Part shown: one piece after another, positions 1 to 51,936 of the stretch
Layout of the letters: every line of letters begins with the position of its first letter
How positions within the stretch are numbered: the first letter of the stretch is position 1
Origin: a bacterium
GTDB lineage: Bacteria > Patescibacteriota > Microgenomatia > UBA1400 > UBA12108
Length of the DNA: 51,936 bases
Direction: 5' to 3'
NCBI GenBank assembly: GCA_043827085.1
Contig: JBDRPO010000010.1
Location: forward strand, 1 to 51,936
Program-made: the position numbers and the translations under genes
The notes under the pieces: model-generated
Databases searched by the model: none
Told to the model about the DNA's origin: nothing
The model's input: the letters and a program-made list of their open reading frames with translations, nothing else

Positions 1-140
1 GGCAGTGAATTTGCCATCATGTGGACTCAAGTACCACGAATAGATGCCTACTAACTTAAATTACTTAGACCCAAGAATAAACCCGCTTGCGAGAGTCGGG
101 TACAATAAGCTAAGCAGAAATGCTTTCATAGATGTAAAAT

Positions 141-1370
141 ATGAGAATGTTTGAGCCACAGATGGTAAAAAAAGATTTTCCGATACTTAAGAGAGTGGTA
201 AACGACAAATTACTCGTATATTTGGACAGTGGGGCGACATCGCAGAAACCAAAGCAAGTCCTGGACGCAGAGCGGATTTATTACGAGCAGCATAATGCCA
301 ATGTCCACCGGGGAGCGCATACCTTGGGAGATGAAGCTACACACTTGCTCGATGTGTCACGCGAAAAAGTAGCGAGATTTATTGGAGCCAGAAAGGAAGA
401 GATTATTTTTGTGCGCAACACTACCGAGGCGATCAATCTGGTCTCGTATGCTTGGGGATTGGACAATTTGCACAAAGGAGATGTGGTGGTGACGACAATG
501 ATGGAGCACCACTCGGATATGGTGCCTTGGCAAGAGGTGGCGAGACGGATGGGGGCAAGGGTAGAGGTGGTGGGGATCACGGAGGAGGGACTAGTAGATA
601 TGGACGACTATCGGCAAAAATTGAAGTTGAGGCCTAAAATGGTGGCTTTTGTACACGTGTCAAATGCGTTGGGGACCATCAATTCAATCGCAGAAATGAC
701 GAAGCTAGCACATAAAGCGGGAGCAGTGGTGTTGATTGACGGGGCACAGGCAGTACCACACATGAAAGTGGACATGAAAGAAATTGGGTGCGATTTTTAT
801 GCTTTTTCGGGGCATAAGATGCTTGGTCCCATGGGAATAGGGTGTTTATGGGGGAGAAAAGAAATACTGGAGAAAATGTCACCATTTCTCACTGGTGGGG
901 GGATGATCAATGAGGTAGCGGTAGATCAATCTACGTGGACCTCGGTACCCGAGAAGTTTGAGGCTGGAACACCGAATGTGGCCGGGGCGGTGGGACTCTC
1001 TGGCGCGGTAGCTTACCTAGAAAAGCTGGGGATGGACAGCGTGAGAGCGCATGATAAAGAGATGGTTGATTATGGTCTCAAGGTTTTAAGTGAGGTTGCG
1101 GGTGTAAGGATCCTAGGACCAAGGGATGCCAAGCAAAGGAGTGGATCGGTGAGCTTTGAATACATGGGAGTACATGCGCACGACGTAGCGACGATATTAG
1201 ACTCGGAGGGAGTGGCGGTGAGGTCGGGTCACCACTGCACGATGCCGCTTCATAAATCGATGGGACTTGCAGCTTCGGTTCGAGCTTCATTCAATGTTTA
1301 TACGACTAAAGAGGATATTGATGCCCTAGTTACCGCTTTGGGGAAAGTCAGATCGGTATTTGGAAAATAA
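141..1370 (+). CDS. sufS: Cysteine desulfurase SufS (true start may be ATG 147)
   Basis: YLDSGATSQKP, HRGAH, PLP lysine motif FSGHKM, catalytic RSGHHC; TAAAAT at 135-140 lies 6 nt before ATG 147. Confidence 0.95.
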   Translation: MRMFEPQMVKKDFPILKRVVNDKLLVYLDSGATSQKPKQVLDAERIYYEQHNANVHRGAHTLGDEATHLLDVSREKVARFIGARKEEIIFVRNTTEAINLVSYAWGLDNLHKGDVVVTTMMEHHSDMVPWQEVARRMGARVEVVGITEEGLVDMDDYRQKLKLRPKMVAFVHVSNALGTINSIAEMTKLAHKAGAVVLIDGAQAVPHMKVDMKEIGCDFYAFSGHKMLGPMGIGCLWGRKEILEKMSPFLTGGGMINEVAVDQSTWTSVPEKFEAGTPNVAGAVGLSGAVAYLEKLGMDSVRAHDKEMVDYGLKVLSEVAGVRILGPRDAKQRSGSVSFEYMGVHAHDVATILDSEGVAVRSGHHCTMPLHKSMGLAASVRASFNVYTTKEDIDALVTALGKVRSVFGK

Positions 1371-1373
1371 TTT

Positions 1374-1739
1374 ATGGATATGTATAGGGAGGATGTACTA
1401 GATCACTACGAACACCCGAGGAATCAGGGGGAAATAATGGGGGAGGGGGTAGAAACGGCAAGGGATAGTAATGCGAGTTGTGGGGATATGGTGCAGTTCT
1501 ACGTAAAATATGCAAAGGGGAAAATAGTGGAGGTAAAGTGGAAAGGGATAGGGTGCGCGATTACGACGGCTGCGGCGAGTAAGCTAAGTGAGTACCTAAT
1601 GGGCAAGACTTTAAAGGATGTGGGGCGGATGAGTGAGGAGGAACTTGCACAAAAGGGAATCGGGTTTGAAGTGAATCCAGGGAGAATGAAATGTTTAATG
1701 TTGCCGGTTAAAGTGGCTAAGAAGCTTTTGGAAAGTTGA
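1374..1739 (+). CDS. sufU: SufU/IscU-like Fe-S scaffold or sulfur-transfer protein
   Basis: LDHYEHPRN, NASCGD, GCAI, GRMKC; directly downstream of sufS. Confidence 0.9.
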   Translation: MDMYREDVLDHYEHPRNQGEIMGEGVETARDSNASCGDMVQFYVKYAKGKIVEVKWKGIGCAITTAAASKLSEYLMGKTLKDVGRMSEEELAQKGIGFEVNPGRMKCLMLPVKVAKKLLES

Positions 1740-1746
1740 GGTTGGG

Positions 1747-1766
1747 CCTGCCTGCCGGCAGGCAGG
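1747..1766. repeat. Perfect 20-bp palindrome CCTGCCTGCCGGCAGGCAGG
   Basis: Self-complementary; lies between convergent sufU and tsaD. Confidence 0.8.
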
Positions 1767-1783
1767 GAGGCGGTTAGTGGTGA

Positions 1784-2827
1784 TTATTGATTGATACTAG
1801 TGAAATTTAGATTAGGTAACCTGTCTAATTGATTGGGAGGAGTGAATTCATTATTGAGATATTTGTAGTAGGCGGTGGTCCCGATCATGGCGGCGTTGTC
1901 AGTGATGAGTTTATTGCTTTTGGGAAAGTAAACTGGGAGGTCATATTCTTTGGCGACGGAGCGGGTGAGGGTGCGGAGCGCGACGTTGCTCACAACTCCA
2001 CCTCCAAGGAGAATCATCTTGGGCGAGTAGAGGTCGATCGCGCGGCGGAAGCGGGTCATGAGGTGTTTGAAGACGGTTTGTTGAAAGGAAGCGGCGAAGT
2101 TCGCTATGAACTCACGAGTTAGCTCGGGTTTTTCGCGCTCTAAGTACTGGCGAGCGGCTGTTTTTATCCCGGAGAAACTAAAGTCCAAGTCTTTCCTAGT
2201 TGTCATTGGTTCGGGAAGGTGATAAATGGGCCTGCCAGCTTTCGCCATCTCTGCCAGGATGGGGCCGCCGGGATAGCCGAGCATGAGAAGGCGGGCCACT
2301 TTGTCGTAGGCTTCGCCCGCGGCATCGTCGAGAGTAACGCCCAGAAGCTCGTAGTCACCAATGCCATGCACGAGGACTAGTTCGGTGTGACCGCCGGAAA
2401 TCAGGAATCCGAGTGCTGGGTACTCAGGGTTTGCTATTCCCCCCGTACCAGTTTTGATTTTGGCGAAACTTGATAGAAGATGACCCTCCATGTGATTTAC
2501 GGCGATGACTGGAATCTGGAATCTAGCTTCTAGAATCTTGATATAGGCGATGCCTTGTTCAAGAGAGGGGGCAAGACCGGGACCGATTGTGACGGCAAGA
2601 GCATCAAGCTTGGGGTTCCCCGCCTGGCGGAGAGCGCGAGCTACGACTTTGGGGAGCCACTCGTGGTGTAAGCGTTTGGCGATATCGGGGACGGTGCCGC
2701 CCCAACTGGCGTGGTAGCTGGTTTGACTGGACACAACGTTTGAGACAACTTTGAGGCCACGGGTGACGGCGGCACAGGTGTCGTCGAGACTGGTTTCGAT
2801 AGAGAGGATGGTTGGTTCTTTTGCCAT
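1784..2827 (-). CDS. tsaD: tRNA threonylcarbamoyladenosine synthesis protein TsaD
   Basis: ILSIETS, GPGL, HMEGH, SGGHT, DDAAGEAYDK, FSFSG, DNAAMI. Confidence 0.95.
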   Translation of the reverse strand: MAKEPTILSIETSLDDTCAAVTRGLKVVSNVVSSQTSYHASWGGTVPDIAKRLHHEWLPKVVARALRQAGNPKLDALAVTIGPGLAPSLEQGIAYIKILEARFQIPVIAVNHMEGHLLSSFAKIKTGTGGIANPEYPALGFLISGGHTELVLVHGIGDYELLGVTLDDAAGEAYDKVARLLMLGYPGGPILAEMAKAGRPIYHLPEPMTTRKDLDFSFSGIKTAARQYLEREKPELTREFIANFAASFQQTVFKHLMTRFRRAIDLYSPKMILLGGGVVSNVALRTLTRSVAKEYDLPVYFPKSNKLITDNAAMIGTTAYYKYLNNEFTPPNQLDRLPNLNFTSINQ

Positions 2828-2846
2828 GCCCTGGTATTATACAGGC

Positions 2847-3215
2847 ATGAGTGATTGTATTTTTTGTAAGATTGTGGCGGGGGAGATGCCTAGTTACAAG
2901 ATCTATGAGGACGAGAAGTATTTGGCTTTCTTGGATATTATGCCGTGGACAGAGGGACATACATTGGTGATACCCAAGAAACACGTAGAGTGGGTGTGGA
3001 ACGCTGAAAATCTTGGGGAGTATTTTGAAGTAGTGGGGAAAATTGCGAGGCATCACAGAGAGATAACGAGAGATGTAGTGAGATCAAATATTGATGGGTG
3101 GCAAGTGCCACATGCACATATTCATCTAAAGCCAACCAAGAATAATACCTTTACTGGTGAGAAGAAATCACACGAAGAAATGATAATGATACAGGCGAAA
3201 TTTTCAATGATCTAA
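2847..3215 (+). CDS. HIT-family nucleotide hydrolase
   Basis: DCIFCKI, GHTLVIPKKH, HAHIHL triad; start set at ATG 2847. Confidence 0.9.
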   Translation: MSDCIFCKIVAGEMPSYKIYEDEKYLAFLDIMPWTEGHTLVIPKKHVEWVWNAENLGEYFEVVGKIARHHREITRDVVRSNIDGWQVPHAHIHLKPTKNNTFTGEKKSHEEMIMIQAKFSMI

Positions 3216-4297
3216 CTCCACTCAGGCGTTGAAAAGGCGTAGGTGATTTGGCGGGTATTAACGTCTATTTCTTTGATAATGACTAAAATTATTGGTATAT
3301 CTTTTTCATATGATTTTAGGAGTTCTTGAGCCTTCCCAGCCCACTCAATGGCAAAAACATTGCCGGGTTGCAGGAGTGTGGAGAGATGAAGGGTAGATTC
3401 TAACTCAGTGGGATCTGAGAGTCGCCAAGTGTCGAGGTGATAGAAAGTACCGGAGCATTTTTTAGTTTGGAAGGGATATTCGTGGAGGAGGGTATAGGTG
3501 GGGGAGGCAACCGTTTCTGTGATACCTAGAGCGGCGGCGATTCCTTTACTAAACTGAGTTTTGCCGACGCCGAGGTCACCCTGGAGGGCGAAGATGAGAG
3601 GAAATTTGGTTAGTAGATTAAGATGTTTGAGAGTGAGATCAGAAGCAATTTGCTGCGTCGTGGCTGGAGAGGTGGAAGTTAGCGAGGGGGAGAGCTCGGG
3701 AAGGGTGATCTCTCCTTGGCGAAGAACTTGGGGGTCGTTTAGGGTGGTGTCTACTACGGTCGAGGTGGGACGATCCGCTAACTTACCAGCGTCGAGGAAG
3801 AGCGCGACCATGGATTGTTTATGGCGAGTCGTGTATTCTTGCCAATCGGCGAGGCAGTAGGGTTCTTTTTTGCCGCTCGTGTTGGCGCTCGTTGCAGTCA
3901 CAGGGCGGCCAAATTGCCTGATTAGATCGAGGGTCAATGGATACGCCGGGAGGCGGATACCGAGGGTGCCAGTTGCAGATTCTAGTCGCTCGTCCACTTG
4001 GTTGAGCGACTCTGAGATTACGGTGATGGGACCGGGGAGGAAGTGGGTGTAGAGATTGTCTGCGATCTCATTGATTTTGATATATTGATTGGCCATTTCC
4101 CGATTCGAGACGGCGATAGCTACTTGGCGATAGCGATCGCCTTTGTAGGAAAGGAGCTTGGTTATGGCATCTTGATTGGTTGTATCAGCAGCGATCCCGT
4201 AGCAGGTTTCGGTAGGGTAGATTACGAGTTCGCCACGAGACAAAGCAGCAAGAGCAAGGGGGATAGCTTGTGGATCGGCGATAGAGATAATTTTCAT
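3212..4297 (-). CDS. TsaC/Sua5-TsaE fusion protein
   Basis: N-part YPTETCYG, PGPIT, TSANTSG (YrdC/TsaC); C-part GDLGVGKT, SPTY, HLDTWR, IEW (TsaE); single uninterrupted frame. Confidence 0.88.
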   Translation of the reverse strand: MKIISIADPQAIPLALAALSRGELVIYPTETCYGIAADTTNQDAITKLLSYKGDRYRQVAIAVSNREMANQYIKINEIADNLYTHFLPGPITVISESLNQVDERLESATGTLGIRLPAYPLTLDLIRQFGRPVTATSANTSGKKEPYCLADWQEYTTRHKQSMVALFLDAGKLADRPTSTVVDTTLNDPQVLRQGEITLPELSPSLTSTSPATTQQIASDLTLKHLNLLTKFPLIFALQGDLGVGKTQFSKGIAAALGITETVASPTYTLLHEYPFQTKKCSGTFYHLDTWRLSDPTELESTLHLSTLLQPGNVFAIEWAGKAQELLKSYEKDIPIILVIIKEIDVNTRQITYAFSTPEWS

Positions 4298-4318
4298 ATC
4301 TGGTATTATAATCCAAGT

Positions 4319-5041
4319 ATGGAAGTAGTAAAACCGCAAAAATACCTAGTGAGGTTGAGTGATAAGTATTATCTAACGGATAATCAGCGATTTTTGTATC
4401 TCAAATTTGAACTAGTTCAGCCGAATGAAATGATGTTTCAGGCCGGGCAATACACATCAATAAAAATAAATGAACAGGGTGAGCGAAGGAGCTACTCGAT
4501 TGCGAGTATGCCTGACGAAACTCATGGTTTTCATTTGCTTGCGGAAGTGGTAGATGGGGGGAGGGGGAGCGATTTTTTGAAAAGAATCGAGGTGGGAGCG
4601 GAGATGGAGATACTTGCTCCGATGGGGAGATTTGTAGTCACTGGGAGAGAGGAAAAGCTATTGTTTGTGGGGACTGGGACAGGTATTGTTCCATTGTGGA
4701 GCATGATCAATGACTTATTAATCAATAAACATGAAACAAAGCAGATACGGTTGCATTGGGGGATGAGGAGCGAGGAAGATTTGTTTTTTGTGGATAACTT
4801 AGAGAGACTTGTGGAAGAACACTCAAATTTTGTGTTTGATATCGTGCTATCAAAACCAACTGACGAGTGGGAGCTGTGTAGTGGGCACGTGCAAGATTGT
4901 TTGACAAGAGATTTTCCTGAGGGTATGGGAGGATGGGAAGCGTACGTGTGTGGAAGGAAAGAGGTGACGATGGAGATCGTGGATAAGCTTGAAGCCATGG
5001 GAATCGCCAAGGAGAATATCCACAACGAGAAATTTACATGA
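4319..5041 (+). CDS. Ferredoxin-NADP reductase-like FAD/NAD(P) oxidoreductase
   Basis: FQAGQY, RSYSIAS, GTGTGIVP, YVCG, C-terminal EKF. Confidence 0.88.
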   Translation: MEVVKPQKYLVRLSDKYYLTDNQRFLYLKFELVQPNEMMFQAGQYTSIKINEQGERRSYSIASMPDETHGFHLLAEVVDGGRGSDFLKRIEVGAEMEILAPMGRFVVTGREEKLLFVGTGTGIVPLWSMINDLLINKHETKQIRLHWGMRSEEDLFFVDNLERLVEEHSNFVFDIVLSKPTDEWELCSGHVQDCLTRDFPEGMGGWEAYVCGRKEVTMEIVDKLEAMGIAKENIHNEKFT

Positions 5042-5200
5042 ACTACCAGACGATAAAGTGTAAGCAATGCGAGAATAATTTTGTGTGGAGTGTGGAGGAG
5101 CAGGAACTTTACCAAAAGCGTGGACTGCTGGCTCCAGAATATTGTCCAATTTGCCGTGGTATTATAGAAGCCCGAAATAAAGATACTCAAAGGAGCAAAT

Positions 5201-5452
5201 ATGAGCGATGATGTAAAAATAGTGAGACAAGTGGGAAAGTACACTATTAAAGTAATCCAGAGCAAGTGTATTGCTGCAGCGTCGTGCGTCGCGATCTCGC
5301 CAGCAATATTTAAGCTAAATGAAGTAAACTTGGCGGAGATTGTCGAGGGTGGAGTTGACTCGGAAGATAATATTCTCCTAGCTGCACAGTCGTGTCCGAC
5401 CGGAGCGATTGAGGTTTATGAAGGGAAAACTCGGGTTTGGCCACCACTATGA
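5201..5452 (+). CDS. Ferredoxin, probably [3Fe-4S]
   Basis: CIAAASC...SCPTGAI; second Cys of CxxCxxC replaced by Ala. Confidence 0.85.
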   Translation: MSDDVKIVRQVGKYTIKVIQSKCIAAASCVAISPAIFKLNEVNLAEIVEGGVDSEDNILLAAQSCPTGAIEVYEGKTRVWPPL

Positions 5453-6063
5453 GTGTAAAAACTATAGTTATTTTTATCGTAGTGACGCTTGGGATTTTGG
5501 TGGGAGTTGGAGGGCTTCTTTGGCAGTTTGAGAGGACCAGTGAGAAGCCAATTGCCGACATTGCGGGAGAGATGAGACACAAACAAGGGGAGGGGAGTAT
5601 TGTTGTGACCGAGTTTAGTGACTTCCAATGTCCGGGATGTAGAGAAGTGAATGCTCCATTAAAAGAAATAATGAATCAATATCAAGGTAAAGTACAACTA
5701 GCATATCGCTACTTTCCTTTAACCAATATTCATAAGAATGCACAGGTTTCGGCGCAGGCTGCGGAAGCGGCGGGAATACAAGGCAAGTTTTGGGAAATGC
5801 ACGACGTATTATTTAAGCGTCAGAGTGAGTGGGAGGGGTTACCAAGTCCTATGGACAAGTTTGTTGAATATGCTAAGGAATTGGGGATAGATGAACAAAA
5901 ATTTGTGAGCGACATGGAAAGTCAAACGACAAAAGATATCATAGCCCAAGATGTTTTGGCAGCGACCAAATATCGACTAGTAGGAACACCGAGTTTTTTT
6001 GTAGATGGCGTGGCAGTAGAGTTTGGGAAGCTTGGGGTGAAACTAGCGGAGATTGCGAAGTAG
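5449..6063 (+). CDS. Membrane-anchored DsbA-family thiol oxidoreductase
   Basis: N-terminal TM helix, FSDFQCPGC, cis-Pro motif GTP. Confidence 0.9.
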   Translation: MSVKTIVIFIVVTLGILVGVGGLLWQFERTSEKPIADIAGEMRHKQGEGSIVVTEFSDFQCPGCREVNAPLKEIMNQYQGKVQLAYRYFPLTNIHKNAQVSAQAAEAAGIQGKFWEMHDVLFKRQSEWEGLPSPMDKFVEYAKELGIDEQKFVSDMESQTTKDIIAQDVLAATKYRLVGTPSFFVDGVAVEFGKLGVKLAEIAK

Positions 6064-6103
6064 TTTGAATCAGAGAGAGCTAGTTTTCCAGATTAGAGGT
6101 CTA

Positions 6104-6132
6104 TTGACACCAGATTATCACCAGAGTATAAC
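6104..6132 (+). promoter_or_regulatory. Sigma70-type promoter TTGACA-17-TATAAC overlapped by phased ACCAGA repeats
   Basis: TTGACA 6104-6109, TATAAC 6127-6132; ACCAGA at 6109, 6120, 6131. Confidence 0.65.
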
Positions 6133-6178
6133 CAGAGGCAGGTAGTTAATTACCAGAGGAAGGGGGTGAAACAATAAT

Positions 6179-6376
6179 ATGGCATTTTCATACAAGAACG
6201 CGAAAGGCGTTACCTATTACTTGCACGGCAAGAAAGTAACCCTAAAAAATGGTCGCATGCAACAGATTTATTTCTTCGCACGTGATGTTAGAGCTGAAGC
6301 ACTCGCTGCTGTCCCAGCAGGTTACGTGGTCGTAGAAACAAAACGCACCGGTATGCCGGTTCTCAAAAAAGGTTAA
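6179..6376 (+). CDS. Small basic hypothetical protein (65 aa)
   Basis: Strong SD GGGGGTGA, own promoter, K/R-rich sequence. Confidence 0.8.
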   Translation: MAFSYKNAKGVTYYLHGKKVTLKNGRMQQIYFFARDVRAEALAAVPAGYVVVETKRTGMPVLKKG

Positions 6377-6388
6377 TAACCGCAAAAG

Positions 6389-6430
6389 ACCAGCGACTGA
6401 TTTCGGTAACGAGAGAAGAGCTGGTTTTTT
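6389..6430 (+). terminator. Possible terminator
   Basis: ACCAGC...GCTGGT stem followed by a T-tract between convergent genes; loop is unusually long. Confidence 0.35.
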
Positions 6431-6437
6431 GATGGGG

Positions 6438-7256
6438 TTAGAAATCCTTGAGAAGCTGAGTGATGTTTTTGAGAAATTTGTTTTTCACACGCTTTGGTTT
6501 ATTAAAAATGGTACCGCCAACCATAGGATAAAGCCTTTTTGTTTGGTAAGTATTAAACTCTGAGCCTAGTAATTCGGCTAATTCTAGTTTGGCAACACGG
6601 TTGGCCATGTTCATGATCCCAAACTTGCGTAAGCGGCGGAAAGAGAAAGTGTATTGGGGATCTTTAATGATTTTTGATGAATAACCTAGATTGGTTATAT
6701 TTTGAATGAATGACTTCCCTTCGGCATAGTTGATGCTTGCATTGAAACCACCGATTGAGTTAAAGGCTGATTTTGAGATAATAATTAGTGATTCTAGTAA
6801 GTATCGGGGCTTGGTTGGTTTTTGAAGGTCGAAAAATAGATTTAGAGCATTGGCGATAGTTTCATTTTGGGGAGTAATAACGTCAGGCCTGATGTGGAGA
6901 GAGAGAACGTCGACAGCACTACTTTCCCAGCGATATTTAATACCCTGGAGAAAGTAGGAGGGAAGTCGATTGTCGGCGTCGGAGAAGATAAGGATATCGG
7001 CCCGTGCATGACTTGCACCGAGGTTCCTTTGAACACAGACGTGACGTTTGGGACTGTTGATGATTTTGAGTGATGGAAGCTTTGAAATGAAAGTTTTTGT
7101 TTGAAATACGGTTTGGTCGGAAGAGTGACCGTCAACCACAATGACTTCGAAGTCGCGAAAAGTTTGGTGTGAGAGATCGTCAAGAAGTAGGGGAAGATAT
7201 TTTTCTTCATTGAGGGTTGGGATGATGATGGAGAAGAAGGGTTTTATTTTAGCCAT
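6438..7256 (-). CDS. Glycosyltransferase family 2
   Basis: SIIIPTLNEE, VVDGHSSD, QRNLGA, DAD motif. Confidence 0.9.
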   Translation of the reverse strand: MAKIKPFFSIIIPTLNEEKYLPLLLDDLSHQTFRDFEVIVVDGHSSDQTVFQTKTFISKLPSLKIINSPKRHVCVQRNLGASHARADILIFSDADNRLPSYFLQGIKYRWESSAVDVLSLHIRPDVITPQNETIANALNLFFDLQKPTKPRYLLESLIIISKSAFNSIGGFNASINYAEGKSFIQNITNLGYSSKIIKDPQYTFSFRRLRKFGIMNMANRVAKLELAELLGSEFNTYQTKRLYPMVGGTIFNKPKRVKNKFLKNITQLLKDF

Positions 7257-8107
7257 AATTTGAGTTCTTGGATTTGGAGAGGAGTAAGCTCGGCGAGGTT
7301 ATCTCCTATACCACGCAAACCAGGTTGGATTGTATCCCAAAAGGCAGAAGTTTGCCTATTGTCGAGAGAAATTATCCGGACGTCTGGATCGGGAGTATTA
7401 CTAAAATGAGAAGGAATGAGGGAGAATTTCTGGGCCAGTAAACGCATACGCGAAGAATAAAGAAGGCGGCGAAGGAATTTTGGGGCAGGAGGAGGGAGGG
7501 TCGTATCCTTACTAATTCTAATGGCATCCACTAAGTTTCGGGCGGGGGCGAAAGGGCAGCCGCAGGCGATAGTATAGACATGGGGATAGTTAGTTTTAAG
7601 GTAAATAAATAGATCGACGAGAGTTTGGTGGGGAAGAGTGTCATCTTGGAGGACTTGCTCAAAATAGGGAACGTAAAGGAAGTCGAGTTTGAGTAAATCA
7701 ATTTAATATTGCTGAATAAGTAAGTCGAGGGTGGGATAGAGGGAGAGATGTTTATGTCGGGTGAAGGGGGTATACCAGAGTCCAACTTTAAATTCAAGAG
7801 AGTGAAGCTCGGTAATGAGTGGCTTAAGCCAGGGACTAAAAGTCCAGCCGTCATCGATCAAAAAGTGAGAGATAGGGAGGGCGTGCTGTTTGATGAGTTT
7901 GGCTTGAGTGAGGAGATTGTGAGGATTAATGTTCCGGCCGAGTGCGTACCAACTGCACCAATAGGTGATGGGGGGTTTGGGTTTTTGGGTACGGGGCAGG
8001 ATAGGATGAGATAGCTCTGGGAGTGGGCAGTGGTCGCGGCGGGGGAGGCGGAGGAGATTGGGGGTAGGAGGACTCCAAGATTGCCAGCCAAGCGGGGAAG
8101 TTGTCAT
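7244..8107 (-). pseudogene. GH36/GH27-clan alpha-galactosidase-like gene interrupted by in-frame TAA at 7703-7705
   Basis: WCSWY, IDDGW and GLWYTPF precede the stop; the same frame continues IDLLKLDFLY...IACGCP...DAIRISKD into the 7244-7531 ORF. Confidence 0.7.
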
Positions 8108-8129
8108 ATACTCCAGTATAATGCAGTTA

Positions 8130-8426
8130 ATGATAAAGAAGAAAGATATCCATGCAAGACTGAAAACAGTGATGGATCCGGAGCTGTATGTGGATATTGT
8201 GAGTTTGGGACTGATATATAAAGTTGAGGTGAAAGGGAACAAGGTGAAGGTGACGATGACCTTGACAACACCCGGGTGTCCGTTAGCTTCGGTGATTGAT
8301 CAGATGATGAGAGACGCGCTTGCTCCACTTGGAGCTGACGAAGTGGAGTTAAGACTAGTGTGGGAGCCGGCATGGGATAAGAATATGATGACAGAGGAGG
8401 CTAGGTTGCAATTGGGGATGGTATGA
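8130..8426 (+). CDS. DUF59/SufT Fe-S assembly factor
   Basis: DPEL, DIVSLGLIY, TLTTPGCP, WEPAW. Confidence 0.9.
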   Translation: MIKKKDIHARLKTVMDPELYVDIVSLGLIYKVEVKGNKVKVTMTLTTPGCPLASVIDQMMRDALAPLGADEVELRLVWEPAWDKNMMTEEARLQLGMV

Positions 8427-8986
8427 GAATAATTGTCGGTAGTCGTAACCCAGTAAAAATTGGAGCAGTTGAGGAGGCATTTAATAAATACTTTTCTGAC
8501 TGTGAAGTGGTAGGTGTTGAAGTTGTGAGTGGGGTTTCGACACAGCCAATGAGTGAGCGTGAAACGATGAACGGGGCAAGGCAGCGGGCGTACGGGGCGC
8601 TGGAATCAGATTTAGCAGCGGATTATGGGGTGGGACTCGAGGGTGGAGTAACTGAGCTAAATCCGACATCACCAAATTGGACGGGAGTACACGGAGGGAA
8701 GGGTAAAATGTTTGAGTGCGCGTGGGTGGCAGTACTTGAACGAGGAGGCAGTGAGGGACTTGGGGGAGGGTTGTATTTTGAACTCCCAAAGAAAGTAGCA
8801 GAGAAAATACGTGCTGGGGGAGAGCTCGGACCGGTGATGGACGAGATGAGCGGGCAAGACAATGTTAAGCAGAAACAGGGGGCAATTGGGATGTTTACAA
8901 AAGGAAAATTGGATCGGAAACAGGCGTATGTGCAGATAGTTTTGCAGGCACTCATCAAGTTTGTGAGTCCAGAGTGGTTTGATTAG
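8423..8986 (+). CDS. yjjX: Inosine/xanthosine triphosphatase
   Basis: GSRNPVK, SGVSTQP, GLEGG, ELG, GAIG. Confidence 0.88.
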   Translation: MRIIVGSRNPVKIGAVEEAFNKYFSDCEVVGVEVVSGVSTQPMSERETMNGARQRAYGALESDLAADYGVGLEGGVTELNPTSPNWTGVHGGKGKMFECAWVAVLERGGSEGLGGGLYFELPKKVAEKIRAGGELGPVMDEMSGQDNVKQKQGAIGMFTKGKLDRKQAYVQIVLQALIKFVSPEWFD

Positions 8987-8991
8987 CTAGA

Positions 8992-9107
8992 CATAAGCTT
9001 CACATCTCAAACGCAAAAGCGGTCTGTCTGTTCCTGGTGAAACAGCGACCTCGAACTCGGCCTACCCGGCCTGCGTAAATTTTGCAACTTGATCTGTGAA
9101 TCTTATG
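8992..9107. repeat. Long imperfect intergenic hairpin element
   Basis: CATAAGCTTCACATCTCAAACGCAAAA pairs imperfectly with TTTTGCAACTTGATCTGTGAATCTTATG. Confidence 0.6.
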
Positions 9108-9135
9108 CCATTTCATGTGCTACGATATAGGATAT

Positions 9136-9591
9136 ATGAGGATATATTTAGGGGCGGATCATCGGGGGTTTGAGTTAAAGGAACAGGTTAAAGAGTGGCT
9201 TCAAGCGAATGAGTATGAAGTGGAGGATGTGGGTGGGTTCGTGTTAGACCCTGAGGATGACTACGTAGATTTTGCTTTGAAAGTAGCTGAGTCGATTGAG
9301 GGGGGGAACGAGGACGATCGAGGGATACTATTGTGTGGGAGTGGGCATGGAGTTGAGATGGTGGCAAATCGCTTCCCTCACGTGAGAGCTATTTTGGGTT
9401 ATAACGACGAGGTGACAGTGCAGGGAAGAGAGCATGAGGACGCGAATATTTTGGTATTGGCAACCGACTGGATAGAAGTGGATGAGGCAGTAGAGAGAGT
9501 GAGGATGTTTCTGTTGACCCAGAAGCGGGACGACAACAGATATGAGCGACGTAGAGCTAGAATGGCTAATTTAGCGATAAGGCAGAGATGA
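9136..9591 (+). CDS. rpiB: Ribose-5-phosphate isomerase B
   Basis: GADHRG, DY, ILLCGSGHG, REH..ANIL, RYERR. Confidence 0.92.
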   Translation: MRIYLGADHRGFELKEQVKEWLQANEYEVEDVGGFVLDPEDDYVDFALKVAESIEGGNEDDRGILLCGSGHGVEMVANRFPHVRAILGYNDEVTVQGREHEDANILVLATDWIEVDEAVERVRMFLLTQKRDDNRYERRRARMANLAIRQR

Positions 9592-10184
9592 TCACACCAA
9601 TTATCATGGATTCAGAGATAGATGAAGTTGAGCGAAAGCTATCAATTTTGCGGAGATACAAAGTCAAGAAAGTACATTTTGATATTGGGGATGGATTATT
9701 TTCGGAGTTACTGACGGTCGCTCCGGCTGACTTGCAACAGTTTGAGCTTACGGGAATGGAGGTTGATATCCATTTACTGGTGGATGATCCAACGGAGTGG
9801 ATTAAGGAATCGGTAGCTCTCTCCCCGAGAAGATTGATAGGCCAAATAGAGAGGATGGGGTCACAAGCGAAATTTTTGGAAACGGTGGCTGGGTATGGAG
9901 CAAGTGGGGGACTCGCGCTAAAAATTGAGACGCCGATCACGGAGATAGAGAGGGAAGTATTACAAATGTGTAAAACGGTGTTACTCCTGGCGATACCGGC
10001 TGGCACCACAGGCTCGCCATTTGACGAGCGAGTGCTCACAAAGATCTGGGAGTTGAGGAAAATTTATCTTGGAGATATTTTGATTGATGGAGGGATAAAT
10101 AAGATTAACCTCCGACGAGTGCTAGGAGCTGGCGCGACTGAAGCTGGTGCAAATAGTGCCTATTGGCGGGGGGAATTTGGATGA
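9588..10184 (+). CDS. rpe: Ribulose-phosphate 3-epimerase (divergent)
   Basis: HFDIGDG, DIHL, IDGGI; ATGA overlap with rpiB. Confidence 0.82.
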   Translation: MITPIIMDSEIDEVERKLSILRRYKVKKVHFDIGDGLFSELLTVAPADLQQFELTGMEVDIHLLVDDPTEWIKESVALSPRRLIGQIERMGSQAKFLETVAGYGASGGLALKIETPITEIEREVLQMCKTVLLLAIPAGTTGSPFDERVLTKIWELRKIYLGDILIDGGINKINLRRVLGAGATEAGANSAYWRGEFG

Positions 10185-10804
10185 AAAGTAAGAAGGTTGA
10201 GTTTAAGAGAATTGCATTTTTTGGCGATGCGTCGGTCTTGCCTGAGTCGAGCTATTATAAGGCAGCATACCATGCGGCCAAGAAACTAGCAAAGTTAGGT
10301 TACATTATCGTGAACGGTGGTGGTCCGGGAATAATGGACGCGGCAACACGAGGGGCAGAGTCGGTTGGTGGGCAGACTGAGTCGGTGACGTTCTATCCCG
10401 AACACGCAACTGGTTTTGAAGGCCGATATTTGTCTAATGTGACGGATAAAGAAATAAAAACAACGAACTACATTGAACGAATGTTTGTTCTGATGGAGCG
10501 GAGTGATTTTTTTCTAATTTTTCAGGGAGGAACGGGGACTTTGTCTGAGCTTGGGACTGCATGGGTACTGGCTAAACTTTACTATGGTCATCATAAACCA
10601 TTTATTTTGGTGGGTGCGTTTTGGAGACCAGTGATAGGGGTAATTCACGATAATCTTCTTATTGACGCGAAAGAAATGGACGTATTTAAAATCGTGGATG
10701 GGATTGATAATATCGTGCCAATGATGAAAAAACTTGAGAATGCACTAAATAGAGCGAATCATTCACATTGCCAACATTGCGGCGAGAGTGCGTTTATGAG
10801 TTAG
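10181..10804 (+). CDS. LOG-family nucleotide phosphoribohydrolase
   Basis: GGGPGIMDAA, GGTGTLSE. Confidence 0.88.
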   Translation: MKSKKVEFKRIAFFGDASVLPESSYYKAAYHAAKKLAKLGYIIVNGGGPGIMDAATRGAESVGGQTESVTFYPEHATGFEGRYLSNVTDKEIKTTNYIERMFVLMERSDFFLIFQGGTGTLSELGTAWVLAKLYYGHHKPFILVGAFWRPVIGVIHDNLLIDAKEMDVFKIVDGIDNIVPMMKKLENALNRANHSHCQHCGESAFMS

Positions 10805-10809
10805 ATGTT

Positions 10810-10965
10810 AAAGGGTTTGTTGTATTCCCAATTAGAAAACCGAAATAATTTTGCCAGCGCAAAATTTTTCTTGTACTCGATCTGGCGACCCCTCGACCTT
10901 GCTCGGGGACTAGCTCGCCAGATTTCTGCGTAATATTTTCCTTGGAAACATCAGCAACCCCTTTG
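10810..10965. repeat. Nested intergenic hairpin element with a REP-like core
   Basis: Outer AAAGGG...CCCTTT, inner TCTGGCGA...TCGCCAGA, core CCCCTCGACCTTGCTCGGGG at 10889-10908. Confidence 0.6.
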
Positions 10966-10987
10966 ATTTTTAGGATATACTCGACAT

Positions 10988-11800
10988 ATGAGTTCTGCCC
11001 AAGATTTACAAAAGATAGCCAGTAGGTTGCGAGCGGATGTACTGGAGATGGTGGGCGCGGCGGGGGCGGGGCATATTGCAGGACCCATGTCATCTGCGGA
11101 TCTGTTTGCGCTCCTATATTTCGGTGACGTGTTAGACAAGAAACAAGACAAGATAGTTTTGTCGTGCGGACATTATTGCCCAGTTTTATATAGCGCGCTT
11201 GCAAGAAGTGGAATACTAGAGGTCAGTGAGCTCTCCTCATTTATGAAGATCGGGAGTAGACTACCGGGGCATCCCGAACGAGGGGTTACCCCTGGGGTTG
11301 AGGTATCGGCGGGACCACTGGGACAAGGAGTGTCGGTTGCTGTGGGAATAGCGCTAGGCATAAAGATGAAGTATGGGGAGAGAGCGCAAAGCGTGACCCC
11401 GAGGGTTTATTGTATTTTGTCGGATGGGGAGTTGCAGGAAGGCCAAGTGTGGGAGACATTTAATTTTGCAGTCAGAAGACAACTAGATAATCTGATTTTT
11501 ATCTTGGATAGAAATAAAATTCAGATCGAAAACTATGTTAGTCAGTTGGCGACGTATGGAAATGTGGTCGGGAGGCTTGAGTCGTTTGGACTCAATACAC
11601 TTGAGGTAGATGGACATAACTTCAATGATCTAAGGACAGCTTTGGAGCGAGCGAAAAATGTGCAAGGGGGGCCAATGATCATTGTGATGAATACTGTAGC
11701 GGGGAAGGGAGTAAGTTTTATGGAGAATAATCCCGAGTGGCACGATAAAGTGCCGACAAAAGAGGAACTTAAGAAAGCTTTGGGGGAACTTCATGTATAG
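10988..11800 (+). CDS. Transketolase, N-terminal subunit
   Basis: AGH, LSCGH, GHP, GPLGQG, TPP motif SDGELQEGQVWE...DRN, GKG, WH. Confidence 0.93.
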   Translation: MSSAQDLQKIASRLRADVLEMVGAAGAGHIAGPMSSADLFALLYFGDVLDKKQDKIVLSCGHYCPVLYSALARSGILEVSELSSFMKIGSRLPGHPERGVTPGVEVSAGPLGQGVSVAVGIALGIKMKYGERAQSVTPRVYCILSDGELQEGQVWETFNFAVRRQLDNLIFILDRNKIQIENYVSQLATYGNVVGRLESFGLNTLEVDGHNFNDLRTALERAKNVQGGPMIIVMNTVAGKGVSFMENNPEWHDKVPTKEELKKALGELHV

Positions 11801-12760
11801 CAATCAATATTTGATCCCAGAATGGAGGACGGCACCACTCAAGGCTATAAGGATGGGGATGGGGGAGGGGCTAGTTGATCAGGGAGCGAAACATAGTGAC
11901 CTAGTGGTTTTGACGGCGGATTTGGCGGGATCGACCAGGGTGCGGGAGTTTGCTGAGCTCTATCCGGAGCGGTTTTTTGACGTCGGGGTGGCCGAGCAGA
12001 ATATGGTGGGGGTGGTGGCTGGACTCTCTACCATGGGGTTTGTACCGTTTGCCGTGTCGTACGCCACATTTTCTCCGGGGAGGAGCTGGGAGCAGATACG
12101 GATATCCGTCTCGTTATCCAAGGCCAACGTGAAGATTATTGGGTCTCATGCTGGTGTGTCATCGGGCCAGAATGGCCCTAGTCACCAGGGAACCGAAGAT
12201 ATTGCCATAATGCGAACACTACCCAATATGACGGTTTTGGTGCCGGCGGATGCGAATCAGGCGGCCGCGATGGTTGAAGCGGCATATCTGCACACGGGCC
12301 CGGTGTATATCCGTACTACCAGACCGGATACACCCAACTTTACCAAGCCTAGTTTGTACAAGATTGGCAGTGCACAGGTGTATAGGGGGGAAAGGATATC
12401 ACAATTTGCGCGTGCGGGATCCAAGTGTGGGAGGCTCTCATGGTGGCGGATGAACTCTCCCGCGTGGGAATTGAGTGTGAGGTAATTAACGTTAGTTCAA
12501 TCAAGCCACTTGATGGAAAAATCATCGTACAAAGCGCTAAAAAAACAGGCAAGGTTGTGACAATTGAAGACCACCAAGTGATGGGAGGGATGGGGTCCGC
12601 GGTCGCGGAACTCTTATCGCGAGAGTATCCGGCACCGATAAAATTTCTAGGGGTTCAAGATAGATTTGGAGTGAGTGGTCCATGGGAAGAAGTTTATAAA
12701 GTGATGGGATTAGATAGAGAGAGTATCAAGCAGGCTGTGGTAGACTATTTACATCTATGA
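11793..12760 (+). pseudogene. Transketolase C-terminal subunit with a 1-nt frameshift in the G6 run at 12385-12390
   Basis: GVAEQNM and GPSHQ in the first frame; one extra G restores YRGGKDITICACGIQVWEAL and joins IKPLD/IEDH..GGMGS of ORF 12425-12760. Confidence 0.85.
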
Positions 12761-13710
12761 GTAATTACGACGTGGTGACGGTGGGATCGGCGGTACTTGA
12801 TATTTTTATGAGAAGTGACAAGTTTAAAGTGGTATCTTCGGGGGATTTACCCGGGGGAATAGCCATGTGCGAAGTGTATGGGGGGAAGATGGAGGTGGAG
12901 GAAGTGAGTATCGTATCCGGAGGAGGGGCAACAAACTGTGCGGTGTCACTAGCCCGGAAAGAACTGAAAACGGCGATTGTGGCGGAGATGGGGAACGATC
13001 CGCAGTCGCTACTAGTCCATAAAGATTTGGAGGAGGCGGGGGTGGAGACGCGATTTTTGGTGCAGGAGCAGTCGGAGACGACGGCGGTGTCGGTGGTACT
13101 AATTGCTGATGATGGCGGGCGAAGTATCATGGTGTATCGCGGGGCGGCGGCGATGCTGACCAAGTCAGACGTGCCAATTAATGATATCGAGACCAGGTGG
13201 TTACACATCTCTAGTTTGGGCGGAAACATGGAACTACTAAAGACGCTTTTAACTTGGGCTAAAGCGAAGCAGGTGAGGGTATCGCTCAATCCGGGACTCA
13301 AAGAGATTGCGAATAAAGAGCAGCTGTTGCCACTATTGTCACTCGTCGAGATTTTGTTTGTGAATAGGGACGAGGCAAAACTCTTGTGGGGGATTGATTT
13401 TAGCGATGATGCGCTATGGAAGAGCATGCAGGCACTACCGGGAGCATATGCGACGGTCATTACTGACGGGGCGCGAGGGGGGAAGGTGAGCGTGAACGGG
13501 AAAGTGAGTTTCTATGCTGGGGAGAAAGTGAAGAAAGTCGTGGATACTACGGGAGCGGGAGATGCGTTTGCATCAGGAATGGTTGCGGGAGTGTTGTACG
13601 GTAAAACTTATGAGCAGGCGGTTACCTGGGGGATAAGGAATGCGACGAACGTTCTTATGTATGTCGGGGCAAAAAGGGGACTTTTGACACTAGCGGATAT
13701 TAATAGGTAG
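12757..13710 (+). CDS. PfkB-family carbohydrate kinase
   Basis: GGGATN, NRDEA, DTTGAGDAF. Confidence 0.92.
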   Translation: MSNYDVVTVGSAVLDIFMRSDKFKVVSSGDLPGGIAMCEVYGGKMEVEEVSIVSGGGATNCAVSLARKELKTAIVAEMGNDPQSLLVHKDLEEAGVETRFLVQEQSETTAVSVVLIADDGGRSIMVYRGAAAMLTKSDVPINDIETRWLHISSLGGNMELLKTLLTWAKAKQVRVSLNPGLKEIANKEQLLPLLSLVEILFVNRDEAKLLWGIDFSDDALWKSMQALPGAYATVITDGARGGKVSVNGKVSFYAGEKVKKVVDTTGAGDAFASGMVAGVLYGKTYEQAVTWGIRNATNVLMYVGAKRGLLTLADINR

Positions 13711-14643
13711 TTACATTTCGTCGAGATGGGCGCGGAGAGCGGAAGCCGAGGCGTGAAGAGAGGAGACTTCTTCGGTGGAGAGCGGAAGATCGATGACTTG
13801 CCTGACACCATTTCTTCCCAGAATGCAGGGGAGGGAGAGAGCGATGTTTTCAAGACCATATTGGCCAGTTAGAACAGTTGAAAGAGGGATGATTTTCCCG
13901 CCGTCGCGCATGATGGTTTCGACGATGTGACTGAGGGCGGTTGCGATGCCGTAGTAAGTGGCGCCTTTACCAGCGATAATTTTCCCGGCGTCTTTCTTGG
14001 TTTCCCCTTCCGCCCATTTGATGTGATCGGGTGACATTTCAGGGAAGCTAAGTAGAGGTTTGCCACCGATCGTGGCACAACTCACCGCGGCAAAGGAGGA
14101 GTCACCATGCTCGCCTAGGATGTAGGCGTGAATGCTTTTAGGACTAATGTGGATGGTTTGGCTTAAGTGGAGACGGAAGCGAGCGGTGTCGAGCAGGGTA
14201 CCGGAGCCAAAAACGCGACCGACAGGCAATTTGGCAACTTCAGTAGCTTTTAGCGTCATAATGTCAAGGGGATTGGCGACCATAAGGATCAAGGTTTTGG
14301 GAGCTTCACGGACGATTTGGGGAATAATTTTTTCAACTATGTCGCAGTTACCTTTGGTCAAATCCAATCTAGTTTGACCGGGCTTTTGGGCAGCTCCGGC
14401 GGTGAAAATAACGAGATCGGTATCTACAAAGTCGGCAAATTTGTCGGTTGCGGTGATTTTGGTGTGGGGGTAGAAGGGACTTCCGTGCTCAAGATCGGCT
14501 TTTTCGCCTTTGGCTTTCTCTAGCTCGCGGGAGTAGAGAAGAAGTTCGGTAGCGAGGCCTTTGAGCAGTAGGGCATAGGCGGCTGTGACGCCGACCCTCC
14601 CTAAACCGACGATTGCGACTTTGAAAGTTTCCTGTTTGAGCAT
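13711..14643 (-). CDS. ldh: L-lactate dehydrogenase
   Basis: GLGRVG, QKPGQTRLDL (Gln specificity residue), NPLD, LDTARF, GEHGDS. Confidence 0.92.
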   Translation of the reverse strand: MLKQETFKVAIVGLGRVGVTAAYALLLKGLATELLLYSRELEKAKGEKADLEHGSPFYPHTKITATDKFADFVDTDLVIFTAGAAQKPGQTRLDLTKGNCDIVEKIIPQIVREAPKTLILMVANPLDIMTLKATEVAKLPVGRVFGSGTLLDTARFRLHLSQTIHISPKSIHAYILGEHGDSSFAAVSCATIGGKPLLSFPEMSPDHIKWAEGETKKDAGKIIAGKGATYYGIATALSHIVETIMRDGGKIIPLSTVLTGQYGLENIALSLPCILGRNGVRQVIDLPLSTEEVSSLHASASALRAHLDEM

Positions 14644-14682
14644 TAGGTTAAATATATCATAGGGAGGTTATTGGTATTTGCT

Positions 14683-14745
14683 GGACGAAATTTATACCTC
14701 CGGTACATACAGCTTACGCGCCTGTAATGTCGGAAAAATTTATCC
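14683..14745. repeat. Dispersed structured repeat, copy 1
   Basis: GGACGAAATTTATACCTCCGGTACATACAGCTTACGCGCCTGTAATGTCGGAAAAATTTATCC, closely similar to 47746-47811; folds as a hairpin. Confidence 0.8.
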
Positions 14746-14787
14746 ATCAAACACCTCTCTCACTAGATGTGATACGATATCTGAGTT

Positions 14788-15483
14788 ATGGATAAAACAT
14801 TCCAGATAGCGATAGATGGGCCGGTAGCTGCGGGGAAGGGGACAACGGCGAAGATGGTTGCAGCCCGTTTGGGGTTTTTATATGTGGACACGGGGGCGAT
14901 GTATAGATGCCTTACCCTTTTTGTAAAACAGAGGGGAGTTGATTGGGATAATGAAGAAAAGATTGCGGAGCTTATTCGGAAGGAAAAGCCAAAAGTTGAG
15001 TTATTTATACCGACTGAGACTGAGAAGGATGGACGGCTTTGTACGGTGAGATTGAATGGCGAAGATGTGTCCTGGCAGATTAGAACAGAGGAGATATCGC
15101 ACGGAGTGTCGGTGATTACGCAGTACCCGGGAGTACGGGATTATATTACTCCACTCGCACGTCATATTGCGAAGGTGCAAAATGTAGTGATGGAAGGGCG
15201 CGATATCACGACAGTTGTGTTGCTGGGTGCGGACCTGAAGATTTATATGGATGCCGACCCGAAGGAGCGAGCAGCAAGGAGACACCGGGAACTCATGAGT
15301 CGAGGTGAGGATGTAAACTTGGATGAGGTTTATAGAGAGCTAATGGAGAGAGATAAAAGAGATTGCGGTCGGTCGATTGCCCCGCTTTCTAAGGCAAAGG
15401 ATGCTTGGATACTCGACACTACGGGGATGACGATTGACCAAGCAGCGGATGTAATAGTCGAGCGAGTGGGGGAGATGAAATGA
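14788..15483 (+). CDS. cmk: Cytidylate kinase
   Basis: IAIDGPVAAGKGT, DTGAMYR, MEGRDI, RDKRD..R..APL. Confidence 0.93.
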   Translation: MDKTFQIAIDGPVAAGKGTTAKMVAARLGFLYVDTGAMYRCLTLFVKQRGVDWDNEEKIAELIRKEKPKVELFIPTETEKDGRLCTVRLNGEDVSWQIRTEEISHGVSVITQYPGVRDYITPLARHIAKVQNVVMEGRDITTVVLLGADLKIYMDADPKERAARRHRELMSRGEDVNLDEVYRELMERDKRDCGRSIAPLSKAKDAWILDTTGMTIDQAADVIVERVGEMK

Positions 15484-15752
15484 GGAGAAAGAAGGACAGA
15501 ATCGAGGAAATAGAGGAGGTTGTGGAAGTCGAGGAGCCATCAGAGAAAGAACAGAAAAAACTGAAGCATAGAGAAGGTGTAGAAAAGAGGAAAAATGCCA
15601 AGAAAAGAGATAAGGTAGCCAGGTGGGGAGGAATAATACTTCTTGGCCTCATGATGTTTGTGGGGTTTTTGTTGTGGGTGGCGGGAGAGATGAAGTCTGA
15701 GACTAAGTCAATACCAGTAGGTACAGGTCAGGGAAGTGTTATTGTGAGGTAG
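15480..15752 (+). CDS. Hypothetical single-pass membrane protein
   Basis: Charged N-terminus plus one TM helix; ATGA overlap with cmk. Confidence 0.6.
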   Translation: MRRKKDRIEEIEEVVEVEEPSEKEQKKLKHREGVEKRKNAKKRDKVARWGGIILLGLMMFVGFLLWVAGEMKSETKSIPVGTGQGSVIVR

Positions 15753-18063
15753 CGGCGGCTGATTCTAAAAGGGTTCCCGGTTTTTCCGAACAATTTATTT
15801 TGGGGGCGGTGCCTGGAGTAAAGTATTCATAGTGAGGGTTACCAGCGCAAGCTAGATTTACACGAATCATGTTTTCGGGGGGAGTGAAAGCGGTGGGTGA
15901 GTGACCTTCAAGTAGTTTTTGCATGGTGCGTGCCCAGACTGGTGAGGCACCGGTTACACCAGAGGCCACGGATGACATAGGGGAGTTGTCGTTGTTACCT
16001 ACCCAAGTGGCAATAAGGAGATCGGTTGTGTAGCCGAAGGTCCAGTTGTCGCGGAGGGCGTTTGTGGTGCCGGTTTTGACGGCAATGTTGTTGCCTGGCA
16101 AATTGAGGATGGAGTTGATGCCAAAGGCGGGGGCACGAGCGCTAGTATCTGACAGGATGGAGTTTATTTGGTAGGCAATGGAGGGGGAGAGGATTTGTGG
16201 ATACTGTGGGGAGTCTCCTTCCAGCTTTGCTGTCCCGACTTGACCTTTGGTCACGTCTCCTGTTAAGGAGACTCCCCTTGTGAGGTCAGACCCCTGGGGA
16301 CCACGAATGGAGAGGAAGGGAGTAAAGGGAACTTTGGTACCACCATTTGCAAAAACAGAGTAGACAGAAGCTAGGTCTAGCATGGTGATTTCGCCACCAC
16401 CCAAGGTAAGAGAGAGACCAAAGCGAGAAGAGTCATCCCAGGTAGTGATGCCCAATAGTTTTGCGAGTGCGATCATGTTGTTGATACCATAGGCATTGAG
16501 GAGTTTGATAGCGGGGATGTTGTAGGAGCTGGCGAGGGCAGTGCGCAGGGTTACAGATCCATGGAAACGACCATCGTAGTTTTTGGGACAGTAGTCGGGC
16601 TGGCCTTTGATGACAAAACAAATGGGAACATCGTCGATTGTGGTGTTTGGGGTGGCTCCGCGCCCAAAGGCGAGCGCATAAGTGATCGGTTTGATGGAAC
16701 TACCAGGTTGTCTTTGTTGGAGCACAATGTTTACTTGGCCATCATGTTCGATGTCAAAGAAGTCACGAGAGCCGACCATGGCGAGGATTTCACCCGACTT
16801 GGGAGAGATGATTAGACCAGCACCGTTTTGGACGTGGAGATTTTGTAGTTTCGCGAGTTCGAGATTCACTTCATTCTGAAGTATATCTTGATAATTTAGG
16901 TCGAGAGTGGTCGTGGCAACGAGCCCGCCGCGAGCGACTACCGATTCGCCAAACTGTTTGACGAGGAGATCCTTAATGTACATGACAAAGTGGGGCGCGC
17001 GGATTTCGATACCCTGGGGGTGGAAGACCAGGGGAGTGGCGAGTGCCTCGAGTTTGTCGTTTTCGGAGATGGCGCCGGTTTGAACCATACCTTCAAGGAC
17101 TTGTTGTTGGCGGATTTTGCCTAGGTAGGGGTTACTACCAAAGGGAGAGAGAATGGTGGGGGAGACGGGAAGGCCAGCGAGCATAGCAGCTTCCGCCAGC
17201 GTGAGATCACGCGCGGATTTGCCAAAATACTCGTGACTAGCCGCCTCAATGCCGTAAGCTGTCCCGCCGTAGCCGACTTGATTTAGATACATTTCGAGAA
17301 TCTCATCTTTGGAGTAACGCGACTCGGTTTGGAGGGAGAGGATTAACTCTTTGAGTTTGCGGGTAAGGGATTTTTGAGGAGACAAAAGAACATTTTTGAC
17401 CAGTTGTTGGGTGATAGTTGAACCCCCTTGAGTGGTTCCACGCGTCAAATTATTGGTGGCAGCGCGGAGGATGCCGGTCAAGGAAATACCGTGGTGGGAG
17501 TAGAAATTTTTGTCTTCGGCGGCGAGGGTGGCTTGGATTACATGAGGCGGGAGATCAGAGAGTTTGATGAGTGAGCGATTTTCGTCTTTGTAGATTTGGT
17601 AGAGGAGGGTACCATGACGGTCATAGATTTTAGTGGAAAGGCTGGGGGGAGAGTCGGTGAGAAGGGAGACCGAGGGAAGGTCTTTTAGGATGTAGTAGTA
17701 AAATAAGCTGCCTAATATACACGGCAATAGTACCCATAAGGTCTGTCCTGGTCTTACCCGAATTGGTTCCCATAGGGTCTGACCTTCCCCGCCTCTGAGT
17801 CTGCGGGATTGGGTACTTCCTTCAAGTTCAGACCCTCTGATGGCGCGTAGTTTTCTTAGTTTGGTCGTTGCAGTCTGAATAGTGTGGTTGATTTGGGAGA
17901 AGAAGCCGAAGACTCGTTGTACAAAAAGTTTTAACAAATGAAGATAGGTGGCTATCGTGACTACAACAATTGTGAACAGAAAAAAGGCGGGTTTACCAAT
18001 TAATTCGAAAACTTTAGTGATTGAAAGTGGTTGATTTTTCTCATACCTACGCATTAAATCCAT
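15739..18063 (-). CDS. Class A penicillin-binding protein (PBP1A family)
   Basis: EDKNFYSHHG, GGSTITQQLVK, RKLKE, YLN, SSIK, SYN, KTG. Confidence 0.93.
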   Translation of the reverse strand: MDLMRRYEKNQPLSITKVFELIGKPAFFLFTIVVVTIATYLHLLKLFVQRVFGFFSQINHTIQTATTKLRKLRAIRGSELEGSTQSRRLRGGEGQTLWEPIRVRPGQTLWVLLPCILGSLFYYYILKDLPSVSLLTDSPPSLSTKIYDRHGTLLYQIYKDENRSLIKLSDLPPHVIQATLAAEDKNFYSHHGISLTGILRAATNNLTRGTTQGGSTITQQLVKNVLLSPQKSLTRKLKELILSLQTESRYSKDEILEMYLNQVGYGGTAYGIEAASHEYFGKSARDLTLAEAAMLAGLPVSPTILSPFGSNPYLGKIRQQQVLEGMVQTGAISENDKLEALATPLVFHPQGIEIRAPHFVMYIKDLLVKQFGESVVARGGLVATTTLDLNYQDILQNEVNLELAKLQNLHVQNGAGLIISPKSGEILAMVGSRDFFDIEHDGQVNIVLQQRQPGSSIKPITYALAFGRGATPNTTIDDVPICFVIKGQPDYCPKNYDGRFHGSVTLRTALASSYNIPAIKLLNAYGINNMIALAKLLGITTWDDSSRFGLSLTLGGGEITMLDLASVYSVFANGGTKVPFTPFLSIRGPQGSDLTRGVSLTGDVTKGQVGTAKLEGDSPQYPQILSPSIAYQINSILSDTSARAPAFGINSILNLPGNNIAVKTGTTNALRDNWTFGYTTDLLIATWVGNNDNSPMSSVASGVTGASPVWARTMQKLLEGHSPTAFTPPENMIRVNLACAGNPHYEYFTPGTAPKINCSEKPGTLLESAAATSQ
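16208..16295. repeat. Palindromic element inside the PBP1A coding sequence
   Basis: Perfect 13-bp inverted repeat GGGGAGTCTCCTT (16208-16220) / AAGGAGACTCCCC (16265-16277), plus adjacent AGGTCAGACCCCT. Confidence 0.7.
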
Positions 18064-18104
18064 TCTAAACCTGGTGTGAAAAGGGAGCAAGGCGCAACAA
18101 ATAG

Positions 18105-19265
18105 CTATTTGTTAAGTGATTGGATGGTGGGCCAGAGCCAGGGGAGGTTGCCTTCGTAGCCGAGGGCCCAAATTGCGATGCCACCGAGACCTGCGGATTT
18201 GACGAATTCAAGTTTGAGGCGAATGGAAGTCTCATTTTCAAAGTATATTTGAGAAATATGGCCACTATCACTAGCAATCCCGTAGGGAGTAAGAGAGTTG
18301 CGGTCCCAAATGAGTTCAAGAGTTTTGTCTTCGAGCATTTTTTGGATGTGTTCGAGAGAGGCGACGGAACCTTTGGCTTCGACGGGAGAGTATTTGGATG
18401 AGTCTACCGTGTCCCATTCGTAGCCATAAAATGGGATGCCAAGAAGAAGTTTTTGTGCGGGAACGAGTTTGGTGATTTCAGCGATGTTTTTGATAATGTC
18501 GTGCTCAAATAGATCACCAGAGCCGCGGAGAGGGGAGTTGGGACCGGCAGAGTTACTTCCTGGCATCGTGTAGTCGTAGGTCATCACTACGAAGTAGTCA
18601 GTATGAGGAGTAAGGCCAGCCAAATTCCAAAGACGTGGGCGAGCGGCGGCGGAAGGATAAATGCTGATGCTCAGCATAGGAGTTAGTTGATAGACGTTAG
18701 AGGTTAGGGAGGTGCGGAGCTCTTGAATGAAAAGGGTAAAGTTGTCTCGAACATTAGAGGGAGTATCACCCAGGGGCTCGAAATCAATATTGACGCCGGT
18801 TGCACCCGACTCGGTGAGGGTGGCACGGATAGTCTCTATGGTATGAGCACGAGAAGCGGAGGAGGAGAGAATGGTGGAGAGCGCGGTTTGACTTTCGGGC
18901 ATGAAAGTGAGTATGAGAGGTTTGTCGCCGTGATCGATGGTACCAGCGAGGAGACGCTTGTAGTTGGTATATCCTGGGTCTTCTTCACGTTTGTTGATTT
19001 TTGAGTAGATAGTACCGTCCCCGTTTAAGAGAAGGTGAAAGTAGGTAAAGTGAGTGATGTTACCGAGCGATTCGGGGGTAAGTTTTTTGAGATTCCAGTA
19101 GGGCGCGAAGCCCATGACCACAAAGGAGTCAGAAAATAGATGAGAGATGTTAGTGGGGGGTGAGGAACTTAGCGGGGAAAATGGGATAGAGTTGGGGGAA
19201 AAGAAAGTGACAGCTATAGCAGTGATTGCTAAGAGAAAGCCGAGGAAGTAGAGTTTGGTTTTCAT
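18105..19265 (-). CDS. Glycoside hydrolase family 18, exported
   Basis: Signal/TM segment, GVNIDFE, VMTYD, LGIPFYG, GGIAIWALG. Confidence 0.88.
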   Translation of the reverse strand: MKTKLYFLGFLLAITAIAVTFFSPNSIPFSPLSSSPPTNISHLFSDSFVVMGFAPYWNLKKLTPESLGNITHFTYFHLLLNGDGTIYSKINKREEDPGYTNYKRLLAGTIDHGDKPLILTFMPESQTALSTILSSSASRAHTIETIRATLTESGATGVNIDFEPLGDTPSNVRDNFTLFIQELRTSLTSNVYQLTPMLSISIYPSAAARPRLWNLAGLTPHTDYFVVMTYDYTMPGSNSAGPNSPLRGSGDLFEHDIIKNIAEITKLVPAQKLLLGIPFYGYEWDTVDSSKYSPVEAKGSVASLEHIQKMLEDKTLELIWDRNSLTPYGIASDSGHISQIYFENETSIRLKLEFVKSAGLGGIAIWALGYEGNLPWLWPTIQSLNK

Positions 19266-21472
19266 TGTGGGGTGACGGTGATTGCTGGTTCAGAATAGCC
19301 TTCGGGGTAGGGGCCGCAGTCAATACAGTAATCTTTGATAAATGGATCGGAGGCAACAGTTTGAACGCGTGGCTCAACATCGCCAAATTCGGCGTCGTTA
19401 TTGGGGGAGTGATTGGTGATTTTATTGACAAAGAGTTCGCGCTTACTAAGCGTGGAATCTAGGGGAACGGTTCCTGCCAAAAAGTACTCATAGCGAGTGT
19501 CGCAAGGGTTGTCTGTGGTAGGAAGAGTACCAGAGTTACTGCAAACACTGGCCCCTTCAATGGTATCGGGTTTGGTGAGTCCAGGGGTTTCGATATCACG
19601 GAGCGCATACTTCATAATTTTTTGCCAGATGGGAGAAGCACCAGTCACACCTGAAGCGACATAACTCATGGGAGAGTTGTCATTGTTACCGACCCAGGTT
19701 GCAACTAACCTCGTGGGAGTGTAACCAATGGTCCAGTTGTCTCTTAGGTTGTTGGTAGTACCGGTTTTGACAGAGACAGTCTTGCCGGGAACGTTAAGAA
19801 TAGAGTTGGTGCCAAAGGCGGCAGAGCGAGCGTTGTTGTCGGAGATGATATGAGAGATCAAAAAGGCGGTGTCTTCGGAGAGGACCTTTTCGCCATTTCT
19901 AATGCCATCCGCGGGATCATATGTTTCGAGGACTTTGCCGGTTGAGTCTTCGACTTTGAGAATCGCGTGAAGTGGAACCTTAACTCCTTGATTAGCGAAG
20001 ACGCCAAAGGCTGTCGCCATATCGGTCATCATTACTTCACCACCACCTAAAGTTAGAGAGAGACCATACTGAGTGGGATCGGTCCAACTGCTGATACCCA
20101 TCCGCCTGGCAAAGCTAATGAAGTTTCCAAGACTATTGAGAGCGAGGACTTTAACGGCAGGAATGTTATAGGAGTTACCGAGAGCGAAGCGAATTTGGGT
20201 AGGTCCGCGGAAAGTATTGTCGTAATTTTTGGGACAGTAGTCGGGCTGGCCGATGACAGAAAAACAAATAGGGGTGTCGAGGAGCATAGTTGAAGGGGTA
20301 AGAACCTTGGTTTCGATCCCAAGCGCGTAGTTGAGGGGTTTGATTGAACTACCAGGTTGTCTTAATCTGGTTGTGACATTGACTTTACCATCGATGTCTT
20401 CGGAAAAGTAATCTTTTGAGCCGATCATGGCGAGAATTTCACCAGTACTAGGGTTGGTGACAAGGGCGGCACCATTACTAATTTTGAGCTTTTTGAGGTT
20501 TTTGAGTTCGGCAGAGAGACTGGCTTGGGCGACATCTTGTAAATCAAGGTCTAGAGTGGTTGTGACTCGGAGTCCGCCTTGTTCGACAGCTTGGATGCCA
20601 TATTTGTTTTCGAGAAGTTCACGGACATACATGACGAAGTGGGGAGCACGAATGTCGGTTCCGGCATCGGCATAGTGGAGTTCTTCGTTTTTGGCGGTTG
20701 TGCTAGCTTCTTGAGAAAGATATTTATCTTCGACCATGCGAGTCAGGACCTGGACTTGACGAGAGCGAGCCGAGTCAGGATTGCCGAAGGGAGAGTACTT
20801 GGAGGGGGCTTGGGGTAAACCAGCGAGGAGGGTAGCTTCACTGAGGGTCAAGTCCTTGGCGTCTTTATTGAAGAAGCGGTGGGCAGCGGCTTCGATGCCA
20901 TAGGCAGTACCACCGTAGGGAATGTGGTTCAAGTACATCTCGAGAATTTGGTTTTTACTGTAGAGGATTTCGGTGGCAACCGTCAAGATGGCCTCTTTAA
21001 TTTTGCGGGAAACAGTGCGTTCCGGAGTCAAAAGGGCGACTTTGACTAGTTGCTGAGTTATCGTAGATCCTCCCTCAAGTCGCTGGCCGGTAACGGTTTT
21101 CCAGGCGGCACGGAGGAGTCCACCTGTGTCAAAACCATGGTGAGAGTAGAAATTTTTGTCTTCGATGGCAACCGTGGCTTCAACCACATATTTGGGAAGA
21201 GTATCAAGACGGATAGGAGTCCTATTTTGATAGTCGTAGATTTCATAGAGTAATTCCCCGTTTCTGTCAAAAATCTTGGTTGAGATGGGGTAACTACTGG
21301 GTTTGTTGAGGCGTGCGGGGGAGGGGAGATCCTTGAGAAAGAGGAATAGAGCACAGAGAACAAAGAATATCGAGAGAGCGATGAGAATAATGGTTTTCTG
21401 GGAATACTGAGGGGGCAGAGATTTTTTCTGCAGACGTTTGTGAAGGATATCGAGAAAGGTTGTTTTGGACAT
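19262..21472 (-). CDS. Class A penicillin-binding protein (PBP1A family), second paralog
   Basis: EDKNFYSHHG, GGSTITQQLVK, RKIKE, SSIK, SYN, KTG. Confidence 0.93.
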   Translation of the reverse strand: MSKTTFLDILHKRLQKKSLPPQYSQKTIILIALSIFFVLCALFLFLKDLPSPARLNKPSSYPISTKIFDRNGELLYEIYDYQNRTPIRLDTLPKYVVEATVAIEDKNFYSHHGFDTGGLLRAAWKTVTGQRLEGGSTITQQLVKVALLTPERTVSRKIKEAILTVATEILYSKNQILEMYLNHIPYGGTAYGIEAAAHRFFNKDAKDLTLSEATLLAGLPQAPSKYSPFGNPDSARSRQVQVLTRMVEDKYLSQEASTTAKNEELHYADAGTDIRAPHFVMYVRELLENKYGIQAVEQGGLRVTTTLDLDLQDVAQASLSAELKNLKKLKISNGAALVTNPSTGEILAMIGSKDYFSEDIDGKVNVTTRLRQPGSSIKPLNYALGIETKVLTPSTMLLDTPICFSVIGQPDYCPKNYDNTFRGPTQIRFALGNSYNIPAVKVLALNSLGNFISFARRMGISSWTDPTQYGLSLTLGGGEVMMTDMATAFGVFANQGVKVPLHAILKVEDSTGKVLETYDPADGIRNGEKVLSEDTAFLISHIISDNNARSAAFGTNSILNVPGKTVSVKTGTTNNLRDNWTIGYTPTRLVATWVGNNDNSPMSYVASGVTGASPIWQKIMKYALRDIETPGLTKPDTIEGASVCSNSGTLPTTDNPCDTRYEYFLAGTVPLDSTLSKRELFVNKITNHSPNNDAEFGDVEPRVQTVASDPFIKDYCIDCGPYPEGYSEPAITVTPQ

Positions 21473-21506
21473 GGGGATATTATAGATGATATACTCTCAC
21501 CTATCT

Positions 21507-22121
21507 ATGTCGAGCGGTAAGACAAAGTTTAAAAATATCGTAATTTCTGGTCTTCCTGGGGCGGGTTCTACAACGCTGGCGAAAATGCTTGTGAAGAAAT
21601 TTGGATGGAGTTATTTTTCTGGTGGTGAGTGGATGAGGGCGTATGCGATTGCACATAATCTTTTTGATGGTTCAATCAAGCTTCATCATGATCAAAGTAT
21701 CATCCAAGACGATATTGATCGACAAATGGATCATGGGATGAGAAAGAATATGCAGGAAAAATCTGGCAATATATATGATTCTTGGCTTTGTGGATTTTTG
21801 GCTCAAGGGGTTGAGGGAACTTTTAAGATATTGGTTATGTGTAGTGATGATGCGGTAAGGGTAGATAGATTGGCAAATAGGGACGATCTGACAATTCAAG
21901 AAGCGAAACAACATGTGTTTGATCGAGAAAAGAAGAATGTAGAAAAATGGAACAAGATGTATAAGAAAGAATGGCAGGAGTGGGTAGTGCGTCCTGGATT
22001 TGTAGCGAAAGATAAGCAGCAGTATTATTGGTATCCTGAGATGTATGATCTGGTGATAGATACGTATAAAGTTAGTAAAAAAGAAGCTTTTAAGATGGCG
22101 TGGGATAAACTGAGCAAGTGA
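21507..22121 (+). CDS. Cytidylate kinase-like P-loop kinase (archaeal-type Cmk2-like)
   Basis: IVISGLPGAGSTT, SGG.WMR, YDLVIDT. Confidence 0.72.
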   Translation: MSSGKTKFKNIVISGLPGAGSTTLAKMLVKKFGWSYFSGGEWMRAYAIAHNLFDGSIKLHHDQSIIQDDIDRQMDHGMRKNMQEKSGNIYDSWLCGFLAQGVEGTFKILVMCSDDAVRVDRLANRDDLTIQEAKQHVFDREKKNVEKWNKMYKKEWQEWVVRPGFVAKDKQQYYWYPEMYDLVIDTYKVSKKEAFKMAWDKLSK

Positions 22122-22180
22122 TTAAGTGAAAGCGATTGTGATTGCTGAAGTTTGACTGAAGGTGTACAATTCCAGGCAGC

Positions 22181-23404
22181 GTGAGCGTAACTACGGTAAA
22201 CTCTACTATTGCTAAAGCAGTTAAAGCATCTTTCGATGAAGAGGTTGCATTTGTTTCTGCTTTGGTTAAAGCAAAAAGTCCCAACCCATATACCCCACAG
22301 GATTCACCCCTTCATGAGTCGGTGGAGGGTGAGATGCCGACATTAATTTTTGAAAAATTAAAAGAAATAGGACTGTCTCCTCGATTCTTAGGAGCGAGTA
22401 AGGAACGGCCAAATGTGGTTGCTGAGTGGGGAGAGAAGCGAGGGAGGATGGGACTCATGCTCAACGGGCACATGGATACGATCCCTCCAGAGGGGCGTGA
22501 TGTTATCTCGCCATATTCGGGGGTAGTGCGCAATGGTAAGTTGTATGGGTTGGGATCTCTTGATATGAAGGCTAGTTTGGCGGCATATATCTACGCTGTA
22601 AAGGCATTGATGTTGGCGAAGGTCAAGCTCAAGGGGAAGTTGACACTGGCGTTTGTGGTTGATGAGGAAAGCGGGGCTTGTAGTGCGTATGGGACTCAGT
22701 ATTTACTTGATTCAGGTTGCGTACCAAAGGCATGTTTAATTGGAGAGCATGGGAGTAGATATGTCCGCACAGGGCAGCGAGGAGTATACCGATTTAAGAT
22801 AGTCACTCGGGGAGAAGCGGTGCATACGGGGGTTTCGGCATGGGAGCGTGGTGAGGTGGGCCATAATGCCGTCGTGGACATGGCGAGGATTATCGATGTA
22901 CTACAAGGAATTGAGATTCCATTTAAGCAGTCGAGAATGTTTATAGATCGTAAGCCAGTATTTACTTTTCCCACAAAAATTAGCGGTGGAGTATCGATGA
23001 ATGTGGTTCCAGCAATTTGTGAAGCCTATGGAGATGTTAGGTTGCTACCTGGCAATAGTGAAGCTCAGGTAAAGATCCTTATGATTGAGCGACTTCAGAA
23101 GTTGGGGGTATCCTATGAGATCCAGGACTTGTTATATGTACCAGCGGTCGAGATTGATACACATGATCCACTCGTGTTGTCACTACAGAAAGTAACTAAG
23201 GCAGTACTAGGATACGAACCACCAGCAAAGGTTTCTGGTCCGGGGACTGACGGATGGATGATGTGTAAGCGCGATATTCCAACGATTATGGGGTTTGGGC
23301 CTGATGGGGGTGGGGAACATGGGCGGGGAGAGTGGGTAGACATATTGTCTTTGCAGAAGATAACTGAGGTGTATGCTAGGCTTATCGTGGATTATCTAGG
23401 GTGA
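22181..23404 (+). CDS. M20 metallopeptidase (ArgE/DapE family)
   Basis: LNGHMDT, GLGSLDMK, DEE, GE, GTD, H..GEW. Confidence 0.9.
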   Translation: MSVTTVNSTIAKAVKASFDEEVAFVSALVKAKSPNPYTPQDSPLHESVEGEMPTLIFEKLKEIGLSPRFLGASKERPNVVAEWGEKRGRMGLMLNGHMDTIPPEGRDVISPYSGVVRNGKLYGLGSLDMKASLAAYIYAVKALMLAKVKLKGKLTLAFVVDEESGACSAYGTQYLLDSGCVPKACLIGEHGSRYVRTGQRGVYRFKIVTRGEAVHTGVSAWERGEVGHNAVVDMARIIDVLQGIEIPFKQSRMFIDRKPVFTFPTKISGGVSMNVVPAICEAYGDVRLLPGNSEAQVKILMIERLQKLGVSYEIQDLLYVPAVEIDTHDPLVLSLQKVTKAVLGYEPPAKVSGPGTDGWMMCKRDIPTIMGFGPDGGGEHGRGEWVDILSLQKITEVYARLIVDYLG

Positions 23405-23408
23405 GAAG

Positions 23409-23963
23409 ATGAAGCAGTGGTTAATGATAGTTTTAGTGATAGTAGGGTTGTTGGTTGGAGTGGTTTCGTTGTATATGGCCTCTTTATCAGGAGTGATGTC
23501 AAAGATGGGGTTAGTTGGAGGAGATTTTAGTCAGTCTATAGATGTAAATGAATTGGCGAGACAGCTTGTTGGGCAAAAAGAGGAGTTTTCTTGTAGTGTT
23601 TGGCACGTCGCAGGTCACGTACCAGGGTATTTTTTCGCACAGGGAGAGCAAAAAGCGATGTTGGCAGGTCAATTAGGGGGGGAGAGAATCATATGTGGGA
23701 TTAGACTGGTGCAAAACGGGAATGTAGAGAGGGGAGTTTACACGATCGTGAAAGGCCTGTATTATCTGAAAAATTATTATGTTGAGATGCGAGTATTGAT
23801 TGAAAAAGATCCAAAGAAATGCAATCTGGTCGAATCAAAGTACGAAAGATGGGTGGAAGGATATCTCTTGGCGACAGAGGGGCGAGCACAAGAAGTGGTG
23901 TTTGGTGTGTATAAACAAGTGGAGGCAGCAAGGGTAGGGGTGGAAGAGTTGTGTATTGACTAG
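23409..23963 (+). CDS. Hypothetical exported or membrane protein
   Basis: N-terminal hydrophobic helix, four Cys. Confidence 0.7.
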   Translation: MKQWLMIVLVIVGLLVGVVSLYMASLSGVMSKMGLVGGDFSQSIDVNELARQLVGQKEEFSCSVWHVAGHVPGYFFAQGEQKAMLAGQLGGERIICGIRLVQNGNVERGVYTIVKGLYYLKNYYVEMRVLIEKDPKKCNLVESKYERWVEGYLLATEGRAQEVVFGVYKQVEAARVGVEELCID

Positions 23964-24029
23964 GTAGAAGAGAAGATTTAGGATGAAATTAGTTAACAAG
24001 TGATGGTTTGAGAGTGTAAGGAAGAGGGT

Positions 24030-25493
24030 GTGAATCCCTCTCTGTGCCGCAACTGTAAAAGACAGGAACTTCCTCTCAAACTACCTTTATTGAGCCTTCC
24101 GAGCGAGAAGGTGAAGGAGTTGAGAGTGTCTCCAGAGTCTTCTAGTGTTTGTTCTATAGAGTTGTTTAAGAGCGATTTTGATTTGGATTTTTACGAACCC
24201 AGTGATCTATTTGAAGTGGAAACGCACGTACGTTCGTTTTTCGGGGAAAAATTGATGAGACCCAGAAGGGAAAGGTTGTGGGTGGGAAGTGATGGAACGT
24301 TAGATCCTAATTATGTGACAATGATGGAGAAAGCCATTAACTACTGGAATGAGCGAGGTGATAAGAAAGCGGTCGAAAGATTTGAAAAAGAGCTTGAGGG
24401 GGCAAGAAATGCAGTAAGCCTTATCATTGCTTCTAGAGAATTAGGAGAACCCCTGCCGATTGTAATAAACGCGAGTGATCCTGGAGATTTTTACGTTGAT
24501 AAAGAGGGGAGGAAAAAGAGCGTGACTTTCGTGTGGATGAAGGAGTCCACAGAGAGTAGTGGATGGAGATATAGTGTTTACTCAATACCTGCAAAGTATA
24601 TTGGATTAGAAAAACATTGGGGATTGCTGAAGAAGCTTGGAGATATACAACGGACGCAAGATATTTTGAAGAAAATGTTTGACGAAACTGAGCTTAGTGC
24701 GGATAGTCTCATTGCGTTCCCGTTAATTGTGACTAGTTTAACTCAAGGGATGGATGAGATTGCAGGTGAGTTAGGATATCCAACCTGGGATGAGATTGAC
24801 CGAATCGCTGCGGATCAACTAGCAATGGAAGAAGACCAACACGCAAAAGAAAGAAGAGAACAGGTCGTAATCGAGTTTACGGCTAGGATTTTCTATGCCG
24901 TCAAAGACGGAAAGTCGAAGGAGTATAAGCAAGCTCTCGTGGCGGCATTGTCAGATACGATGGCGCTTGAGGCTGGGAGTAGAGATTATTTGGGAATGGA
25001 TAAAGATCAAATTAAGAGTGAGATCGATAAAAATGTGCGTTTGGCCTTGGCGGTAAAGTATAAAGTATTTGAGAAAAAGAGTTACTATGAACTCAAAGAT
25101 TTGGGCATACGGTTCGGAGATTTGGGGGACTTGTATAGGCACTATCAATGGGTGAGTGCTGCGTTTAATACTAATCCCCTCGCGAGAGAAGCTCGAGCTA
25201 CTGGATGTGGTGGGTCTGGAATTAGTTATGGATCTGATATGTTCTCTAGCCGAGACTTTGCATTTAGAGATGTCAGTATCTTAATTGAAAGTCAGAGTTT
25301 CTACTCAAGTACTACCGAATCTACAACAATAACTACAGATGGGGAGGAGCCCGACGGTCGATATCCGGAGGGAAAATACAAACCGGGACATTGTAGAGCC
25401 TGTGATACTGATCGTAAGAAAGTGTGGCACAAAGAAGATGGTGGATGTGATTGCTGCACAATTTGTGAACGTAGGCTTGCAGGCGGTGATTAA
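24030..25493 (+). CDS. Hypothetical protein with Cys-rich C-terminus
   Basis: 487-aa ORF; ends CRAC...CDCCTIC after an S/T-rich linker. Confidence 0.7.
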   Translation: MNPSLCRNCKRQELPLKLPLLSLPSEKVKELRVSPESSSVCSIELFKSDFDLDFYEPSDLFEVETHVRSFFGEKLMRPRRERLWVGSDGTLDPNYVTMMEKAINYWNERGDKKAVERFEKELEGARNAVSLIIASRELGEPLPIVINASDPGDFYVDKEGRKKSVTFVWMKESTESSGWRYSVYSIPAKYIGLEKHWGLLKKLGDIQRTQDILKKMFDETELSADSLIAFPLIVTSLTQGMDEIAGELGYPTWDEIDRIAADQLAMEEDQHAKERREQVVIEFTARIFYAVKDGKSKEYKQALVAALSDTMALEAGSRDYLGMDKDQIKSEIDKNVRLALAVKYKVFEKKSYYELKDLGIRFGDLGDLYRHYQWVSAAFNTNPLAREARATGCGGSGISYGSDMFSSRDFAFRDVSILIESQSFYSSTTESTTITTDGEEPDGRYPEGKYKPGHCRACDTDRKKVWHKEDGGCDCCTICERRLAGGD

Positions 25494-25525
25494 AAACTGC
25501 TCCTATTTGATACATTCGTTCCTAG

Positions 25526-25580
25526 TTGACAGTCACTAATGGTAGGGGGTACGGTGAATAGGCCCTACTATATGTAGGGT
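25526..25580 (+). promoter_or_regulatory. nrd operon promoter with tandem NrdR boxes
   Basis: TTGACA 25526-25531; boxes TCACTAATGGTAGGGG (25533-25548) and CTACTATATGTAGGGT (25565-25580), 32 bp apart, resembling acaCwAtATaTwGtgt. Confidence 0.7.
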
Positions 25581-25604
25581 TTTAGTTTCGGAGGTGAAAT
25601 ACAT

Positions 25605-26063
25605 ATGCAGTGCCCATATTGTCATAACGAAGATACTTCTGTTCTCGAGTCGAGGATTACAGCCGAAGGGGGGGCAATGAGGAGACGGAGAGAGTGTACC
25701 AAGTGTGGGAAGCGCTTTACTACCTATGAGCGGGCAGAGGGAGTAGATATCAAGGTAGTGAAGAAATCAGGTAAGATCGAGGATTTTGATCGGGAGAAAC
25801 TTCGACGCGGGATTATGAAGGCCACCTGGAAAAGGCCGGTGTCAATGGAGCAGATTGAGAGCATGGTGGATGAAGTGGAGCGGATCCTGCGGCGGAAGAC
25901 TACTACCGAAGTACGCTCATGGGAGATAGGAAATTTGGTGATCAATAGACTGAAAAAGATTGATCCACTAGCATATTTACTTTTTGCTTCGGTGTACCGA
26001 GAGTTCGAGTCACTAAATGATTTTAGCGAAGAGATAACTAAGTTAAAAGAGGACAATAAATGA
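25605..26063 (+). CDS. nrdR: Transcriptional repressor NrdR
   Basis: CPYC...RRRRECTKC..RFTTYE Zn ribbon, ATP-cone VVKKSG, AYLLFASVY; SD GGAGGTG. Confidence 0.97.
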   Translation: MQCPYCHNEDTSVLESRITAEGGAMRRRRECTKCGKRFTTYERAEGVDIKVVKKSGKIEDFDREKLRRGIMKATWKRPVSMEQIESMVDEVERILRRKTTTEVRSWEIGNLVINRLKKIDPLAYLLFASVYREFESLNDFSEEITKLKEDNK

Positions 26064-29000
26064 AAGCCAAACTCAACCCTAACGCGGCGGCAATCATGGT
26101 AAACCGTTATAGTTTGCGGGATGAGGGGGGGCAGCCAGTGGAGTCACCGGCTGAGATTTTGATGCGGAGCGCCAGGGTGGTAGCTGAAGCAGAGAATAAT
26201 TACCGTAGTGGTGGAGCGACAGCGATTGAAGTGAGAGAGAAGTTTTTTGAGATTCTTTATGATATGAGGTTTGTGCCAAACGGGCGAACGATGGCAAATG
26301 CGGGGACTAAGTATGGACAACTTGCCAATTGTTTCGTCCTACCGGTAGACGACGATCTTGGTAAAGGAGCCGACTCGATTTTTTCGGTGCTTCGCAAGGC
26401 GATTCTGACCTTACAGACTGGGGGAGGGGTAGGCTTTTCGTTTGGGAGAATTCGGCCAAAAGACGCCGCTATCACTACAACTAAGGGGAAGGCAACGGGG
26501 GCAGTCTCGTTTATTAAAGTTTACGACACGGCATTTTGGGTGATCGGGCAAGGAGGGGGGAGGCGCTCAGCCGCGATGGCAGTACTACCCGTGTGGCATC
26601 CGGACATTCTAGAGTTTGTGAAGTGCAAGAGTGAAGAGGGGACGATTACCAACTTTAATATCTCGGTTGGCATAACGGACGAATTTATGCAGGCTGTCAA
26701 GAAAGATGATGATTTCACACTCCGACACCCAGAAAATGGGGAGATGTATAAAATGGTACCAGCGAGAGAGTTATTTGCTGAGATTGTGAAAAGTGCATAT
26801 AAGAACGGGGAGCCGGGAGTATTATTTCTTGACGAGGCAAATCGGACCAATCCAGTGCCGCACCTTTATAAATTGGAGGCAACAAATCCTTGTGTTACAG
26901 GAGATACTTTGGTAGCTACTCCGAATGGATGGATAAGAGTAGATCAAATTAATGAAGGAGATAAAGTGAATACTGTATTGGGATTAGGTAAGATAGAAAA
27001 GCGAGAGGTGCACGAAAAGAAGAAGATTTACCTAATTAAGTTTTCCGATGGGGGTGTAGTAAAAGCAACTGCAGCTCACCAATTTCATACCCGTAGTAGT
27101 AGAACTAAATTCTTTACTCCAACTAAACTGAGTGAAATAACAGTGGGGGATTGGGTGAGAGTTGCAAAATCATGCTTACCAAGCAAGATGGCTCCACCAA
27201 GTAATGTGAATATTGGAGAAAGAGATTATGGATTTTTAACGGGAGTATTGCTTGGGGATGGTTGTTACACGGAGAGATCCTTGTCAAAGAATGTGGTGCG
27301 AATAAGTACTCATGATGATGAGCGTGAGTGGAATGAGTTGCTAAAACAAAAATTTTCCATGATTGGTGCTACAAATATGTATACGTATGTGAACAAAAAT
27401 AGTCACTCAATGATGATGGATCCAAAACCAGGAAAGATGGTGGCTGAGTGGGTCAAATCTTTGAAATTAACGCCCTCCATAAGTCTGGATAAAGATATTC
27501 CAATGGAATATGTGAATAGTAATGGAGAATTTTTACGGGGACTGCTTGATGGGTTATTTAGTACAGATGGAAGTGTGGATTTGTCGGCTAACCATCCGAT
27601 TGTAAGATTTCATACTGGGAGCGTCAAACTAGCTGAGAAGGTGAGATTGATACTCTTAATGTTTGGGATTCATGGGAGATCAATAAAATCAAAACGAGCT
27701 CCTCATAAAACATCTGATGGGAGGATAATTTCAAATAAGAATCCTAAATATGATGTGGTAGTGGTGGGTGAGAGTTTTGGAAGATTTTTTGAACAAATTA
27801 CATTAAGTCATCCTGAAAAACAAGCCAAAATGAAACAAGCTGCATTAACAGTGAATTTTACTGGTGGGAATTGGGCTGCTCAGGTAAAGTCTATAGAAGA
27901 ATTTGGAGAAGAAAAAGTTTACGATCTATACGAACCCAATAGTGATACTTGGATTACAAATGGTTATGTGTCGAGGGGATGTGGAGAACAGTTCTTGGGA
28001 CCGTACGAAAATTGTTGTTTGGGGTCACTAAACCTGCGGGAACATATAAAGAAAATTAAGGGTGACGGATACCAAGTTGATTGGGAGAAGCTATCTGAGA
28101 CGATCGAGCTTGCGGTGCGATTTTTAGACAATGTAGTGGATGCCAATAAATATGTATCTGCAGTGCCGGAACTCGAGGAGGCGGCACATAAAGTAAGAAG
28201 AATAGGATTGTCGGTGATGGGGCTTTCCGACATGATGTACTTGGTGGGGGTGCGATATGGGGGATCCAAGGGACAGGATCTAGCTAGCCAAATCATGGAG
28301 TTTGTGCGCTACCATGCGATGATTACTTCGATTAAACTAGCTAGAGTGAGAGGGCCTTTTCCAGGAATTGTGGGGAGTATTTATGACCCACAGAATATGA
28401 AATGGAGCGCTCCTAAGCCACTGGTGGCACATAAAACTGATTTTGGAAGGCCGAGTTTAGACTGGAAGAAGTTGATCGTGGATTTGAAGCAGTATGGGAT
28501 ACGTAATGGAGCACAGACGACAGTCGCACCAACCGGCTCAATTGCAACCATTTCAGGACTTGAAGGATATGGATGTGAGCCAGTATTTGCTTTGTCGTAT
28601 GTTAGACACACCCGCGAGGGGGCGGAAAAAGAGGGAAAAGAGTGGAGAGAGATGTACTATGAAAGTTATTTGTTTGAGATGGCAATGAAGAAATCTGGAC
28701 TGTCAAAGAGTGAGCGCAACAAGTTGTTTGAACAGGTACGGGATAATGGAGGAAGCCTAAAAGGAATTTCTGGAGTGCCAAAGGAAATTGCGGAGATATG
28801 TGTAGTATCGTCTGATTTGAGCTTTGAGGAACACGTGAGAATGCAGGCAGTGATGCAGAGGTGGATCGACAACTCGATTAGTAAGACAATAAATTTTCCG
28901 AGTACCGCGACCCCCGACGATGTGGCAAAAGCCTACCAGCTTGGATGGGAGCTGGGACTTAAAGGAATGACTGTGTATGTGGAAGGGTCACGGGAGCAGG

Positions 29001-29152
29001 TGATACTGGAGAAGAAGATTGGACCTTATGAAACTAAAGAAGATAAACAAGTCACTCCTCAAGAATTGTGCCCAGAGTGCGGAACGCCGATGCGCCGCGA
29101 GGAAGGGTGTTCAACTTGCCCGTCATGCGCATACTCGAAATGCGATAAATAA
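26060..29152 (+). CDS. nrdJ: Class II (AdoCbl-dependent) ribonucleotide reductase, copy 1, intein-containing
   Basis: QLANCFV, GGGVG, GEPG, NP|CGEQ, CCLGS, RRIGL, APTG, SISKTIN, C-terminal CPEC..CPSC. Confidence 0.92.
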   Translation: MKAKLNPNAAAIMVNRYSLRDEGGQPVESPAEILMRSARVVAEAENNYRSGGATAIEVREKFFEILYDMRFVPNGRTMANAGTKYGQLANCFVLPVDDDLGKGADSIFSVLRKAILTLQTGGGVGFSFGRIRPKDAAITTTKGKATGAVSFIKVYDTAFWVIGQGGGRRSAAMAVLPVWHPDILEFVKCKSEEGTITNFNISVGITDEFMQAVKKDDDFTLRHPENGEMYKMVPARELFAEIVKSAYKNGEPGVLFLDEANRTNPVPHLYKLEATNPCVTGDTLVATPNGWIRVDQINEGDKVNTVLGLGKIEKREVHEKKKIYLIKFSDGGVVKATAAHQFHTRSSRTKFFTPTKLSEITVGDWVRVAKSCLPSKMAPPSNVNIGERDYGFLTGVLLGDGCYTERSLSKNVVRISTHDDEREWNELLKQKFSMIGATNMYTYVNKNSHSMMMDPKPGKMVAEWVKSLKLTPSISLDKDIPMEYVNSNGEFLRGLLDGLFSTDGSVDLSANHPIVRFHTGSVKLAEKVRLILLMFGIHGRSIKSKRAPHKTSDGRIISNKNPKYDVVVVGESFGRFFEQITLSHPEKQAKMKQAALTVNFTGGNWAAQVKSIEEFGEEKVYDLYEPNSDTWITNGYVSRGCGEQFLGPYENCCLGSLNLREHIKKIKGDGYQVDWEKLSETIELAVRFLDNVVDANKYVSAVPELEEAAHKVRRIGLSVMGLSDMMYLVGVRYGGSKGQDLASQIMEFVRYHAMITSIKLARVRGPFPGIVGSIYDPQNMKWSAPKPLVAHKTDFGRPSLDWKKLIVDLKQYGIRNGAQTTVAPTGSIATISGLEGYGCEPVFALSYVRHTREGAEKEGKEWREMYYESYLFEMAMKKSGLSKSERNKLFEQVRDNGGSLKGISGVPKEIAEICVVSSDLSFEEHVRMQAVMQRWIDNSISKTINFPSTATPDDVAKAYQLGWELGLKGMTVYVEGSREQVILEKKIGPYETKEDKQVTPQELCPECGTPMRREEGCSTCPSCAYSKCDK
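26891..27979 (+). mobile_element. 363-aa LAGLIDADG intein with non-canonical C-terminus (...GYVSRG|C)
   Basis: Block A CVTGDTLV, block B ATAAH, LAGLIDADG GVLLGDG and GLFSTDG, block F VYDL; removal restores NPCGEQ. Confidence 0.85.
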
Positions 29153-29221
29153 TAACCAATAACCAAGCACTAAATTACAAACAATAAACACAAAAATAAT
29201 AAATTAAAAATTATAAAACAA

Positions 29222-32200
29222 ATGACAAAACCGAAAATCATTGAACCAAAGCTGACGAAGAATGCCCTAGAAGTAGCGAGGAAGCGGTATTTGCGAACAG
29301 ACATGAAGGGTAGGGTTGTGGAGACGCCGGGAGAGATGTTGTGGCGAGTGGCGTACCATATGGCAAAGCCTGAAGTGCAATGGGGAACGAATGGGATTGT
29401 GATGGAGATGGCGAATAAGTTTTACGAGCGTATGACTAGCCTGAAAATGGTGTGTGCCGGTAAGGCCATGTTTGAGGCGGGGAATCCGGGAGGAACGGGA
29501 CAACTGTCGTCTTGTTTTGTCCTTCCTATTGACGATTCAATTCAGACGATTTTTAAGACTTTGGGGGACGCGGCGGTCGTACATAAAAACAATGGGGGAA
29601 CAGGGTTTAACTTTAGTAAGATCAGGCCCCATGGAGATAAGGTAAAGAATGTACCTGGGGCGGCTAGTGGGCCAGTTGACTTTCTTAAGGCATATTCGGC
29701 AGCCTTGGCGCAGATATTGCAGGGAGCAAAGAGGCAAGGGGCAAATATTGGAATACTGAATGTGGATCATCCGGACGTCGAAGAGTTTATTTATCTAAAG
29801 GACCTTGATGGGACGATCAAGAATTTTAATGTGTCAGTGGGGGTAAACGATGAATTTATGCAGGCGGTCGAAGCAGATAAGTACTGGAATTTAGTTAATC
29901 CGCGGAGTCATGAGGTGGTAAAGAGAGTAAAGGCAAAGTCCCTATTTAACAAAATAGCAGTACAAGCATGGAAGACGGGGGATCCAGGACTGATGTTTTT
30001 GGACAATACAGAAAAAGGGAATACGGTTCCGAATTATGGAAAGTTAGAGGCGACTAACCCATGTGTGACAGGTGATACCATGGTGGCAACTAACAAAGGG
30101 TGGGAGAGAATTGATCAGTTGATTAACCGAGACGAAGTATTAGTTATTGTGGATACACGAGTGATTGGTGTACAGAAAATAGAAACAAAGAGAACAACTC
30201 AAGTAATTAAAACTGGTGATAAACAAGTATATAAGTTAGAAACAAAGAGTGGATACAGTTTAAAGGCGACGTCGGATCATAAGATTATGACCACTGAAGG
30301 TTGGAAAGAGGTGAAATTGTTGAGAACGGGAGACAGGGTATTGATACAACATGATAAGGGTGAGTTTGAGAAAGAGAGCAAACTTCATTTTAAATGGAAC
30401 AATAGGAAAATTGGCAAAAACGGTCGAAAGTACCAATTCCAACTGCCGTTAAATTGGAATAAAGAACTTGGGGTATTGTTGGGCTGGTTAGTTGGAGATG
30501 GATTTGTACGTGAAGAAACAGAAAAGCACGGGGCGTACTTAAATTTAACTTTTGGAAGAGGTAAAGAAAAAGCAAGAGATTATTTCTTGGAATTACTGTC
30601 AAAATGGTGTGGATCTGCGAGAGCACATGAAGCAACAGAGCGAACTAAACAAATATTTGTTAGTAGCAAGTTTGTGGTGGATTACTTTGTACAACTTGGT
30701 GTAGGAACTAAGAGATCTGAGTACAAGCGCGTACCAAATAGTATTTTTACAGCGCCTAAAGAGATGGTAATTGGGTTCTTGCAAGGATTATTTTCTTCGG
30801 ATGGGAAAGTGGGATATGTGAAAAACAAATCTGCCTATGTACGTCTAACTAGTAAATCTCGAGATCTGTTAACCGACGTGCAGTTACTTTTGCTTCAACT
30901 AGGTATTAAAACGAGGGTATATGACAGATCAAGAGGTGAACGGATCAACTTGTTCCCCGAGTATACGAACGCTAATGGTGAGGTAAAACGTTATGGATCA
31001 GATGGAGCTTTATGGGAAATCGAGATTTCAAAAGATGTAGTGATCAAATTTATTGATGATATTGGATTTTTGTTTGATATGCACAGCGACAAAGTTAAGT
31101 TGTTAAGAAGCAAAACTTATTACACAACTAAATGGGATGACGTAATTGTGTCTATAGAAAAGCTTGGAATTGAGCCAGTTTATGATTTGACAGAGCCAGA
31201 AACCCATTCATTTATTGCTGGAGGGATAGTAGTCCACAACTGTGGTGAGATAGCCCTTTTCCCATATGAGTCATGTAACTTGACTAGCATCGATTTGGCA
31301 AGACATATTAAGGGGAAGAAAGTTGATTGGGAAGAACTAAGAGAAACAGTGCGGTTGGGGGTGAGGTTTCTCGACAACATGATCGAGGTAAACGCGTACC
31401 CGGTACCAGAGATTGAGGCAGCGGTAAAAAACGGCAACCGGCGGATAGGGCTCGGAGTAATGGGATTTGCTCACGTGCTGTACCGGATGGGAATCCCATA
31501 TAACTCAAATGAAGCAGTGAAATTGGCGAAAGAACTAGCAAAGTTTATTTATGAGACGGCAGCAGAAATGTCGGCGGAGCTCGCCGAAGTACGGGGTAAC
31601 TTCCCCAACTGGGATCTCTCGATTTATCCGGCAAAGGGACAGCCGATGCGTAACTGTGCGGTGACAATGATCGCGCCGACCGGAACAATCTCAATCTTGG
31701 TCGATACGAGCTCTGGGATTGAGCCAGTGTTTGCACTAGTTACCAAAAGACGGACTTTTTATGAGGATGATAAAGTGAATCATTCTACGAAAGAACTGTT
31801 AATGGTTGATCCTGTATTTGAAGAATACATAGGGAAGAGAAAAAATATTCTCGAGCAAGTGGTAAATGGTGATTATTCGGGGCTAAGTGAAGAGGAAAAA
31901 AAGATTTTTGTGACGACACACACAATTCTCCCTGAGTGGCACGTAAAGATCCAGGCTGCGTGGCAGAAATACTTTGATAATTCGATCAGTAAGACAGTAA
32001 ATTTCCCCCACACTGCAACGGTGGAGGATGTAAAAACAACTTATATGATGGCGTGGAAGTTGGGATGTAAGGGGGTAACGATTTATCGGGATGGAAGTAA
32101 GGGGGATCAAGTGCTCTCGACTAGTCAGCCAATCAGTGAGCCAGTAGATCAGAAAGAAGACTTGGTTTGCCCGGAATGTGGGGGCAAGCTACACAAGCAA

Positions 32201-32248
32201 GATGGGTGCTCGAAATGCATTGATTGTGGGTTTAGCGTATGTGGATAA
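29222..32248 (+). CDS. nrdJ: Class II ribonucleotide reductase, copy 2, intein-containing
   Basis: QLSSCFV, GGTG, GDPG, NP|CGE, SCNL, RRIGLG, APTG, SISKT, C-terminal CPEC..CIDC. Confidence 0.92.
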   Translation: MTKPKIIEPKLTKNALEVARKRYLRTDMKGRVVETPGEMLWRVAYHMAKPEVQWGTNGIVMEMANKFYERMTSLKMVCAGKAMFEAGNPGGTGQLSSCFVLPIDDSIQTIFKTLGDAAVVHKNNGGTGFNFSKIRPHGDKVKNVPGAASGPVDFLKAYSAALAQILQGAKRQGANIGILNVDHPDVEEFIYLKDLDGTIKNFNVSVGVNDEFMQAVEADKYWNLVNPRSHEVVKRVKAKSLFNKIAVQAWKTGDPGLMFLDNTEKGNTVPNYGKLEATNPCVTGDTMVATNKGWERIDQLINRDEVLVIVDTRVIGVQKIETKRTTQVIKTGDKQVYKLETKSGYSLKATSDHKIMTTEGWKEVKLLRTGDRVLIQHDKGEFEKESKLHFKWNNRKIGKNGRKYQFQLPLNWNKELGVLLGWLVGDGFVREETEKHGAYLNLTFGRGKEKARDYFLELLSKWCGSARAHEATERTKQIFVSSKFVVDYFVQLGVGTKRSEYKRVPNSIFTAPKEMVIGFLQGLFSSDGKVGYVKNKSAYVRLTSKSRDLLTDVQLLLLQLGIKTRVYDRSRGERINLFPEYTNANGEVKRYGSDGALWEIEISKDVVIKFIDDIGFLFDMHSDKVKLLRSKTYYTTKWDDVIVSIEKLGIEPVYDLTEPETHSFIAGGIVVHNCGEIALFPYESCNLTSIDLARHIKGKKVDWEELRETVRLGVRFLDNMIEVNAYPVPEIEAAVKNGNRRIGLGVMGFAHVLYRMGIPYNSNEAVKLAKELAKFIYETAAEMSAELAEVRGNFPNWDLSIYPAKGQPMRNCAVTMIAPTGTISILVDTSSGIEPVFALVTKRRTFYEDDKVNHSTKELLMVDPVFEEYIGKRKNILEQVVNGDYSGLSEEEKKIFVTTHTILPEWHVKIQAAWQKYFDNSISKTVNFPHTATVEDVKTTYMMAWKLGCKGVTIYRDGSKGDQVLSTSQPISEPVDQKEDLVCPECGGKLHKQDGCSKCIDCGFSVCG
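30062..31240 (+). mobile_element. 393-aa canonical LAGLIDADG intein
   Basis: CVTGDT, ATSDH, GWLVGDG and GLFSSDG, VYDL...HSF, ends VVHN|C. Confidence 0.93.
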
Positions 32249-34461
32249 ATAGAATCATTAAACGAGATGGGAGAGAGGTGGAATTCAGGTTAGAAAAACT
32301 GGCGGAGGCAATTAGTAAGGCAGGGATACAGACTAAAGAGTTTGGGGAGAAAGAAGCAAAGAGGTTAGCGGAAATAGTTGTGGTGCTTGTTGAAAAGTCG
32401 TTAAAGGAAAGGGAAATCGCACAGGTCGAAAAAATTCAAGATATTGTTGAACAGGTGCTGATGGCGGCGGGACACTACCAAACAGCTAAGGCATATATTT
32501 TGTATCGACAAGCAAGGAGCGAAGAGAGACGAGTCGAGCGGATTATCGGAGTAAAAGATGATTTGGATTTGACACCGAACCAACTAAAAGTTCTCTCTAG
32601 CAGATATCTACTAAAAGACGAGGAAGGAAGGGTAATTGAGACGCCTAGCGAGTTATTTCGTCGAGTGGCTAAGAATCTGGCAGTAGTTGAAAAGAAAGAT
32701 AAGCGGAAAAAGATAGAAGAGCAATTTTATGAAGTGATGAGCAGACTTGAGTTTTTACCGGCGGGGAGGACTTTAAACAACGCGGGGACACCCCAGTCCC
32801 AACTGGCAAATTGCTTTGTCCTCCCCATCGAGGACTCGATGGAGGGGATTTTTGACTCGGTGAAATATATGGCACTTGTACACCAGCGGGGCGGGGGAAC
32901 TGGGTTTAACTTTAGCAAGCTGAGGCCGAAGGGGGATGTGGTCACGAAATCGTCGGGTGGATTTGCGACGGGGCCGGTGTCGTTTATGAAGGTGTTTGAT
33001 ATTGCGACACGCCAAGTGATGCAGGGAGGTAAGAAACGCGGAGCCAACATGGGGATATTAAATGTGGATCACCCCGACATATTAGAGTTTGTCAATTGTA
33101 AGAGTGAGACGGGGGAGATTGAGAATTTTAATATTTCGGTGGGAGTATCGGACGCATTTATGAAGGCAGTGGAAACGAACTCTGACTGGGAGTTAAAGAA
33201 CCCGCGAACTGGAGAGGTAGTACAGACACTTCGAGCGCGGAGCTTGATGTCGCAACTAGTCGCACACGCGTGGCGGACGGGGGATCCAGGACTGATATTT
33301 CTAGATCTAATTAATCGCAATAACCCACTATTGAAGAGTTATGGACGAATCGATTCGACGAATCCGTGTGGAGAACAACCGCTCCATCCGTTTGATGCGT
33401 GTAATTTGGGGTCTATCAACTTGGCTAGGTTGGTGGGTAAAAATGGAGTGGATTGGGTGCGACTTGAGTTGGTGGTAAGGACAGGAGTGCGAATGCTTGA
33501 CGACGTGGTTGATGCATGTCGCTATCCACTTCCGCAAATTACGGAGACGGTACGCGCGAACAGGCGAATTGGGCTTGGAGTGATGGGATTTGCGGATATG
33601 CTTTATCAACTAAGGGTCCCCTATGACTCAGAGGCAGGAGTAAGACTGGCGACAAAATTAGCGAAGTTTATCCAAGAGACAAGTTGGAGTGAAAGTGAGA
33701 AACTCGCTAAAGAGAAGGGAGCGTTTCCTAGGTGGAAAGAATCTAGTTTTAAAATCAAGGTCAGAAATTTGGCGATTACGACAATTGCGCCAACGGGGAG
33801 TATTTCGATGCTTGCGGATGCATCAAGCGGGATTGAACCAGTGTTTGCCCTCGCTTTCACTAAAAATGTAGTAGAAGACAATGGACTGTTGTACATCAAT
33901 AAGTATTTTGCACAAGAACTCGCTGAGTCATCCTGGGCGGATGGGGACGCGGAGCATAAGGTGCGCGATAGAATAGTGCGGGAAGTGGCACAATTGGGGA
34001 GTGTGGCGCAGGTTTCTGGAGTACCCGACGAGGTAAAAGCGATATATCGGACGGCTCATGATATCACGCCGGAGTGGCACGTGAGGATGCAGTCGGCGTG
34101 GCAGAAGTATACGGATAATGCGGTCAGCAAAACAATAAACTTTCCTCATAGCGCTACGATTGATGATGTGGAGTCAGCGTATATATCAGCGTGGAAGCTC
34201 GGGTGTAAGGGGATCACAATATACAGAGATGGAAGTAAGGAGGGACAGATTCTATCAGTAGGGACAAAATCTGAGAAGTTAGACGCTAGACTCCAGACTC
34301 CAGTGAGATCGCAGATAATCCAGAGCAAGATCAAAACAGAGACACTAAAAGAGAGAAGTCAAAAGCTAAAAGAGGGGTGCCCGGAGTGTGGAGGGAAATT
34401 AGTGACGGAAGAGGGTTGTAGTAAATGTTATGGTTGCGGATTTAGTATGTGTAATGGGTGA
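32239..34461 (+). CDS. nrdJ: Class II ribonucleotide reductase, copy 3, with N-terminal ATP-cone and no intein
   Basis: IIKRDG ATP-cone, QLANCFV, intact NPCGEQ at 33361, ACNLGS, APTG, C-terminal CPEC..CYGC. Confidence 0.93.
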   Translation: MWINRIIKRDGREVEFRLEKLAEAISKAGIQTKEFGEKEAKRLAEIVVVLVEKSLKEREIAQVEKIQDIVEQVLMAAGHYQTAKAYILYRQARSEERRVERIIGVKDDLDLTPNQLKVLSSRYLLKDEEGRVIETPSELFRRVAKNLAVVEKKDKRKKIEEQFYEVMSRLEFLPAGRTLNNAGTPQSQLANCFVLPIEDSMEGIFDSVKYMALVHQRGGGTGFNFSKLRPKGDVVTKSSGGFATGPVSFMKVFDIATRQVMQGGKKRGANMGILNVDHPDILEFVNCKSETGEIENFNISVGVSDAFMKAVETNSDWELKNPRTGEVVQTLRARSLMSQLVAHAWRTGDPGLIFLDLINRNNPLLKSYGRIDSTNPCGEQPLHPFDACNLGSINLARLVGKNGVDWVRLELVVRTGVRMLDDVVDACRYPLPQITETVRANRRIGLGVMGFADMLYQLRVPYDSEAGVRLATKLAKFIQETSWSESEKLAKEKGAFPRWKESSFKIKVRNLAITTIAPTGSISMLADASSGIEPVFALAFTKNVVEDNGLLYINKYFAQELAESSWADGDAEHKVRDRIVREVAQLGSVAQVSGVPDEVKAIYRTAHDITPEWHVRMQSAWQKYTDNAVSKTINFPHSATIDDVESAYISAWKLGCKGITIYRDGSKEGQILSVGTKSEKLDARLQTPVRSQIIQSKIKTETLKERSQKLKEGCPECGGKLVTEEGCSKCYGCGFSMCNG

Positions 34462-34512
34462 TATCATGATTTAAATCATTAGATCATTTTTAGAGTAGGG
34501 TAAAATATAAGA

Positions 34513-35142
34513 ATGCATAAAATTATATTGGCGAGTGGGAGCCCGAGAAGAAAAGAAATACTCACGTTATTGGGACTTAATTTTGAGGTGGTTGATTCAT
34601 TATTTGACGAGAATCTGATAAAGACCGATGATCCAGTGGAGATGGTGGAGGAGCTCGCCATCCAGAAAGCTCTTGCGGTTGCGAAAAAACACCCCGATGC
34701 AGTCATAATCGGCGGAGATACGACGGTAGAAATCGACGGTGAGATTTTGGGGAAAGCGACAACGAAGGAAGAAGCTAGTGAAATATTTGGGAAGCTACTA
34801 GGTAAGACTCACCAGGTAGTGACGGGAGTGGTAGTTGTTGATTCTCTGACGGGAGAGTCGTTTGCAGGGAGCGAGGTGGGGGTCGTGAAATTTCGCGCTC
34901 CACTCCATGGAGAACTAGATAAATATGTAGAGGAGGAGAAAAACTGGCGAGGGTTTGCGGGAGCGTACGCCTTACAGGGGGGAGCGGCTCCGTTTACACA
35001 GGAACAAACGGGTAAGTTGTCGGCGATTATTGGGATGCCGGTTGAGCTGACCGCCGCACTTCTAGAGCAAGCGGGAGTAATTATTGAAGTAGATCCACAG
35101 GAGATAGAATTGAGTCTCTATGGAAAGAAAGTGGGGATATGA
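34513..35142 (+). CDS. maf: Maf-family nucleotide pyrophosphatase
   Basis: ILASGSPRR, FDE, KA, DT, LGK, AGAY. Confidence 0.92.
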   Translation: MHKIILASGSPRRKEILTLLGLNFEVVDSLFDENLIKTDDPVEMVEELAIQKALAVAKKHPDAVIIGGDTTVEIDGEILGKATTKEEASEIFGKLLGKTHQVVTGVVVVDSLTGESFAGSEVGVVKFRAPLHGELDKYVEEEKNWRGFAGAYALQGGAAPFTQEQTGKLSAIIGMPVELTAALLEQAGVIIEVDPQEIELSLYGKKVGI

Positions 35143-35660
35143 GAGAAGGATTGGTGTATGTGTTTACGGGCGAGGGGAAGGGGAAGACGTCGGCGGCTTT
35201 GGGGGTGGCGGTGCGGGCAGCGCTCTCAGGGATGAAAGTGGCGATCGTACAGTGGTACAAGGAAAAGAGGTGGCCGATTGCCGAGCACAAACTGGGAGAT
35301 AAGTTTGAGAATATTGAGATATACCCCATGGGGAGTGGGTTTTATAAGCTGCCGAGTGATCACGCGAGTCCTACCGAGCACAAGAAAGCGGCTCAGGATG
35401 CGTTGGTTCAGGCAGGCGAGCTGATAGGAGAGGTGGATTTACTAGTCTTGGATGAGATATATAATGCGGTGAGAGATAAGCTTTTAACAGAAAAGGAGGT
35501 GCTAGAGCTGATAGGGGAGCGAAGGGAAACTCATTTGGTATTGACGGGGAGAGGAGCAACGGAAAGAATTATTGAGGCAGCAGACTTGGTGACGGAGTGC
35601 AGGAAAATTAAGCATCCATATGATAGAGGGAAAATTGCAGTTCGTGGACTAGATTATTAA
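35139..35660 (+). CDS. btuR: ATP:cob(I)alamin adenosyltransferase (CobA/BtuR/CobO)
   Basis: TGEGKGKTSAALG, VLDE, LTGR, ADLVTE, KHPY..G...RG. Confidence 0.92.
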   Translation: MREGLVYVFTGEGKGKTSAALGVAVRAALSGMKVAIVQWYKEKRWPIAEHKLGDKFENIEIYPMGSGFYKLPSDHASPTEHKKAAQDALVQAGELIGEVDLLVLDEIYNAVRDKLLTEKEVLELIGERRETHLVLTGRGATERIIEAADLVTECRKIKHPYDRGKIAVRGLDY

Positions 35661-35713
35661 TGTAAATTTTGCCGTATAATGGGTTTGAGAGAATATGTAT
35701 GGGAGGTGTTTTT

Positions 35714-36109
35714 ATGGTGGATCTGAAGAAAGAAAAAGAGCCGATTACCAGAGTTGAACGGGTGAGTGTAGCTGATGAAAAGGTAACGGTGGAAGTTCCC
35801 CGTTCGACAGAGGATAAAGCCAAGGAGAGCTTGGAAGTGCAGAGTTGGATCGAAAAAATAGAAAAGAGGTTTGCCAGGATACCGAACCAGACGAGTGATG
35901 TAACTGACGATACGGTAGTAATACAACAACCTCAAGCACAACAACCACCTGTCACTTTGCCGGTGACTCAACAACAAATGTATGCTGGGAAGAAAGCTAA
36001 AATTGATACGGGGTTATCGTGGCTTGTAACGTGGGCAATTAGACAAATTAAAATGCTCTCCAAAATCGGACGAAAGGTAAAATTGCAGGATATGCCGGAG
36101 GCAAAGTAA
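35714..36109 (+). CDS. Hypothetical protein
   Basis: SD GGAGGTG at 35702, TATAAT at 35675; coupled to the next gene. Confidence 0.7.
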   Translation: MVDLKKEKEPITRVERVSVADEKVTVEVPRSTEDKAKESLEVQSWIEKIEKRFARIPNQTSDVTDDTVVIQQPQAQQPPVTLPVTQQQMYAGKKAKIDTGLSWLVTWAIRQIKMLSKIGRKVKLQDMPEAK

Positions 36110-38436
36110 TGCAGGGGTTTGAACAAGTATCAACAATTATGACTAACTTGGCTTATGCCTTGGTTTTCTTGGGAATTGGGATAACGGGGCTTTTTGCATT
36201 AGGTTATGCGTTTCTCTTGTGGATACGAAACCGAAATCGGGAAGAGTATAGCTTGTCATTTGTGACTCTGGAGGTAGTACTTCCCAGAGATAATGAGATT
36301 AAGATAGACGCGGCGGAACAACTATTTGCGAGTTTGTATTCGGTCAAAAATGAAGAGTGGTATTCATTCCTCCAGTCGGAACATGCGGTCTCTTTTGAGA
36401 TTGTGGGGAGAAAGGAAGACATTCGTTTTTATGTTTCGGTACCGCATGAGCTGATGGAGCTCGTGGAAAAGCAGATCCACGGGGCATACCCCGGGGCAGA
36501 GATTAAGTCAGTTGAGGAGTTCTCAATATTTACTGAAGGCGGCAAAGTGGCTTTTGAGTCACTTGTGAAGAGCCAGGCGGGATATTATCCGATTCAGTCT
36601 TTCCGTGATTTGGCTACAGATCCGTTATCATCCATCACTTCTTTCCTGGCAAAGATGAAGGAAGGGGAGGGGGCGATGCTCCAGATAATAGTTTCGCCGG
36701 CTTCGCACTCGTGGAGTTCACGAGGACATGGATACATAAGTAAGGCAAAAAAGGATGAGAGTAACCCGGAGAAAGCAAGTTATACAGTTGACCCGAAGGC
36801 GCTTGAAGCGATCGAGCGATCGGCAGGGAAGCCTGGGTTTGAAGTGTCAGTACGATTGGTAGTTAACGCTCCAACCAAACAAGAAGCTCATACGCTCCTT
36901 AAACAGTTTGCTGGGACATTTTCACAGTTTGCGGGGCCGTATAACAAGTTCACAAAACAGCGGATTTGGTTAAAGAGACTGTTTATGGTGGACTTTATTT
37001 ACCGATACCAAGCGATGTTTCGAGGGAAGTCAATCTTAAATTCAGAAGAGCTCGCGACAGTATTCCACTTTCCCAATAAGCAGGTGGAAACGCCACATAT
37101 CCACTGGCTTACGGCCAAGTCGGCGCCCGCCCCGGCACAGATTCCGAGTGAAGGGTTATATCTAGGGAAAAGTGTATATCGAGGTTTGTCGCGGAAGATT
37201 TATATTTCGGACAAGGATAGGGCACGGCATATGTATATCATTGGGAAAACCGGTGTAGGTAAATCAGAGTTAATGATGGATATGGTGATGCAAGACATCC
37301 GGGCTGGGAAGGGAGTATGTTTTATTGATCCACATGACACGGTGGAGAAAATACTCGAGTTTATCCCCCCCGAGCGAGCGGAGGATGTGATTTACTTTAA
37401 CCCTGCCGATACTGAGCGCCCCATGGGTCTGAATATGCTTGAGGCGCGGACAGAAGAAGAGAAGCAGTTCGTGGCTAGCTCGATCATCAACTTAATGTAT
37501 AAATTATACGATCCGCACAAGACAGGGATTATTGGGCCGCGGTTTGAGCACGCGATCAGGAACGCCATGATGACCGTCATGTGCGAGCCCGGGGCCACCT
37601 TTATAGAGATAGTTCGGGTGATGACAGATCCGAAGTTTTTGCAGGAGTTGTTACCCAAGGTACAAGATCCGATGGTTAAGCGCTACTGGACAGATCAAAT
37701 TGCCCAGACCTCAGATTTCCACAAATCGGAAGTACTCGACTACATCGTGTCGAAATTTGGACGCTTTATTACCGATAAAATGATGCGCAATATCATCGGT
37801 CAGTCATACAGCGCGTTTGATTTCCGTAAGGTGATGGATGAGGGGAAGATACTCCTAATTAACCTGGCGAAGGGGAGGATAGGGGAGGAGAATTCGGCTT
37901 TCCTAGGGCTCATTTTGGTGCCGAAAATCCTAGTAGCTGCGATGTCCCGGCAAGATATCCCAGAGTCGGAACGACGTGATTTTAACCTCTATGTCGATGA
38001 GTTCCAGAACTTTGCGACTCCTGACTTTGCCACGATCCTGTCGGAAGCACGTAAGTACCACCTGAACCTGATTGTGGCGAACCAATTTATCGGACAGATT
38101 GACGAAGAGGTGAAGAACGCGGTGTTTGGGAACGTGGGGACACTCTTGTCATTCCGCGTCGGAGTGCAGGACGCAAACTTTTTGCAACACGAGTTTGTGC
38201 CGACATTCTCAGAGTCTGACTTGACGAATGTGGAGCGGTATCACACGTTTGTGAAGACGATTGTGGATAATGAACCGATGCCGCCATTTTCGATGGATTT
38301 GACGAGAAATATCGAGGCGGAGAGGAAGCTCGCCAACCCGAAGCTCGCCGAGATGATCAAGAAACTGTCGAGGCTAAAGTACGGGAAGGATAAGAATATT
38401 TTGGAAGTGGAGATCGCGAAGCGAGCGAGATTGTAG
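36109..38436 (+). CDS. VirD4/TraD/HerA-like coupling ATPase with N-terminal membrane anchor
   Basis: TM helix, Walker A GKTGVGKS, IDPH, Walker B YVDEFQNF, EARKY, ANQ. Confidence 0.85.
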   Translation: MQGFEQVSTIMTNLAYALVFLGIGITGLFALGYAFLLWIRNRNREEYSLSFVTLEVVLPRDNEIKIDAAEQLFASLYSVKNEEWYSFLQSEHAVSFEIVGRKEDIRFYVSVPHELMELVEKQIHGAYPGAEIKSVEEFSIFTEGGKVAFESLVKSQAGYYPIQSFRDLATDPLSSITSFLAKMKEGEGAMLQIIVSPASHSWSSRGHGYISKAKKDESNPEKASYTVDPKALEAIERSAGKPGFEVSVRLVVNAPTKQEAHTLLKQFAGTFSQFAGPYNKFTKQRIWLKRLFMVDFIYRYQAMFRGKSILNSEELATVFHFPNKQVETPHIHWLTAKSAPAPAQIPSEGLYLGKSVYRGLSRKIYISDKDRARHMYIIGKTGVGKSELMMDMVMQDIRAGKGVCFIDPHDTVEKILEFIPPERAEDVIYFNPADTERPMGLNMLEARTEEEKQFVASSIINLMYKLYDPHKTGIIGPRFEHAIRNAMMTVMCEPGATFIEIVRVMTDPKFLQELLPKVQDPMVKRYWTDQIAQTSDFHKSEVLDYIVSKFGRFITDKMMRNIIGQSYSAFDFRKVMDEGKILLINLAKGRIGEENSAFLGLILVPKILVAAMSRQDIPESERRDFNLYVDEFQNFATPDFATILSEARKYHLNLIVANQFIGQIDEEVKNAVFGNVGTLLSFRVGVQDANFLQHEFVPTFSESDLTNVERYHTFVKTIVDNEPMPPFSMDLTRNIEAERKLANPKLAEMIKKLSRLKYGKDKNILEVEIAKRARL

Positions 38437-38448
38437 TTTTGTACAAAT

Positions 38449-38477
38449 TTGACAAAAGTGTAGATTTGTATTAAAGT
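38449..38477 (+). promoter_or_regulatory. Promoter of the TA operon with a possible operator
   Basis: TTGACA-17-TAAAGT; inverted TACAAAT (38442) / ATTTGTA (38464) flank the -35. Confidence 0.5.
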
Positions 38478-38485
38478 CAGGGTAT

Positions 38486-38788
38486 ATGAACTATACAAGA
38501 GTAACGGTTGCAGATTTTCGGAATAATATGGCAGATTATATGGCCAGGACTAAGATTGGTCAGGAGATTTTTGAGGTGGAGAAGTGGGGAAATATAACAG
38601 GATATTTTGTTCCCGCAGAAGTAATTCAGATAAAAATAAAAAAGAGCGATAAGGTTAAGAGCGACGCGATTGACCAAGCTTTTGGGATGTATGCAAATCG
38701 GAAAGATTGGAAGGGTAGAAGAACGGCTGATATTGTGCAAGAAATGAGGGATAAAGAGGAAGCTAGATATGTCAACTTACTTGGTTGA
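38486..38788 (+). CDS. Putative antitoxin (Phd/YefM-like N-terminus)
   Basis: VTVADFRNNMADYM...FEVEKWG; overlaps the PIN gene. Confidence 0.7.
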   Translation: MNYTRVTVADFRNNMADYMARTKIGQEIFEVEKWGNITGYFVPAEVIQIKIKKSDKVKSDAIDQAFGMYANRKDWKGRRTADIVQEMRDKEEARYVNLLG

Positions 38789-39152
38789 TACAACGGTACT
38801 CATAGATGTGCAGAGGCATAGGTTGGAAGCAGCTCAGTTTTTGAAGGACAATGATGTTGTGGTTTCGTATGTCACATCACTGGAAATGCTTGTGGGTGTA
38901 AAAAATAAGGAGGATATGTCAAAAACAAATAAATTGTTGAACGGATTGGTAATGCATGGTGGCAACACAAAAATCAGTGAGAAAGCCGTTGAATTTATGA
39001 GGAGTTATCGGTTGATAATGGGAATTGGAATTTATGATGCGATATTGGCTGCTACAGCTATAGAACTGAAGATGATATTAGTGACTGATAATGTGAAACA
39101 TTTTCGAGGTATTGGTGGTTTGGTGGTAAAAAAACTTGCTGAGGTGATTTAG
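38769..39152 (+). CDS. vapC: PIN-domain toxin, VapC family
   Basis: LVDTTVLID, E, DAILAATA, LVTDNVKHF. Confidence 0.88.
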   Translation: MSTYLVDTTVLIDVQRHRLEAAQFLKDNDVVVSYVTSLEMLVGVKNKEDMSKTNKLLNGLVMHGGNTKISEKAVEFMRSYRLIMGIGIYDAILAATAIELKMILVTDNVKHFRGIGGLVVKKLAEVI

Positions 39153-39226
39153 TGGGCCGACCAGGATTCGAGCCTGGGACATCGAAGGTATAAGCTTCGC
39201 GCTCTAACCAGCTGAGCTATCGGCCC
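39153..39226 (-). tRNA. tRNA-Ile(UAU)
   Basis: GGGCCGA/TCGGCCC acceptor stem, CGAAG-CTTATAC-CTTCG anticodon arm, T-loop CTCGAAT, A73, no encoded CCA. Confidence 0.9.
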
Positions 39227-39269
39227 CCATTCCAGATTAGATTTTAACACAGTGTGGTAGAATCGGGAT

Positions 39270-39452
39270 ATGAGCCAAGTCACAAGTCAAATAGAACCTT
39301 TGTTGATGGAACAAGGAGACAAAGCCTTTTGGGAAGAGTTCAACCAGATAGAGAAGCCAGCAGACAGATATATCGTAATTGACAGTAAAAATCAGCAGAT
39401 TGTAGCGCAAAACGTGAAGCTAATTACGGAGAAAAAGAAGGTGCGGGTTTAA
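39270..39452 (+). CDS. Small hypothetical protein
   Basis: 60-aa ORF with TAGAAT 6 nt upstream. Confidence 0.55.
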   Translation: MSQVTSQIEPLLMEQGDKAFWEEFNQIEKPADRYIVIDSKNQQIVAQNVKLITEKKKVRV

Positions 39453-39454
39453 AT

Positions 39455-39473
39455 CCCTTCGGCGAGCTCAGGG
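39455..39473. repeat. REP-like hairpin CCCTTCGGCGAGCTCAGGG
   Basis: Related copies at 10889, 41598 and 41708. Confidence 0.7.
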
Positions 39474-40331
39474 TTATAACTCTGCGATTTTGAGTTTTTT
39501 GGGCTCGGTTTTGGTGCCATTTAAGAAGGCGAGGTATTTTTCGGTAGTGGAGAGGCGTTTGTGGCCGACCATGTGAGAGAGTTCGACGATGGGGACACCA
39601 GCCTTGAGTTGTTCGACGACAAAGGTGTGGCGGAGGTCGTTGACTTTAGCGCCTTCGATGCCGGCGATGCGGAAGTAGCGGTTGACGGAGGTTCTGATGT
39701 TCCTAATTAAGAATGGGTTGCCAGTTTTGGTGATGAAAAGAGTAGTGTTTTTGGTTTTGGGGCGCTCTTTGACATATTTCTCGATAGCGGTTTTGGCAGT
39801 CTCATTTAGGGGAACTTTGCGGGCGTCATGACTTTCGTAGGCGCGGATTTTGAGGTGGGATTTCTCGAGCGAGATGTCTTGGAGTTGCAGTCCTGCGAGC
39901 TCACCGATCCGGAGACCAGTTTGCAGGAGAAGTTCGACGATCCCGTACATGCGGATGTCATCTTTGACTGAGTCGCGCAGAGCCCGATACTCGAGAGGGG
40001 AGAGAATTCTGGCTGGAGCAATTTCGTATTTAGGGTGAGAAACAGAGCTGGCTGGGCTCACGGTCATCGCGCCTTCGGTGATCAAGTATTTAAAGAAGGA
40101 TTTGATGCTATTGAGTTTGCGACTGATACTCTTGAGAGTGTATTTGTTGTCTTTGAGGCTTTGCTTAAATTGTTCCAGGTGATCGGTCGTGACATCTCCT
40201 GCTTCGACAATGTTCATTTTACTTAAGAAATCGAGGAGTTGGTCGAGATCTTTGGCGTAGGCTAAAATGGTAGCAGAAGCTCGCCCATTTTTTTGGAGGT
40301 ATTTGATAAACTGAGCTTTTTGAGTTTGCAT
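39474..40331 (-). CDS. XerC/XerD-like tyrosine recombinase
   Basis: TILAY SAM-like N-domain, TGLRIGE, DLRHTF, VGH..LSTTEKY. Confidence 0.9.
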   Translation of the reverse strand: MQTQKAQFIKYLQKNGRASATILAYAKDLDQLLDFLSKMNIVEAGDVTTDHLEQFKQSLKDNKYTLKSISRKLNSIKSFFKYLITEGAMTVSPASSVSHPKYEIAPARILSPLEYRALRDSVKDDIRMYGIVELLLQTGLRIGELAGLQLQDISLEKSHLKIRAYESHDARKVPLNETAKTAIEKYVKERPKTKNTTLFITKTGNPFLIRNIRTSVNRYFRIAGIEGAKVNDLRHTFVVEQLKAGVPIVELSHMVGHKRLSTTEKYLAFLNGTKTEPKKLKIAEL

Positions 40332-40383
40332 AGTGTAAATAATACTATATTATGGGTTATAAAGCAATCCCTCGGGATGATAT

Positions 40384-40740
40384 ATGAAAAAAATTGTTTT
40401 ATACGGAATTATTATATTTCAGCTACTACTGATAATGTCTCTGGTGAGAGGAATTCAACTTTCAAGAAAATCAGACCAGCGAATTGAAAGTTTGAAAGAA
40501 TCTAAGGAGAGATTGCTAGCCGAGCAAGAGAAACTCAACCGGGAGAAAGGATATGTACAGAGTCCGTATTATCTGGAGAAAGTGGCTAGAGATGAGCTCC
40601 ACCTATCAAAACCAGGGGAGAGTGTGGTGATAGTGCCAGATAGTCAGTGGGAGGCTAAATTTGATGATCGACAGATGGAGAAAGAGCCTGAAGAGCCTAA
40701 TTGGAGGAAGTGGTGGGGGGTTTTGTCTGGAAATTTGTGA
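40384..40740 (+). CDS. Septum formation initiator, FtsB/DivIC family
   Basis: TM helix, coiled coil, EKVARDELHLSKPGE. Confidence 0.85.
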   Translation: MKKIVLYGIIIFQLLLIMSLVRGIQLSRKSDQRIESLKESKERLLAEQEKLNREKGYVQSPYYLEKVARDELHLSKPGESVVIVPDSQWEAKFDDRQMEKEPEEPNWRKWWGVLSGNL

Positions 40741-40797
40741 ACTTGGCACAATAAAATTCACTTTTCCAGACTGTTGGGAATGATAGAATATAGGAGG

Positions 40798-40879
40798 GGA
40801 GAGTGGGCAGGACGGTAATGCGCGAGTCTTGAAAACTCGTGTCCGTAAGGACTAACAGGTTCGACCCCTGTACTCTCCG
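40798..40879 (+). tRNA. tRNA-Ser(UGA)
   Basis: GGAGAGT/ACTCTCC stem, CGAGT-CTTGAAA-ACTCG, long variable arm, G73. Confidence 0.92.
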
Positions 40880-40951
40880 CACATCAACTCCGCCAAGGTG
40901 GGGCTGGGAAGTGTGTCCAGATACACAGTAATCTGGGATGTCACGCAAATT

Positions 40952-41470
40952 ATGAAACAAACAACTTTAGAAGAAATTTCAGCTGGGGGAGTAGTTTTTC
41001 GCAGAAGGCGAAAAACAGATGATAGAAGACAAAAGTTAGATTCTAGTGAGGTGGAATTTTTGATTGGAAAACACTCAGGATATCATAAGTGGGTGCTTCC
41101 CAAGGGGCTCGTGGAGGTCGGAGAATCGAGCCTAGAGGCGGCTATCCGGGAAGTGGCGGAAGAGGTGGGGGTAGAGGCAAAAAGAGTAGGATCAGACCCA
41201 ATTGAAACCATAGAATATTGGTACTATGCAGACCTTGACACAAGCGGGAAGACAACTAGGAGGGTAGTAAAGTATGCTGAAAGTGGTGGAACTAAGACTA
41301 GAATGCACAAACAAGTAGTGTTTTATCTGATGGAAATGGAAAAAGATTTGGGAAAAGAGGGGTGGGAGATGGAGGAGAGGAGATGGGTGAGCTTTTTGGA
41401 GGGGATGAAACTCTTGGCGTTTGAGACTGAGCGGGAAGTTTTTGTGAAAGCAGACAAACAATTATTGTAG
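40952..41470 (+). CDS. NUDIX hydrolase
   Basis: SAGGVV, WVLPKG, Nudix box GLVEVGESSLEAAIREVAEEVG. Confidence 0.9.
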   Translation: MKQTTLEEISAGGVVFRRRRKTDDRRQKLDSSEVEFLIGKHSGYHKWVLPKGLVEVGESSLEAAIREVAEEVGVEAKRVGSDPIETIEYWYYADLDTSGKTTRRVVKYAESGGTKTRMHKQVVFYLMEMEKDLGKEGWEMEERRWVSFLEGMKLLAFETEREVFVKADKQLL

Positions 41471-41526
41471 ATTTGAGGTATCCCAGATTACTATGTATCT
41501 CATGTTTTTACAAAACTTGAGGTATG

Positions 41527-41598
41527 TGCCTCTGACCAGAATCGAACTGGTATTGTCGGTTCCGGAAACCGATGTCCTATCCGTTGAACGACAGAGAC
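41527..41598 (-). tRNA. tRNA-Arg(CCG)
   Basis: GTCTCTG/CAGAGGC stem, TCGGT-TTCCGGA-ACCGA, TTCGATT. Confidence 0.9.
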
Positions 41599-41634
41599 CC
41601 TTCGGCTTTGCTCAGGGCAAGCTTGGTAATTGTG

Positions 41635-41708
41635 TGCGCCCAGGAAGATTTGAACTTCCAACCGTCAGATCCGCAATCTGATGCACTATCCAGTTATGCT
41701 ATGGGCGC
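41635..41708 (-). tRNA. tRNA-Arg(GCG)
   Basis: GCGCCCA/TGGGCGC stem, TCAGA-TTGCGGA-TCTGA, TTCAAAT. Confidence 0.9.
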
Positions 41709-41757
41709 CCTTCGGCGAGCTGGGCAAGCAACAAGAGTATTATACCTCAAGATTGAT

Positions 41758-42303
41758 TTAGTTGGTTTCGAGGGGGATTTTGTTGCCGAGCCAGCGACTA
41801 GCCTTGTCAACAAAGGAGTCGGCGGGTTTGACGAGGGGGATCTTGTCACCAATAGATTTGATGATTTCTTCGCGTTTAGCAGGATCTAAAACTAAGAGGA
41901 TTACGCCTGGGATGGCGGTCACAGTTTTGCAAATGATTACCTCTTGATCCCATTGTTTTTTGAGCCAGAAATTGGTGAGTTTGGACCACTCGTACAATTT
42001 ATTGTCAGTTCGCACACCACTCGTTGTAATTTTATGTTTGGCATCCTCGGGTTTGTAGGTGGCGAGAACGTAAGAGAGGAATGCAAACGCCATAATGACA
42101 CCGATAAGCAAGAATTCTTTGAGGAGGAGGAGGATGACGCCAAGGAGGAATGCAATACTGAGGATGGTGGTGTAGAACTCGCGGGAGCGGAGTTTGTAAG
42201 GACGGGAGGGAGCGGTCCATTCAAGGAGGACTTTCTCGACTTTGACATTTTCGGGGATTTCTCCGGTTTCTGATTGGTAGATGGGAGTGGGTTTGATTGC
42301 CAT
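41758..42303 (-). CDS. Hypothetical membrane protein (2 TM)
   Basis: LLEWTAPSRP, two TM helices, soluble C-domain; TACAAT 7 nt before the ATG. Confidence 0.75.
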   Translation of the reverse strand: MAIKPTPIYQSETGEIPENVKVEKVLLEWTAPSRPYKLRSREFYTTILSIAFLLGVILLLLKEFLLIGVIMAFAFLSYVLATYKPEDAKHKITTSGVRTDNKLYEWSKLTNFWLKKQWDQEVIICKTVTAIPGVILLVLDPAKREEIIKSIGDKIPLVKPADSFVDKASRWLGNKIPLETN

Positions 42304-42323
42304 GCCTTTCATTGTAGCAAATA

Positions 42324-42650
42324 TTAGCGAGGAAGAGAGTCGTAGATGGCAATGCCTATGGTGCCGGCGAGACCCCACAGGAAAGGTAGCCAGATAGGAA
42401 AGTTGAGGATTTGGGTGGAGGCAAAGACCAGGCTCCACTATACATAATGAGGCTTTCGGCGGTTGCTCCGAGAATGCCAATAATAATAAACATGAGGAGT
42501 TCATGGTGAATGGGGATGAGATGATGTTTGAGGAGAGTCGTAATGACCAGAGTGATAATGAGAAAAAGGGGAGTTTTCCATAAGGTAGTGACGAGGACGA
42601 TGGCGATGATGAATGATCAGGGTGATGACGAGAAATTTGTGTTTAGGCAT
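42324..42650 (-). pseudogene. Small membrane protein gene with two apparent frameshifts (not in the ORF track)
   Basis: MPKHKFLVITL / FIIAIVLVTTLW...GATAESLIMYSGAWS / STQILNFPIWLPFLWGLAG...PR* read in successive frames. Confidence 0.55.
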
Positions 42651-42729
42651 AGTTTATCTCATTTGCGCGGCATCCCAGACTGCTTACGCGTCTGGATGCA
42701 CTTCTCGGGTTCCTTTGGAACTCGAAGTG

Positions 42730-42811
42730 CGGAGGATACAGGGGTCGAACCTGTTAGGGATTGCTCCCACGAGTTTTCGAAACTCGCGCATTACCGTCCT
42801 GCCCACCCTCC
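42730..42811 (-). tRNA. tRNA-Ser(CGA)
   Basis: GGAGGGT/ATCCTCC stem, CGAGT-TTCGAAA-ACTCG, long variable arm, G73. Confidence 0.92.
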
Positions 42812-42832
42812 AACTGGGAATATTTTACCAGA

Positions 42833-43303
42833 TTAATAGCCGGAGGGAGGTTTGGTTTTGGAGCCAAGCAGGTTGAGGGGATGTTTGGCTAAATACTCTT
42901 GAATCGCTTGGATTTCTTTGAGGAGGGTGGGGAGATCACCACCACGTTCGAGTACGAGCTTTTGACAGTATTCTTCAGTCTTAGCAAAGTCATTTTTGAA
43001 GCTTTGATTGATATCTTTCCATTTGATGTCTTTGAGAAGTTCGGCAAGGCGAGGAGAGTAGGGGATGATCTTAGTTTTGAGGAGGAAGGCGATTGCCGGG
43101 TAGCCAACGTAGCCTTGCCAGTAACTCCCGTTGTCATTACACATGATGGCGTTTTGTTCTGGATCGTAAGTAACCGTATAAAATTTGTTGCCACTTGAAG
43201 AGTAGACTTTGGCGGTATTGCCGTCGACTTGGATTCGATTATCAGCAATGCAGCCTAGGGTTTCATAGATTTTAATGAGAGGTGGTATTTTCCAGAGTGT
43301 CAT
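42833..43303 (-). CDS. Hypothetical protein
   Basis: 156-aa ORF with YSSSGNKFYTV and NDNGSYWQGYVGYP; coupled to the PIN gene. Confidence 0.75.
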   Translation of the reverse strand: MTLWKIPPLIKIYETLGCIADNRIQVDGNTAKVYSSSGNKFYTVTYDPEQNAIMCNDNGSYWQGYVGYPAIAFLLKTKIIPYSPRLAELLKDIKWKDINQSFKNDFAKTEEYCQKLVLERGGDLPTLLKEIQAIQEYLAKHPLNLLGSKTKPPSGY

Positions 43304-43707
43304 AGCTCAAGTATAGCTAAAAATTCTGAAACAGAGACAATTTTTGTATTACGAAATTGCTTCAAGGGGAGAATGTGTTTAGTATCACCCGTGACGAGGT
43401 AATTTGCCTTGCACTCTAAACAACATTCGAGAATTTTGTTGTCAGTAGGATCAGATTTAACAACATTCAAATGTTTGTGAGGAAAGACAATCTCAGTTGT
43501 AAGGTCAACCATGAGGAGAGAATCTTTGATTTGTGCTGGAGAGTGATGGAATTTGCGGGTAAGGGTAGAGGTAAGTTCTGCTTTAATTTCTGGAGATATA
43601 TAGAGTAAGAACGCTTTATGATGGGCGAGTCTGATAAGTTTTTCTGGATTCGCATCAAATCCTATGGCTGAAATGTAAATGTTGGTGTCAAAAACAGCCG
43701 TGATCAC
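43300..43707 (-). CDS. PIN-domain toxin
   Basis: VFDTNIYIS, E, DPTDNKILEC, LVTGD. Confidence 0.88.
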   Translation of the reverse strand: MITAVFDTNIYISAIGFDANPEKLIRLAHHKAFLLYISPEIKAELTSTLTRKFHHSPAQIKDSLLMVDLTTEIVFPHKHLNVVKSDPTDNKILECCLECKANYLVTGDTKHILPLKQFRNTKIVSVSEFLAILEL

Positions 43708-43710
43708 TAT

Positions 43711-43953
43711 TTACCTTTTCCCTTTTCTGACCTCGTGAATGAGACGATCAACGTCATTTTCGGTAATACCTAGTTTTTTGGCTTGTTTTTGACCGTCACT
43801 AAAAACTTTATCAAAAAGCTCTTCTTCCTTAATGAATTTTTTCATTGCTTCGCGGTAAAAATCACTACGATTTTTGGAGTATCTTTTAATACGCGTATCA
43901 AAAGTTTTGAGAAGGGGTAGAGGAGAAGTGAAAGTTACGAGTTGAGTTTGCAT
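43711..43953 (-). CDS. Ribbon-helix-helix (CopG-like) antitoxin
   Basis: VTFTSP..LL..FD...NRSDFYREAM; directly upstream of the PIN gene. Confidence 0.75.
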   Translation of the reverse strand: MQTQLVTFTSPLPLLKTFDTRIKRYSKNRSDFYREAMKKFIKEEELFDKVFSDGQKQAKKLGITENDVDRLIHEVRKGKR

Positions 43954-44011
43954 ATATACGTTTTATATATCTGTTAAAATGTTTTGTCAAGTGGTACAAT
44001 TCTCGTGTCTG

Positions 44012-44098
44012 GGAGGAGTCGGATAGTGGACCATTCCGAACGCTTGGAAAGCGTTTGTGCGCAAGCACGCGTGGGTTCGAATCCCACCTCCTCCGCCA
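44012..44098 (+). tRNA. tRNA-Ser(GGA)
   Basis: GGAGGAG/CTCCTCC stem, AACGC-TTGGAAA-GCGTT, long variable arm, encoded GCCA. Confidence 0.93.
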
Positions 44099-44117
44099 AA
44101 AAAGGTAGAATACATTT

Positions 44118-44741
44118 ATGCAGTCAATTTTTGAAACGGATGATTGGGGGAGGGGGTACGAGAATATCGTATTTCCAGGGAAGGCAGAGGACGAGAAAAT
44201 CCTTTATGTGACGCGCGAGGCACCAATGATGCTCATGGTACGACTCACTGTATTTAGCTTGGTGGTTGCGATCGCGATACTGGTTGGATCATTACTTATT
44301 GCTAACACGGGGAAGATGCTGGAGTTCTCTTATGGAGGGATTGTCGTGCTTCTCCTAATTCTTGGGGCAGTTGTGATGTTTTTGGGAATATGCTGGGTTT
44401 GGAAGGTGCATATGAAAACCATGTTTATCATCACCACGCGCCGACTCACAAAGTTTATTCACACGACCCCGTGGACGAGGTACCAGATGTCACTGGGGCT
44501 CGACAAAGTTGTAGATTCGGCGGCATATTCTAAGGGGTATCTCCAAGCCATGTTTGGGCTCGGGACGTTTGTGGCGCGCTCCTCGGCTGGGAACATCAAA
44601 AACTTTAAGATTGAGAATATTCACTTTGCGGAGGATTTGCACAACTGGATGAATAAACTCATGTTTGTGTTTGGTAAAGAAACGGAAAAACTCGATGAAT
44701 TTCGACCGTTTGTGGCGAAGGGGATGGGGAAGCGAGACTAG
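44118..44741 (+). CDS. Membrane protein with a probable bacterial PH-like domain
   Basis: Two TM helices followed by FIITTRRL...MFGLGT. Confidence 0.7.
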   Translation: MQSIFETDDWGRGYENIVFPGKAEDEKILYVTREAPMMLMVRLTVFSLVVAIAILVGSLLIANTGKMLEFSYGGIVVLLLILGAVVMFLGICWVWKVHMKTMFIITTRRLTKFIHTTPWTRYQMSLGLDKVVDSAAYSKGYLQAMFGLGTFVARSSAGNIKNFKIENIHFAEDLHNWMNKLMFVFGKETEKLDEFRPFVAKGMGKRD

Positions 44742-44763
44742 CGTAGTCTGGTAGAATGGGCAT

Positions 44764-46512
44764 ATGAATGATCAGGTAGAGCAGGTCAAGAGCAAGGTAG
44801 ATATTGTAGACATCATCGGGGAGAAAGTGGTTTTGAAAAAGGCTGGGCGTCACTTTAAGGGACTATGCCCTTTCCACTCAGAGAAGACGCCCAGTTTTAT
44901 TGTTAGTCCCGAACGGCAGAGCTTTAAATGCTTTGGATGTTCTGAGGGGGGCGACGTCATTAGTTTCTTGGAGAAGTATGACGGGATGAGTTTTCTTGAG
45001 GCTCTCGAGATGCTTGCCAAGCGAGTGGGGATCACCCTCGAATCATACCGTCCGAGTTCGCAGGACAGTTACCGTAAGCGACTACTCGAGATAATGTCAC
45101 TCTCTTCGGAGTATTACCACTTTCTCCTAACAAAGCACAAGAGTGGGGAGGAGGCGAGAGCGTACCTGAAGTCGCGGGGGATTGGAAATGAGGCAATTAC
45201 CCAGTTTAATCTCGGCTATGCGCCCAATCAGTGGAGGAGTGTGTCGGATTTCTTGATCAGTAAGAAGAAGTACTCTCCAGAGGAAGTAGAGGCTGTGGGA
45301 CTTATCATCCGGAAAGATGCGAATAGCTATTATGATCGTTTCCGAGGGAGGGTAGTGTTTCCTCTCAAGGACCATAAAGGAGTAGTGGTTGGATTTTCGG
45401 GACGAACCCTCCTAATAGATGAAAAAGAAGCGAAGTATATTAATTCACCTGAAACAATGATTTACAGCAAAAGTAAGATGCTATACGGCTTGTGGGAAAA
45501 CAGAGAGTATATCCGGAAAGAACAGACAATTGTGCTTGTCGAGGGCGAATTAGACGTTATCCCATCGTGGCAAGCGGGAGTCAAAAATGTAGCAGCCATA
45601 AAAGGGAGTGCGTTTACCACGGAGCAGGCTCAACTAATTTCGCGCTACAGCCGGAATGTGATGATGTCTTTGGACGCAGATAGTGCAGGACAAGAAGCGA
45701 TAAAAAGAGCGGTGAATATAGCTGAACAATTAGATTTGAGTATAAGAGTTGTACAAATCGTGGGAGGAAAAGATCCGGGGGATGTCGCAACTCAAAACCC
45801 GCGTGCGTGGAGGGAGACGGTGGGGAAGTCGGTACTATACTGGGACTTTTTGATTGATAGTGCCCTCACCCAACACGATCCCAAAACGGGGACAGGAGCC
45901 AAGGCAATTTCGACTGAGGTAGTGCCAGCCTTGGCCTTGGTAGCTAACATGGTGGTACGTGCACACTATGTGGGCGAGCTGGCGAGGAGATTGGGTGTAC
46001 CGGAGGACAGTATTTATGGTGAGATAGAGCGGGCAAAGAAGAAAAAAGAATTGAATATCCTGAAGCAGACGGTAGCCAAAATCGAGAAGGGACAGGTAAG
46101 TAGGAGAGAAGAGGTAGAAGAGTATCTTTTGGCTCTAACTTTGCAGTATTTTTCACAAGTGAAGGAATTGCTGCCAAAGCTGGACTTGGCAACGATTGGG
46201 ACTTTGGCGATCACCAAGATATTGAGTCAGGTTAGTAAATGGGAGAGTAAAAAGGAATTTAAGATCCAGGAGCTCGCGAAGGATTTAACTCCAGAGCTTC
46301 AACCCCTGCTGGATCAGACTTACCTGCGGGATCTGAGCCACGTGGTCGACGCGGAGAAGGAGTGGAAAAAGGCTAGGCAAGAAATCCACGATTTACATGT
46401 GCGGGCGGAGCTCAAGAAATTGGCTGGGGAGATTGCCGTGGCGGAGAAGGAGGGAGGAGTGATTGAGGAACTGCAAACAAGATTTGTCAACTTGTCGCGG
46501 AGCTTGTCCTAG
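44764..46512 (+). CDS. dnaG: DNA primase
   Basis: [44 protein letters not shown]. Confidence 0.97.
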
Positions 46513-46547
46513 GGAGTACTACCAGATTTGTCTGGTATAATACAGCC

Positions 46548-47723
46548 ATGTCAGCCAAGAAGAAGACCGTAAAGCCAGTGCTAAAAAAAGTGAAGCCGGT
46601 TGTGGTGACTAAACAGCAGCCAGTTGTGGGGGAGATGAGTGACGGGCGGAAGAAGAAGGTTCGAGAGCTGATACTACATGGGCTTTCGCGGGGATACGTG
46701 ACTCAAGACGAGATCATGGACTTGTTTCCGGATGCGGAAGAACACGTACAGATGCTTGATGACCTTTATGAAGAGCTACTGTTAAAGGAAATTGATTTAT
46801 TTGAGAGTGTTGCGGACGGCGGGGAAGAAAAGGCGGAGCATGAGACAACGGACTTGGAGAAAGAACTAGAGGTATTGTCATCCTTGGACTCACGGGCGAT
46901 ATCTGATCCTGTACGGATGTATCTGCGAGAAATAGGACGAATCCCACTTTTAACCCGCGATCAGGAGATTGATTTGGCACAAAAGACGGAGGCAGGAAAT
47001 GCAAGAGCCAAGGAAAAGCTAACCTCGTCGAACTTACGGCTTGTGGTGTCGATCGCTAAGAAGTACATAGGGCGTGGGATGAGTTTTCTAGACCTCATTC
47101 AAGAGGGGAATAAGGGACTCATTCGAGCGGTCGAGAAATACAACTGGAAGAAGGGATTTAAGTTCTCGACCTACGCCACGTGGTGGATTCGCCAGGCTAT
47201 AACTCGTGCTATTGCGGACCAAGCGAGGACGATCCGGATCCCCGTGCACATGGTCGAGACCATCAATAAACTGATTCGTATTTCCAGGAAGCTTATGCAG
47301 ACCTTGGGGCGGGAACCGTCGCCGGAGGAAGTGGCAGAGGTGATGGAGATCACGCCTGACAAGGTGCGCGAGATCCTGAAGATTTCGCAGAAAACTACCT
47401 CGCTCGAGACGCCGATTGGGGAAGATGAGGACAGCTACTTAGGGGACTTTATTGAAGACACTAAACAGGCGACGCCGTATGAGCTGACGACCCAGCGACT
47501 CCTGCGCGAGAATATTGAAGAAGTGTTGTCTGGATTGTCTGACCGAGAAAGCAAAGTTTTGGAAATGCGATTTGGGCTGCGCGGAGCTAAGCCCATGACT
47601 CTTGAGGAAGTCGGACGCGAGTTTGGAGTGACGCGAGAGCGGATCCGTCAGATTGAGGCCAAGGCGCTGAGGAAACTGAAGCACCCGAGTAAGCGTAGGA
47701 TGCTGCAGGATTATCTTGACTAA
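46548..47723 (+). CDS. rpoD: Primary sigma factor RpoD
   Basis: [45 protein letters not shown]. Confidence 0.97.
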
Positions 47724-47745
47724 AGGGTTCTTTTCAAAAACTGTC

Positions 47746-47811
47746 GGACGAAAATTTATGACCTCCGGTACATGCTGCTTTCGCGCCTGTAATGTCGGCA
47801 AAATTTCATCC
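47746..47811. repeat. Dispersed structured repeat, copy 2, within a larger hairpin at about 47724-47878
   Basis: Closely similar to 14683-14745; outer TTCAAAAA...TTTTTGAA stem. Confidence 0.8.
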
Positions 47812-47884
47812 GCCAATTTTTCTCTAAGGTTTTTTGCGAATTGTTGAAATACTCCTGCACTTTTTGAAGAAATACTTTCTAGTT

Positions 47885-48742
47885 TTACCAAAATAATTGT
47901 AAGTGGGTGGGGGGATAGGAGATGACGGTGGGATTGAAGCCGGACTTGAAGTGGGTAAAGCCGATCCATTTTTTATACATTTTCGGGTAGCGAGGGTCGT
48001 AGATACCGCCAAAGTCGAAGATACTACAACCCCGCTCTTTGGCTGTTTGCATGGCAGTCCAGGTGAGGAGGGTGGGGGCAAAGGTAGAGTATCCTTCGTG
48101 AGTGGCGAAGGCAGCGTAGTAGGTGGCAACTCGTCCGTGGTAGAGGATGAGGAGGATTCCGACCAAATCGTGACCTTGATAACATTGGAGGAGGTCTCCC
48201 GATTGACGGAAGGACTTGAGGACAGCGTTAAGAAGCGAGAGGGGGTAGCCGAAGATTTGGCGGCTCGCGCTCCAGCTTTTGTGGAGCGAAAAGAAAGTAT
48301 CTTTTTGGGTTTGAGTGAGTTTACCTAGTGGAGTGGTAACAACGTGGATGTCAGCTTTTTTAAGAGTGCGCGTGATGTTGTAGCGGGTTTTTTGAGAGAA
48401 AGAGTTGAGGATAGTTTGTTCGCTAGGCTTTAAATCAACAAGAGAAGTGCAAGAGTGGGCGAAGGGCTCGACGTGGAGGCCCCCCGCGAAAGAATTGGTT
48501 AGACTAGGCTCGATATAGGTAGTGAGGGCGTGGTGGTTCTTTCGGAAACCATTGATCCAATCGGGATCAATGGTTTTGGGACGCTGGAGTTTGGCGATGG
48601 TAAAAGGACCGAGTGTGCGGTAGAACAAGCGAGAGCCAGCTTTACCTTCGACTGACCAGTTGATCTCACGCATGAGAGAAGCGTACATAGGTGATTGGTG
48701 GAGATCGGGATGCTTCGTGAAACGAGCGATTAGGCCAGTCAC
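47885..48742 (-). CDS. FemABX-like GNAT peptidyltransferase
   Basis: QSP.Y, FSQKTRYNI, APTLLTW, FDFGGI, GFTHFKSGF. Confidence 0.82.
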   Translation of the reverse strand: MTGLIARFTKHPDLHQSPMYASLMREINWSVEGKAGSRLFYRTLGPFTIAKLQRPKTIDPDWINGFRKNHHALTTYIEPSLTNSFAGGLHVEPFAHSCTSLVDLKPSEQTILNSFSQKTRYNITRTLKKADIHVVTTPLGKLTQTQKDTFFSLHKSWSASRQIFGYPLSLLNAVLKSFRQSGDLLQCYQGHDLVGILLILYHGRVATYYAAFATHEGYSTFAPTLLTWTAMQTAKERGCSIFDFGGIYDPRYPKMYKKWIGFTHFKSGFNPTVISYPPTHLQLFW

Positions 48743-48743
48743 G

Positions 48744-49013
48744 TTATTTCTTTTTAGACTTACTTTTTGGTTCGCTCACCAAGACGAGCTTGTTTTTGGC
48801 GAAGACGAAGAGGTAGAGGATGTCGAGGATACCGGCCGTGTGAACCAAAAGGAGCGCGAGGAACCAGTAGCGATCGTCGTTTCTCGCGGCTTTCCAGAGG
48901 GCCATACCTTGCCAGACAAGTGACCAGATGGCGAGGAGGCCAAAACCGGCTCCAAACCATGGGTGACCGCCCCAATTCATCATATTGTCCCAGTTGTACC
49001 AGTTGCCCATCAT
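48744..49013 (-). CDS. Small membrane protein (DUF5652-like)
   Basis: WSLVWQGMALWKAAR...WF..LL..HTAGILDILY; SD AGGAGG. Confidence 0.75.
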   Translation of the reverse strand: MMGNWYNWDNMMNWGGHPWFGAGFGLLAIWSLVWQGMALWKAARNDDRYWFLALLLVHTAGILDILYLFVFAKNKLVLVSEPKSKSKKK

Positions 49014-49115
49014 ATAACCTCCTATTTGTATGGATAGATAGGATTAGTTTAGCACGAATTTTAGGTGATTTGGAATACGTTTGACATATACATTCGGGTA
49101 TTATATGGTATATTT

Positions 49116-49445
49116 ATGAGCAGGTTTGAAAAACGTAGATATTCTGATAGACCTGGATATTTGTCACATTTTGTGTCAGAGAGGAGGCGGAAGCTTAAGA
49201 GGATGGCAGTGGAGCTGAAGGGCGGTGAATGTCAAATTTGTGGTTATCACAAATGTATTGGAGCTCTGGATTTTCATCATATAGGCGAGGGGAGTAAGTC
49301 TTTTGATTTGTCGAGTAGGGGTTTAACGAGGAGTTGGGTGCGAATTAAAGAGGAAATTGATAAATGTGTATTGGTGTGTGCAAATTGTCACCGCGAGATT
49401 CATGTGGGAGTAGTAGATCTTCAAAAGCTTACCCAGATGGTATAA
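49116..49445 (+). CDS. Free-standing HNH endonuclease with Zn-binding Cys pairs
   Basis: CQICG, LDFHH, CVLVCANCHREIH; promoter TTGACA(49081)-17-TATGGT. Confidence 0.88.
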   Translation: MSRFEKRRYSDRPGYLSHFVSERRRKLKRMAVELKGGECQICGYHKCIGALDFHHIGEGSKSFDLSSRGLTRSWVRIKEEIDKCVLVCANCHREIHVGVVDLQKLTQMV

Positions 49446-49471
49446 TCGGTAGAGTTAAAAAGTAAATACGT

Positions 49472-49737
49472 TCCTCGGTAGCTCAGCTGGTAGAGCGCCT
49501 CTCTGTCGAATTGGCAGCGCCTCGTAGTGATGCGAGATGGAAAATCGGGCTAATTCGGGGAAATCCCGCCGTAGGCGGGACAATCCCGAGCTAAATTTCG
49601 ACGTATGTCGGATAAACGTGTAGAGACTATATACCCGACCCCTCGTAAAATAGGGGATGAGATAGTCCAGTCCTATTGGCAACAGTGGGGTATCTGTAAA
49701 GAGGATGTCACAGGTTCGAACCCTGTCCGAGGAGCCA
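49472..49737 (+). tRNA. tRNA-Asn(GUU) interrupted by a group I intron
   Basis: Exon 1 49472-49506, exon 2 49697-49737; TCCTCGG/CCGAGGA stem, spliced arm CCTCT-CTGTTAA-AGAGG, GCCA end. Confidence 0.88.
49507..49696 (+). ncRNA. Group I self-splicing intron, 190 nt, no ORF
   Basis: P1 CTGT^C/GGCAG with U.G pair; P AATTCGGGGAA, Q AATCCCGAGC, R GTAGAGACTA, S GAGATAGTCC; P3 TCGGG/CCCGA; terminal G. Confidence 0.88.
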
Positions 49738-51309
49738 GATGGGATGAGAGGGTGACAAAGAGTCCTTTTGTGTTGAATTGTCGGGCAATTCTTGATGTTC
49801 GAAAGTTTCTTTTTCTAAACCCTCCAAATTTTCCACTTTAGAACAATTTGTTTGACCTACTGCCTCAGACAGGATCTTAAAGGCTCGGGAGTATTCCCAG
49901 CTGAGTTTACCTTCGTCTAGAATCAGTTTCTTGAACACTAGCCTAATCAGAGCGCGCTGTTCGTCTAACATCTCTTTGTTTTTGGCGGTGAGGTAGATTT
50001 CTTTGGCTCGTTGCGAGAGTTCATAGAGGTTTATGCCAAGGTTGAGGTAGCCAGTGCTGGCGGTGGAGTGTCTCTTTATCGTTTCGGTAAGTTCATCTTT
50101 TTCCTTTGAGTACTGTTTAAATTTGCGGTTATAAAATTCCTGAGTGATTTTTTCATCAAGTTTGTCATCGTATAATTTGTCCATTCGTCTGCTAACTGCC
50201 TCGTAGCGGGTTTCCAGTTCGCCCACGGTGCTGTTGTGGTACTGGACTTCGTCCTGATGGCTTTCTTTGAGAGCCTTCTTGAGCCATTCGGTGACACGCT
50301 TGTTTTTAATTCGTAGATTCTCAAAACCAGCTATGAGCTGTTCTTCGGTCCCAGGCTCTTTGACCCATGTTTTCTGAGGGCATTTGTTGTAGTGGTTACA
50401 ATGGCCATAGCGATGACCTCGGTGGAGTTCCCAGGTGATTAGCCCCTTGCAGGTGGTGCAGCGGATTAAGCCTTTGAATAGGTAGCTATGTTTCATATAA
50501 GTGGGTGTGGTTTTGCTTTTGAGCAATTTTTGGACTTTATCGAATAATTCTTTGCTGATTAAAGGCTCTTGTTTGCCTTCGTAAATTTCATCATTCCATC
50601 TAATCTTACCCATATAAAAGGGATCGCGCAGCAGGGAGTGGGTTCTGCTGACTGCCAGCTTATTGCCCTGGGGCGACCTCATGCCCTCCTTATACATGGT
50701 GTTGGCCAGCTTCTTAATGGAATAGTCTCCAGAGGCATAGAGCTCAAACATCTTAATCACCAGCTTAGAAGCGCCTTCATCAACGATATGGATCTTGTGG
50801 CCAGTTTCACCTACAGTTTTGTAGCCCAACGGTGGTCTGGTTGGTAACCAACCCTGAGCTAGTTTTTCTTTTTGTCCTTTCTTAACGTTCTCAGAAAGGA
50901 GTCTGACATAGTACTCAGCGGTCGCCACTTTGACTCGCCACATAAACCATTCGTGGGAGCGGGAGGAGTTGTGTAGGACACAAGCCTCTTTAGCCAAGTG
51001 GATTTGGTGTTCTTCACTTTCGGTAATCCAGAGATCAATGGTAGGGACATCGGAGAAGTTGCGGGTCAAGCGGTCCGTGGTTTCAACAATAATGGCACAG
51101 ATATTCTGCTTTCTGACGTAGGCGATCATCTCCTCAAAGACTTTGCGCTGGCTTTTGCCTGCCGCTGATTCGGAGATAGCAAAGACTTTTTTGACTTCCA
51201 ACCCTTGCTTGTCTCCATATTCTCGCAGGAACTTCTCCTGAGCCGGGAGGGAGTACCCTGTTTCTTCTTGTTCTTTTGAGCTGACTCGACAGAATATGAC
51301 GCTTTTCAT
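49708..51309 (-). CDS. Large serine recombinase (integrase)
   Basis: CRVSS..Q, DRLTR, PLGY, PFYMG, Zn ribbon CTTC...C...C, coiled coil; last codons overlap tRNA-Asn. Confidence 0.92.
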   Translation of the reverse strand: MKSVIFCRVSSKEQEETGYSLPAQEKFLREYGDKQGLEVKKVFAISESAAGKSQRKVFEEMIAYVRKQNICAIIVETTDRLTRNFSDVPTIDLWITESEEHQIHLAKEACVLHNSSRSHEWFMWRVKVATAEYYVRLLSENVKKGQKEKLAQGWLPTRPPLGYKTVGETGHKIHIVDEGASKLVIKMFELYASGDYSIKKLANTMYKEGMRSPQGNKLAVSRTHSLLRDPFYMGKIRWNDEIYEGKQEPLISKELFDKVQKLLKSKTTPTYMKHSYLFKGLIRCTTCKGLITWELHRGHRYGHCNHYNKCPQKTWVKEPGTEEQLIAGFENLRIKNKRVTEWLKKALKESHQDEVQYHNSTVGELETRYEAVSRRMDKLYDDKLDEKITQEFYNRKFKQYSKEKDELTETIKRHSTASTGYLNLGINLYELSQRAKEIYLTAKNKEMLDEQRALIRLVFKKLILDEGKLSWEYSRAFKILSEAVGQTNCSKVENLEGLEKETFEHQELPDNSTQKDSLSPSHPIWLLGQGSNL

Positions 51310-51731
51310 AGGCAGAGCTTTTTCAACACAACAACATATAGGTAACTCGAGGGAATATCAAATTGAATCAGGACTTTCCGCATATACTGGGCTATACGCG
51401 GAGACAGGACAAATGAAGGGATAAAAACCACCGACATTTCACCGTCACCATACCGAAGGGATTTCAGGCTAAGAGTTCTAAAATCCGGTGAACTTTCAGT
51501 GAAGCGCCGGTGAACCTTAATTGGTGCAGTTTTGACGAAGAGTTGGCGCAGGTTTTCTGTCCTATTTTTGTCCACCTTTTGTACACCCTGTTTCGCCTTG
51601 AAAGGTTCTAAATCCGCCCTCATTTTGCCCACGTTCTGCCCACCTTGAAAAGCTGACCAATTTTTGACCAAGAATTGACCAATCCTCCTTATAAGTTTTC
51701 CTGTTGGTTTTGCTACTGATTTGTCTTTCAT
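51306..51731 (-). CDS. Hypothetical protein
   Basis: 141-aa ORF with ATGA overlap to the integrase; no recognised motif. Confidence 0.5.
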   Translation of the reverse strand: MKDKSVAKPTGKLIRRIGQFLVKNWSAFQGGQNVGKMRADLEPFKAKQGVQKVDKNRTENLRQLFVKTAPIKVHRRFTESSPDFRTLSLKSLRYGDGEMSVVFIPSFVLSPRIAQYMRKVLIQFDIPSSYLYVVVLKKLCL

Positions 51732-51760
51732 AAACGGCGCTGTTTTCGTTAAATTTTTTG

Positions 51761-51934
51761 TTAAAAACTCCTTCTAGTTAGCTTGTCGTCTTTCCGTGAC
51801 GCATTGATATACAATGAATTGGCAAGTTTAGCCTTGTTTGCTTGCAGATCTTCCATTTGTTGTTGTCTCCGTACGACGGTGGTGTCATGCGGAGCGAAGA
51901 TGGTGATGATGTTTTGATTGAGTTGGTAGCCGTT
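51761..51934 (-). CDS. 3' end of a hypothetical ORF entering from beyond the window
   Basis: Open frame NGYQLNQNIITIFAPHD...TRRSF*. Confidence 0.4.
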   Translation of the reverse strand, partial: NGYQLNQNIITIFAPHDTTVVRRQQQMEDLQANKAKLANSLYINASRKDDKLTRRSF

Positions 51935-51936
51935 AC

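What the first reader, a model, noticed from the sequence alone, without database searches (positions are those of the whole stretch)
26891..27982. Intein ending in Arg-Gly (no Asn, Gln or Asp) at the catalytic cysteine of an RNR
Seen: NrdJ1 reads EATNP|CVTGDT...VYDLYEPNSDTWITNGYVSRG|CGEQ, with junction codons TCG AGG GGA TGT. Cys1, block B TxxH, the block F Asp, both LAGLIDADG motifs and the +1 Cys are intact. The block F His, penultimate His and terminal Asn are all absent, whereas the neighbouring NrdJ2 intein has the canonical HSF...VVHN|C. Established: branch resolution needs cyclisation of a terminal Asn (rarely Gln or Asp), and the +1 Cys here is the thiyl-radical Cys of NPCGE. Gly has no side chain to cyclise. 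Inference: three coordinated changes in an intact ORF are unlikely to be one base-call error. This may be an intein class with different C-terminal chemistry, a cleavage-only or branched switch, or a splicing-dead insert tolerated because two paralogs back it up.
Basis: partly seen in the sequence, partly recalled or inferred. Interest (0 to 1): 0.85.

Follow-up and report, generated by a model that had tools for sequence, protein, structure and literature searches.

The report
Conserved intein family ending in glycine
A self-splicing protein insert in a DNA-precursor enzyme lacks the end residue that known inteins use to cut themselves free, yet it belongs to a large conserved family that often sits in an organism's only copy of that enzyme, so it probably splices by a chemistry not yet described.

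Summary
NrdJ1 (26060-29152, +) carries a 363-aa LAGLIDADG intein (26891-27979) between NP and the thiyl-radical Cys. It ends SDTWITNGYVSRG|CGEQ. It is not a dead allele or a base-call error. All 209 Gly-ending inteins at this site among the fetched proteins have Asp where canonical inteins have the block F His; none of 32 Asn-, Asp- or Gln-ending allelic inteins do. The terminal Gly uses all four Gly codons across 80 genomes. With the trait columns removed, the Gly-type is one clade inside a grade of Asp-ending RNR inteins. In 20 of 24 genomes checked, including a chromosome-level 5.4-Mb Chloroflexia assembly, the intein-bearing gene is the only class I/II RNR locus and no class III RNR is found. 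The insert must therefore be removed. Endonuclease-free mini-inteins of 129-155 aa keep the same ending. Best reading: steps 1-2 are canonical. Step 3 uses the invariant Asp352, which lies across the beta-hairpin from Gly363, instead of terminal-residue cyclisation. This step is inferred, not shown. Eight literature searches found no Gly-ending intein. Splicing has not been demonstrated.

The parts
25605..26063 (+). nrdR (Zn-ribbon plus ATP-cone repressor) directly upstream of the nrdJ array
   Evidence: Pfam PF22811 and PF03477
26060..29152 (+). nrdJ1 precursor gene (class II RNR, 1030 aa, with a Cys-rich C-terminal tail)
   Evidence: PF02867 matches 2-523/523 at 397 bits across the insert.
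26060..26890 (+). N-extein, ending ...LEATNP
   Evidence: 79-92% amino-acid identity to orthologues in L008-L012 with dS saturated.
26891..27979 (+). Gly-ending LAGLIDADG intein, 363 aa (P0004)
   Evidence: AF2 pLDDT 89.3. Best PDB fold matches are intein homing endonucleases.
26891..26893 (+). Cys1 codon (block A nucleophile)
   Evidence: Invariant in 62 of 62 Gly-type representatives
27068..27079 (+). Block B T60-A-A-H63
   Evidence: His63 in 62 of 62, Thr60 in 58 of 62.
27230..27262 (+). LAGLIDADG motif 1 (GFLTGVLLGDG, Asp123)
   Evidence: PF14528. G118 in 62 of 62, D123 in 56 of 62.
27539..27571 (+). LAGLIDADG motif 2 (GLLDGLFSTDG, Asp226)
   Evidence: G221 and G227 in 62 of 62, D226 in 58 of 62
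27917..27961 (+). Block F, VYDLYEPNSDTWITN, with Asp345 (F:4)
   Evidence: D345 in 62 of 62
27944..27946 (+). Asp352 codon (GAT) at the position of the canonical block F His; proposed relocated carboxylate
   Evidence: Asp in 209 of 209 Gly-enders and 0 of 32 others. GAT 40 / GAC 40 in 80 loci. Leu/Ile here in 116 of 119 Asp-type relatives.
27962..27979 (+). Block G, GYVSRG; Arg362 replaces the penultimate His, Gly363 replaces the terminal Asn
   Evidence: Gly363 in 62 of 62. All four Gly codons and all six Arg codons are used.
27980..27982 (+). +1 Cys codon: the thiyl-radical Cys of NPCGE
   Evidence: Invariant. NrdJ3 reads TNPCGEQ without an insert.
27980..29152 (+). C-extein (CGEQ... to the stop)
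   Evidence: 70-85% identity to orthologues with dS saturated.
29222..32248 (+). nrdJ2, with a canonical allelic intein at 30062-31240 (ends VVHN|C)
   Evidence: TIGR01443 intein_Cterm match.
32239..34461 (+). nrdJ3, intein-less, with an N-terminal ATP-cone
35139..35660 (+). ATP:corrinoid adenosyltransferase (BtuR/CobO); fits B12-dependent RNRs
   Evidence: PF02572

Best explanation
The insert is a working member of a large, old, horizontally mobile family of inteins that are allelic at the thiyl-radical Cys of class II (and related) RNRs. All of them end in Gly.

Steps 1 and 2 are proposed to run as in class 1 inteins: an N-S acyl shift at Pro-Cys1, then transfer of the N-extein to Cys+1. Every residue needed for these steps is invariant.

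Step 3 cannot be cyclisation of the last residue. I propose that the invariant Asp352 does the job. It sits where canonical inteins have the block F His and where the sister Asp-ending inteins have Leu. In the model it lies directly across the F/G beta-hairpin from Gly363. It would act either as a nucleophile on the Gly363 carbonyl (a mixed anhydride that is later hydrolysed) or as a general base for water. Arg362 would help polarise the bond or stabilise the oxyanion, and Gly363 would give room and flexibility. An S-N shift then yields NPCGE.

Shown: conservation, covariation, phylogeny, and sole-RNR context. Inferred: that splicing occurs, and the role of Asp352.
For: 1. Family trait, not an allele. 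All 120 best relatives listed (58-82% identity) end in Gly|C. So do representatives down to about 28% identity.

2. Perfect covariation. Of 241 inteins at this site, 209 end in Gly and all 209 have Asp at -12. None of the 32 ending in Asn, Asp or Gln have it. In the Asp-type family, 116 of 119 have Leu/Ile at -12.

3. Selection on the residues. Across 80 loci Gly uses GGT 18, GGA 30, GGG 15, GGC 17; Asp uses GAT 40, GAC 40; Arg uses six codons. Against L008-L012, dN is 0.07-0.28 with dS saturated, for exteins and intein alike.

4. Tree without the trait columns. The Gly-type is one clade (SH-aLRT 84) nested among Asp-enders (100 and 94). Asn- and Gln-types lie outside when the tree is rooted on one Asn-type row.

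5. It must be removed. In 20 of 24 genomes, all PF02867 matches lie in the intein-bearing locus and no NrdD is found. These include G001, a chromosome-level 5.4-Mb assembly.

6. At least 10 mini-inteins of 129-155 aa lack the endonuclease domain and keep Cys1, Asp(-12) and Gly(-1).

7. Geometry. In the AF2 model (pLDDT 89.3), DSSP gives strands at construct residues 361-364 and 367-370 around the N-G turn. That register puts Asp352 opposite Gly363 (the register is my inference). The review PMC4031507 (section 6 read) says His F:13 and His G:6 act on Asn G:7.

8. Precedent: class 3 inteins moved a nucleophile into block F (PMC4031507, passages).
Against: - No biochemical evidence exists that any member splices.
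The hairpin register is inferred from DSSP only.
- Asp352 could instead be structural, for example a salt bridge with Arg362 that replaces a Leu/Leu contact of the Asp-type. However, 27 of 209 Gly-enders lack Arg at -2 and still have the Asp.
- Other Gly-type-specific charged residues (Asp24, Glu39, Arg90) could be the real catalysts.
- The 80 genome loci were fetched with patterns that contain the motif itself, so '80 of 80 end in Gly' is not independent.
- Most of the genomes are MAGs of unreported completeness, so a second RNR could have been missed in some.
- In this window's own genome, three other NrdJ paralogues exist, so NrdJ1 need not be essential here.
Confidence: 0.55

Rival explanations
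1. Thioester route at the C-terminal junction, Hedgehog-like. Cys+1 makes an N-S acyl shift on the Gly363-Cys bond; Gly-Cys is the junction that Hint domains of Hedgehog proteins activate. The freed alpha-amine of Cys+1 takes the N-extein. The intein then leaves by hydrolysis of the Gly thioester, or by attack of its own Cys1, which would give a cyclic intein.
For: Gly is invariant before Cys+1. In the Hedgehog Hint domain the Cys attacks the carbonyl of the preceding Gly (PMC3207474, passage seen). Asp352 and Arg362 could serve this shift equally well.
Against: The downstream sequence is an RNR barrel, not a Hint domain, so nothing is known to activate this bond from the C-extein side. The thiol of Cys+1 is needed for step 2 in all known classes. 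The kinship with Asp-enders points to a carboxylate chemistry. There is no direct evidence.
Confidence: 0.12
2. Conditional or slow intein. Steps 1-2 run, but step 3 is intrinsically slow or gated (by pH, redox state or substrate). The intein would then act as a post-translational switch on RNR activity, and the branched intermediate or precursor would accumulate.
For: The intein sits on the catalytic Cys. The review notes that a slow step 3 can be tolerated in variant inteins (PMC4031507 section 6). This genome keeps four NrdJ paralogues under an NrdR gene.
Against: This does not by itself explain how the Gly-Cys bond is ever cut. Sole-RNR genomes need a productive outcome. It is compatible with, rather than alternative to, the main reading.
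Confidence: 0.1
3. Cleavage without ligation. The intein is cut out at both ends, and the two RNR pieces assemble non-covalently into an active enzyme.
For: A fragmented RNR large subunit that assembles from pieces is described in the abstract of PMC3045599 (listing only).
Against: The break would lie at the tip of the finger loop, with the radical Cys as a free N-terminus. It still needs an unexplained cleavage of Gly|Cys. The residues for steps 1-2 are all conserved, as expected for ligation.
Confidence: 0.05
4. A host factor, or a second intein, cuts the RG|C bond in trans.
For: Some hosts carry further inteins in the same protein (ORFs of 1600-2600 aa). Three representatives have a canonical Asn-ending intein fused directly upstream.
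Against: The family occurs in Chloroflexota, Patescibacteria, DPANN and other archaea, so a shared host factor is unlikely. G001's ORF of 1225 aa has room for only this one intein. The window's own intein has no fused partner.
Confidence: 0.05
5. Splicing-dead remnant tolerated because paralogues supply RNR activity, or a sequencing or assembly error.
For: This genome has three other NrdJ genes. Only contigs, not raw reads, could be laid.
Against: The same ending occurs in hundreds of independent assemblies with synonymous codon turnover. Exteins and intein are under purifying selection. It is the sole RNR in 20 of 24 genomes. Mini-inteins keep the motif.
Confidence: 0.03

Closest known systems
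Asp-ending RNR inteins (the Chy RIR1 type of Carboxydothermus hydrogenoformans; Amitai, Dassa and Pietrokovski, JBC 2004: recalled, not held)
   Same: Same insertion site (NP|C...|CGE). Same LAGLIDADG architecture. Shared block F/G signature T-W-I-T-N-G-Y-x-S. The Gly-type is nested among them in the tree.
   Different: They end in Asp, with Leu/Ile at -12 and Leu/Phe at -2 (116 of 119). The Gly-type ends in Gly, with Asp at -12 and mostly Arg at -2. Whether the database 'D-type' found here includes Chy RIR1 itself was not checked. From memory, that paper reported C-terminal cleavage even with Ala at the end, which would fit a cyclisation-independent route in this lineage. I could not read it.
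Class 1 inteins with a terminal Asn or Gln (e.g. the neighbouring NrdJ2 intein; CIV RNR and Pab PolII Gln-enders, PMC4031507)
   Same: Cys1, block B TxxH, block F Asp F:4, +1 Cys, Hint plus LAGLIDADG fold.
   Different: There is no cyclisable terminal residue. His F:13 becomes Asp and His G:6 becomes Arg. The NCBIfam intein_Cterm model does not match.
Class 3 inteins (block F Cys nucleophile)
   Same: A catalytic group lost from an intein terminus is replaced by a residue in block F (PMC4031507, passages). This is the same evolutionary logic as proposed here.
   Different: Class 3 relocates the N-terminal nucleophile (Cys F:4) and keeps the terminal Asn. Here Cys1 is kept and the C-terminal chemistry is the part that changed.
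Hedgehog Hint domains and bacterial intein-like (BIL) domains
   Same: Hint fold. A Gly-Cys bond is the one activated in Hedgehog (PMC3207474). These domains process without Asn cyclisation.
   Different: In Hedgehog the Gly-Cys bond is at the N-terminus of the Hint domain. BILs lack the +1 nucleophile (PMC4031507), whereas here Cys+1 is invariant and the host needs ligation.
PI-PfuI, PI-SceI and TliVMA intein homing endonucleases (PDB 1dq3, 1vde, 7qsu)
   Same: Best structural matches of the AF2 model: Foldseek E 5e-18 to 1e-14, TM 0.58-0.63.
   Different: 10-15% sequence identity. No PDB chain matches by sequence. All of these are Asn-enders (recalled).

Membership tests
Intein (Hint-domain protein-splicing element) | In-frame insertion at a conserved host site, with uninterrupted alleles known | tested here: met
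   NrdJ3 and the C20 paralogue read T/VN(P/L)CGEQ without an insert. PF02867 aligns across the insert.
Intein (Hint-domain protein-splicing element) | N-terminal Cys/Ser, block B TxxH, block F Asp, and +1 Cys/Ser/Thr | tested here: met
   C1, T60, H63, D345 and C+1. Invariant or nearly so in 62 representatives. TIGR01445 at 27.5 bits against a cut-off of 24.5.
Intein (Hint-domain protein-splicing element) | Hint fold with a nested homing endonuclease | tested here: met
   AF2 pLDDT 89.3, pTM 0.90. Top Foldseek hits are intein homing endonucleases. PF14528 matches.
Intein (Hint-domain protein-splicing element) | Self-excision with ligation of the exteins | not testable with these tools
   Inferred only, from the sole-RNR genomes and the mini-inteins.
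Class 1 intein / asparagine peptide lyase (MEROPS N9-N11) | Terminal Asn (or Gln/Asp) that cyclises to cut the C-terminal junction; usually a penultimate His | tested here: not met
   Ends Arg-Gly. TIGR01443 has no match at E<=1, while the NrdJ2 intein scores 30 bits. The PF14890 match ends at 152/155 and is below the cut-off.
Asp-ending RNR inteins (Chy RIR1 type) | Terminal Asp at the same insertion site | tested here: not met
   The terminal residue is Gly. The relationship is sister or nested, not membership.
Class 2 / class 3 inteins | No Cys1/Ser1 nucleophile (Ala1; or the block F Cys of the WCT triplet) | tested here: not met
   Cys1 in 62 of 62. F:4 is Asp in 62 of 62.
Bacterial intein-like (BIL) domain | Lacks the +1 nucleophile | tested here: not met
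   Cys+1 is invariant. Definition taken from PMC4031507.
LAGLIDADG homing endonuclease | Two LAGLIDADG motifs, each with a terminal acidic residue | tested here: met
   GVLLGDG and GLFSTDG. D123 in 56 of 62, D226 in 58 of 62. Endonuclease activity was not tested.

The most novel reading that the evidence does not exclude
These are a fourth mechanistic class of inteins. The branched intermediate would be resolved without cyclisation of the terminal residue, by a block F aspartate acting in trans on a terminal glycine. The carboxylate has 'hopped' across the beta-hairpin from the last residue of the Asp-ending ancestors. The excised intein would leave with a plain or transiently anhydride-linked C-terminal Gly instead of a succinimide. 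Natural 129-155-aa mini versions would give protein engineers a new C-terminal cleavage chemistry.
Probability: 0.45. Interest if true: 0.92.

Novelty: new variant of a known kind. Interest (0 to 1): 0.87.

Why it matters
Protein splicing is taught as four steps, and the third is cyclisation of the intein's last residue. The 2014 mechanism review lists only Asn, Gln, Asp (and Glu) as end residues (PMC4031507). MEROPS files inteins as asparagine peptide lyases (PMC3207474).

A family with an invariant terminal Gly, spread through Chloroflexota, Patescibacteria and several archaeal lineages, and lodged in the sole RNR of free-living organisms, implies another way to cut the C-terminal junction. 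If confirmed:

- It adds a mechanistic class of inteins.
- It gives a clean natural experiment: the Asn-, Asp-, Gln- and Gly-ending inteins are allelic at one site.
- It may explain old reports of cyclisation-independent C-terminal cleavage.
- It supplies small natural mini-inteins for cleavage and ligation tools.

It also matters for annotation. The standard C-terminal intein model misses these inserts, and several carriers are named 'hypothetical protein'. Finally, it bears on how RNR activity is matured in CPR and DPANN symbionts.

Tried and rejected
- **Alternative junctions.** I considered EPN|S, ITN|G and YEN|C downstream, and a one-residue shift to NPC|V...GC|G. All were rejected. The C-terminus aligns in exact register with the NrdJ2 intein. 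The downstream Asn is Ser or Ala in the paralogues. The alternatives would leave extra residues in the finger loop.
- **Recoding of the Gly codon.** Rejected, because all four Gly codons occur.
- **PDB sequence search with the intein.** 0 matches.
- **Model coordinates.** The AF2 model's coordinates are not placed in /data. I could not measure the Asp352-Gly363 distance and used the DSSP register only.
- **dN/dS.** NG86 gave dS as not computable (saturated) in 13 of 15 partitions. Only dN and the two computable ratios (0.03 and 0.09) are reported.
- **Reads.** Only Logan contigs were served. X2 and X3 do not reach the junction. X4 covers 27962-28024 with a divergent short contig (9 other letters). 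None of these is evidence either way.
- **Mini-intein script.** The script flagged 15 short inteins. Two of them (P0139, P0142) were artefacts of an internal NPC and were dropped.
- **The search for related loci.** It used patterns drawn from the motif itself, so its 80 of 80 Gly endings are not an independent test. Only the codon spread and the taxonomic spread are used.
- **Choice of genomes.** The 24 genomes were my pick out of 80 loci, favouring long contigs and taxonomic spread. Their completeness is not reported.
- **Literature.** Eight full-text searches, plus passages of PMC4031507, PMC3653736, PMC3207474, 10.1101/2025.01.02.630785, PMC1635734 and PMC4760082, gave no Gly-ending intein. 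Subscription papers, InBase and all supplementary tables (closed) were not seen, so earlier mention cannot be excluded. The supplementary tables of PMC4760082 list RNR inteins and may bear on this.
- **Amitai et al. 2004.** Not held. What I say of it is recalled.
- **Not used.** Complex prediction, the protein-atlas search and the listing of cluster members were not needed.
Full report
**What is there.** The window holds nrdR (25605-26063), followed by three class II RNR genes in tandem. nrdJ1 (26060-29152) and nrdJ2 (29222-32248) are each interrupted at the same point. nrdJ3 (32239-34461) is uninterrupted. Then come maf and a corrinoid adenosyltransferase gene. The genome is an 829-kb, 94%-complete assembly with a fourth, intein-less NrdJ on another contig.

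In NrdJ1 a 363-aa insert (26891-27979) lies between ...LEATNP and CGEQ.... It starts CVTGDT and ends VYDLYEPNSDTWITNGYVSRG. It has Cys1, block B TAAH, block F Asp345, two LAGLIDADG motifs and Cys+1. It lacks the block F His (Asp352 instead), the penultimate His (Arg362) and the terminal Asn (Gly363). The NrdJ2 intein aligns in exact register and ends THSFIAGGIVVHN|C.

NCBIfam's N-terminal intein model matches both inserts. The C-terminal model matches only the NrdJ2 intein. An AF2 model of the NrdJ1 insert with short flanks is confident (pLDDT 89.3, pTM 0.90). Its best PDB matches are intein homing endonucleases: TliVMA, PI-PfuI and PI-SceI.

**Not an error and not a private allele.** A word-indexed search with the insert region gave 862 proteins at E<=1e-3. 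All 120 listed (58-82% identity) end ...G|CGE. They come from Anaerolineae, other Chloroflexota and Patescibacteria, and some lie on Mb-scale contigs. An exhaustive HMMER search of 1.84 billion cluster representatives gave 2218 hits: 78 at E<=1e-30, with 150 listed. Representatives down to about 28% identity keep [ST]-D-T-W-x-T-x-G-x-x-x-x-G|C.

In 80 loci from species-representative genomes, the terminal Gly uses GGT 18, GGA 30, GGG 15 and GGC 17. The Asp uses GAT 40 and GAC 40, and the Arg uses all six codons. The loci were fetched with patterns containing the motif, so their Gly endings are by construction. The codon spread is not by construction, and it shows selection on the amino acids.

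Against the closest orthologues (L008-L012), dN is 0.07-0.28. dS is saturated in 13 of 15 partitions, for both exteins and for the intein. A Logan contig of the probable source run reproduces the stretch without a difference. No raw reads were available.

**The coupled change.** I found 241 inteins at the NP|C...|C[GASF]E site among the fetched proteins. Of these, 209 end in Gly, and all 209 have Asp twelve residues before the end. That is the position of the block F His. None of the other 32 has Asp there: Asn-enders have H/N/G/R/S, Asp-enders have L/F/Y, and Gln-enders have H/N.

A second search, seeded with an Asp-ender, gave 119 further proteins. Of these, 116 read T-[LI]-T-W-...-S-[LF]-D|C. 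In 62 full-length Gly-type representatives the invariant residues are Cys1, Gly13, His63, Gly118, Gly221, Gly227, Asp345, Asp352, Gly358, Gly363 and Cys+1. The position before the end is Arg in 182, Gln in 18, Val in 7 and Leu in 2. So the Asp is not there only to pair with the Arg.

Columns that separate the Gly-type from the Asp-type are 24 (D/M), 39 (E/Y), 90 (R/L), 275, 293, 352 (D/L) and 363 (G/D).

**Descent.** I built an IQ-TREE (quick, LG+G4) from 81 inteins with columns from position 346 onward removed. The 62 Gly-enders fall on one side of a branch (SH-aLRT 84). They sit inside a group with six Asp-enders (100), and inside all ten Asp-enders (94). Asn- and Gln-enders lie outside when the tree is rooted on one Asn-type row. 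The root is a choice, not a result. The Gly-type thus looks derived from Asp-ending RNR inteins, the kind known from Carboxydothermus (recalled).

**It has to come out.** I picked 24 of the 80 genomes and searched them for RNR catalytic subunits. In 20 of them, every PF02867 match lies in the locus that carries the Gly-type intein and no class III NrdD is found:

- G001-G010 and G015-G024 are these 20.
- In G023 the locus is in two adjacent ORFs.
- G014 has NrdD beside it.
- G011 has a second interrupted RNR.
- G012 and G013 are Microgenomates with paralogue arrays like the window's.

G001 is a chromosome-level 5.4-Mb Chloroflexia assembly whose only match is an ORF of 1225 aa with room for this one intein. 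The insert splits the finger loop at the radical Cys, so an unprocessed protein cannot be an RNR (established enzymology; inference).

At least ten representative clusters are mini-inteins of 129-155 aa. They have lost the endonuclease but keep Cys1, Asp(-12) and Gly(-1). Without homing, only the need to splice explains their maintenance (inference).

**How it may work.** The 2014 review states that His F:13 and His G:6 act on the terminal Asn, and that only Asp and Gln (and Glu) are known substitutes, all by cyclisation (PMC4031507, section 6 and passages). Gly cannot cyclise.

In the AF2 model, DSSP gives two short strands (construct residues 361-364 and 367-370) around the N-G turn.

The simplest reading is that the carboxylate of the Asp-ending ancestors moved to the neighbouring strand, and the last residue shrank to Gly to make room. 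After canonical steps 1-2, Asp352 would attack the Gly363 carbonyl, or activate water to do so. This frees Cys+1 for the S-N shift. Class 3 inteins offer a precedent for moving a catalytic group into block F. I put this at about 0.45-0.55.

The rivals are:

- a Hedgehog-like N-S shift at Gly-Cys
- a gated or slow switch
- cleavage without ligation
- help in trans
- a dead remnant (now very unlikely)

**Known or new.** Eight full-text searches and passages of six papers gave no Gly-ending intein (24, 25, 46, 47, 54, 62). A 2020 paper still counts three classes (abstract of PMC7664689, listing). Every record title among the 80 loci reads as a metagenome- or enrichment-derived assembly, and none names a cultured strain. 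That may be why curated intein lists missed the family.

I file it as a new variant of a known kind. It is an intein by architecture and context. It fails the defining C-terminal feature of classes 1-3.

**Verdict.** Interest is high. The decisive step is a splicing assay with MS, plus D352 and G363 mutants.

Noticed in passing
P0130 (345-704 + 705-1061), P0193 (553-816 + 817-1166), P0271 (314-655 + 656-988): Two inteins sit in tandem at the same RNR site. An Asn-ending intein (…GN| or …SN|) is fused directly to Cys1 of a Gly-type intein, so the Gly-type's Cys1 serves as the +1 nucleophile of the upstream intein.
   Followed up: partly
window 26060-34461 and G000:C20:3703-5115: An 829-kb CPR-size genome keeps four NrdJ paralogues. 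Three are in tandem behind nrdR, and two of those carry allelic inteins of different C-terminal type. Similar arrays occur in the Microgenomates genomes G012 and G013.
   Followed up: partly
P0204, P0206, P0212, P0216, P0217, P0229, P0230, P0232, P0233, P0251: Natural Gly-type mini-inteins of 129-155 aa without an endonuclease domain. They are candidates for biochemical work and for tools.
   Followed up: partly
intein residues 24, 39, 90 (window 26960-26962, 27005-27007, 27158-27160): Three further charged residues (Asp24, Glu39, Arg90) are typical of the Gly-type and hydrophobic (Met, Tyr, Leu) in the Asp-type. Their place in the fold was not determined.
   Followed up: no
P0196, P0268, P0227, P0238: Gln-ending inteins at the same RNR site come in two forms...TGQ|CGE and ...HQ|CGE. 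One insertion point therefore hosts Asn-, Gln-, Asp- and Gly-ending alleles.
   Followed up: no
L008, L011, L053, L055, L057, L058: Record titles call these genomes Pseudomonadales or Gammaproteobacteria. Yet their intein-bearing RNR is 72-75% (L008, L011) or 46-48% (the others) identical to the window's. G021 and G022, which hold L053 and L058, are only 1.1-1.2 Mb. The labels may be wrong.
   Followed up: no
window 23409-25493: Two ORFs (184 aa and 487 aa) upstream of nrdR have no Pfam match.
   Followed up: no
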